A stretch of DNA of 45,519 bases from Asterionella formosa. Lineage: Eukaryota. A program made the translations under genes and the position numbers. The notes under the pieces were generated by a model. It was not told the DNA's origin. It was given only the letters and a program-made list of their open reading frames with translations, and did not search any database. Within the stretch, counting starts at the first letter, position 1. Each line of letters opens with the position of its first letter. The stretch spans positions 1 to 45,519 of the forward strand of contig NKIB01014247.1 in NCBI GenBank assembly GCA_002256025.1. Reading direction: 5' to 3'. Positions 1 to 45,519 of the stretch are shown here, in pieces.

Positions 1-28
1 AAATTACTTAGAAGTACCCGAATGGCAA

Positions 29-191
29 GACGATAGCTAGAGCGGGAATTGCCGAAATGAGTTTAATGATGGGCAATATTGGACCTTTCGCAAGATTTTA
101 TGTGAAGATAGGAAATCTCCAAAATATTATTTGGTATTATGACAGTTACGCTCAATGAGTGGGCGCGACGATAACTCGAGCGGGAATTGCC
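29..191. repeat. Imperfect 25-bp direct repeat pair upstream of the first gene
   Basis: gacgatagctagagcgggaattgcc (29-53) and gacgataactcgagcgggaattgcc (167-191), 23/25 identical. Confidence 0.85.
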
Positions 192-288
192 TTAAGCAAT
201 AACGATGGTGAAATTATTTTCAGAAATTTATTAATAGACATCAATTTCAAGCAACAGTTAGTGTAAATAGCATCACATTCCTTTCATC

Positions 289-1635
289 ATGACACATGCA
301 GACCCTCTAACAATCCATTATGTAGTGGGCAATACGTATTGCAAGTTGAAAAGCCTATCGGGAGGAGAAAGAAAGCGCAAGAGTATCAATTCCTTTGAAC
401 ACGAATGGACGATCTTTGTCGACATTATGGAAGGAAGTCCTGATCTCCTTCACAGCGTCTCCTTCGTCCTTAATGAGTCATTTCAGGATCGGATTATTGT
501 CTGCAAGAGCCCATCTCGAGTCCAACTTTCAAGTGGACGTACTGTGTGGCGCTTCAGTACCGAGAAGGAGCAATCGACTTCAGACTTTCGGGCTTCCATC
601 AAGCTTACCGGGCGTGGAGGAACCGTGCGAACAACCACTCATGATCTCGTTTTGAAAGAAGGTGGCAAGCGCAATGATTTGTACGAATCATTTTGTGAAG
701 TACGCAAGTTGCAAGACCGCAAGTGGGCGAAAATGCCAAACATCGATTTCGGTATCGAACTCGAACTCTCCTGCAAAAACGGCGAATCCAAGCACGGCAT
801 TTCACGCGAGCTACTAAAGCACGCTGGTGTTCCGGTGACTTACATCAAGGAGTACTCATCTGCGAAGAAGAAAATTGAAGGATGGAAACTGGTCCACGAC
901 GGAAGCATTGAATGTAGTAGACACTATCCAGACTGCTCCAAATTCGAATTGGTCTCCCCTGTTTTGCGAGGAGGTGAGGGACTCAATGAATGCAACAACA
1001 TTGTCAGGGCTTTGAACGCATACACTGTAGTATCTGTCAACAAATCTATGGGATTTCACGTTCATATCAGTGTCAAAGGCCTGAGCGTACAGGAGCTCAG
1101 CAAAGTCTGTCAAAACTTCGTGAAGTTTGAGGACGCAATTGATTCGTTTCTACCTCCATCTCGTCGTAGCGAACTATCGAAAAACAAGTTTTGCAAGAGT
1201 AACCGTCTCGCCATCCCTGGAGGCACAAACGGGAAGCGTCATCAAGCAATTGGTTCGTGCAAAACTGTTGCCAGCCTCTGTGATGTGATGAATCCAAACG
1301 ACGATCGATATTATAAGCTCAATCTCATGAACCTGAAGACTGGTCGCCAACCAACGATTGAGTTTCGCCAGCATTCAGCGACGTGTAACTTTGACAAGGT
1401 GACGGCATGGGTCAGATTTTGCATGGCCTTGGTATACAACTCGGCTAAGCAGCCCCGTCCTCCTGCCTTCAAGACCCACATGAGTGTATCCGACCAATTT
1501 GATCAGCTTTTTGAACAAATCATTCAAGACCGCCGATGCCGTGATTATTTCATACGTCGACGCACCGAAGTAAATAGAGAAGTTGCTCGTGGGCCTTGTT
1601 GTGCAAGCTGCGGTCACGATGGATCGTGTAACTGA
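289..1635 (+). CDS. Putative amidoligase (COOH-NH2 ligase type 2 / Amidoligase_2 family) with N-terminal degenerate YEATS-like domain
   Basis: Intronless 448-aa ORF. C-terminal part has FGIELE, WKLVHDGS, ELVSP, GFHVH, RYYKLN and TIEFRQH motifs of amidoligase-2 proteins. N-terminal IHYVVGNT...HEWTIFV...VSFVLNESF...HDLVL follows the YEATS pattern. Confidence 0.75.
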   Translation: MTHADPLTIHYVVGNTYCKLKSLSGGERKRKSINSFEHEWTIFVDIMEGSPDLLHSVSFVLNESFQDRIIVCKSPSRVQLSSGRTVWRFSTEKEQSTSDFRASIKLTGRGGTVRTTTHDLVLKEGGKRNDLYESFCEVRKLQDRKWAKMPNIDFGIELELSCKNGESKHGISRELLKHAGVPVTYIKEYSSAKKKIEGWKLVHDGSIECSRHYPDCSKFELVSPVLRGGEGLNECNNIVRALNAYTVVSVNKSMGFHVHISVKGLSVQELSKVCQNFVKFEDAIDSFLPPSRRSELSKNKFCKSNRLAIPGGTNGKRHQAIGSCKTVASLCDVMNPNDDRYYKLNLMNLKTGRQPTIEFRQHSATCNFDKVTAWVRFCMALVYNSAKQPRPPAFKTHMSVSDQFDQLFEQIIQDRRCRDYFIRRRTEVNREVARGPCCASCGHDGSCN

Positions 1636-1685
1636 TTGATGAGCATTGTTTTTTTTACAAGAGATCTACATTTAGCATTTATACT

Positions 1686-2696
1686 TTATGAATCAGGAAA
1701 GTTGTTGTACAAGACCGTGCATGCACTGAGAATCCCACACAAACAATGAAGAACTTCATGGTTCCGTTTTCCTCTCATCTTGGTGAAAAGATCAGTGCCT
1801 GTATTGTTACTGAACACAATCACATCGCATGTGCTCTTCAACAATGATAAAAATAAAGAAAACTGTTCCTTCTCCGTCTTCTCAAGTAATTTTGTTGCTG
1901 CTTCTAAGCGACACGTGTCGTTTGATTCCGTCGTCCTCAGTTGTTCTTTTGCCATTCTCAAGTCCATAACTCTTTGTAACCAGTATGATTTTGCCGCAAC
2001 AAAGAGACCAGCCAAAGAACCAAAAAGATAAGTTCGATTGGCAAATGATGCAGCTCTTGTCTGCATCGCATCTCGTTTCGAGGCTCGTTCCGGTCCTGCC
2101 AGAGAAAAGTCATCAAAGACCCCAGTGGACGCGAGAAAGCTGACATTGTCTCCTGCCCAAAATCCAATCAAACCCACGATCTTGAGCGCAGAACCAAGTG
2201 TCTTCCAAAGAGGTGCAGGTGGTGGGGATTGTTCATTTTCTTTGGGAGACACAGCTTTGCTGGCACGCCGAATGTGCCACATAATGAGAGCGAAAGCGCT
2301 CATCTTCCTTAGTTTCTCGATCTCTGTCAAACTTCTCCCCAGCCGAAATGCCTTCCGACTGAGAGTCAAGTTGGACTGGAGCGCGTTGAAGCGCTGAGCT
2401 TCCGTGGTGCATCCAAGTCGGGCGAACCAGAACACCAAGAGGCGAGATGCATACTGAAATATCTTGGTAATGTTATCTCGCCCGTCCAACGTCATCGATA
2501 GTGCAGCCCAGGGTTGGAGCATGTATGGACTAGCTTTATTTTTCAATCCCGATGACAGTGACACCAGCGGCAATCTAAGGGAAGGAAGTGTTGTCGATTC
2601 TAACGTTTCTTGTTTGCCATCATGATGTTCATTACCGGCAATATCGGTGTGCGTTTCTCCCGTCTTTGCTTTTATTTGTAAATCTGAAGGAGACAT
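1686..2696 (-). CDS. PEX11: Peroxisomal biogenesis factor 11 family protein
   Basis: 336-aa ORF with TLDGRDNITKIFQY and LSRKAFRLGR motifs, and C-terminal SLLKSTCD...GILSA typical of Pex11. Confidence 0.85.
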   Translation of the reverse strand: MSPSDLQIKAKTGETHTDIAGNEHHDGKQETLESTTLPSLRLPLVSLSSGLKNKASPYMLQPWAALSMTLDGRDNITKIFQYASRLLVFWFARLGCTTEAQRFNALQSNLTLSRKAFRLGRSLTEIEKLRKMSAFALIMWHIRRASKAVSPKENEQSPPPAPLWKTLGSALKIVGLIGFWAGDNVSFLASTGVFDDFSLAGPERASKRDAMQTRAASFANRTYLFGSLAGLFVAAKSYWLQRVMDLRMAKEQLRTTESNDTCRLEAATKLLEKTEKEQFSLFLSLLKSTCDVIVFSNNTGTDLFTKMRGKRNHEVLHCLCGILSACTVLYNNFPDS

Positions 2697-3610
2697 GACA
2701 TGCAGAGAAGCATGTGATAATCAAAATGTACTATTACTGCTTTCAGCGAAACGATGAAGTGGTTTTTGCAATCGACACGAGGCAGAGGATGACAGAATTT
2801 CAGTGAGCCGCCAAATGAAGTCGGTTCTTTTGCGAGGATATACCGGTATGTGCCAGTATTTTAATTTTCATATCGAAATATAAAATTTTGACCCGTATGA
2901 TTTGTAATAAAATCATTCATACCGCAATAGAAGGTAGAGCTACCTGGTACCTGGTACCGTGTAAACGTATTAACTCCTTACATTTTCTGTGTGCACCTCG
3001 TCGTTATCACCGAAATAGCGCGTGAATGAGGAGGTGGGAACAGGGGTCGATGACGCGCAAATATGTTGGGAAGGGGTGTCAATGACGCACAAATATGATG
3101 TGAGGATGTAAACGACTGTTGATTTGCCATTCCATTCTTTAATCAACATGTACTACCGGTATGTGGAGTGTATAAACAAAAAAACAGCTCCCCGGCTCTT
3201 GCTGGTATTTATCCCAGAAATAGGAGAACTACCGGTATCTTTAGCTTGCTTTGCAGTGCTTAATTTAACAACAGTTTCCTGATCATTATGTTGTGTGCAA
3301 ATTTTTTTTGTCGACCAAAATTGATACATGAATTTCAATTATTTTTCATTTTGATCAAATCGATTTTGTCGAAATATGCACAGGCATAAATCATGCAAAG
3401 TAATCGTCGTTGTAGATACAGGACGCTATATAGACTATCACAGCATCAAAAGTAATGGATCTTATTATTTACACCTGACTTAAGATCGACAGTGCAAGTG
3501 CAAATCAGGAGCCGAACATGCATACTTTGTATCCATCGACGAAACCATACATAACAGACCAAAGTTTATCTCTGGCTTTGCTTTGTGCAAATGGAAATAC
3601 AATGAATTTG

Positions 3611-4871
3611 CTAACTGCCACTGGTTCCAGTGATCATATGTCCACTCGTAAAGTAATGGTGATTTGAATCAGATACCGGCGCCACATAGGCAGGGTTGGT
3701 GTGATGTTGTTTGTGGTTGTATCCGTTATGTGGTTTCTCCACAGCCGGAATCGTTTCGTTCACCGCATGATGGTGATGGACAAGCGTTGTTCCGTAGGCA
3801 TAACTAACATTGTCAAACACCACGAATTGCTCGACATGATTTGGCAGGTGAGCCGGGGGAGGCCCTACCGTCACTCCATTATAATTAACTTGCGGTGAAC
3901 ACCTCCAATGCTGAGAAACAGGATGGGAGGCACCTGATGGTTGCATGTAAGAGCGTGTTGAAGTTGAAGCCAAATGAGCCGTTTCTAAGCTTGCTTGCAT
4001 GGCAGCTGCGAGCCCTCCAGAATTTCCCGGAGCCATCATATCAGTTCCATTCGGATGAACCCTTGCAGCCATTGCTGACGAATCCGGTGGTGACGGCGTG
4101 ATATACTGCCTTTCATTGCCGTGTATGTAATGGCTGTGTGTTTGAGAAACACTTTGAAGGGAGTTCACGCTTTCCGTATCAGCCATATACACAGTTTGAT
4201 GATGTATCATAGCTCCGTGGTTAGGAGACGCCACTTGTCGAATGACTGGAGCAACAGGCATAGGTGTGTATTCATGCTTCGTTTGAACACTTGGACCGTT
4301 TGCTTGGGATACAAGCTGTTCACGATACTTGTGAAAGAGGTCGGAAGTTACATGCAAACTGAAATTAATTCGAAAAAGGAAGTCAACTTCAAGCCCATTC
4401 ATTTCCGATACAAGCACTCCACCAACTTTGGCATAATAAGCATTGTTATAGTAGGCATCATCAAAAAATTTCGCGGCCAAAAGTATAGCGGTGATGACAA
4501 CTCGGTGCACATTCAGCTCAGTAAGAAGGAAATTGTTCCGTTGAATGAGGCGATCGATATAAATTAAAGCCAAAACAAAACATTCATTGGAACACGACCC
4601 ATACTTGTGGATACTGACGAGAAGAGACATAAATCAATGAGTTGAACTTTCTGACCAGGAACAAGAATCCAACAATAAGCAAGAAGCAAACATACCGTTC
4701 AAGGTATTGCAATATTCCGATCCCTGGGGCTTTCAAGGCATGAAATTTCGTGACTTGGCCAGGATCAGAAAGTGCTACGAGAGCATTAGCACCGACTAAA
4801 CGATCGAGAACCGCCGCAAGTACTCGGACCAATGCAGCACCCTCCGCAGTTTGTTCTGGTGTGGCGTCCAT
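3611..4871 (-). CDS. PHO80-like (P/U-type) cyclin, 2 exons (4871-4696, 4613-3611)
   Basis: Removing GT-AG intron 4695-4614 gives [41 protein letters not shown]...[32 protein letters not shown]...EMNGLE. Long low-complexity His/Pro/Ser C-terminal tail. Confidence 0.92.
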
Positions 4872-5008
4872 ATCCGCTCAATTATCAACAAATTCGATAA
4901 ACAATAAATATAATGGGCTTGCCGATGTGGCAGGCAGTTTCAATTGCAATTCATACTCGTCTTGCTTCTTCAGTTCCTTGTAGTGTTCGCTTGGTTGGTT
5001 GTGAGGTT

Positions 5009-5656
5009 GATTCTCTCACTTCTCGTAGGTCTTACTGGCAAAGATGACGTCTAGCGTTCTGAAGGGCAATATGAGGCGAGGCAAAGATGAGTCAAGTGCA
5101 AAATTCGCCTTCGTGGGGAAATCAAAGCGAGAGAACGACTCAGAATGATGAGACCGCGGCCAAGGATCATAAAACAGAATGGCCACAGGAAAAGGGACGA
5201 TCCTCACTTTGTCGGTGACATTGGCCACAGGTCGTCAAGATGAATGAATCCTTTCGTGCCAACAGGATTCTGAAATTCTGATGATGACATTACATCTGAT
5301 CGGCTACAGGACTGGCATCTTCCGATGACGTGGGAGATCGATAAATCTGCATTCGAAAGGAATCAAAGATATGCGAGCCCGTTGATTCCGAACGCCAAGT
5401 AGGAACTCGTATAAGAGCGCTGATAACAGGAATCAGACAGCTTGAATTGGAATCGGAAGACAACTAATTGGCTACGTCATTCATGGGAAATTCCGTTTGG
5501 TCTTGCAACAGCGAAGAATCTTGAAGTCTGACATTCGCTCGTCCTGTCCTTTGTTGTTTCAGCAGCTAATGGCGTTTCGATCACCATTTTCATCGGGAAC
5601 ACAACAAAGGAAAGGTCACAGCATCGTGCGATAAGTCGGAAAACTTACTCTGATTC
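5009..5656. promoter_or_regulatory. Candidate cis-regulatory cluster upstream of the cyclin (GAATC/GATTC and TGACGT motifs)
   Basis: Nine GAATC/GATTC pentamers counted by eye in about 650 bp, and three TGACGT hexamers (5045, 5326, 5474 reverse). Confidence 0.35.
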
Positions 5657-6749
5657 GTTGGAAAATAAAAGAGCTTTTAAAGGAGGAAATAGGAATGGAT
5701 AATTCTTGTGCCGTCTTCTGTTTTTGGGATCTGTGTGGTTGAGGGCAGTGGTGGGACGAATTTTAGTGCTGGTATGTACCGGTATTTACTTGGAAGGAGC
5801 GTACGACCAGATACATGAAAGAAGTCATCACACCAGCCGCACCAAAAATGCATTGTTTTTACGAATGCAATTCACACCGATAACATGCATACCGGTACTG
5901 CTCTCATTACATACATCGATACTACATACTGTAGGGCTAGATAGCTATTTGGACCACCACGAAATGGTGTACCTGGTACCTGGTACCTGGTAACATGTAA
6001 CCGATACCTGTGGAGTGGAGTCAACTAGAATTCTGACACGTGGTGTACTGCCGTAGTAAGGATCTACTCACCGAAATCCTGGTACCAGGTATACTTACTA
6101 CTAAAATGATAATACGTTCCCCCCTGAAAAATGTCAGTCAGCAAATGGGCGATAAAGATTATTCCTGTTATGTAGGAGCTCGTAGCTCAAACGATCACAC
6201 TCTTGTCAGGAACAATGTGGAAACAGATGTATATAGGGTTAGGGTTATATCATATATATCAGAACTCAATAATGAGTGACCTTGATCAACCCTTATTGTA
6301 TACTTTGGTGTCGACTCACAGAAAGAGTTGCCCACAAGGATTAACTAATAAGCTCATATATTCAACGAATACTACTACTTCTAGTTAGATACTTCACTTT
6401 GAATTCAAAAAGAGTTAAATTAGCTAGAATTAATAATCATGTTGATGTACTGTCCTCTCAAGTTCCAGTGATCTCATTGATGAAGGATGACAACACACTA
6501 ACCATCATGATTCAGACCTCTTTATGTATCCCTACCAGGTTGATGTTTGGAGTCTTTCAACAAAGATAAGATCAATGAAAACTCAGTGGAAGCTTGTTGA
6601 TTGATTTCAGTAAATTCTCTCATACTATGATGGCTAACACATGTACCTTCCTCAGTCCAACAGATTCCTTACTTGTTCTCCTACTGCCACAAAAGATGAT
6701 TCACAGATATAGTCTTTTCTGACTGGATGAGCAAGACAGTCTCAACAAC

Positions 6750-7142
6750 AAGGTCATGATGATGTGGCTGGAGGATTACCTTTGTCATGATATCCCTGAG
6801 AGTCAGTATCAGCCAGGCGAGTGGATGCCATGATAAGACTCAATAAAACATTTCAACATGCTGATGATCGACTTCGCTGCCTATGTCAAGACATTAAATA
6901 AGCTCCTCAAACTTATGATGCCTCATCCAGAAAATCAGGAAGTCTGGGCCAAGGACGATTTGAGGTTAATTGTCATTTACTTTTTACCTGATGTGTGGCA
7001 GCAAGAGTTTGAACGGAAAAATGAAAAGAACACAAAACAAATGATTCACTTGGTTTTGACTTGTTACTTTGAGAGTCAACAATCATTCAAAGATAATCTC
7101 AAGCAAATCCTCAAGCATGATTTCTACTATAGCACAACATAA
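6750..7142 (+). pseudogene. Possible decayed LTR-retrotransposon (Ty3/gypsy-like) gag fragment
   Basis: Broken frame reading ...QPGEWM*...NMLMIDFAAYVKTLNKLLKLMMP...DDLRLIVIYFLPDVWQQEF resembles the M-x-x-x-x-F...LN-x-x-L-x-x-x-P...P-x-x-WQ pattern of stramenopile gag proteins. Lies in an AT-rich, gene-free tract. Confidence 0.45.
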
Positions 7143-7235
7143 GGCAATCGTGTTAAGTCAAGAGAATGCGCGTGCCTGGTGTCAATTTTCTAATAAAAAC
7201 AATTGTCTATAAATAGTTGAAATTGAAGACAATCC

Positions 7236-7332
7236 TGTGATGCATCAAGAAAACAAGCGTGACTAGTGTAAATTTAACACAAGATCGTCTTCGCGTTGCT
7301 GAATGCAGTCGTGTGATGCATCAAGAAAACAA
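7236..7332. repeat. Exact 21-bp direct repeat
   Basis: tgtgatgcatcaagaaaacaa at 7236-7256 and 7312-7332. Confidence 0.9.
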
Positions 7333-9403
7333 CCATTTCAAACGTCAATTTTTACATGACAATTTTTTACCAAGTGGTAATGGCAGGGCGCATGCATTTT
7401 TATGCAGCCGGCCACGCATGGGATAGTGAAACAACGGTCAAACATAAGGCCCATCGAGTTAACATTACTAAAACAATACTAACTTTGTTCCTGTTCCTCT
7501 GGCGTGGAAATTCTATGCGGAGCAGCGCATTATCATACTGACATGACAGAAAACTCTGTTCATGTTTTTCTTCTGTGCAAGTTTTATACAAATCCATGGT
7601 TTAACCCTACGATGATTTCTGGTTTTGGTACTATGCCGAGGGCCATACCTGCCAACTTTTATGAATCTGCCCAGGAAATTTCAGTGGTCATGAACCCTCC
7701 TGCTGTTGGTCAGCAGCTAGTCGCCTTTGTGCCTAAAAACCATCAGAATGCTGAACAAATCACCTAAACAGAAGTATGTGCGACAATAGCAATTATGATT
7801 TATATTATTATTGTTATTATCATATAAATATATAATATACTACATATATTTATGACGGTATATTGAATATGTCTTACGTCAATATTGAATGTCTTATGTC
7901 AGTCATTATCTGGATAAATTTTGTTATCATCTGGATAAATTTTGTTATTAACAGGATGATTACAGGCTGGATATCACCGCTATTGTAATGCGGAATATTT
8001 TAAAATGAAAAGGTAGATTCATCCCTTATACACATCTCAAGTCCTGATTCCGGTCTCATTCCTTTCTTTGCCTAAAAATGCATAGTAAGCTTCATTGCAT
8101 TTCATTCCATTTAATACATCAATCTGACTGATTTTTTGTTTTGAATTATATTAACCTTTAATCAATTTAGCCTAAGCAAGAATTGAGACCAATCTGTTTT
8201 GCTTATTCTGCCATTTGCTTCCATATATTCTGATTAAAGTTTTACTCTTTTGATTAAAATTGGCTTGCTTAAAGTTGTTTTGCTTAATGTGTGACAGTAT
8301 TATTTCGATCTAGCTGCCATCACACCCACCTACTTACATAATTCATACAGTAGCTAATGATATACTACATACGGGTAGTCAACATAGGTAAAAAGGTGAG
8401 AAGTAAAAAATGTATTGCCAACAAATATATCATATGAATAAACCTTTTGCTGGATTCATGTATGCTATTCCAGCAGGGTGCCCGAGGTTGCCCACAAAAG
8501 CGCTAGATGAAATTGTTTAGCTGAAATAATGCGATTCTTTGCTTTGTTTAGTATAGAAAACATTAGAGTGTAGTAGCAGCAGGCTTTCTTGCAAGCAGCT
8601 GGAGAATCCTTCATCATGTCATCTCAGCATTGACCATGATAAAAACAGCAAATATCTCATCGAAAATTGCAAGCAACGCTTTTCTATATGATACATACTA
8701 TATCAATCAGGACATCATACTATGCAGAAAAAATCATAAAAGATGACACTTGTAACACTAAGAAAATTGAAGTCGCCGATGGCAATTTTTGAATCAATAT
8801 AAGTGTTGCGAAATATTTCAAATGACGAAGTTAGTACGAGTACTAGCGTTGACTCTTTCATAAAGTGCATTATTTAAAAAGATGTTTAGGCATGAATGAC
8901 TATATAGAATTTCCCGGAATATTTCAAGACTTTCTTGCTCATTCTCAAAATGGCTTGCTCTTGCCTAAATATGTATGCATATACATATGCATATCGTTAC
9001 ATATCAATCAACCTCCTCAATACATCAATCGTCATCGCTTTTAGATTTCGACCATGTGCAGCAGCAGCAACTGCAGCAACAGAACGTGATGATGAGGTCA
9101 ATCATGGCATCATTGTTGAATCGTGGGGTATCTCAAACAACCAACTCCACTGACAGTGCTGATCACATTCAGGCAATGATGAATTCAATAAATGCAGCAA
9201 GCACTAATACAAAGCCAAAATCTGACCTCAACAGCAGGTGCCAATGCACAACAAACTTTGTCTGCCTCGGCAACTCAATGTCGAACACCAAAAAACAACA
9301 GTGGTAGTAGTAGTAGTGATGATGAATAACCTTAAATTAATTCATTCTAATATAATATGAAAGAAGTGGTGCTAAATAATCATTAATGAATAATTTCTTT
9401 GAA

Positions 9404-10575
9404 TTAGTACATGGCATATCTATTTGCATTCCTGTGCAAATAGGGCATATACACTGAAGCAATTTGGTTCTGACCAACTTTGCTAGCACGAAAGATGTAG
9501 AGAAATACAATCATTTGGAGAATTAATGATCTCTCACCTTTTCCTTCATAACGAAATTTGTCTTTGATTCTCGGAAATGATCCCTGAAGGCATCGCATTC
9601 CCCATTCCGACAGCTGTCGGATTGAGGTGGCTTGGCGGTTCATACCAAATCTTTGTTGAGGATTACCATCTGCATCAACATTATCTTGATGCGATTTCAA
9701 CATTGCATTTGATTTCTTAGATGCAAATGCTGAATCCACAACTACTTTTTTACCTGTATCCCTGTAAAATGTTTCAATCTGATCATAGATCGATGACCAA
9801 ATTGCCATGGTGGAGTCATGTAGAACACCAGGTGCATTGAAATATGAGCAGCGAATTTTGCCATCAGGCGAAAAAGAAACAAGTTTGTCACATAGTGTTC
9901 ATGATTCCATCCATTGTAGAAGTCGTTGTTCTGCTGTGTTTCATTTCCAGCCCGTTGCAGGGGCAGTTTCAGACCATCCATTGCTCCCCAACAATTTGTT
10001 ATAAGTGGGTATTTCTGATTTATCATGGTTGCAAACAAGGTGGCTTCGTCTGCAGTATGCAGTCTCTCAACGGCATCTTCATGTGTTAGCAGTACTTTTA
10101 CAATCATTTGCCTTGAAAAACTCAACCAAACACTCAAAGAACCATGAGTTAATCCGAAAATAATCTGAAGAATTATATAGGAACCACGATTCCTGGTGGT
10201 CCATCATGCTAAACCAAGCGCTAGACAACTGATGGAACAGAGTTATCTTTGCCGACCTTTCTTGGTTGTTGAATTTCTAACAATGAAATCCGTATTTTTC
10301 CTAGAGGGACAAGTAAAGGAATAATACAAGGTTTGAACTGCTGGTGTAGGAGCTCGAAAGAAGCATGGTCAAACCCACACAAGGTAATCAGAGCATCATC
10401 TTGCTTGCTGTTGTACAAAGCCCAGAATGGAGTCGATAATGGATGCTGTAGTGCGTGGTGACGGATTTCGCCACTTCTTCTTCTGACCTCATCAACAGTC
10501 AAACTTTTCCTGAACTATGATGGCGTCTTATTTACTGGTGGATAGCACATTGCTAACAGTATTAATGTGATCATA
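9404..10575 (-). mobile_element. PIF/Harbinger (DDE_Tnp_4-type) transposase pseudogene with stops and frameshifts
   Basis: Consecutive fragments: DDALITLCGFDHASF, LGLA*WT..RGS..LQIIFGLT, CWGAMDGLKLPLQ...FYNGW..HYVTNLFLF, VVVDSAF, ATSIRQLSEWGMRCLQGSFPR, VGQNQIASVY. The D-D-E motifs are present but split over three frames. Confidence 0.85.
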
Positions 10576-11747
10576 ATGTCATCATCATCAGGAGATGAGA
10601 TGAAAGTCGACATGTTCAGTGACCAGCGATGATGAATTTGTAGAACTCATGCAGCATATAATGAACAAGAGGTGGCATGGCACACAAGAGGATGCATCGA
10701 TATGAAAATTTAACTGTTGAAAATTAAAGTTAAAAATATATCTAATGTCAGAGAAGTAATCTAAAATATCTCTATTATCAGAGCGCAAGGACGATATTAT
10801 GTAGCAGATCCCCAGAATAATTTGTGTTGTAATACACACATGCTGCCATGCTGATATAATAATTGTTTTATTATCAGAGCGCGCCCACTCCTGAGTCTTT
10901 GCATCATGTAAAACTTTTTACTTCTTCCCATGGGCGGTTGCCTCCTTACGTAGAACCTACCTGTTATTTTACTAGCACTTCTACCTATCATGGGTAGCTT
11001 GCTTTCTTGCCAGTTTTCGCTATTACTTGACCTTTCTCTCCTGTCAATTCTCACTGCTGTTTCTCAAATATAATAAGATTACACTACAACTTACTAGTTT
11101 CAATCCAATTCATCACACATTGAGAATCTGTTCTTTGTGTCCCCTTCTCATCAACAGAAACCTTTTTCTGATTGATCTGAAACTTCAGTCTCATTTGCAA
11201 TCTTGTTCTTCATTTGGAAAGCATCATCTGATTAATTGGACTTTTGTCGAGTCCATGTTCCTTGTGACTCGTTATTGCAGCCATTGATTCTAGAGGCATA
11301 CCAGTATTGTTGTGTCATTCATAGCAGCATTATGTATTACCAGTTATGCATAGAGGCTGTCACGTACGAAATGGACCATCGTCATCACGCACAGTGCGTA
11401 CCAGGTGCAAGGTACCTGGTACCATTGTGATGGTTCATACATAACATGTACGGTACGGGGTGCGTACCTGCCTTGCAAAATAATGCCATCAAAAATCGGC
11501 AACCATCATCCCAAATACAACCAACTTGATGTTCATCAACAAACATTCTTCGTGCCAGATTACCAGGTGCCACCAAGTCTCAGAGTAGCGATACAGTCAG
11601 TCTTATTACTGTTGATAAATCCATAAGTCATCTTGTCGCATCAGCTCAAAGGTGCATTCTCCTCTAAAGGAAAAGTGCCAGAAAACTCGATCAGAAGTAG
11701 TTGAGTGATTTTTATCCCTCAAGGATTCACCGCAACTCTTCCACAGA

Positions 11748-13927
11748 ATGAAGCTTGAGAAGGCTTTTACCATGTCGTTGCTTGCGCTGTTATCTTCGAC
11801 CATGGTTCGACGAGTATTCTCGTTTATCCCATCTACAATAAATGCCCCTAGAAAGGTAACCGCGTCGTCTTTTGCTGTCCGTCAGTTCACCACTCGCTTC
11901 ATGTCAACTGCTGCGCCTCAGGCTCCAAACGTTGAAGAGACGGTCGTGGAGCTTCCTACAAACGACGACAACGAATTATTGTGCATTAGACATTCCTCTG
12001 CTCATGTTATGGCCATGGCGGTGCAACAAGAGTTCCCCGAAGCGCAGACGACGATTGGACCGTGGATCGACAACGGCTTCTACTATGATTTCTTTTTCCC
12101 AGAAACAATTGACGCCGAGACTGGAGAAACCGTTCCTTCTCGAAAGCTCACTCAGGAGGATCTGAAAAAGGTCAAGAAGGCGATGGACAAAATTATCGGG
12201 AAGAACTACCCAATTACGCGTGAAGAAGTCACCCGAGAAGAAGCGGAACGCAGAATCAAGGAAATTAACGAACCGTTTAAGCTTGAGATCTTGCAAAGCA
12301 TCAAGACTGAGCCTATTACTATCTACAAGATTGGAGAGGAATGGTGGGATCTGTGTGCTGGACCTCATGTTGAAAGTACTGGAGCGCTTCCCAGAAAGGC
12401 GATTTCTTTGGAGAATGTGGCTGGTGCCTATTGGCGCGGTGACGAGAACCGCGAGATGCTTCAACGAATCTATGCGACGGCTTGGAAGGACCCGAATCAG
12501 TTGAAGGCATACAAGAACATGATCGAGGAGGCCAAGAAGCGTGACCATCGTATGCTTGGTCAGAAGTTGAATCTTTTCTCCATTCAGGTACGTTTAACAT
12601 TATGTTGGTTGGCAAACGATTCATTCGAGACACTCAAGGAATCAGCTCCCATAGGAGGATGCAGGTGGTGGACTTGTTTTCTGGCATCCAAAGGGGTCTA
12701 TTATTCGTCGCAGCATTGAGGACTTCTGGAAGCAAACTCACATTGACGGTGGCTACGAAATCGTTTACACTCCCCACATCGCCAACATAAACCTTTGGAA
12801 GACTTCTGGTCACTACGATTTCTACAAGGACGGCATGTTTGATCAAATGCAAGTGGAAGACGAGGAATACCAGATCAAGCCCATGAATTGTCCTTTTCAT
12901 TGTCTCATGTACAAGGATGAGCTTCGATCGTACCGTGACTTACCCATTCGATGGGCCGAGCTTGGTACTGTTTATAGGTATGTCTTGCTTTGGTGAACGA
13001 ATGAATTCAACAAGAATGGAAGCATTTTCTGATCTTTCCTTTTGCAGGTATGAGCGTTCTGGGACTCTGCATGGCCTCATGCGTGTTCGCGGGTTCACTC
13101 AAGATGACGCCCATATATTTTGCCTTCCCGAACAACTTGAAAATGAGATTGTGTCTGTCCTTGACTTGACGGAAAAGATTTTATCTCGGTTTGGCTTTGA
13201 TAAGTATGAAATCATGCTTTCCACGCGCCCCGAAAAAGCTGTCGGTAGTGATGCCATTTGGGAGGCAGCTACTACTGCTTTGGAAGGTGCCCTGAAGGTC
13301 AAGGGTTGGGACTACTCTGTTGACGAGGGTGGTGGTGCCTTCTATGGACCAAAGATCGATTTAAAAATTCGTGACGCAATTGGGCGTCAATGGCAGTGCT
13401 CAACTGTTCAATGCGATTTCAATTTGCCGGACCGTTTCGGTCTAGAGTACGTTTCCGCAGAAGGTGTCCGTGAGCAACCCATTATGGTTCACCGAGCTAT
13501 CTTTGGCTCGGTTGAGCGCTTTTTCGGAATTCTTGTGGAGAACTGTGCTGGAGACTTCCCCTTGTGGCTGGCCCCTGTACAACTGAAGCTTCTTCCTGTC
13601 ACTGACTCTGTGAAAGACTATTGTTATGAAGTTGCTGCCATGGCCAAGAAGATGGGCGTCCGCGTCGAAGTCGATCGTGGTGCTGAACGTTTGGCAAAGC
13701 AAATTCGCAACGCTGAACAGCAACGTGTCCCCATCATGGCAGTTGTTGGTATAAAGGAGATGGAGTCTGGAAAATTGGCGATCAGAAGTCGTAAGGAGGG
13801 AGATCTTGGCTCCTTCAGCATTCATGATCTCATGGCAGAAATCGCCCGTTGCGCCGATGCTGCCGAAGAATTGACGATGAGGGGCGAAGTTGTTGTTGTT
13901 GACGTCGAGGCTAGCACAGAAGAGTAA
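11748..13927 (+). CDS. thrS: Threonyl-tRNA synthetase, organellar (bacterial type), 3 exons; introns 12588-12654 and 12978-13047
   Basis: [86 protein letters not shown]. Both GT-AG introns restore the frame ([22 protein letters not shown]). N-terminal targeting extension. Confidence 0.97.
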
Positions 13928-14107
13928 ACAAATAAGCAGATGAGTTTTTGGATCACTCCACAAATTTCTAATTATTATTGCATTGTAAATCAGGATATTG
14001 TTGCCATTGTGCGCAACCTATAGATAATAACAAACTGCTAGGAATAGAAAGTGAGTGGAGATGCGACGTCTGGGCTTATCGTAAATTCTTGAGAGTTGGT
14101 TATGGGA

Positions 14108-14737
14108 TTAGTTGGCAACCTGCTTCTTTGCCTGAGTTCCCTCTCTGAATCCATTCTTGAAACGTCTTGTCATGCTCTTCATGTAACGCATACGTCCAGT
14201 TCCATCGGTTCTGCGTCCCTTAGCCTTCACCGACCAATTGTACGATCGCATCTTCGGGTTAGGGTATCCGCAAGAAGAGCAGGTCTTCTTTTGAATATGG
14301 TACGAAACCTTTCCACACCGACGGCAACTGGTGTGGGATTTGTTTCGGCGCTCTCCAAATGAGGTGGTTCCCTTTGTCTGTAAATCCGAAGATCAAAGTA
14401 TCATCAAAGAGAGGAAACGGAGTAGAAATTGAATGTTAGCGAAACGGCGGGTCAGAAAATCGGTAACATGAACCAAACGAAGTACCATATTACAGGTGAT
14501 AGAAGCTATGAAAAACAGATAATGAGTAGCCTTGCAATCGCAGAAACGTCAAGGGGCTGCATGGCTCTGCGCAATGGGAGCAGGGCGTGGACGCCTTGTT
14601 TCGCCGCCGATGAATGATCTATCAATGACTCCATCGCTCTTCCGCATAACAACTCAAGCATATTCAAGTCAAGGGCAGTGCTGTTGCAGCAGGAAGAAAA
14701 GTCGTTGATGGCCGAAACAGCAGAGCAAACGCACCAT
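14108..14737 (-). CDS. RPL37: 60S ribosomal protein L37 (eL37); coding exon 1 is the ATG only (14737-14735), intron 14734-14378, exon 2 14377-14108
   Basis: Manual translation: [90 protein letters not shown], with C4 zinc finger. Splice sites aagATG|gtgcgt and ttacag|ACA. Confidence 0.95.
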
Positions 14738-15281
14738 CTTAAAATCGTTGTTGAGACCTATTAGCTTTGCAATACAATTGTTCCTACGGCTGTTTTGTCT
14801 CGAATCATCAGTAAAAGGTAATTGCGGTAATCCCTAACCCCATCAATCAGCCAAATGGAATTTTGTGTCACGAATGCCGCATGCTGTTCCTATCAAAGCT
14901 CGTGAGTGGATTTTTGGCTTTTTGTTACTGCTGGGAACCAGGGAAGAGTACCAGGTACCGATACCACCTGCCTGGTATCTGATGGTCCTGGTATCATATT
15001 TGTTCTTGTGCGGTTCCTTCATGCCACCGGTATTCCAATCAAATTTTAATATGATATACCGGTACCGCTATGTCTAGAAGGAAATAGTTAGTCATTTTTA
15101 ATCTATTATTTTATAATTCATTTTTATTAGTATTATTTTATATTCAAACATAAAAACCAAAAGATCGCATCGAGGAAAGAGACGGACCGCGCGTAATACC
15201 ATCCGGGAACATTCCTAATAATCTATCTCCCTTCTTTTTGATTTCCATCACTTCCTGCTGTGTTGTTCCTGCGCTCCTCCA

Positions 15282-16421
15282 ATGTCGGTCCTTCGCTCCC
15301 TCGCCAAGCTTGGCACTATGAAGTATGTTGCAAGGCCCTTTGCAGCCCGCTTTCTAAACATTGTCGCTCGCCCTTCCGATCTCGTTGGAAACACGCCGCT
15401 CATCGACCTTGGTGTCATTTTGGAGGCCCATGGAGTCACCAATGGAAGTCGCCTCATTGGAAAACTCGAGTCACTTGGGCCCTGTTCTTCCGTCAAAGAC
15501 CGTTTGGGTCGATCCATGATTGACGAAGCTGAAAAACAAGGGCTCATTACACCGGGCAAAACAGTTTTGGTGGAACCCACGTCGGGCAACACTGGAATTG
15601 CGCTCGCGTTCATTGCTCGCGAGCGGGGATACCGGTGCATCTTGACCATGCCAGAGACCATGAGCGTCGAACGACGCATGATGCTCTTGGCGCTGGGTTG
15701 TGAGGTCGTCTTGACTCCGAAAGAAACTGCCGTTCCCGGGGCTCTAGCCAAAGCAAAGGAGATTGTAGAGGGACTTGGTGGCGACGGATTCATGCTGCAG
15801 CAGTTTGAAAATCCTGCCAATCCAAAAGTTCATAGGGAAACAACGGGACCCGAAATTTGGAAAGATACAGATGGTCTCATTGATATCTTTGTGTCGGGCG
15901 TTGGAACCGGTGGTACCGTGACAGGCGTATCGCAGTACATTAAGGGATCAACAGCTCACGGTTGTCCGCCATTGAAACAAATCAAAACTATCGCCGTCGA
16001 ACCCATGGAGCAAATGCTCATTACAGCTGCCAAGGGCGGTGAAAAGATTGGTGAACAGGGGCCTCACAAAATTCAAGGTATGGGAGCTGGCTTGATCCCC
16101 AAAGTTTTGGATTTAGACTTGTTAGACGAAGTTGTTCCTGTGCACTCTGAATCAGCAATGGTCATGGCCAATGAGCTATGGATGGTGGGCCTTCCTGTTG
16201 GAGTGAGTGCTGGCGCTATAGTTAGTGCCGCTGTTGATGTGTGCAAGCGATCAGAAAATGCTGGCAAAATGTGCGTTGTTATTATTCCGTCCTTCGGAGA
16301 AAGGTACTTCACTCATCCCATGTTTGCTGCCATCAAGGCCAAGGCAGAAGGGTTGACCAAGCAGCCGCTTCCAGAGCCATTCGATAATACTGCCTATGGA
16401 TTTGCGACTCCTAGAGGGTAG
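15282..16421 (+). CDS. cysK: Cysteine synthase (O-acetylserine (thiol)lyase), probable mitochondrial presequence
   Basis: VGNTPL, PCSSVKDR (PLP lysine), EPTSGNTG, QQFENPANP, GVGTGGT, HKIQGMGAG, PSFGERY. Basic amphipathic N-terminus without acidic residues. Confidence 0.95.
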   Translation: MSVLRSLAKLGTMKYVARPFAARFLNIVARPSDLVGNTPLIDLGVILEAHGVTNGSRLIGKLESLGPCSSVKDRLGRSMIDEAEKQGLITPGKTVLVEPTSGNTGIALAFIARERGYRCILTMPETMSVERRMMLLALGCEVVLTPKETAVPGALAKAKEIVEGLGGDGFMLQQFENPANPKVHRETTGPEIWKDTDGLIDIFVSGVGTGGTVTGVSQYIKGSTAHGCPPLKQIKTIAVEPMEQMLITAAKGGEKIGEQGPHKIQGMGAGLIPKVLDLDLLDEVVPVHSESAMVMANELWMVGLPVGVSAGAIVSAAVDVCKRSENAGKMCVVIIPSFGERYFTHPMFAAIKAKAEGLTKQPLPEPFDNTAYGFATPRG

Positions 16422-16487
16422 AATAATAATATGTATAGGTAAGAACTGTATGAGACAATGTAGTGTTAAAATCACAGTTCAAATTCC

Positions 16488-18383
16488 TTAAATAAAAGTG
16501 TTGTTCGCTAATGCTTCGGTATAGTTCCATTCGCATGGATGAACACGAATGGGTGCAATCTTGTTCATCGCATCATTAGTTTGATCTTCCGGAGATAATC
16601 TCTCAGAATATTCCTTTGCACCAGAGTGGGCAATGCGGTACAACAGATCCAAAGTCATGTATTCTCCCAACTGAACATGACCAGCTGCCCACTGTGCACT
16701 TCCCCACGAATTTTGGTTGAGTGCTTCAACTCGGGCAATCTCACCACCTAAATTGAAATCCTTTCCATATCTAGATAAGCCTATTCCACTGAATCGAGCA
16801 AGGCACAAGAGAGCACGATATTCAAGGTGCGGGGTCTGATGCTTAACAGTGAAGGGTTTGCTACTCGACTCGTAGGCGCTTTTTAGCGTTTGGATTGCCT
16901 TCCCCTCGTAATCTTCCCACGTGAGACTGATGAGTCGACACAGGGACATTAGCTTGCTTCCGTCAAAGTCAAGATTTTTAAAATCAAAAAGGGGAACTTT
17001 GGTGTTAGTGGGTTTATCGAAGCTTGTCGATGGCTTGGCATCCTTATTCCTTGGCTTCATGTGTAAAATCCAACTTGAAGGGCGGTTAGCGTACCGAAGC
17101 AAATGCTTGAGCTTCCATTGCTTCAGTGTATACGCTTCTGGCATATCAGCTGCGTTTTGAATACAATGAGAGTATCCATCATCAAACTGGAGGTAACGAC
17201 TCATGATAAGTTTTTGTTGCTTTTCAAGTTCGAGTCCTACCGTCTCGTGTGTTGGTAGGTAACTGAATTGCTGCATCAGACCCATATCGAAGAGCCTATG
17301 GAATACTGCAATGCTTGCTTGAGTATACCCCGATCCGTCGCCATTGACGAATCCAAACTTGGCAAAAAGGTGAGAGTCCGTGTAGGTTCCGTAGGAGTTC
17401 AAAATTTCTTGGCCTGCAGGGATACCATCACTGACCGACGAAACGATAAAAGCGTTTTCAGTCACGTCATACTTCCATTCAACATTCGGTTTCGCATGAT
17501 GATTGTACATATCTAGCAATGGCACCATGGCACGGCATCCCTTGGTCAAGTCTATTCCCATCTCGTCCTGATATTTCTGAAACTCTTCTTCTGGTACTCC
17601 GTTGGGTTTGCCAGTTCCAAACGATCGACTCATGACCAAGACTCGCATACGAACATAATCATTCCTGTTAACTTCCTCCTTAAAAATGTCGCTTACAGCA
17701 GCGAAGGCATTATATTCGCTTTCGATCATGTCCATGTATGCCTTGATCACAGCGAATGAGGTGGTTCTGCTATTGATGAGTGTTTGCAATTCCTGTGTAT
17801 CCCAGAGCGTGGGATGATGACGAGCCAATTGACGAAAGGAAGGAAGAATTTCATAGTAGCGGAGAAGAGGGTCATGTTCATCTGGTTCCAAAATGAACCG
17901 ATGAATCAAGTATGCCGCAAGGAAAGCTCCTGAATCGATAGCGTTGTGCGTGTAATTGTGCCTTGCATCCTTGAGTTCCTGTTGAATCCAAACACCGCGC
18001 AGAGCATCAAGATCCCATATTTGTAGAGCACGAGGTATCTTGATCAATGCTTTCTTTCCTGGTATGTTCTTGGCTGCCATTTGCGAGCGTCCATGCGGTA
18101 CTAGACTTGGGTCACAAACCGCTCCAGTGGCCTCACACACAAACCCCTGGATGAAATCGGCTGATTCTTCGTCGGGAACTGCTTTTGATTTCGAATCTGG
18201 TTTTCCCGTGTAAAAGTTGGCTACAATACCAATTACCACGACGATACCTGCCATGACCCACCTCTGTCTTCTGACTTTATCGATTCGCTCTTGTTTCTTG
18301 TTGATGGTCTTCGCCTTGGCCACATTCGGCGGCTTGTCCAACTTTTTGGCTCGAGTGCCTTTCTTGTGAGCGTTAGGAGGCAT
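16488..18383 (-). CDS. SET-domain lysine methyltransferase-like protein (Rubisco-LSMT/SETD3-like) with N-terminal transmembrane anchor
   Basis: VMSRSF, MVPLLDMYNHH, GQEILNSYG, LFAKFGF motifs. Lys-rich N-terminus followed by hydrophobic WVMAGIVVVIGIVANFY. Confidence 0.82.
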   Translation of the reverse strand: MPPNAHKKGTRAKKLDKPPNVAKAKTINKKQERIDKVRRQRWVMAGIVVVIGIVANFYTGKPDSKSKAVPDEESADFIQGFVCEATGAVCDPSLVPHGRSQMAAKNIPGKKALIKIPRALQIWDLDALRGVWIQQELKDARHNYTHNAIDSGAFLAAYLIHRFILEPDEHDPLLRYYEILPSFRQLARHHPTLWDTQELQTLINSRTTSFAVIKAYMDMIESEYNAFAAVSDIFKEEVNRNDYVRMRVLVMSRSFGTGKPNGVPEEEFQKYQDEMGIDLTKGCRAMVPLLDMYNHHAKPNVEWKYDVTENAFIVSSVSDGIPAGQEILNSYGTYTDSHLFAKFGFVNGDGSGYTQASIAVFHRLFDMGLMQQFSYLPTHETVGLELEKQQKLIMSRYLQFDDGYSHCIQNAADMPEAYTLKQWKLKHLLRYANRPSSWILHMKPRNKDAKPSTSFDKPTNTKVPLFDFKNLDFDGSKLMSLCRLISLTWEDYEGKAIQTLKSAYESSSKPFTVKHQTPHLEYRALLCLARFSGIGLSRYGKDFNLGGEIARVEALNQNSWGSAQWAAGHVQLGEYMTLDLLYRIAHSGAKEYSERLSPEDQTNDAMNKIAPIRVHPCEWNYTEALANNTFI

Positions 18384-18896
18384 GGCGGATACCGAAGGCT
18401 CACTGCGAAATACAATCTGTATGAGCCACTATAACTTTGCACACGGCACTGTATAGTCTCAAAGCACACTTGACTTCAATGACACCGAATTGGTGCCTGT
18501 GACATGGACTGCCGGGGTTCATTGTTGGCAACGAACAATGCAGACATCAAAGGCAACACAGCGCAATTTGTTTTGATAATGACGACGAGCAGAAGCAAGT
18601 AGGTGCCTACTCGTGACTGCCATTCATTCACGGCTAAATATCTAGATTCGTCGTCACATGTTTGGGGTTCGCATCTTGGTTTGTTCTGTGAAGCGGGTTT
18701 GATGTTTTATGAGAACGCGGAGAACTCAAATCAGCTGTTCGCCTTGCTTCTAGCCTTGTATCTGTTTCTGCAGTTGGGCTGTAGGTGGATGTTTTAGCTC
18801 ACTGATGTGCGTACCGGTATTGGAAGCTCACAACATAAACATTCTTCTCCTCCATTGGAAGTGACACACCGAGCGTGAGTTTGTTTGGGCAGCAGA

Positions 18897-21800
18897 ATGA
18901 AGTTTGTATCCGTCTATGCGTTGGCCTGTTTGGCTGGAGCTTCAGCATTCGTGCCACAAGCATCAGTCACAGTACCAGCTATCAGATCTGTATCCAAATC
19001 GTCGCGGATCTTTGTCCTCACGGCACCAGAGAAGGGCAATCAGCAATTGAGTGAAGCGGATGGCATCGCCCGGTCCTTCAACCTCAATGAAAAGTCGCGC
19101 ATTCTGGGGCAACCCATTCCGTACGCGGAACTGACTATTGGCGTCATGAAGGAAACATTCGCGGGCGAGAACCGTGTCAGCCAAACACCAGACTCGGTTC
19201 AGTCGCTCATCAAGGCAGGCTTTCAAGTCGTTGTACAAGAGGGAGGTAAGTCAGTCAGTTCGTTCAACCGCAGTAGCGGATGTATCGAAGCGAAAGGTCA
19301 ATCTAATTGTAATTCATTGTTTGGTTCTCAATTCAGCCGGAGAAAAAGCGAGCTATTCAGATGCCGCATATGTGGCAGCAGGAGCCATTGTCCTCAAGGG
19401 AGACATGATCTTTGACACTGCTGATATCATCACCAAGATCCGACCTCCTTCTCAAGAGGAAATACCCAAGCTTGCTGGGAAGACTCTGATCGGAATGATT
19501 TCGCCGGCCCAAAACGAGGCACTCTACAAAGAACTCACTGAGCAAAACACTAATGTCTTCGCCTTGGATTGTGTACCTCGTATGCTCTCACGTGCTCAGA
19601 CCTACGATGTCCTCAGTAGCCAAGCCAACATTGCGGGGTACAGAAGTGTCATTGAAGCTGCTGAACATTTCCCGCGATTCTTTGCAGGCCAAATGACTGC
19701 CGCTGGTAAAGTTCCTCCTGCCAAAGTGTTGGTTTTGGGAACTGGAGTGGCAGGATTGGCCGCTATTCAGACTGCCAAGAATATGGGAGCAATTGTTCGG
19801 GGATTTGATGTTCGACCTGTTACCAAAGAACAAGTTGAGAGTATGGGAGCTACCTTTTTGGAAGTCAACGTCCAAGAAGATGGATCTGGCTCTGGGGGAT
19901 ATGCCAAGGAGATGAGCGACGAATACAAGAAGGCTCAAGCTGCCTTGATGTTAGAACAAGCCAAGGATGTTGATATTATCATCACCACTGCTTTAATCCC
20001 TGGTAGAAAGGCTCCTATTCTTGTTAATGAAGAAATGCTGAGTGTTATGAAACCTGGATCGGTATGCGTCGATCTGGCTGCTGCCAACGGTGGAAATGTT
20101 ATGCAAACTCAACCTGATGAGATTATCACTACTGCTAATGGAGTTACTATTATTGGGTACACCGATTTACCTTCCCGATTGGCTTCTACCGCGAGCACTT
20201 TGGTGAGTCTAAGTGGCTTGATGTTTCCTGTTTGCATACGTCTCATTGTCCTCATGCCCCTTTTTCTAGTTCTCCAACAATGTAGCCAAATTCATTTTGA
20301 GTATTGGTCCTCAAACAACAAAAGAAAAAGGGCTATTCCAAATTGATATGGCTGATGATGCTGTTCAGAACATGTTGATTTCGTACGGTGGAGAAGCCCG
20401 CTGGCCTGACAAGATTATTCCATTCTCCCCTCCCCCTCCACCCAAAGTCAACGCTGTAGAGGAAATTATACGCACGGAAGACGAACAAATTGCATTCCTC
20501 AATGCTCAACAAAGGGATGCATTTGTGAAGAATACAGCTCTCACATCGCTGGCGGCTGCGGCTTTGCTTGCATTTGGTTTCACCTCTGATTCTCCCGAAT
20601 CTGTGTCCTTAATGGCCACCTTTGCCCTCGCAGGACTTGCAGGATATCAAGTTGTTTGGGGAGTTAACCCTGCTCTTCATTCACCCCTGATGGCTGTGAC
20701 AAATGCCATTTCCGGTATGACAGCGGTCGGGGGACTGCTTCTTTTGGGGCAAGGAGAGAATACTGGACTCATTCCTGACTCTCCCTCGCACTGGCTGGGC
20801 GCTGTAGCCACTGTTCTCTCTTTTATTAACATTGCTGGCGGTTTCCTTGTGTCTGGAAAAATGTTAGATCTTTTCCGTCGTCGCGATGATCCCAAGGAAT
20901 ATTTTGAATTTTATTCTTTGCCTATTGGGATTCTTTTAGCAGGAGTGGCTGCCTCTGCGTTCCTTGGTATCGGTGAACTTGAGCAAGTGTCGGGTTCCGT
21001 TGCCATCGCATCCTCGGTTGCATGCATTGCAGCAATCGCTGGTCTTGCTCACCAAAAAACTGCTCGTACTGGAAATCTTCTCGGTATGGCTGGTGTTGCA
21101 TTTGGCTTGGCTGCTACTACCGCCGACATGTCATTGGAGGGAGCTGGGATTGCTGCTTTTGAACAAGTTGGTGTTCTTGGTGGACTTGGTTCGGCCATTG
21201 GAGCTCTTTTGGCGTCTGGTGTAGGACCCGCTGAACTTCCTCAGACAGTCGCTGCATTCCACTCGCTTGTCGGTATCGCTGCCATGGCAGGAGCTGGTGG
21301 AGAGTATTTTGCTAATTCAGGCGATTTGGAGATTGGCACTTTAACTGCAATTTACCTTGCAACCTTCATCGGAGGAATCACTGCCACTGGCTCGATGATT
21401 GCATTCGGAAAGCTCTCCGGTATGATGAAGTCTGCCCCCCTATGTCTTCCAGGACGCGACCAACTCAATATTGGCATGTTATCTGCTGTCGTGGCTGGTA
21501 TGTCTGTTTTCTTGAATCCTTCTCTTGTGGATGGTTTGGTACAGGCTGACCCTGAAACGCTGCGTCTCGGAGCACTTGGAGCCGTTGCCCTAATCTCATC
21601 GGTGATGGGAGCTCATTTAACCGCGAGCATCGGAGGGGCGGATATGCCAGTAGTTATCACAGTGCTCAACAGCTGTAAGTGATTCTCCTTACATTTACCG
21701 ATGTCTGTTCTCGTGGTCATTTTATTATACCTCTAACTCTCATCATTTTACCCCACTAGATTCCGGATGGGCGTTGGTTGCTGAAGGGTTTCTCCTTGGA

Positions 21801-22572
21801 AACCCATTGCTTGCCCAAGTTGGAGCTCTAATTGGATTTTCTGGTGGTATTCTGACATGGATTATGTGCAAGGCCATGGGGCGAAACATTGTTTCAGTCA
21901 TTCTCGGAGGAGCCGGATCAGCACCTCCCGTAGCAGGAGGCGGAGCGGTTATCGAGGGAGACATCCAAACTACCACCATTGACATGGTTACTGAAACTTT
22001 GAGGGAGGCGCAGAACGTTATGATTGTCCCTGGATACGGCCTTGCGGTAGCCCAGGCCCAATTTGCAATTGCTGAAATCGCTGAGACGCTTAAGCGTACC
22101 GGAAAGAAAGTTAGGTTTGGAATCCATCCTGTCGCTGGTCGTATGCCTGGACAGCTGAATGTCCTTCTCGCTGAAGCTGGAGTCCCATGTAAGACGTCGG
22201 TGCGAGAAAGTGAACAATATAGTTGTCCACAAAATACTTACACATCTCTTATCGCCTACAGATGACATTGTGTTCGAAATGGACGAGATTAACGAAGACT
22301 TCGGCGATGTTGATGTCACTCTTGTCATTGGCGCGTCCGATACGGTGAGCAGTGCTGCGGAGGATGATCCCACTTGCAGTATTTATGGCATGCCTGTTCT
22401 TCGTGTCTGGAAGTCAAAGCAAGTTTACGTTCTGAAGCGATCGATTGGCAACACAGGCTACACTGGTATGCAAAACCCCATCCTTTTCAAAGAAAACACC
22501 CACGTTCTACTTGGTGACGCCAAGCACACATGTGAAGCAATGAGAAATGCGCTCGAAGCTGCCGACTTGTAA
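18897..22572 (+). CDS. NNT: Membrane NAD(P) transhydrogenase, single-chain alpha-beta fusion, with bipartite plastid presequence; introns 19246-19336, 20203-20269, 21675-21759, 22189-22261
   Basis: [106 protein letters not shown]. All four GT-AG introns restore conserved junctions. Starts [20 protein letters not shown]. Confidence 0.96.
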
Positions 22573-22757
22573 GCCCACTACGGTCCCCCAATGTGTCATT
22601 TGATGATATTGCCAAAAAGAATGAGGAATCAGTCCCTTTATTTCTTTTACTATATAAGTTTGTCTCACACTTAATCCCATATAGGGGCGAGCCAACGAAG
22701 TAAAATTATAGAAGACAATTTGTATTTTATTTATCCCACAACTCTAGCCGAGCAGAT

Positions 22758-23954
22758 TTAAAGGTCGCCGAGTGTTGATCCTCCCATAGCAGCCATGGGG
22801 TCAGCTACTTCTGCTGCTGCTTGATCGCCACCGCCCTTGCCTCCAGGAGGAGAAGGAGCAACCAGTACCACATTGCGAAAGTCGATCTCACTTTCTTTTT
22901 GCATCATAGCGACAAGATCGTGCAAAGACATCAAGTTGATAGCGGGCTCAACGGATTGCATATCAGCAGGGGCCTGAGACATGAATGATTGCCATGTGCT
23001 GACCATGTCTTGCAAACTCAAATACATGGGGAGAAGTGTGGTAGGCTCAGTCTCACCCTTCTCAGGCTGTTTTTGCATACGCATCTGGGCAATCAGGAAC
23101 ACAGGGATTTCATTGAATGTACCATTGAACTTGGGCGATTCGGTCATGGCTTTCTTTATTGCCTCCTGCGCAATCTCAGGGGTCATTGATCCACTATCCT
23201 TAAGCTTTTGTGAATCTTCGGGGTTCATGGTGAGCAACATTCTGGCACCAAGGAGGTCGCGTGTATCGGGAACTATGCGGTATTCGACACCAGAGGTGGG
23301 CGTATCTTCATCACTTCCGGGAAGCTTCAACTATGCACGAGGTGCGTTGTGAGAGATAAAATTTATAAATTTCTATTAGAGCAACGCCAAACCCTGAACT
23401 TACGAGAACTTCTCTATCTCCAGCGTTCAAAAGGCTGAACCAGATCTTTCCGAGCGAGAAGGCGGAGACACGAAGGTCCATCTCTTCGTTCGAGCTTTTC
23501 AGCTGAGTCAAAGTGGCGTTAGCCATAACAGGTGATATGAAGAAGTAAAAGACGCTGGTGTCGTTGTCGGGTTTCAAGACAACGCCCTGGCCTTTGGAAT
23601 CTGTGACCGCAAACACAGGGATATGTTCCAGCCATTCCTCAACTTCGGCCTCACTTAATGCAGGATATGTAGTCGCTTTTGCTTTGACTGGTCTAAAAAT
23701 ATGGGTTGTGGCAAAGCATGTAAGATATTCGTTGGAGGCGTATCATGCTTCAAATGTGTCTGCAACCACAACGAATCAGTGACTAGGACGAACTCAACTT
23801 ACTCTTTTCCGCCTCCGAAAAGGCCTCCTCCTCGAGGAAGGCCGAAGACGATGGAGTTTGCATTCTTAATCGTTCCCCGACTGAATGCTGTCGATGCCGC
23901 AGAGGCAGATACTCCGAGAAAGAAAAGGAGGACCGCAAAGGCAGAATTCACCAT
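22758..23954 (-). CDS. TIC22: Tic22-family plastid protein-import chaperone, 3 exons; introns 23802-23693 and 23403-23331
   Basis: Signal peptide MVNSAFAVLLFFLGVSASA, then LEHIPVFAVTDSKGQG, YFFISP, VSAFSLG, YRIVP, IPVF, PMYLSLQD. This is the duplicated PVF...YF architecture of Tic22. Confidence 0.8.
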
Positions 23955-26105
23955 GATGTTCTAGCAGAGGCTTTCAAAGAAGCGAAATGTGAGCTTTTTC
24001 ATACTTTATCACTTTTATTCCCTGTGAATTGCTACCAGATACCACACCATCGGTAATTACATCATTCAATGTCCATTTTCTTTGCGGAGCTAGACGATAT
24101 CCACGCGGAACCTGTCGCCCATGGAGTACCTGGTACCAGGATCTGGTACCTGGTTGGGCTGGGACGTATACTAAGATAACTTTTTCCAGCCGCCGCCCGC
24201 CGGCTGAGTCGGCTCGTTGGACTACCGGTAAGTTACTGGGTAGCGTACATATTGTTATAATTGAGATACCGGTATCGGCAGTCATGATACCGGTACATAG
24301 ATAGCATACCGGTACATCACCAGTGAAGTTTACCCTATGTTTCGACTCAAACTATTTTAGTCAGATTTGCTTCATGGTGACAACAAAAATCAAGTACCTG
24401 GTACCAGTACATAACTAAGTGTAGACCAGGCTCTTAGCTTTCAATAGTCATACCGGTAGGTCTGCTTAATTAGTAACAAAGCTTCCTAATTCCATAGATA
24501 TGAAGTTTTTAAAGTTGATGATTATTAGCAAGCATAATATAAACAAGTCCTGAACATGCTTATCACAACGAAAGCATATGCAGCCGGACATAAAGAAATA
24601 CAGTTACCAATTGATTACTTCTACTAATGTGTGCTCTGTAAATTTATTGCATACCCTGTTGGAATTGCATACCCTGTTGGATCTGCATACTGCTGAAGGC
24701 AATACATGCCCAAGGTAGTCTCATGCCTGCGAGTATAAATGTGTTGCTTTGAGGCTGGGTGATGTGAGTAGGTTAACTGTATGAGTGGTGCCCCCAGTGC
24801 TGCAAGAAGGTAAGTAGCCACCGAGTAGGGTATTGTTAAGGCAATTCACAAACTAGCTATTGTCACGACATTTCCTTACCTACTGCCCACTCATGGGTTG
24901 GTGTAATTGTCAATTTTAGCTTGTTGCTATAGCCAATCATAGAAAATATATTTCGTGTATTTTGTATCTTCACATCGAAATTTGCAATGTGTCCAATATT
25001 GCCCATCATTAAAATGTATTTTGTATAATTCATATGTTCGCATTTCAGCAATACAGTTTGCGCCAATTGCCCCTCAGTTTGCCAGCCCTGGGATTGCCGA
25101 AATGGCAGGGGGTCTACTTAAGGAAACCATTTTATATACTCTACAGATTTGATTAAAAAATATGTAGTAGCTATTCACCTCGTTTTTTCGTTGCCTGAAA
25201 AAACTCCGGCAATTCACCTTTCACCGTGCCAATCATTGTCCATAATGACCGGTCCGAAGAGATATCAGTTCAGTGATAAAGCAGTGGCGATTCTTTGTCT
25301 AACAGATGCGGTCGGTTGTTGAATTGCTTGTGTTCTCATGGGATTCATGTGATCACATCGTCCATATTTTGTTGGACAAATGATGATATTGGTGCGTGTA
25401 TCTGATGTTGGTGGCAAGCTTTTGCTCCGGTCATGCATGTGATAATGCTTTACGGATATTCTAGTGATCTAGTCAACATGCATACATGGTACTCAAAAAA
25501 ACCATGCATGATTTAAGCTAAACTTTAATGCTTACTTTTAACACGCTATAATATTTTTGCTGTAGACTCGGTGTTATCTTTATGAGACCAGAATATTAAA
25601 TTATGTTGTTCACATGTTGATTGATTTTACATAGTATCATATGCCCGATTTTGTCCTCACAATTATAATTCTCACTCTATCCTGCCTGCCATTGCTCTAT
25701 TCGGACCTTGCAACAGGAGGCAACTTTCGGCACAAACAATCGCACCATAATAATATCCATTCTGCTGATCATCACTTACTGTTAGATGGGGTAACTGAGT
25801 TTGTTTGCCACATGAGGGACAACGGAAACAATTCCCTCACCCCCAAGCTGCTACCTAAAGCGAAGAATCAACCAGCCAGTCTGATGTTGTGAGACATCAA
25901 AAAATTCACTTGAGATGACAGTTGACAAGGATGATATTGACGATGAATCAGGTGATCTGTGGCAAGGGAATATTTATGGTGCATGAACTTGCATTGTTCC
26001 CTGTGTGTATGTACCAGCTAGCTTTACCATGTTGTTCTATGAAAGTTTCTGCATGAGACTGTATGAGTAATGAATCTCCGAAATTTTAAATCGACACACT
26101 TTGTG

Positions 26106-26193
26106 ATTTTTGACTTCTTCATCTTGGCGAATCTTGGCAGCATTTAGTCTGGAATGCTGCCAAGATTTGCTGAGAGATAAAGAAGTTGAAAAT
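26106..26193. repeat. Imperfect palindrome (foldback), about 88 bp
   Basis: gcgaatcttggcagcatt (26127-26144) pairs with aatgctgccaagatttgc (26153-26170) at 17/18. Outer arms 26106-26124 and 26175-26193 also pair with a few transitions. Confidence 0.85.
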
Positions 26194-26466
26194 TTAAATA
26201 CAGTGATTGACATCTCATTTCACTTCAGTCAATTGGCATCATGAAAACAATATTTATTAAGCTAAGAAAACACAAGACTGATTTGGATTCTTTTTGATTC
26301 TTTTTACAATGACTTTTGATTGCCCATTTTATCAACAAACATTTGAAGCACAAAAGGCTGCATGTGCTAGGTTTTTAGTTTCTTTTAATTTATGAATTGC
26401 ATATTACATAAAATGTATTGTTTTGCTGGTCATTTATTGATCAATGTTTTATCTTTTGAATATACC

Positions 26467-27746
26467 TCAATTTGTGACGTCGTTCTCCTCTGGTATGACA
26501 AGGCGCTTGCCATCCTTGTCCTTGAAGTCTATTCCTTGTAACCGGATCACTCCTGCAATCTGTTCAGGCAAGTGTTCCCATTCTTTACCCTCCAAAACAA
26601 ACGCCATGTCAACATGCAATGTCTTGGCCTGTAATACGTCAGATTGACGGAAATGTTTTGAGTTAGATAAATTTTTTTGCAAAGAACTTTTGCTCGATCT
26701 CTCGGCTCACATGGGTACTTACATATCCAAGTGAGAGTTTGGTAATTTTCCTAGCAACGGTGTCACTGTCTATATCAACAATAATTTCAAAGAAGCGATC
26801 GGTTTTGATATAAATCTGTCTCAATTTTTTCCCCAAGATAGCAGGTTTGGTCCCAACTGCCTTCTTCACCATAAAATTTCCTTCAACAATGCGAGGGATT
26901 AACTTCCGAAGAGGATGAGTAAAAATGTGAGTTTTGGTTGTCAGGGTCCGCTTCTGAGTTTGAATGTGTTTATCGTACCTTGAATGCCTGATTTCTGAAT
27001 TCGTCTGAAGCCCCGAAGAAGAATTGGTTCGCAATTCGTTCGAAGCTTGTTTTGGGGTTCTTGATATCGCTTAGACTATTGCAACCAAAGTACTGGACCA
27101 TGTGATAGCCAGGGACAAGAAGGTTCACAGCGAAAATGAACTCGGGCAATTCCTTCACGCCTGTCTCTCGCTCTCGAGCAAGAGCAAGTTGGATACGTTC
27201 CTTAGGGTGAGCACACAAACCGCCTAGAATGGGCACATGGGATTTGACCAAGTCAGCGGTCAATAAAGTGAAATACGCAGGCATCGAAGGAACTTTCGTT
27301 TTATCCTCCAGGTAGCTACCTCCACGAACGTTGAATGAAGAACCTGGAGGCTCCGTCCAAGCATCTAAACGAAGCGAGGGAGGGACACTGAGATATTTCG
27401 GTTGTGACTGCTCTATTGGAACAGTCGAAGCACGTTCCAATATTCCTTTTGGCACAGCTGGAAGGAGCGAGGCGTGCGAACGCCGCCCACCACTTGACGT
27501 GCTACGGCTCGTCAAATGTGCACTACGAGGCACCGTAATGGAAGGTCTGCCTTCGGCAAGACCGTGCGTGTCGGCACCAGGAGTCACCAGCACTGGCGAG
27601 TGGCGACGGTGGCGGCAAACAGCGCTTGGCGACGCTTCGCCGGACACTCTTCCACGCAAGGAAATTTTCTCTGGCGAATGAAGAAGTGACACTGAGTTTT
27701 CACTTCTCACAACTGGTGATAAAGGCCCTCTAACACTGCTCGACAT
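26467..27746 (-). CDS. EDR2 C-terminal domain (DUF1336) protein, 3 exons; introns 26978-26903 and 26722-26629
   Basis: WTEPPGSSFNVRGGSYLEDKTKVPS, FRNQAFK|LIPRIVEGNFMVKKAVGTKPAILGKKL, EIIVDIDS, VDMAFVLEG...LPEQIAG. Confidence 0.88.
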
Positions 27747-28744
27747 AATCAGCTAAAAGGACAATAAATAGTGTCGACAATGAGAGAGAACAGGTTGAGA
27801 AGAATTGGAGAAAAGATTTTGTCGTAATTATGCACGGGAAGCTTTTACTGGTATGATGATAACGACTGGCAAAGAAATATTACATGACCCGCAAATATTC
27901 TATCAGAAAGCAGCACCCCTCCCTCATGTAGGCTATTAATTATGTAGTACCGGTAGTGTAAGCGAAAGGCGCGTACCAAAATGTGCGTGGACAATACTGG
28001 AGCGTTTTATTTGTAGGCATCCTTCTTGCCTTTCCTGGTCCTCTCACACATAAAACAAGATTGGACAAAGGCGAAGCGAAACGTTTCTACAACGCTTTTT
28101 TCACCACCATCGCAGTATTAAAGCTGGGCGGGTCATTCAAAAATTCATAATCTGCTTGGTTTTAGTTCCAATAGTTAGATCGAAAAGACATTTTAAACCG
28201 AACAATCCCAGTTTTTGCGATTTTATGTCGAAATCGAATATTTTAATAAGACTACCGGCATATTTGTTCATTCTCGCTCACTTTTCTGTTCATTCACTCC
28301 AAGCCTGCCAGCTATATTATGCCGGTGGGTAAGAGAAATTTGACGGCTGGTACCGTTCCCTGGTACCTGGAACAAGAGTACCGGTAGTATTGACTGTAGC
28401 GCGACGGTGGAAACAAAGCGGGGCATGCTGGGCGGGGGGGGGACCATGTACTACTACTACAAGAGGAAATTGCTCCAAACAACAACCTGAAGAAAAAGCG
28501 CGCCCCTTTTCGTCCTCAAACTTCCCTTTCGTGAAATACCGGTACATTTATGATTTAAAAAAATTCTACAAATTGCTCGTTTAGTAAAATGAGAGCCTCA
28601 GCTAGTTAGTATAAAAATCTACCCGATACACATAGGACTAATTGAGCAATCCGAGAAAGGAGAAATGAAAGTGCTGATGTTGCAAAAGACGTCGCCAGTC
28701 TACTCGTAGAGAAGTCACAACACAAATTCTCCCCAGTACGACAT

Positions 28745-30210
28745 TTACCAATCGATCTCAGTCTGAGTTAACAAATAACACATTGCACAACACCATACTG
28801 CATGAACGGGTTTTGATCGCGTCAAGTTACAAAGAATACCGATAAAGCAAGCAACGCAAAGTTGCTTGTGAGCTGTAAACATGCCATAAGCATAAGGAAT
28901 GGCGGAGAACGTGCTTTCGAATTGGGGGGAGGGAAACAGGTGAGTATGCGAAAGTATACTCATCTGGTTTATTCCCACAAAAGAATGAACTTACGCGTAA
29001 ATTTGTGCAAGGTAAATGCTAAAAGTGAGCTTGGGAGGCAAAACCTTTTTGAAACGAAGTGTGTGCAAAAAGACGGCGATGCTGACCGTTCCAGCATTCA
29101 ACAAAAAGAGACCACGGATAAATCTCATGTTTTCTTCTGTTTGCTTGTTCAAGAAGACAAGAAAGTTGATGTAAAATCCCAAAAAGTATTTGGCCCAAAG
29201 GTAAAAGACTTTGACCATCAATGTCCCAACTCTGTAAAAGAGTTCATTTTCCGTAGATCGTCCAGCCATGCTACTACCAGCATTGGAGAATTGCGTAAAT
29301 GGAAACCAAGTTCGAACGAGAATGTAAGGAAAGAAAACGAACGTATACTGCAAAATCTTTCCTCCAAGATGCTGCACCACATTCTCTCGAATCAAGTCAT
29401 TGTACATGCACGAACCCGTAACGGCCAACAGAGTAAAGTACATGTTTTCGTGGACAAATATTCGCGACAAGACAGCTTTATCCGAGTAATAGCCTGCGTC
29501 TGCCAGCTCGGGGAGAACCTTGAAAGAGAAGTAAGCCGATGCTCCCTGGATGATACCTTGTTAGGCAATCAGGTGTCAGAAGGAAATCCAGCAAGAGTTT
29601 ACGCAGGGAAATAATCCACTGGAGCATCTCAAATCTTACCATTGAGCGCAATAAAATGCGGCAAATACGAATTCTTTCCATTCTCGTAGTTGGTAATAAA
29701 CTCAGTCCAAGCAGAAGCATATTGAATCAAATAAAGCAGTCCCAGGTAACGATGAATCTTGTGTCGGCGAGCTCTAGTTCCCGTCCACATACCTGCTCGC
29801 AGTGGCGACCAAATTAAGACGTAAAAAATAGAAGCACACAAAAGAGTTGTAATCAATGCAATGGCATATTCTTTGGGCTCGCGAACTTCTCCAGCAGCAG
29901 TGGCTTGCATCAAGTCCTTCAAGTAGGCCAGTTTCTCTGTGGTGGTAACATAGGAAGTGACAATGGACGATTTCCAGGCGGACAAGGTATCCAAACTGTA
30001 CACTCCGCCATAGTACTGGAATCCGATAATAATCGCAGTCAGCAGGTAAAAACTAGGAGGAATGCGATTACGATCCGCCAAGGTTTGCTGCTTCCTTGGA
30101 ACTGCAGCGATAGCGACGCCGGAATCGGAACCACTCTTTTTGGAGGGAAGGTTCACCGCTGCATCGTCGACAACATTTCCCTCGACTTTTGGGTTTGATT
30201 GAGGAGGCAT
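28745..30210 (-). CDS. Uncharacterised polytopic membrane protein, 3 exons; introns 29639-29557 and 28994-28914
   Basis: Three ORF pieces join in frame through GT-AG introns (IALNG|IIQGASAYFSFKVLP...; QIYA|TFSAIP). Multiple hydrophobic segments. Family not recognised. Confidence 0.8.
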
Positions 30211-30914
30211 CTTGTCAAATACGTTTCTTCTGAATAGCAAGAGCTACTCACTGGGTCGACTGGATTGAGACAACAGGAACCTCACTGAATGTCGACTTGC
30301 GAAGCAGGGGAGAGGCAGAAAGGTGAAAAGAAATGTAGAACGTATTATCCAGTACAAAACCAGGTATTGTTTCTACCACCATAGCATTGGATATGTTTTT
30401 ATGTATGCTCTCGTGCATGTATTATTTGTATGTACTATTTACTGTGGATATCATGCATACGGTAGGAATAGTAAAGGTGCCGTCGTTGCCAGTCGTGTGC
30501 AGGTGCCATTTTCAAGCATTACAGGTACAGGTACAATTCTACAATTCTACACAAACCACGAGATAAGATGAAAAGAAACTATCGGTATAGGCATCTGCAG
30601 CACCAGGAACCGGTACATACACCGGCATAGCTACTGTAGTATGTAAAGCACTTTGTCCTACACCATACCGGTAGTGGCTTTTGATAGGACACAAATGCGA
30701 AGGCATATCATATACCGTTAGCACAGGACGTGGTGCAAGGTACCCCTATGTATCTATTTGGCACAGCAGCTACCACCGGTATACAGTATGCTCCCTCTGG
30801 GCGAAAGGGTTGGGACGGTACCAGTACCAGGTACCAGGTACCAGGAAGGTCCAGCAGCGCACGTTTTATGCGCATCGTTTCAGTTTCTACTCAAAAACAG
30901 GGCAGGTCTTACCA

Positions 30915-31349
30915 TGTTAAAGTATTACTTTTTTGATATAGATCTATATCGTTAGACAAAGACTATAGATAGAGACGTTCGTTTCTCTTTCCGTTTCTAT
31001 ATTCTTATTGTGAGTTTACTAATCTAGTTTAAGTTGTTCTGTTTGAACAAACAAACGAACTATTCTCCAAATGCTGTTTGCATTTCTAGAAACATACAAT
31101 CATAGATAGACCCATGTCTATCTCACACTTACTGATCATAGGTTTTTCAGATCATAGGTTTTTAACCATGATCATTCATTTCAAACTATCGGTCTTCCGA
31201 AATAGCTTATATTGTCCGGCTCATTATAGTCGGAGTAACAAGGTATAATGTGTGGTTGATGAGAGCTTGGTACATCAAAGTTGACTCATTCGAATCGTTT
31301 GACTCGTTTGAGTCCGAGTCCTAACTACGTAGATGAGCTCACTTTAACA
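30915..31349 (-). repeat. Complete 435-bp copia 3' LTR
   Basis: On the minus strand it starts TGTTAAAGT (31349) directly after a purine tract GGAACAAGGAGAG (31362-31350) and ends ACTTTAACA (30915), giving 9-bp terminal inverted repeats. Confidence 0.85.
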
Positions 31350-31930
31350 CTCTCCTTGTTCCAACAATCCATCATCCCGTTTTGGATCGCGTATCCGTGC
31401 ATGTTCATAATCTTGTCCGTGACATTTTTGTTGGGACATCTGCAGGATTCTTTTCCGTATTGACGTAGTCAACCTAAATCGTTCCGTTTTCGACTTGTTC
31501 TCGTACATAGTGGTATCTTACGTCGATGTGTTTTGTACGTGCCTCGACCTGATGATTTTTCGTTGAATAAATCGCGCCGGTATTGTCCTCACCCATTAGA
31601 CTAGGCATCACGATGGTGGTTATTTCGCCAAGTAGATTCGTTGCGAAGACAGTTTCCTTTGAGCCGTTACTGAGTGCAACATATTCACACTCGGTGCTTG
31701 ATTGCGTTACGATATCCTGTCCTTTTGATATCCAGTGAATTAGGGCGCACCCTCCGATCGTGCCTAAATAACCGCTGACACTCTATCGTGTATCAGGATT
31801 AGAGGCGAAGGCCCTGTCCACGACATCTTGAATACATAGCTCGTTGGGAGCACGTAGTTTCATTCTGCATGCAAGCAATGTCCCCATGTAGACACAAATA
31901 CCCGAGTAGGCGTTCCAATGCTTGCCAGTG
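31350..31930 (-). pseudogene. Ty1/copia RT C-terminus plus RNase H remnant
   Basis: Manual translation: HWQALERLLGYL...VVDRAFASNPDTR*SVSGY...IHWISKGQDIVTQSSTECEYVALS...EDNTGAI...ARTKHIDVRYHYVRE...NPADVPTK. Two in-frame stops and two frameshifts. Confidence 0.95.
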
Positions 31931-32506
31931 TTGTTACTCCGACTATAATGAGCCGGACAATATAAGCTATTTCGGAAGACCGATAGTTTGAAATGAATGA
32001 TCATGGTTAAAAACCTATGATCAGTAAGTGTGAGATAGACATGGGTCTATCTATGATTGTATGTTTCTAGAAATGCAAACAGCATTTGGAGAATAGTTCG
32101 TTTGTTTGTTCAAACAGAACAACCTAAACTAGATTAGTAAACTCACAATAAGAATATAGAAACGGAAAGAGAAACGAACGTCTCTATCTATAGTCTTCTT
32201 TGTCTAACGATATAGATCTATCAAAAAGGTAATACTTTAACATTACCAGAGATACAAAAATTTTAAAAATGTTGCTTGGCCTAATATTTTGGATCTCCAA
32301 CATCCGGGTGGTATGTTGCTTCCAGCAACACATTTTTTGTTGCTCCAAGATGTGTATCTGTGTGTTTCGCTGCAGATACAGCATTAAGCAACACTAATCT
32401 TATAAATTTAAAATATGTCATGTAATTAAATTAATCAACAAAGACACCATTTTTATCTCTAATAGCAACAATGGAAACGAATTTTGGGAGGAGGGATCAA
32501 CAGCAA

Positions 32507-32633
32507 TTGTTGTTGTTTCTGCTGTTGTTCCTGTTGTTCCTGCTGCTGTTCCTGTTCCTGCTCCTGCTTCTGTTCCTGCTTCTGTTCCTGCTCCTGTTCC
32601 TGCTCCTGTTCCTGTTTCTGTTCCTGTTCCTGT

Positions 32634-32676
<43 letters not shown>

Positions 32677-32682
32677 GCTGTT
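32507..32682. repeat. Degenerate hexamer microsatellite (CCTGCT/CCTGTT/TCTGTT)n
   Basis: About 175 bp of period-6 repeat, open in several frames on both strands. Confidence 0.95.
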
Positions 32683-32774
32683 ACTTCTCGCCATGGCATC
32701 ATTTGATTCACATTAGTATCTAGCTACAGGAAAGGGATAGTAAATGCATGAAGCAGAGGAGACATGTTGCATGC

Positions 32775-32888
32775 ACCCACGCACACAAAATGGTAACTAT
32801 ACCCGGACCACCAGTAGCATCACATTAGTGAACCCATGCATACAATGCGAAAACTATACGTGGACCACCAGAAGCATCACTGGCATGA
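32775..32888. repeat. Diverged 57-bp tandem repeat, two copies
   Basis: aactatacccggaccaccagtagcatcac (32795) and aactatacgtggaccaccagaagcatcac (32852). Confidence 0.75.
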
Positions 32889-34497
32889 GCACCTGCTGGT
32901 ACCAGTTGAAAACTGCTTTGAACCTCTATTTTACTACGTTCGATTGATTATAGTACAACTAAACACTGACATATTCATTTCAATCATCGCAGATGCTCCA
33001 GATATTCACGAGAGGTGGAGGATTGTGATGGGACAAACAATTCAACCAGATTCCAACAGAAGATATGATTGTTTATAATGATGCATTTATCCATTATACA
33101 CACCATTCAAAGTGTCATAAAAAATACCTGAATACCATTACTTGAAATAATTTATGTTATACACCAGGGAAGACGGATTACAATGTTGCATTTTGAATAT
33201 CCGCAATCAATTGATAATGTTACCTAATTCATGAATGTGTGCATATGCAGCATCCACAACTACAGCATGTCTAAGTAGATATATCCATTAACTGTTAGGA
33301 ACTTACATGCTTACATTCCATTCTCACTTGATTTACAATTTACATGTTATTTTTTTAAATTTTCGCATGACATGATAGCTAGCATAAACTGGTATGATAT
33401 TATGGCTGTTTATCATACAGGCGATATTGGACATCTGTACTGCCTAGCCACAAATGATCGAGACCACATTCCAGTGCATGCTTTGTACGTCAAGCTAGTA
33501 AACTATTAGTGCACTAGCTTCCACTACGGCTTATTGTTGTAGCATTGGGGAGGCAGGATTAGCTTATTGTCAATGCTTGGACATTCTTACGCAAGTGATA
33601 CCTGGTACTACCGTTAGTTCAGCACCTGCTATTTCGTACACAAGACAGCCGAGTCAATGACAAATCTTGTTGCTACAGCTTCCCCCTGTGGTACCTGGTA
33701 TCAGGTAGGAGTACCAGGTACCAGGAACTGTACTAAGCGGTAGTACCAAGCAAGTTGCGGTAACTTCACTGAAACAAAAGATTTAGCTATCTTTATCCCA
33801 GATCAAATGTAAGTTTAAGCAAAATGACGGCAACATGCAGGTACCGGTACCTGGTACCAGTAGATACTTTATGCACCTGTATACCGGTGGTCAAATCCTT
33901 CCCATCCTCAAGTACGAAGGCCGATGACATACGGGTAATCCATTTCTTTTGCTTAGTGGCTGGTGCCAATACGACCTGTTACTCCTACCATGAAGGCCAG
34001 AATGTTTCCGTGCGTATGATGCTGGCCCCCCTGTTTTGGTTGTAGCTATGATACCGGTGTTTCAGTACTGGATTGTAAGTGCGTAGCTGCAGTATGATTA
34101 TCCGGCCCCTAACTTGTTGTGGTGCGCACTACATACAAAATGCGACTCTGTGGCGGTGGGCACAAGATCTATTGCCACGCAGGAGGGCATCGATAGTACG
34201 CATGGTCTGCCTGTATGTGGAGTTCCTGGTACAGACAATAAATAATTAAAGAAACACATACGTTCGTTGGTCTTCTCTCGTCGAGGGAGAAGCCTGCACG
34301 TCAATATGGAGATGGGTGCACGTCACACCAATAAGCGTTCGGAGGGCCACATCGGCAACGTAGGAACTAGTATAACTGCCACGACAACTTGCTACCCAGG
34401 CCGAAGAAAAACATGCGGATGTCATCCCTTGGCAGTATACCATGTATTATGTTATCATGGACTTTCTCACAACTTTCTTGTGTCAAATCTACTAAAC

Positions 34498-35688
34498 ATG
34501 AAGCTTTGTATCGTCGCTGTCCTTGCAACATCTGTGTCGGCTTTCAGCCCTGCAGCCTTCACCGGCCGTACTCTTCGTGCTCCTGCCTCCACGAGCACCC
34601 TCAACATGGCTTTGAAGCCTGGTCAGGTTCCTCTCATCATTGGGGTTGCGGCTGACTCTGGTTGCGGAAAATCCACTTTCATGCGCCGCCTCACCTCCAT
34701 CTTCGGTGGAGATGTCGTTGGACCTCTTGGGGGAGGATTCGGAGCACCTGGAGGTTGGGAGACAAACACGCTGGTTTCCGACTTGACCACTGTTATCTGC
34801 CTCGACGATTACCATCTTAATGACCGCAACGGCCGAAAAATTTCCAAGCTCACTGCTCTTGACCCACGTGAGAATAACTTTGATCTCATGTACGAGCAGA
34901 TCGCTGCCCTGAAGTCCGGGAAGACTATTTCGAAGCCCATCTATAACCACGTCAATGGAACTCTTGACACCCCTGAGACCATTGAGCCCACCCCTATTAT
35001 CATCTTCGAAGGTCTTCACCCGATGCATGATGCCCGTGTCCGCGAGCTCCTTGACTTCACCCTCTATCTTGACATCTCCCCTGACGTCAAGCTCAACTGG
35101 AAGATTCAGCGTGATATGGAGGAGCGTGGTCACTCCCTTGAGTCTATTCTTGCTTCCATCGAGGCCCGCAAGCCTGACTTCGATGCCTTTATTGACCCCC
35201 AGAAGAAATTTGCAGACATGACCATTGAAGTCCTTCCAACCCTCCTCGACCCTGAGGACAAGAAGACCCTTCGTGTTCGATGTATCCAAACCGAGGGTGT
35301 TGAAAATTTCAACCCTTGCTATCTTTTCGATGAAGGCTCCACCATCAGCTGGTCTCCTGCCCCTGGAAAACTTGCTGCTCCTGCCCCTGGACTCAAGCTT
35401 TCCTACGGAAAGGAGCAATACTACGGAAAGGATGTCCAAGTCGTTGAGATGGACGGTGCCTTTGACAACATCCAGGAGCTTGTGTATGTTGAGTCTGCCT
35501 TGAGCAATACCAAGACCAAGTTCTACGGTGAGATGACTCAGGCTATGCTCGCTCTGGCCGAAGCCCCTGGATCCAACAATGGAACCGGTCTGATGCAGAC
35601 CCTTGCTGCTTTCGCCATCCGCGAGCTGTATGAAAAGAAAACTGCCGCTGCTAAGCTTTCAGCTACTGCAGCAGCTGCGGCCGCCTAA
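34498..35688 (+). CDS. PRK: Phosphoribulokinase, plastid-targeted
   Basis: MKLCIVAVLATSVSA-FSP presequence. Motifs IIGVAADSGCGKSTFMRRL, VICLDDYH, KPIYNHVNG, EGLHP, WKIQRDMEERGH, PGSNNGTG. Confidence 0.98.
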   Translation: MKLCIVAVLATSVSAFSPAAFTGRTLRAPASTSTLNMALKPGQVPLIIGVAADSGCGKSTFMRRLTSIFGGDVVGPLGGGFGAPGGWETNTLVSDLTTVICLDDYHLNDRNGRKISKLTALDPRENNFDLMYEQIAALKSGKTISKPIYNHVNGTLDTPETIEPTPIIIFEGLHPMHDARVRELLDFTLYLDISPDVKLNWKIQRDMEERGHSLESILASIEARKPDFDAFIDPQKKFADMTIEVLPTLLDPEDKKTLRVRCIQTEGVENFNPCYLFDEGSTISWSPAPGKLAAPAPGLKLSYGKEQYYGKDVQVVEMDGAFDNIQELVYVESALSNTKTKFYGEMTQAMLALAEAPGSNNGTGLMQTLAAFAIRELYEKKTAAAKLSATAAAAAA

Positions 35689-38444
35689 GTATTGTACTCT
35701 ACACTATTTTTTTTAAATCTGCCTTTCGACTCGTACACTCTTGGTTTCATTTAATGATATTCTCTATTATCTAGACGACATACCGGTGACATGCACATAG
35801 CTACAGGTAGGCATGCGAAGGGGACAGTTGACTATGACAGGTTGACAAGGTTGCCACCAGCAATCAAATAGGGGTATTCTCGATGGGTTCATTGAACGGT
35901 CGTTTGTTGGACTTTCTCAAAACTATGGCTGATGCATTCGTTGGCAGGAAACGACGTGCGTATGTGATGTTCTGTTGATCAAACATCCATCCAACACGTA
36001 CATACGTAAATGTACCGTATGACCCAGCTAAGTACCGGTATACTATCACATTTCATGTATTTTTGAAAACAACACTCTCACACTAAAGGGAGTAAACGCA
36101 CGGTTTGAACTTTGCACATGCAACCTTCGCCGTAGTGAAACGTTCGTATTTTCCGGTGTGTTTCATTTAGTCTGTTTTTCGTATAGGTAAAACTTCTTTT
36201 TCGAGTTTCACCGAAAATTTAGTGGAGTCTCTCAACAAATACCTATAGTACTTTATGTCACTCCTTGCTTATTTTGGAAAAATCGGATATTGACATACGG
36301 TACCCATCGAGCACAATTAACCACAACAAAACCACTTGCAATGCTAAATCAATCAGTTGATTGACAATGGTGGTGCTTTTGGTAGTGTCAGTGACCTCAT
36401 AAACAGGGTAAATCATAGCAAACTAAAGGAAATAATGATTAGCTATTCTTTTATGTTTTGAGGCACTTTGACGATCTAATGGATTGATAGGCTGTTTGCT
36501 AATGCAATTCACGAATAGAAAGTATATCTCCGAACAATTCATCTGAGAATCGCGTTTGCCACTCCTCCATTGCAACAGCTGTAGATAGAAGGTCTTGTTT
36601 GTTGCTTCCCTTGTCCCTGCTGATCTGTTGATTGTTGTGTTACTTGAAACCTTCGCCAATCGGTTCCTTGTGTGGTTGCCAATGTCCGACTTGAAGGGTA
36701 TTTCGACTTCCATTGCGCAACTTATGATTCAAATCAACCCATTCCTCATATTATCATTATCGCTGCTTCCATATGAATAAAGAGGAATGGAAAGGAAAAA
36801 CTGAGTGAGATTCTGGTACACAAAGTTGCGCGACAATATCCAGTCTGTTGCTCGTCACTTACTATTGGAAAGTTACTCTGTTTGATTGTCACATCGGGGA
36901 CACTGTGCACAATTCCCTCAGCTCCAGGCGACTGCCTAAGACTACAATCGATCTGTGAGGTGCTGCAAGAAGAAAAAACGAAGCAATCAAGACAAATGGA
37001 GGACAAGGATCACGGTTCCGGAGGTGTGTGATGATGTAATATTTATGGTGAAGTTGGATATGTGCATATTGAATTCAGCCGTACCTACTGGCACAGTAGA
37101 ATACTACCATCAGGTTCAACAAGGGAGAAAGAGGTCATGGTGGTCTAGACTAACAGTACCAGGTACCATGTAGCTGAATTCTAAATTGACTACCGGTAGA
37201 CTACCAGTATACTTGTACTCCCACTGTTCAACTATAGTGGCAACATGCTCAGCAACTAACCTGGTTTGATCCACGTCCTTTTAAGGGGCCCTCTGTAGAA
37301 AGGTAATATAAATTTTCTCTATGAGATGACGATGCTGGCAACATGTAAATTAGTTAGATTAGTTTATTAAGGCAAGTATATTGCTGAAAAGCGATAAATG
37401 TGGATAAATTAGGTCTACTGAATTTACATGAATATTGCTACCTTGCATGTTTGTTTTGCCCTACAAGCAAAGAGTGCGTGATATGCAATAATTAAGATCG
37501 GCCGACTACAAATGCTGTAAAAACTAGGGTAAAAATGCCTCACTAAACAAAAATTTAGCAACACAAAAATCAAAATGAAAACTGATTTGGGCAAGTCTCG
37601 GGCCTCAAGGCTAACAACAATGGGCGTTGAACGTAAACAAAGATGAATACCTGGATTTACAAAAAGCGGCTGGCCATCCATTTCATCATTCCAGCCATCA
37701 TCATCCTTTTGAGGTTGCAAGGCGAGCAATTGATGATGCGTTGTTGCTGTTCTGGCATTAAATCCTTCTTCTTGCTTGTATCAATTGACAAATGAAGGTT
37801 CAATGAAAAAGGGTTGGTCCAGAGCAAACATTCCCATCAGTGTGTGATTCTATGAAAAATGCGCCAAAAATCGAGGTCAGGTTCACCCAATTCTAGACTA
37901 CTTAGAAATATATAATATGCACCATTTGATTTGGAATACTTTTTAAACTAGGCAGGGCTGCTAAGTGGAGAATTATCGGAGCTCGCGCTTCATGAGAGGC
38001 AGTGACCTAAAATTTGGTTGCAACTATTGTTGAACAGAGGGAGTATTAGTTAAATAATATGCATCTAGAATAGCTGTACTAACTGAAACTAAAAAGATAC
38101 ATACCGGTGCTCGAGGACATGCTTGGCTATATATATACCGGTACACATATATGCACTTAATTATATAAAAAGAAAAAAATTATATTTTAGGACGTTCATA
38201 AAATACCGGGAATAATATCTATATTACAAACACCCGAATATCCGGGGTTTCAAGATTCCTTAAAAACGCGGGAAAATAATTTGACACCTGGAATATGATC
38301 GAAAGATGATGAGAACAAACTGTTCAAACACTATCCTTGCCGATCAAGGCGCTCGTGCGTATCATTGCGTTGCTCGACGTCCTCCTGAAGATTCATCTCA
38401 TGCGTTCGATGACGATACCCGCAATTAACATAAAGCGAGCGAAA

Positions 38445-39941
38445 ATGATTGCGGGGCCATGGTACCTGCTTGCTCTTATGATATTGAGCATTTCGTTTTC
38501 AGTAGCGGCCTCAAGTAGTGTGAAGCGAACAAGCAGCGCGTTCGTAGAATCATCATCATTGCTTCAAATGCAACATCAACCAACGTTCTTTGTGAAACGA
38601 GCAATATCTATCCGAGGAGGGGACGAAAATAATCAATCAGAATCGGTCATTGGTGGAGTTTTGACTGGCCTACTGGTTGGACTTGGAAAAGCTACACTTG
38701 CCACAGTATCGGCAGTTCAACGGGCTATTTCGGCTGCTTTTGAATCAGATGAGATGGAAGAATTGGAGGAATCATCTGCGGTGACCAAAATATTGAGAAC
38801 TCTCGGCAGAATGTGGAACGCTGCCGTGGACTTTCCACCTGGAAATGATGGGGAGGAAGAAGGTGCATTCAACACAAATTCGAAGGAATCAATTTCCCCC
38901 GGTTCCACCAAAGCTTATTCGGAACCGATAACTGAGTTTGGTGGGTTCCTCTCGAAGAGTTATGGAGTAGATAGGGAAGAGGGAGCATCAACAGTGCTCG
39001 GTGGCACCATCGGAGATGCGCTTCGTGATGCTAGATCAAAGGCCCGGTTGCTGCTTGTGTTCATTCCAGCTGAGCGACCATCAAGCAAACGAAAAAAGAC
39101 TTCGGATCAACTAGCTATCCAAAGCTTGTTGAGTCAAGGAGTGACACAAGCATCTAATAAGCCTTCTAGGAAGAAGGCTACGACTGGTTCATTTTTGCTG
39201 TGGGGCGCAAAGGCTTCGTCTCCAGAAGCCATGACGGCCATGAAACGACTAAAGGTCAAACAACCAAAAGGGGGAAACCGACCAAGCTTGGTGGTAGTAT
39301 ATCCTGCCCAAGTATTAGACTCTTCAGGGCAGCCAAAACTGGTACCCAGGTTGTTGGCACAACATCACTGTAGTCCACCTCCTACTCCTGAGTCAATGGC
39401 AGCCTGGCTCAATGCATTGAGGAAGCGTCACGCAAAGCAATTTGCATCCATGCAGCACGAGTTGAAGGAGGTTCAACTTTACAAAGAACGTCAGCATGGG
39501 TACCGAAGTAGTGTCCAGAATGACCTTAAACGACAAGAACAGGAGCAGCGAGCTGAAGAAGAGAGACTAGCCAAAGAAGCGACAGAACAAGCGCGACAAG
39601 AACGCTTGTCGCAGAGGCGAGTAGAATTGCTAGCCTCGCTCCCCCCTGAGCCACCAAAGGAATTTTCCTTTACAATCGCTCTTCGTTTCGCCAATGGAAA
39701 CTCTGGACAACGTCGGTTTGCACCAGACACGCTACTCACAGTTGTCTTTAGTTGGGTCGACGCCATGTATGACATGGAGCGTGAACTTGTGGTGCTAACC
39801 ACCATGAACGGTCAAAAATCCTTCGCATGGGATGATTTAGGCACATTGACACTTGAGAAGGCAGGATTGGGCCGAATGACCGGACTACGAGTCTCGCAAA
39901 AGACTGATGTCGATGACAAGCTAGAGGATGAACCTGTTTAA
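38445..39941 (+). CDS. UAS/UBX-domain protein (FAF2-like Cdc48 adaptor) with signal peptide and transit-like peptide
   Basis: DALRDARSKARLLLVFI (UAS-like), charged coiled coil, and LPPEP...IALRFANGNSGQRRF...TLEKAGL (UBX). The start codon is uncertain: in-frame ATGs also occur at 38400 and 38409. Confidence 0.8.
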   Translation: MIAGPWYLLALMILSISFSVAASSSVKRTSSAFVESSSLLQMQHQPTFFVKRAISIRGGDENNQSESVIGGVLTGLLVGLGKATLATVSAVQRAISAAFESDEMEELEESSAVTKILRTLGRMWNAAVDFPPGNDGEEEGAFNTNSKESISPGSTKAYSEPITEFGGFLSKSYGVDREEGASTVLGGTIGDALRDARSKARLLLVFIPAERPSSKRKKTSDQLAIQSLLSQGVTQASNKPSRKKATTGSFLLWGAKASSPEAMTAMKRLKVKQPKGGNRPSLVVVYPAQVLDSSGQPKLVPRLLAQHHCSPPPTPESMAAWLNALRKRHAKQFASMQHELKEVQLYKERQHGYRSSVQNDLKRQEQEQRAEEERLAKEATEQARQERLSQRRVELLASLPPEPPKEFSFTIALRFANGNSGQRRFAPDTLLTVVFSWVDAMYDMERELVVLTTMNGQKSFAWDDLGTLTLEKAGLGRMTGLRVSQKTDVDDKLEDEPV

Positions 39942-40019
39942 TTTAGTGGCCAAAATAGTATAAACAAAGTTGTCATCAATCTCGCCGACAGCATTAGCGA
40001 CATGGTGTTCGATTACACG

Positions 40020-41171
40020 TTACAAAAGTTGTGCTCCAACCTTGGCATTTCCTTCTGCCTTCATAAACTGCTCACGAAGGCTGTATACGTATTGCATAAC
40101 TTGAATTTCCACTGGTGTCATAGCCAGCGTATTGAAAAAGTCCACATGCAAGACAACTCTTTCTTGAGTAGGATGATCATTAAATGTTTCGTGCTCATAC
40201 GTAGTATCGTACAACAAGCACTCTCCAGCCTTCCATCGGTTTGTGATGGGTCCAACTCGAATATACGCCGCATCCCCCTCTGGCACAATAATTCCCATTT
40301 GACATGTTAACCACATGTTATTCCCATCACTGTGTAATGGAATCCCACTCTGAGGCTGTTGTCGATTGAAACCAGCGATTCTCCCTGCCAGAGGATAGGA
40401 TTCCAAAATACTGGTCGTGACCGGAGCTAGATGATAAGGGAAGTCGTTGATCCGGTGACCGTTGTAAAACAAAACGACTGTTTGCCATCCTGCGTCATAA
40501 TTCATGGATGTGACCGATTGAAAGCGGTTCTTGCCTCCTTGTCGTTCCATATCTTGCACCAAAGCGTGATATTCTTGCTTAATGATTTCATAGTTTTCCG
40601 TCAACTTTTGACACAGCGTCAATTGCGTAGGATCATAAAATGGCTTGGTGGGTCCCAATCCAGGCATGTAGGCATGAATCTCTCGATGCGGGCGGAAAGG
40701 GTCCTCAATGATAGTGTCTTCCAAGGGCAGGATTGGATCCAGGGCGTGTCGCACCACTCCTGCCACGCGTTTAAGTTGTGAGTCTGGCACGTTTGGAAAC
40801 TTGGCGGCAATCAAACTGGGCATGAGTTGCCAAAACGGGTCGTCGTTGGGTGGCGATTCAGCCACTGCACGGCCAATGCATGTTCTGGACGATGCTTGTT
40901 GAAGGGAGTCTATCATTTGGTCTTGTTGCGATTTGACAAATGGTATGTTGGGAGAGGGGTCCTTCTTTGGCGGCACTGAATCGTCGAGTTGGTCAGCAAG
41001 AGAGGGTCGCTTTTTCTTTTTCGAAGCAGGAGGGCTCTTCTTATCAAAGCCTTTTGCAGCAGCAAGCTCAAACGGAGCTGCTTGAATGTATCCAGCGAAA
41101 CGGACAAGAAAAGCATGGCATGATTGGATCGTTGCCGCCAGGAGTAGTATACGAGCAACTGTCGTGTTCAT
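40020..41171 (-). CDS. Aspartyl/asparaginyl beta-hydroxylase-family 2OG-Fe(II) dioxygenase, plastid presequence
   Basis: IPLHSDGNN, CQMGIIVP, WKAGECLLYDTTYEHETFN, RVVLHVDF. N-terminus MNTTVARILLLAATIQSCHA-F. Confidence 0.85.
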   Translation of the reverse strand: MNTTVARILLLAATIQSCHAFLVRFAGYIQAAPFELAAAKGFDKKSPPASKKKKRPSLADQLDDSVPPKKDPSPNIPFVKSQQDQMIDSLQQASSRTCIGRAVAESPPNDDPFWQLMPSLIAAKFPNVPDSQLKRVAGVVRHALDPILPLEDTIIEDPFRPHREIHAYMPGLGPTKPFYDPTQLTLCQKLTENYEIIKQEYHALVQDMERQGGKNRFQSVTSMNYDAGWQTVVLFYNGHRINDFPYHLAPVTTSILESYPLAGRIAGFNRQQPQSGIPLHSDGNNMWLTCQMGIIVPEGDAAYIRVGPITNRWKAGECLLYDTTYEHETFNDHPTQERVVLHVDFFNTLAMTPVEIQVMQYVYSLREQFMKAEGNAKVGAQLL

Positions 41172-41538
41172 GGTGACGACAAGCAATTCGCAAAGATCCT
41201 AGAGCAGTGCATCATGTCAACAAATACCGCTACCGGTATATAAATTCACGTGAGGCATCATCGTGACCATCAGCCATCAAGCGGCGGAATGCTGTTCCTC
41301 GGCGGTTCCCTATGCAGGCAGCAGCAGGAAATTCCCCGACGCAGGCGAAACTGGATTGCTTCCACGTGGAAGCACTATTGTCCAATGATCGCTCAGTTTT
41401 TGAATATACAGTACGGTACAGTATTAGTTCCGCCCCCCCCATCGAAATTCTTCAACACGCACGACCTGCCACAGAGAGCACCTGGCACCACCATTACATT
41501 TCGGCCTTCGTTGACACTGGAAAGAGTAGGGCCTAATT

Positions 41539-42199
41539 NNNNNNNNNNNNNNNNNNNNNNNNNNNNNNNNNNNNNNNNNNNNNNNNNNNNNNNNNNNNNN
41601 NNNNNNNNNNNNNNNNNNNNNNNNNNNNNNNNNNNNNNNNNNNNNNNNNNNNNNNNNNNNNNNNNNNNNNNNNNNNNNNNNNNNNNNNNNNNNNNNNNNN
41701 NNNNNNNNNNNNNNNNNNNNNNNNNNNNNNNNNNNNNNNNNNNNNNNNNNNNNNNNNNNNNNNNNNNNNNNNNNNNNNNNNNNNNNNNNNNNNNNNNNNN
41801 NNNNNNNNNNNNNNNNNNNNNNNNNNNNNNNNNNNNNNNNNNNNNNNNNNNNNNNNNNNNNNNNNNNNNNNNNNNNNNNNNNNNNNNNNNNNNNNNNNNN
41901 NNNNNNNNNNNNNNNNNNNNNNNNNNNNNNNNNNNNNNNNNNNNNNNNNNNNNNNNNNNNNNNNNNNNNNNNNNNNNNNNNNNNNNNNNNNNNNNNNNNN
42001 NNNNNNNNNNNNNNNNNNNNNNNNNNNNNNNNNNNNNNNNNNNNNNNNNNNNNNNNNNNNNNNNNNNNNNNNNNNNNNNNNNNNNNNNNNNNNNNNNNNN
42101 NNNNNNNNNNNNNNNNNNNNNNNNNNNNNNNNNNNNNNNNNNNNNNNNNNNNNNNNNNNNNNNNNNNNNNNNNNNNNNNNNNNNNNNNNNNNNNNNNNN
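41539..42199. other. Assembly gap (661 N)
   Basis: Run of n characters. Confidence 1.
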
Positions 42200-42315
42200 A
42201 CCCCCACGCGCACAAGTTGTCTATTAAGAACATCGTTCCGTTTTACGTAGAGTGACTCTAGCGTATAAAATAAAGCACAGTTCTGTTAGTCGTAGATATC
42301 ATCCACAGCATCATC

Positions 42316-43371
42316 ATGTCGCCGTCAGAACAACCGAACGACGAGACGTCGAGGTTGTATCCATTGGGGGTCTCACACTTCGTGTCAATGACACGAGGAC
42401 AGATACCGCTGGTCCTCTCCACGCCTCATGGTGGGAAAGAAGCACCAGATTGGATCCCTAGTCTCAGCTCGGGGCCATGTGTGGCCGACAAGTACACTGT
42501 GGACTTGACGGAAGCCCTGGTGCGGTTGATTGGAAAAGAAATGGGAGGACGGGAACCATTCGCCGTGTACAACAAGTTGCACAGATGCAAGATGGATGCC
42601 AATCGGGAACCCAGTCAAGGCACCGGAGGGGGATTGTACGCGACGAGCGTCCATCAGTTGTACCATGACACTTTGCAGCAGTGTGTGGATGAAGCAATGC
42701 GGTATGCTTCGAACACGACCAAACAAGTGCTGCTAATTGATATTCACGGATATGCTCCACTCAAGACCTGGAACACGACGAAATGGGATTCCTCCTGGAT
42801 CATGGTGGGGCATTTGGTATCGAGGAAAAATTTGCGCTCGATCAAGATCTTGCCCAATGAAGACTGGGTCCGAGGACCAGCAAGTCTTGGTTCCTTGCTG
42901 CAATGCGAGGGTCTCTTGGCGGAACCGTCCATGCAACGACCTGTCCCACACGCGGGCAAGTACTTTTCGGGAGGTTACATTACAGCGCGTTATAGAACTA
43001 CTGACGATTCTAATAATGGGATTACCGTTCAAACCATTCAATTGGAACTTCCACGACCCATGAGAAATGAATTGGGGAAGGTTGCTCATCGAATGGCCAA
43101 GGCTATTGCGAAGCTCATGCTACTTTGGGAGTATATCCCTAGTAACGAATCGAATGGACCGCAAAGTACCGTAGAGAGCAGTGATGATATGATGATTTCC
43201 CGAAATGACACTGGGAGCGACGACATTGATGGTGACGGCGACGATTGTGATGACTTTGAAGATGGCGACGATGACGACGCGAATGATGATATTGTGGTTG
43301 ATGTCGTTCAGGAAGGCCCGCGTCTAACCAACAATGGTGGCATGTCTGGTACAGCACACAGTATGCTGTAG
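42316..43371 (+). CDS. N-formylglutamate amidohydrolase-like protein with acidic C-terminal tail
   Basis: PLVLSTPHGG, DKYT, LHRCKMDANR, YH, LLIDIHG, YFSGGYITARY, IQLELP. Confidence 0.8.
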   Translation: MSPSEQPNDETSRLYPLGVSHFVSMTRGQIPLVLSTPHGGKEAPDWIPSLSSGPCVADKYTVDLTEALVRLIGKEMGGREPFAVYNKLHRCKMDANREPSQGTGGGLYATSVHQLYHDTLQQCVDEAMRYASNTTKQVLLIDIHGYAPLKTWNTTKWDSSWIMVGHLVSRKNLRSIKILPNEDWVRGPASLGSLLQCEGLLAEPSMQRPVPHAGKYFSGGYITARYRTTDDSNNGITVQTIQLELPRPMRNELGKVAHRMAKAIAKLMLLWEYIPSNESNGPQSTVESSDDMMISRNDTGSDDIDGDGDDCDDFEDGDDDDANDDIVVDVVQEGPRLTNNGGMSGTAHSML

Positions 43372-43656
43372 ACAAAACAAGAATGCAAGATGTTCGCTGC
43401 AAAGCAATTGTTTTCACCTCTCACACGAAAGGAACAAAGCTACCTCAGCAACCAACTTGAAAGATGGAAAAGCGATTTATTTCCTGGCTCCAACAGCCGG
43501 AAACAACAGAGCGTGGTGGTGGTACGAAATTAGCGAGAAGAGGTATTAACCCCTTCAACAACAAAGTTTATAAAAAAAATTAAAAAGCTTATTAAAGAGT
43601 ATCACCCTCAACCTTTCATCAGTCAAACTCTGATGCCTAGAAATAAGCACCAATCA

Positions 43657-45519
43657 TCATATGGTTTCATCAGATAGAGCAACCATTCGTTCGCTCCTTC
43701 GTTGGAGTTGCCATAATCGAGAAACCCAAGCAGACACCCGAAACATTTGGAAGCCTAGAAATACGGTCCATACCGATGTCAAGTCAACGGGGTAACCAGC
43801 AAGGGCGGCTTTCTTCACCCGCAGCATTAAGTAAGGGACAACCACAAAGTATCCTCCATACATTTTACCAAGAAATGGCAAGTCTCGTTGTCCCATCAAT
43901 ACTCCTTCGCCTGCGGCAACGAAACCGTGCACGCAGAAAAAGGCAAGCAGGAGGTGGGTGACTGAGTTTACCATGGTCCTCACAGCAGGATCTGTAGAAA
44001 AAAACTTGGACATTAAAGGAATACACATGACAATACTCATCATTGCAGCGGATGCGACGGCACCAGCCTTGCCAAAATTGAGGGCTGTTAATCGGAGTGC
44101 ATCTGAGCGCTGTTTGCTTGGTTTCTTCTGGAAAATGGTAGGTACAAAGGATTGCGCTGTCAAACTGAGGGATTCGGAAATGGGAGTAAGACAGTAAAAC
44201 AATGAAACAACCACTTGCTGGGCTGCCATGCCTACGGTGCCCATACAACTAGCCACAACATGGCTCATGGCAATGTGTGAGGAAACGCGGCCAACTTGGG
44301 TGGCAGTGACCGGCAAAAAGTATGGCTTGAATTCCTTGGCATCGTCCTTCTTGGGGAACTTGAGCAAATCCATCCCTTTAAAACGCCCCTCCAACATTCC
44401 TCGACTGGTGAAGCTTGTATGCCTCTTACTCCTTGGCCTCCGGGATTTTCCCTGGGAGAAGCGTTGAAATGCCTCCGCAATAGTTTGTCTGCGAGATTTT
44501 CCCTCGCCCGTTGCTTCGCCAGTCAGTTCCATAATGGCAGTTGTCAAATCCATCACCTTCTTTTGAGACATTGACTGGTTGCACAACCATTGGATAAAGA
44601 GATACAATGCCACATATTGCGAAAACACAGTCGCCCAAGCCGCACCCGCTGCTCCGCCAATCCAAGGATTGACATTCCCTACCAGTATGGCATCTCCGCA
44701 AAAGTTAACAACAGCGGCTGCCAACAAAACATATAGAGGCGACTTAATGTCTTGCAGTCCCAAACATCCTGCTTGCGCCGATCCAATAATGGTCGCCGCC
44801 GGCATACCAAGGGCTCGGATGCGCACATACCTCATGGCTGCCAAAAACACGTCCGGAGGTACGGCGTCGTTACCAATTAGGGCCATGAGTAGGGGTCTAG
44901 CAAAGACCAACAAGGCCGCACCTAAGCTGGTTCCCACCCATGTCGAAAGCTGAAGTGCCGTGATGAAGGCTCGTGTTGCATTGGGCTTGTCTGGTTTGCC
45001 ACTGTCTGCCTCTTGTGCCCCAGCAACCAAGTTCGTAGTGCCCGTGTACATGAAGGCAATCAACAGGGCGGCATAGTTTGTAATGGCGGCGGCAGGGTTG
45101 AGAGCTGCCAATTGTGCAGTTCCCGATAAGAGCCCCACAGCGCTTGTGTCAATAAGAGACAACAATGGGTTGCACAACCACACCCCAATTGCGGGAATGG
45201 CGAATTTGATAATTTTGCTTACTCGAGGTGCATCAATGGCAGGATTCTGCAAAACAGTTTCGTCAATTTTCGCACTAAGATCTGTTCCATTGTTGACAAG
45301 GGCGATCGACGCCGACACTTCAGGAGGCAGTGATGCTTCGGCAACTTGTACGGCTTGCAGTGATGCCGCGAGTATGACTTCGACATTGTCACACAAAGTA
45401 GTCACAGTCCCTACCTCAACACTTCCAACAATGGGTTCGCCTTCTGTGTAGTTCGCTGCCACTTTGATTCCACTGTCCTGCTCTGAATCTCTCAAGTTGA
45501 GTGGTTTGTGTCTGCCATA
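43657..45519 (-). CDS. MATE (DinF-like) family transporter, 5' end lies beyond the window
   Basis: FAIPAIGVWLCNPLLSLIDTSAVG, LAALNP, YVRIRALGMPA, DIKSPL, VNFCGD, GAAGAAWATVFSQY, MAAQQV. The frame stays open to base 45519. Confidence 0.92.
   Translation of the reverse strand, partial: YGRHKPLNLRDSEQDSGIKVAANYTEGEPIVGSVEVGTVTTLCDNVEVILAASLQAVQVAEASLPPEVSASIALVNNGTDLSAKIDETVLQNPAIDAPRVSKIIKFAIPAIGVWLCNPLLSLIDTSAVGLLSGTAQLAALNPAAAITNYAALLIAFMYTGTTNLVAGAQEADSGKPDKPNATRAFITALQLSTWVGTSLGAALLVFARPLLMALIGNDAVPPDVFLAAMRYVRIRALGMPAATIIGSAQAGCLGLQDIKSPLYVLLAAAVVNFCGDAILVGNVNPWIGGAAGAAWATVFSQYVALYLFIQWLCNQSMSQKKVMDLTTAIMELTGEATGEGKSRRQTIAEAFQRFSQGKSRRPRSKRHTSFTSRGMLEGRFKGMDLLKFPKKDDAKEFKPYFLPVTATQVGRVSSHIAMSHVVASCMGTVGMAAQQVVVSLFYCLTPISESLSLTAQSFVPTIFQKKPSKQRSDALRLTALNFGKAGAVASAAMMSIVMCIPLMSKFFSTDPAVRTMVNSVTHLLLAFFCVHGFVAAGEGVLMGQRDLPFLGKMYGGYFVVVPYLMLRVKKAALAGYPVDLTSVWTVFLGFQMFRVSAWVSRLWQLQRRSERMVALSDETI

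Follow-up and report, generated by a model that had tools for sequence, protein, structure and literature searches.

A single chromosomal unit with inverted LTR arms and two U5 ends in a Ty1/copia family of Asterionella formosa

Several kinds of short, non-coding element combine integrase-type ends with a target-site duplication (TSD), including TRIM/LARD elements and MITEs. TRIMs have direct LTRs, a primer site and a purine tract and are multicopy; MITEs are also multicopy and derive from DNA transposons. In the accessible part of Bao et al. 2010 (PMC2836005), the path from an LTR element to a DNA transposon was called unclear, and it was suggested that terminal inverted repeats (TIRs) came from two LTRs in opposite orientation. 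A related arrangement is described in the available text on auto-integration inversion circles of Ty1 and of Arabidopsis SISYPHUS (PMC7197481), in which one arc consists of an inverted 5' LTR, the 3' interior and the 3' LTR, the same order as in the unit reported here.

The stretch of DNA analysed (the window) comprises 45,519 nucleotides of Asterionella formosa (GenBank assembly GCA_002256025.1, contig NKIB01014247.1, positions 1 to 45,519 of the forward strand). It contains a rearranged copia unit with the following features:

30900..32480, plus strand: host dispersed repeat, split by the unit, with about 9 bp to the left and at least 230 bp to the right.
30909..30914, plus strand: left copy of the TSD, ttacca (6 bp), matched in the haplotype contig C1939, with a single 6-mer in host-repeat paralogues.
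30915-32242: rearranged copia unit with TG...CA ends, flanked on both sides by ttacca.
30915..31349, minus strand: complete Ty1/copia 3' LTR, TG...CA, with a 9-bp terminal inverted repeat.
31148..31163, minus strand: 16-bp tandem duplication within the left LTR, in the window haplotype only (1 of 132 LTR copies).
31350..31359, minus strand: polypurine tract preceding the 3' LTR; the same tract stands before the LTR in the listed 3' LTR copies.
31360..31930, minus strand: decayed C-terminal tail of reverse transcriptase (RT) and RNase H, with frameshifts and stops and without gag or integrase.
31930..31931, no strand: inversion junction, RT to LTR position 109, unique.
31931..32242, plus strand: right arm, an inverted copy of the LTR from position 109 to its end (312 bp), with a perfect U5 terminus.
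31932..31936, plus strand: TGTTA, a look-alike of the integrase attachment end, at LTR position 110.
32243..32248, plus strand: right copy of the TSD, ttacca (6 bp).

Read on the minus strand, the unit runs from the inverted LTR piece (109 to end) through the RT tail, RNase H and the purine tract into a full LTR, the distal 327 bp of which (30915-31241) form the left arm. This 3' LTR is 435 bp long in the window haplotype and 419 bp in the second haplotype; the 16-bp duplication either arose after insertion or is an assembly slip. The first nine bases of the LTR are the reverse complement of its last nine. A first-pass annotation, made from the letters of the window alone, had described the inverted arms, the TG...CA ends and the flanking ttacca, and its coordinates hold, with the arms 30915-31241 and 31931-32242 differing by 2 substitutions and three indels of 16, 3 and 2 bp. 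The minus-strand LTR start that it placed at 31349, preceded by a purine tract, and the 9-bp termini were confirmed, and the RT tail and RNase H motifs that it read on that strand (SSTECEY, DNTGAI, TKHIDVRYH) are present, spread over two frames with stops. The stretch that we take to be RNase H, from its position in the element and its motifs, gave no Pfam match at E 0.01 and no meaningful PDB match. Because family copies align to the unit through exactly base 31930 and thereafter continue into RT, the junction lies at 31930/31931; the right arm is, as had been claimed, not a 5' LTR, being LTR 109 to end, inverted and fused to RT.

The 581-bp interior holds the RT tail, RNase H and the purine tract, and an integrase-like transposase is absent. 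Compared with an intact or non-autonomous LTR element, the unit has inverted arms and lacks a 5' LTR and a leader; of the features of a MITE it has the TIRs and the TSD, and copies at multiple sites are absent. The hairpin predicted for the unit, if transcribed, has an energy of -701.6 kcal/mol, as expected of any such repeat. Both of its LTR promoters face outward. The left one points towards a 204-aa ORF in the same orientation (window 29629-30243, minus strand), which has no Pfam match and whose start lies some 700 bp downstream from that LTR. Elsewhere in the window, positions 62-195 and 24836-25013 share an inverted 71-bp similarity (77%) at a distance of 24.8 kb, adjoined by an Amidoligase_2-domain gene at 271-1635.

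The genome searched was a 68.4-Mb assembly of 15,436 contigs, in which the junction 24-mer (at most one mismatch) has 2 occurrences, one in each haplotype of the unit locus. The second haplotype is spread over three contigs: C1939, which has the same junction, left flank and left TSD as the window; C10132, which supplies the right-hand TSD and flank together with the remainder of the right arm, and overlaps C1939 exactly over 127 bp across the right arm; and C7057, which extends this haplotype leftward. The haplotypes differ at 8 places inside the unit, and the second is without the 16-bp duplication. The unit is a real structure, present in a second haplotype with its own SNPs from the same assembly. 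That repeat copies were mis-assembled into the unit is highly improbable. Such an error would be in keeping with an assembly so fragmented and a family of about 200 LTR ends, and among the matches listed no public contig on the unit bridges the junction. Against it, the second haplotype, with its own SNPs, repeats the junction and the TSD on both sides across three distinct contigs; the two sides of the junction share no sequence, so that an overlap error cannot produce it; and the flanks rejoin into the host repeat with a single 6-mer. In public contigs of 4 runs that match 31242-32480, the parent RT continues at 31930 in three runs, among the matches listed. A metagenome scan with the left-flank 22-mer returned 0 matches, and one with the U5 end returned 10 loci, 4 of them LTR-similar and none with inverted ends or the unit site.

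The second haplotype also has an extra insertion 85 bp to the left of the unit (window 30824-30830), inside a GGTACC array (L059:1-507; L002:1348-1559), which is hAT-like in its matched inverted ends and what looks like an 8-bp duplication, and is absent from the window haplotype. A tandem array with a 12-bp period (GTTCCT/GCTCCT; window 32487-32700) at the end of the host repeat differs in length between haplotypes.

The split host repeat gives a view of the site before insertion. All 40 candidates scored, out of 159, matched it, and paralogues are 83-90% identical. No empty allele of the unit site was found in the assembly; in the paralogues examined (8 of 8), the start of the repeat is followed by one 6-mer and then by the sequence that lies 3' of the right TSD, and exactly six bases were therefore duplicated at insertion. 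The reading of the locus as a single insertion, proposed in the first-pass annotation, is thereby upheld, the more so as the length of the TSD is the family's own. The host repeat itself was considered as a MITE and rejected, as 3 copies examined have no terminal inverted repeat.

The parent element, which it had been proposed to seek, was found, with direct LTRs, the order gag-integrase-RT and a 6-bp TSD. The parent copy L032 encodes Retrotran_gag_2 (3e-8), zf-CCHC, rve/rve_3 (below the curated cut-off), SH3_retrovirus and then RVT_2 (2e-44), and the family is Ty1/copia, with gag and with integrase before RT. In the available text on the diatom Ty1/copia elements CoDi1-7 (Maumus et al. 2009, PMC2806351), these too have a gag with a CCHC knuckle and integrase before RT, as well as direct TG...CA LTRs, which are about 420 bp in the parent family; the extended terminal inverted repeat of the LTR is 9 bp in the parent family and up to 8 in those elements. 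The 5' and 3' LTRs of parent copies, direct and TG...CA, were paired by their 6-bp flanks and differ by 1-3 substitutions in 5 of 6 comparable pairs. A search of the genome for an exact 14-mer of the U5 end gave 202 matches, of which 2 are not LTRs; at 60 LTR ends the sequence continues into the leader.

Among 50 LTRs with host DNA on both sides, the TSD is 6 bp in 30, 5 bp in 2 and 7 bp in 1. When U3 flanks were paired with U5 flanks (11,475 pairs), 63 pairs matched at 6 bp (about 3.5 by chance), 21 at 5 and 1 at 7. Since the TSD of the family is 6 bp, the duplication at the unit is the ordinary integrase footprint of the family. An 'unusual 6-bp TSD' was accordingly rejected, and the first-pass statement that copia TSDs are usually 5 bp, given as context, does not describe this family. 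In plants, a 6-bp TSD is given for 0.4% of elements in the accessible part of one survey (PMC6317226).

Both arms of the unit belong to a minority LTR subfamily (9 of the 132 copies, among them 3 from the unit locus) and have its four diagnostic states in common. After the unit had formed, a younger subfamily spread, the copies of which have 0-2 private changes each. A full-tRNA primer site begins with TGG; the leader does not start in this way, and the family is without a tRNA-type primer site. The leader pairs with LTR positions ~273-284 in 22 of 28 5' LTRs (L068-L097, L043), over at least 11 pairs including G-U; against shuffled LTRs the support is mixed, as the commonest leader did not do better than they did (36 of 200 shuffles), whereas variants gave 0, 3 and 7 of 200.

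Some family loci are themselves rearranged. Copy L032:4114-8689 (contig C12926) has the same 6-bp TSD at its outer ends and is split by an inversion into opposed halves, the 5' LTR, gag, integrase and part of RT facing the RT tail and 3' LTR, with about 2.8 kb of host DNA between them; this is either an inversion with one break in RT or a mis-assembly. At L070:864-1284, a 5' LTR sits within the interior of a different family copy, both pointing the same way, and this is the only one of 220 host-side flanks within the family's own interior. LTRs preceded by the purine tract and followed by the leader (L031:5093-5525, L250:1101-1520) represent either collapsed assemblies or elements in tandem with one LTR in common. 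Seven LTRs 'truncated at 121' (L173, L183-L185, L189, L211, L216) were rejected as relatives of the unit: they belong to an older sister LTR, 72-82% identical over 121-419, and because all seven share a common downstream flank it was captured in another repeat and amplified with it.

The first-pass annotation left two possibilities, a one-off product or a non-autonomous, MITE-like family, and proposed a search of the genome for the junction as the test of a mobile family. That search, with one occurrence in each of the two haplotypes of one locus, bears out the one-off product and gave no second site for a family. No second contig with two outward U5 ends was found; the unit contig is alone in this among the 154 listed ends not standing before CG, a count in which 23 ends at contig ends are not judgeable and from which mutated ends escape through the use of an exact 14-mer. 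Nor was any other LTR cut at position 109 among the 22 matches without a preceding C, and reuse of the same breakpoint was rejected. Of 149 distinct ends classified, 36 come from truncated LTRs, and these include five events that join the interior to the middle of an LTR, four direct (at LTR 41, 85, 113 and 314) and one inverted, which is the unit. Seven cross-contig pairs of U5 flanks besides the unit have complementary 6-mers (about 2.7 expected); no inverted interior junction was present at the loci examined, and three are full LTRs at contig ends.

A non-autonomous mobile family, that is, a MITE of retroelement origin that the copia integrase moves as DNA, would account for the TIR-like arms, the TG...CA ends and the TSD, but its probability is close to negligible given that the junction is confined to the two haplotypes of one locus, that the unit is the sole inverted interior junction in the 36 truncated ends, that its contig alone has two outward U5 ends, and that position 109 is cut in no other LTR. 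We read the unit as an accident that happened once, at one place in the chromosomes, and not as the sign of a new mobile family.

The explanation that we favour, at a probability of roughly 0.55, is that reverse transcription went wrong and produced one DNA with two U5 ends, which the family's integrase then inserted a single time. Minus-strand synthesis would have proceeded normally through U5, R, U3, the purine tract and RNase H into the RT tail, and halted there. The growing strand may then have jumped to LTR-containing minus-strand DNA at LTR position 109, with either its own 5' portion or another molecule in the particle as template, and would have copied the LTR from 109 to the U5 end. 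Second-strand synthesis, for which extra steps must be assumed, could have yielded linear DNA with a U5 attachment end at each tip, and the family's integrase, acting in trans, could have inserted this two-U5 DNA with its usual 6-bp stagger. The jump would thus have taken place before integration, with the unit decaying in place afterwards, and it is now found on both haplotypes. Integrases accept two identical U5 ends in vitro.

Both tips of the unit are exact U5 termini and the duplication is of family length, and as one integration event explains both ends, no breakpoint has to hit an LTR boundary. The aberrant cDNA is further supported by the retained fragment, which is the part that minus-strand synthesis copies first, by the derivation of both arms from one minority subfamily, and by the lack of any LTR seen flipped in place (none at 60 LTR-leader junctions, with the leader absent from 85 U3-side host flanks). 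Against it, the junction may be a later deletion, since low-homology junctions between the interior and the middle of an LTR are common in the decay of this family, and it is without microhomology in 23 of 24 parent contexts, one parent (L025) having the unit's base. Strong-stop DNA as the source of the right arm was counted against, the leader pairing weakly placing the transcript start far from LTR 109. As to the one-off routes named in the first-pass annotation, classical auto-integration fits poorly, as the junction is at LTR 109 and not at a true, processed LTR end, and a template switch through the 9-bp termini stays live.

The two arms differ in their private changes. Of the changes that both haplotypes have and the family almost entirely lacks, the interior accounts for 6 substitutions and a 4-bp insertion, the proximal U3 for 1 change, and the left arm for 2 substitutions and 2 indels; in the right arm there are 0. 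Some of these variants are not confined to the unit: one from the interior is found in 2 copies elsewhere, and three from the left arm and the one from the U3 are each found in one copy, a different one each time. This leaves 10-12 private events in the unit. With 11-12 events, the probability that the right arm escapes all of them is 0.04-0.05, and with 10 it is ~0.07, a post hoc and marginal value, and the probability that all 4 shared arm differences are distal is 0.09. The right arm differs from the commonest state of the subfamily by 0-1 substitutions, and other members by 3-11. Two different templates would leave a right arm without private changes beside an LTR and interior with 10-12. 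No parent copy with the private changes of the unit was found among 246 family loci.

The same asymmetry bears on a rearrangement after insertion, in which an ordinary full-length element with the TSD ttacca would have lost its 5' half, a deletion joining RT to LTR 109 and U5 reaching the outer boundary through the 9-bp inverted repeat of the LTR tips, by a flip of the 5' LTR or a template switch in replication. We regard this as unlikely, though with some weight: the 9-bp tips are reverse-complementary, so a switch there does no damage to the TSD, 4 other copies show near-blunt deletions from the interior into the LTR, and the inverted L032, with its TSD on both sides, indicates that the family gets rearranged. 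It calls, however, for two rare steps, or for one complex step with a breakpoint inside a 9-bp window; a flipped LTR was seen at 0 of the 60 LTR-leader junctions; and an aged 5' LTR would be expected to have about 3-4 private changes, where the right arm has none.

The position of the junction bears on a further account. The LTR begins with TGTTA, and within its 419 bp this five-base motif occurs only at positions 1 and 110; the junction adjoins this sole internal TGTTA, one base off. A younger copy may have inserted, facing the other way, into the RT region of an older one or of the older copy's cDNA, followed by deletions, one through the 9-bp matching ends that removed the older 5' half and one of 109 bp between the two TGTTA motifs that trimmed the nested LTR. 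This nested insertion would account for the pristine right arm and, best of the accounts, for a junction one base from the internal TGTTA, with the extra base at the junction being a CpG-type variant found in 1 of 24 parent contexts (L025); self-nesting does occur in the family (1 of 220 flanks), and the same geometry was proposed for Ginger1 TIRs in the accessible part of Bao et al. (PMC2836005). It is nevertheless quite improbable, as it takes three steps and a prior point change, the sole nested case found is in direct orientation, and the nested copy must be of the same minority subfamily.

Beyond this locus, LTR retrotransposons may occasionally make DNA with U5 at both tips that is integrated normally, a recurring one-step route to TIR units that we put forward tentatively and consider possible but on the doubtful side. 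If such a route exists, it would fill the missing step of the 'reverse evolution' of Ginger and yield ready-made hairpin loci, and the unit locus would be a dated natural case with arms from two different templates. The unit provides a search signature, two outward U5 ends with a TSD of family length, by which the frequency of such events is measurable in long-read assemblies. Standard LTR finders seek direct repeats and would probably miss such units or call them MITEs.

Among known systems, the diatom elements CoDi1-7, as far as the available text describes them (PMC2806351), differ from the unit, which has inverted terminal repeats and is without gag or integrase. Auto-integration circles are described in the accessible text (PMC7197481) as extrachromosomal dead ends with a junction at a true LTR terminus, whereas the unit is chromosomal and has a TSD and a junction at LTR 109, one base from the internal TGTTA. 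With Mu killer of maize, as portrayed in the consulted part of its description (PMC3440606), the unit shares a partial inverted duplication of a transposon and a long hairpin if transcribed; the LTR promoters of the unit, however, face outward, and younger subfamilies spread later. Because a younger subfamily spread afterwards, the unit probably did not silence its family. In a literature search that covered older retroviral work thinly, no description was found of a chromosomal two-U5 element with a TSD.

A further likeness is to Ginger1, which, in the part of Bao et al. available (PMC2836005), has TIRs from opposite LTRs with TG...CA ends, ~40-270 bp long, comparable with the few hundred bp of the unit. 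The unit differs from it in having no integrase or transposase gene, in being single-copy and copia rather than gypsy, and in a TSD of 6 bp rather than 4 bp. It encodes no integrase and has not spread, but it illustrates cleanly, in a natural genome, the step from LTR to TIR that has been proposed for Ginger. The locus shows that an architecture with two identical inverted attachment ends and the footprint of the integrase itself does come about in a genome.
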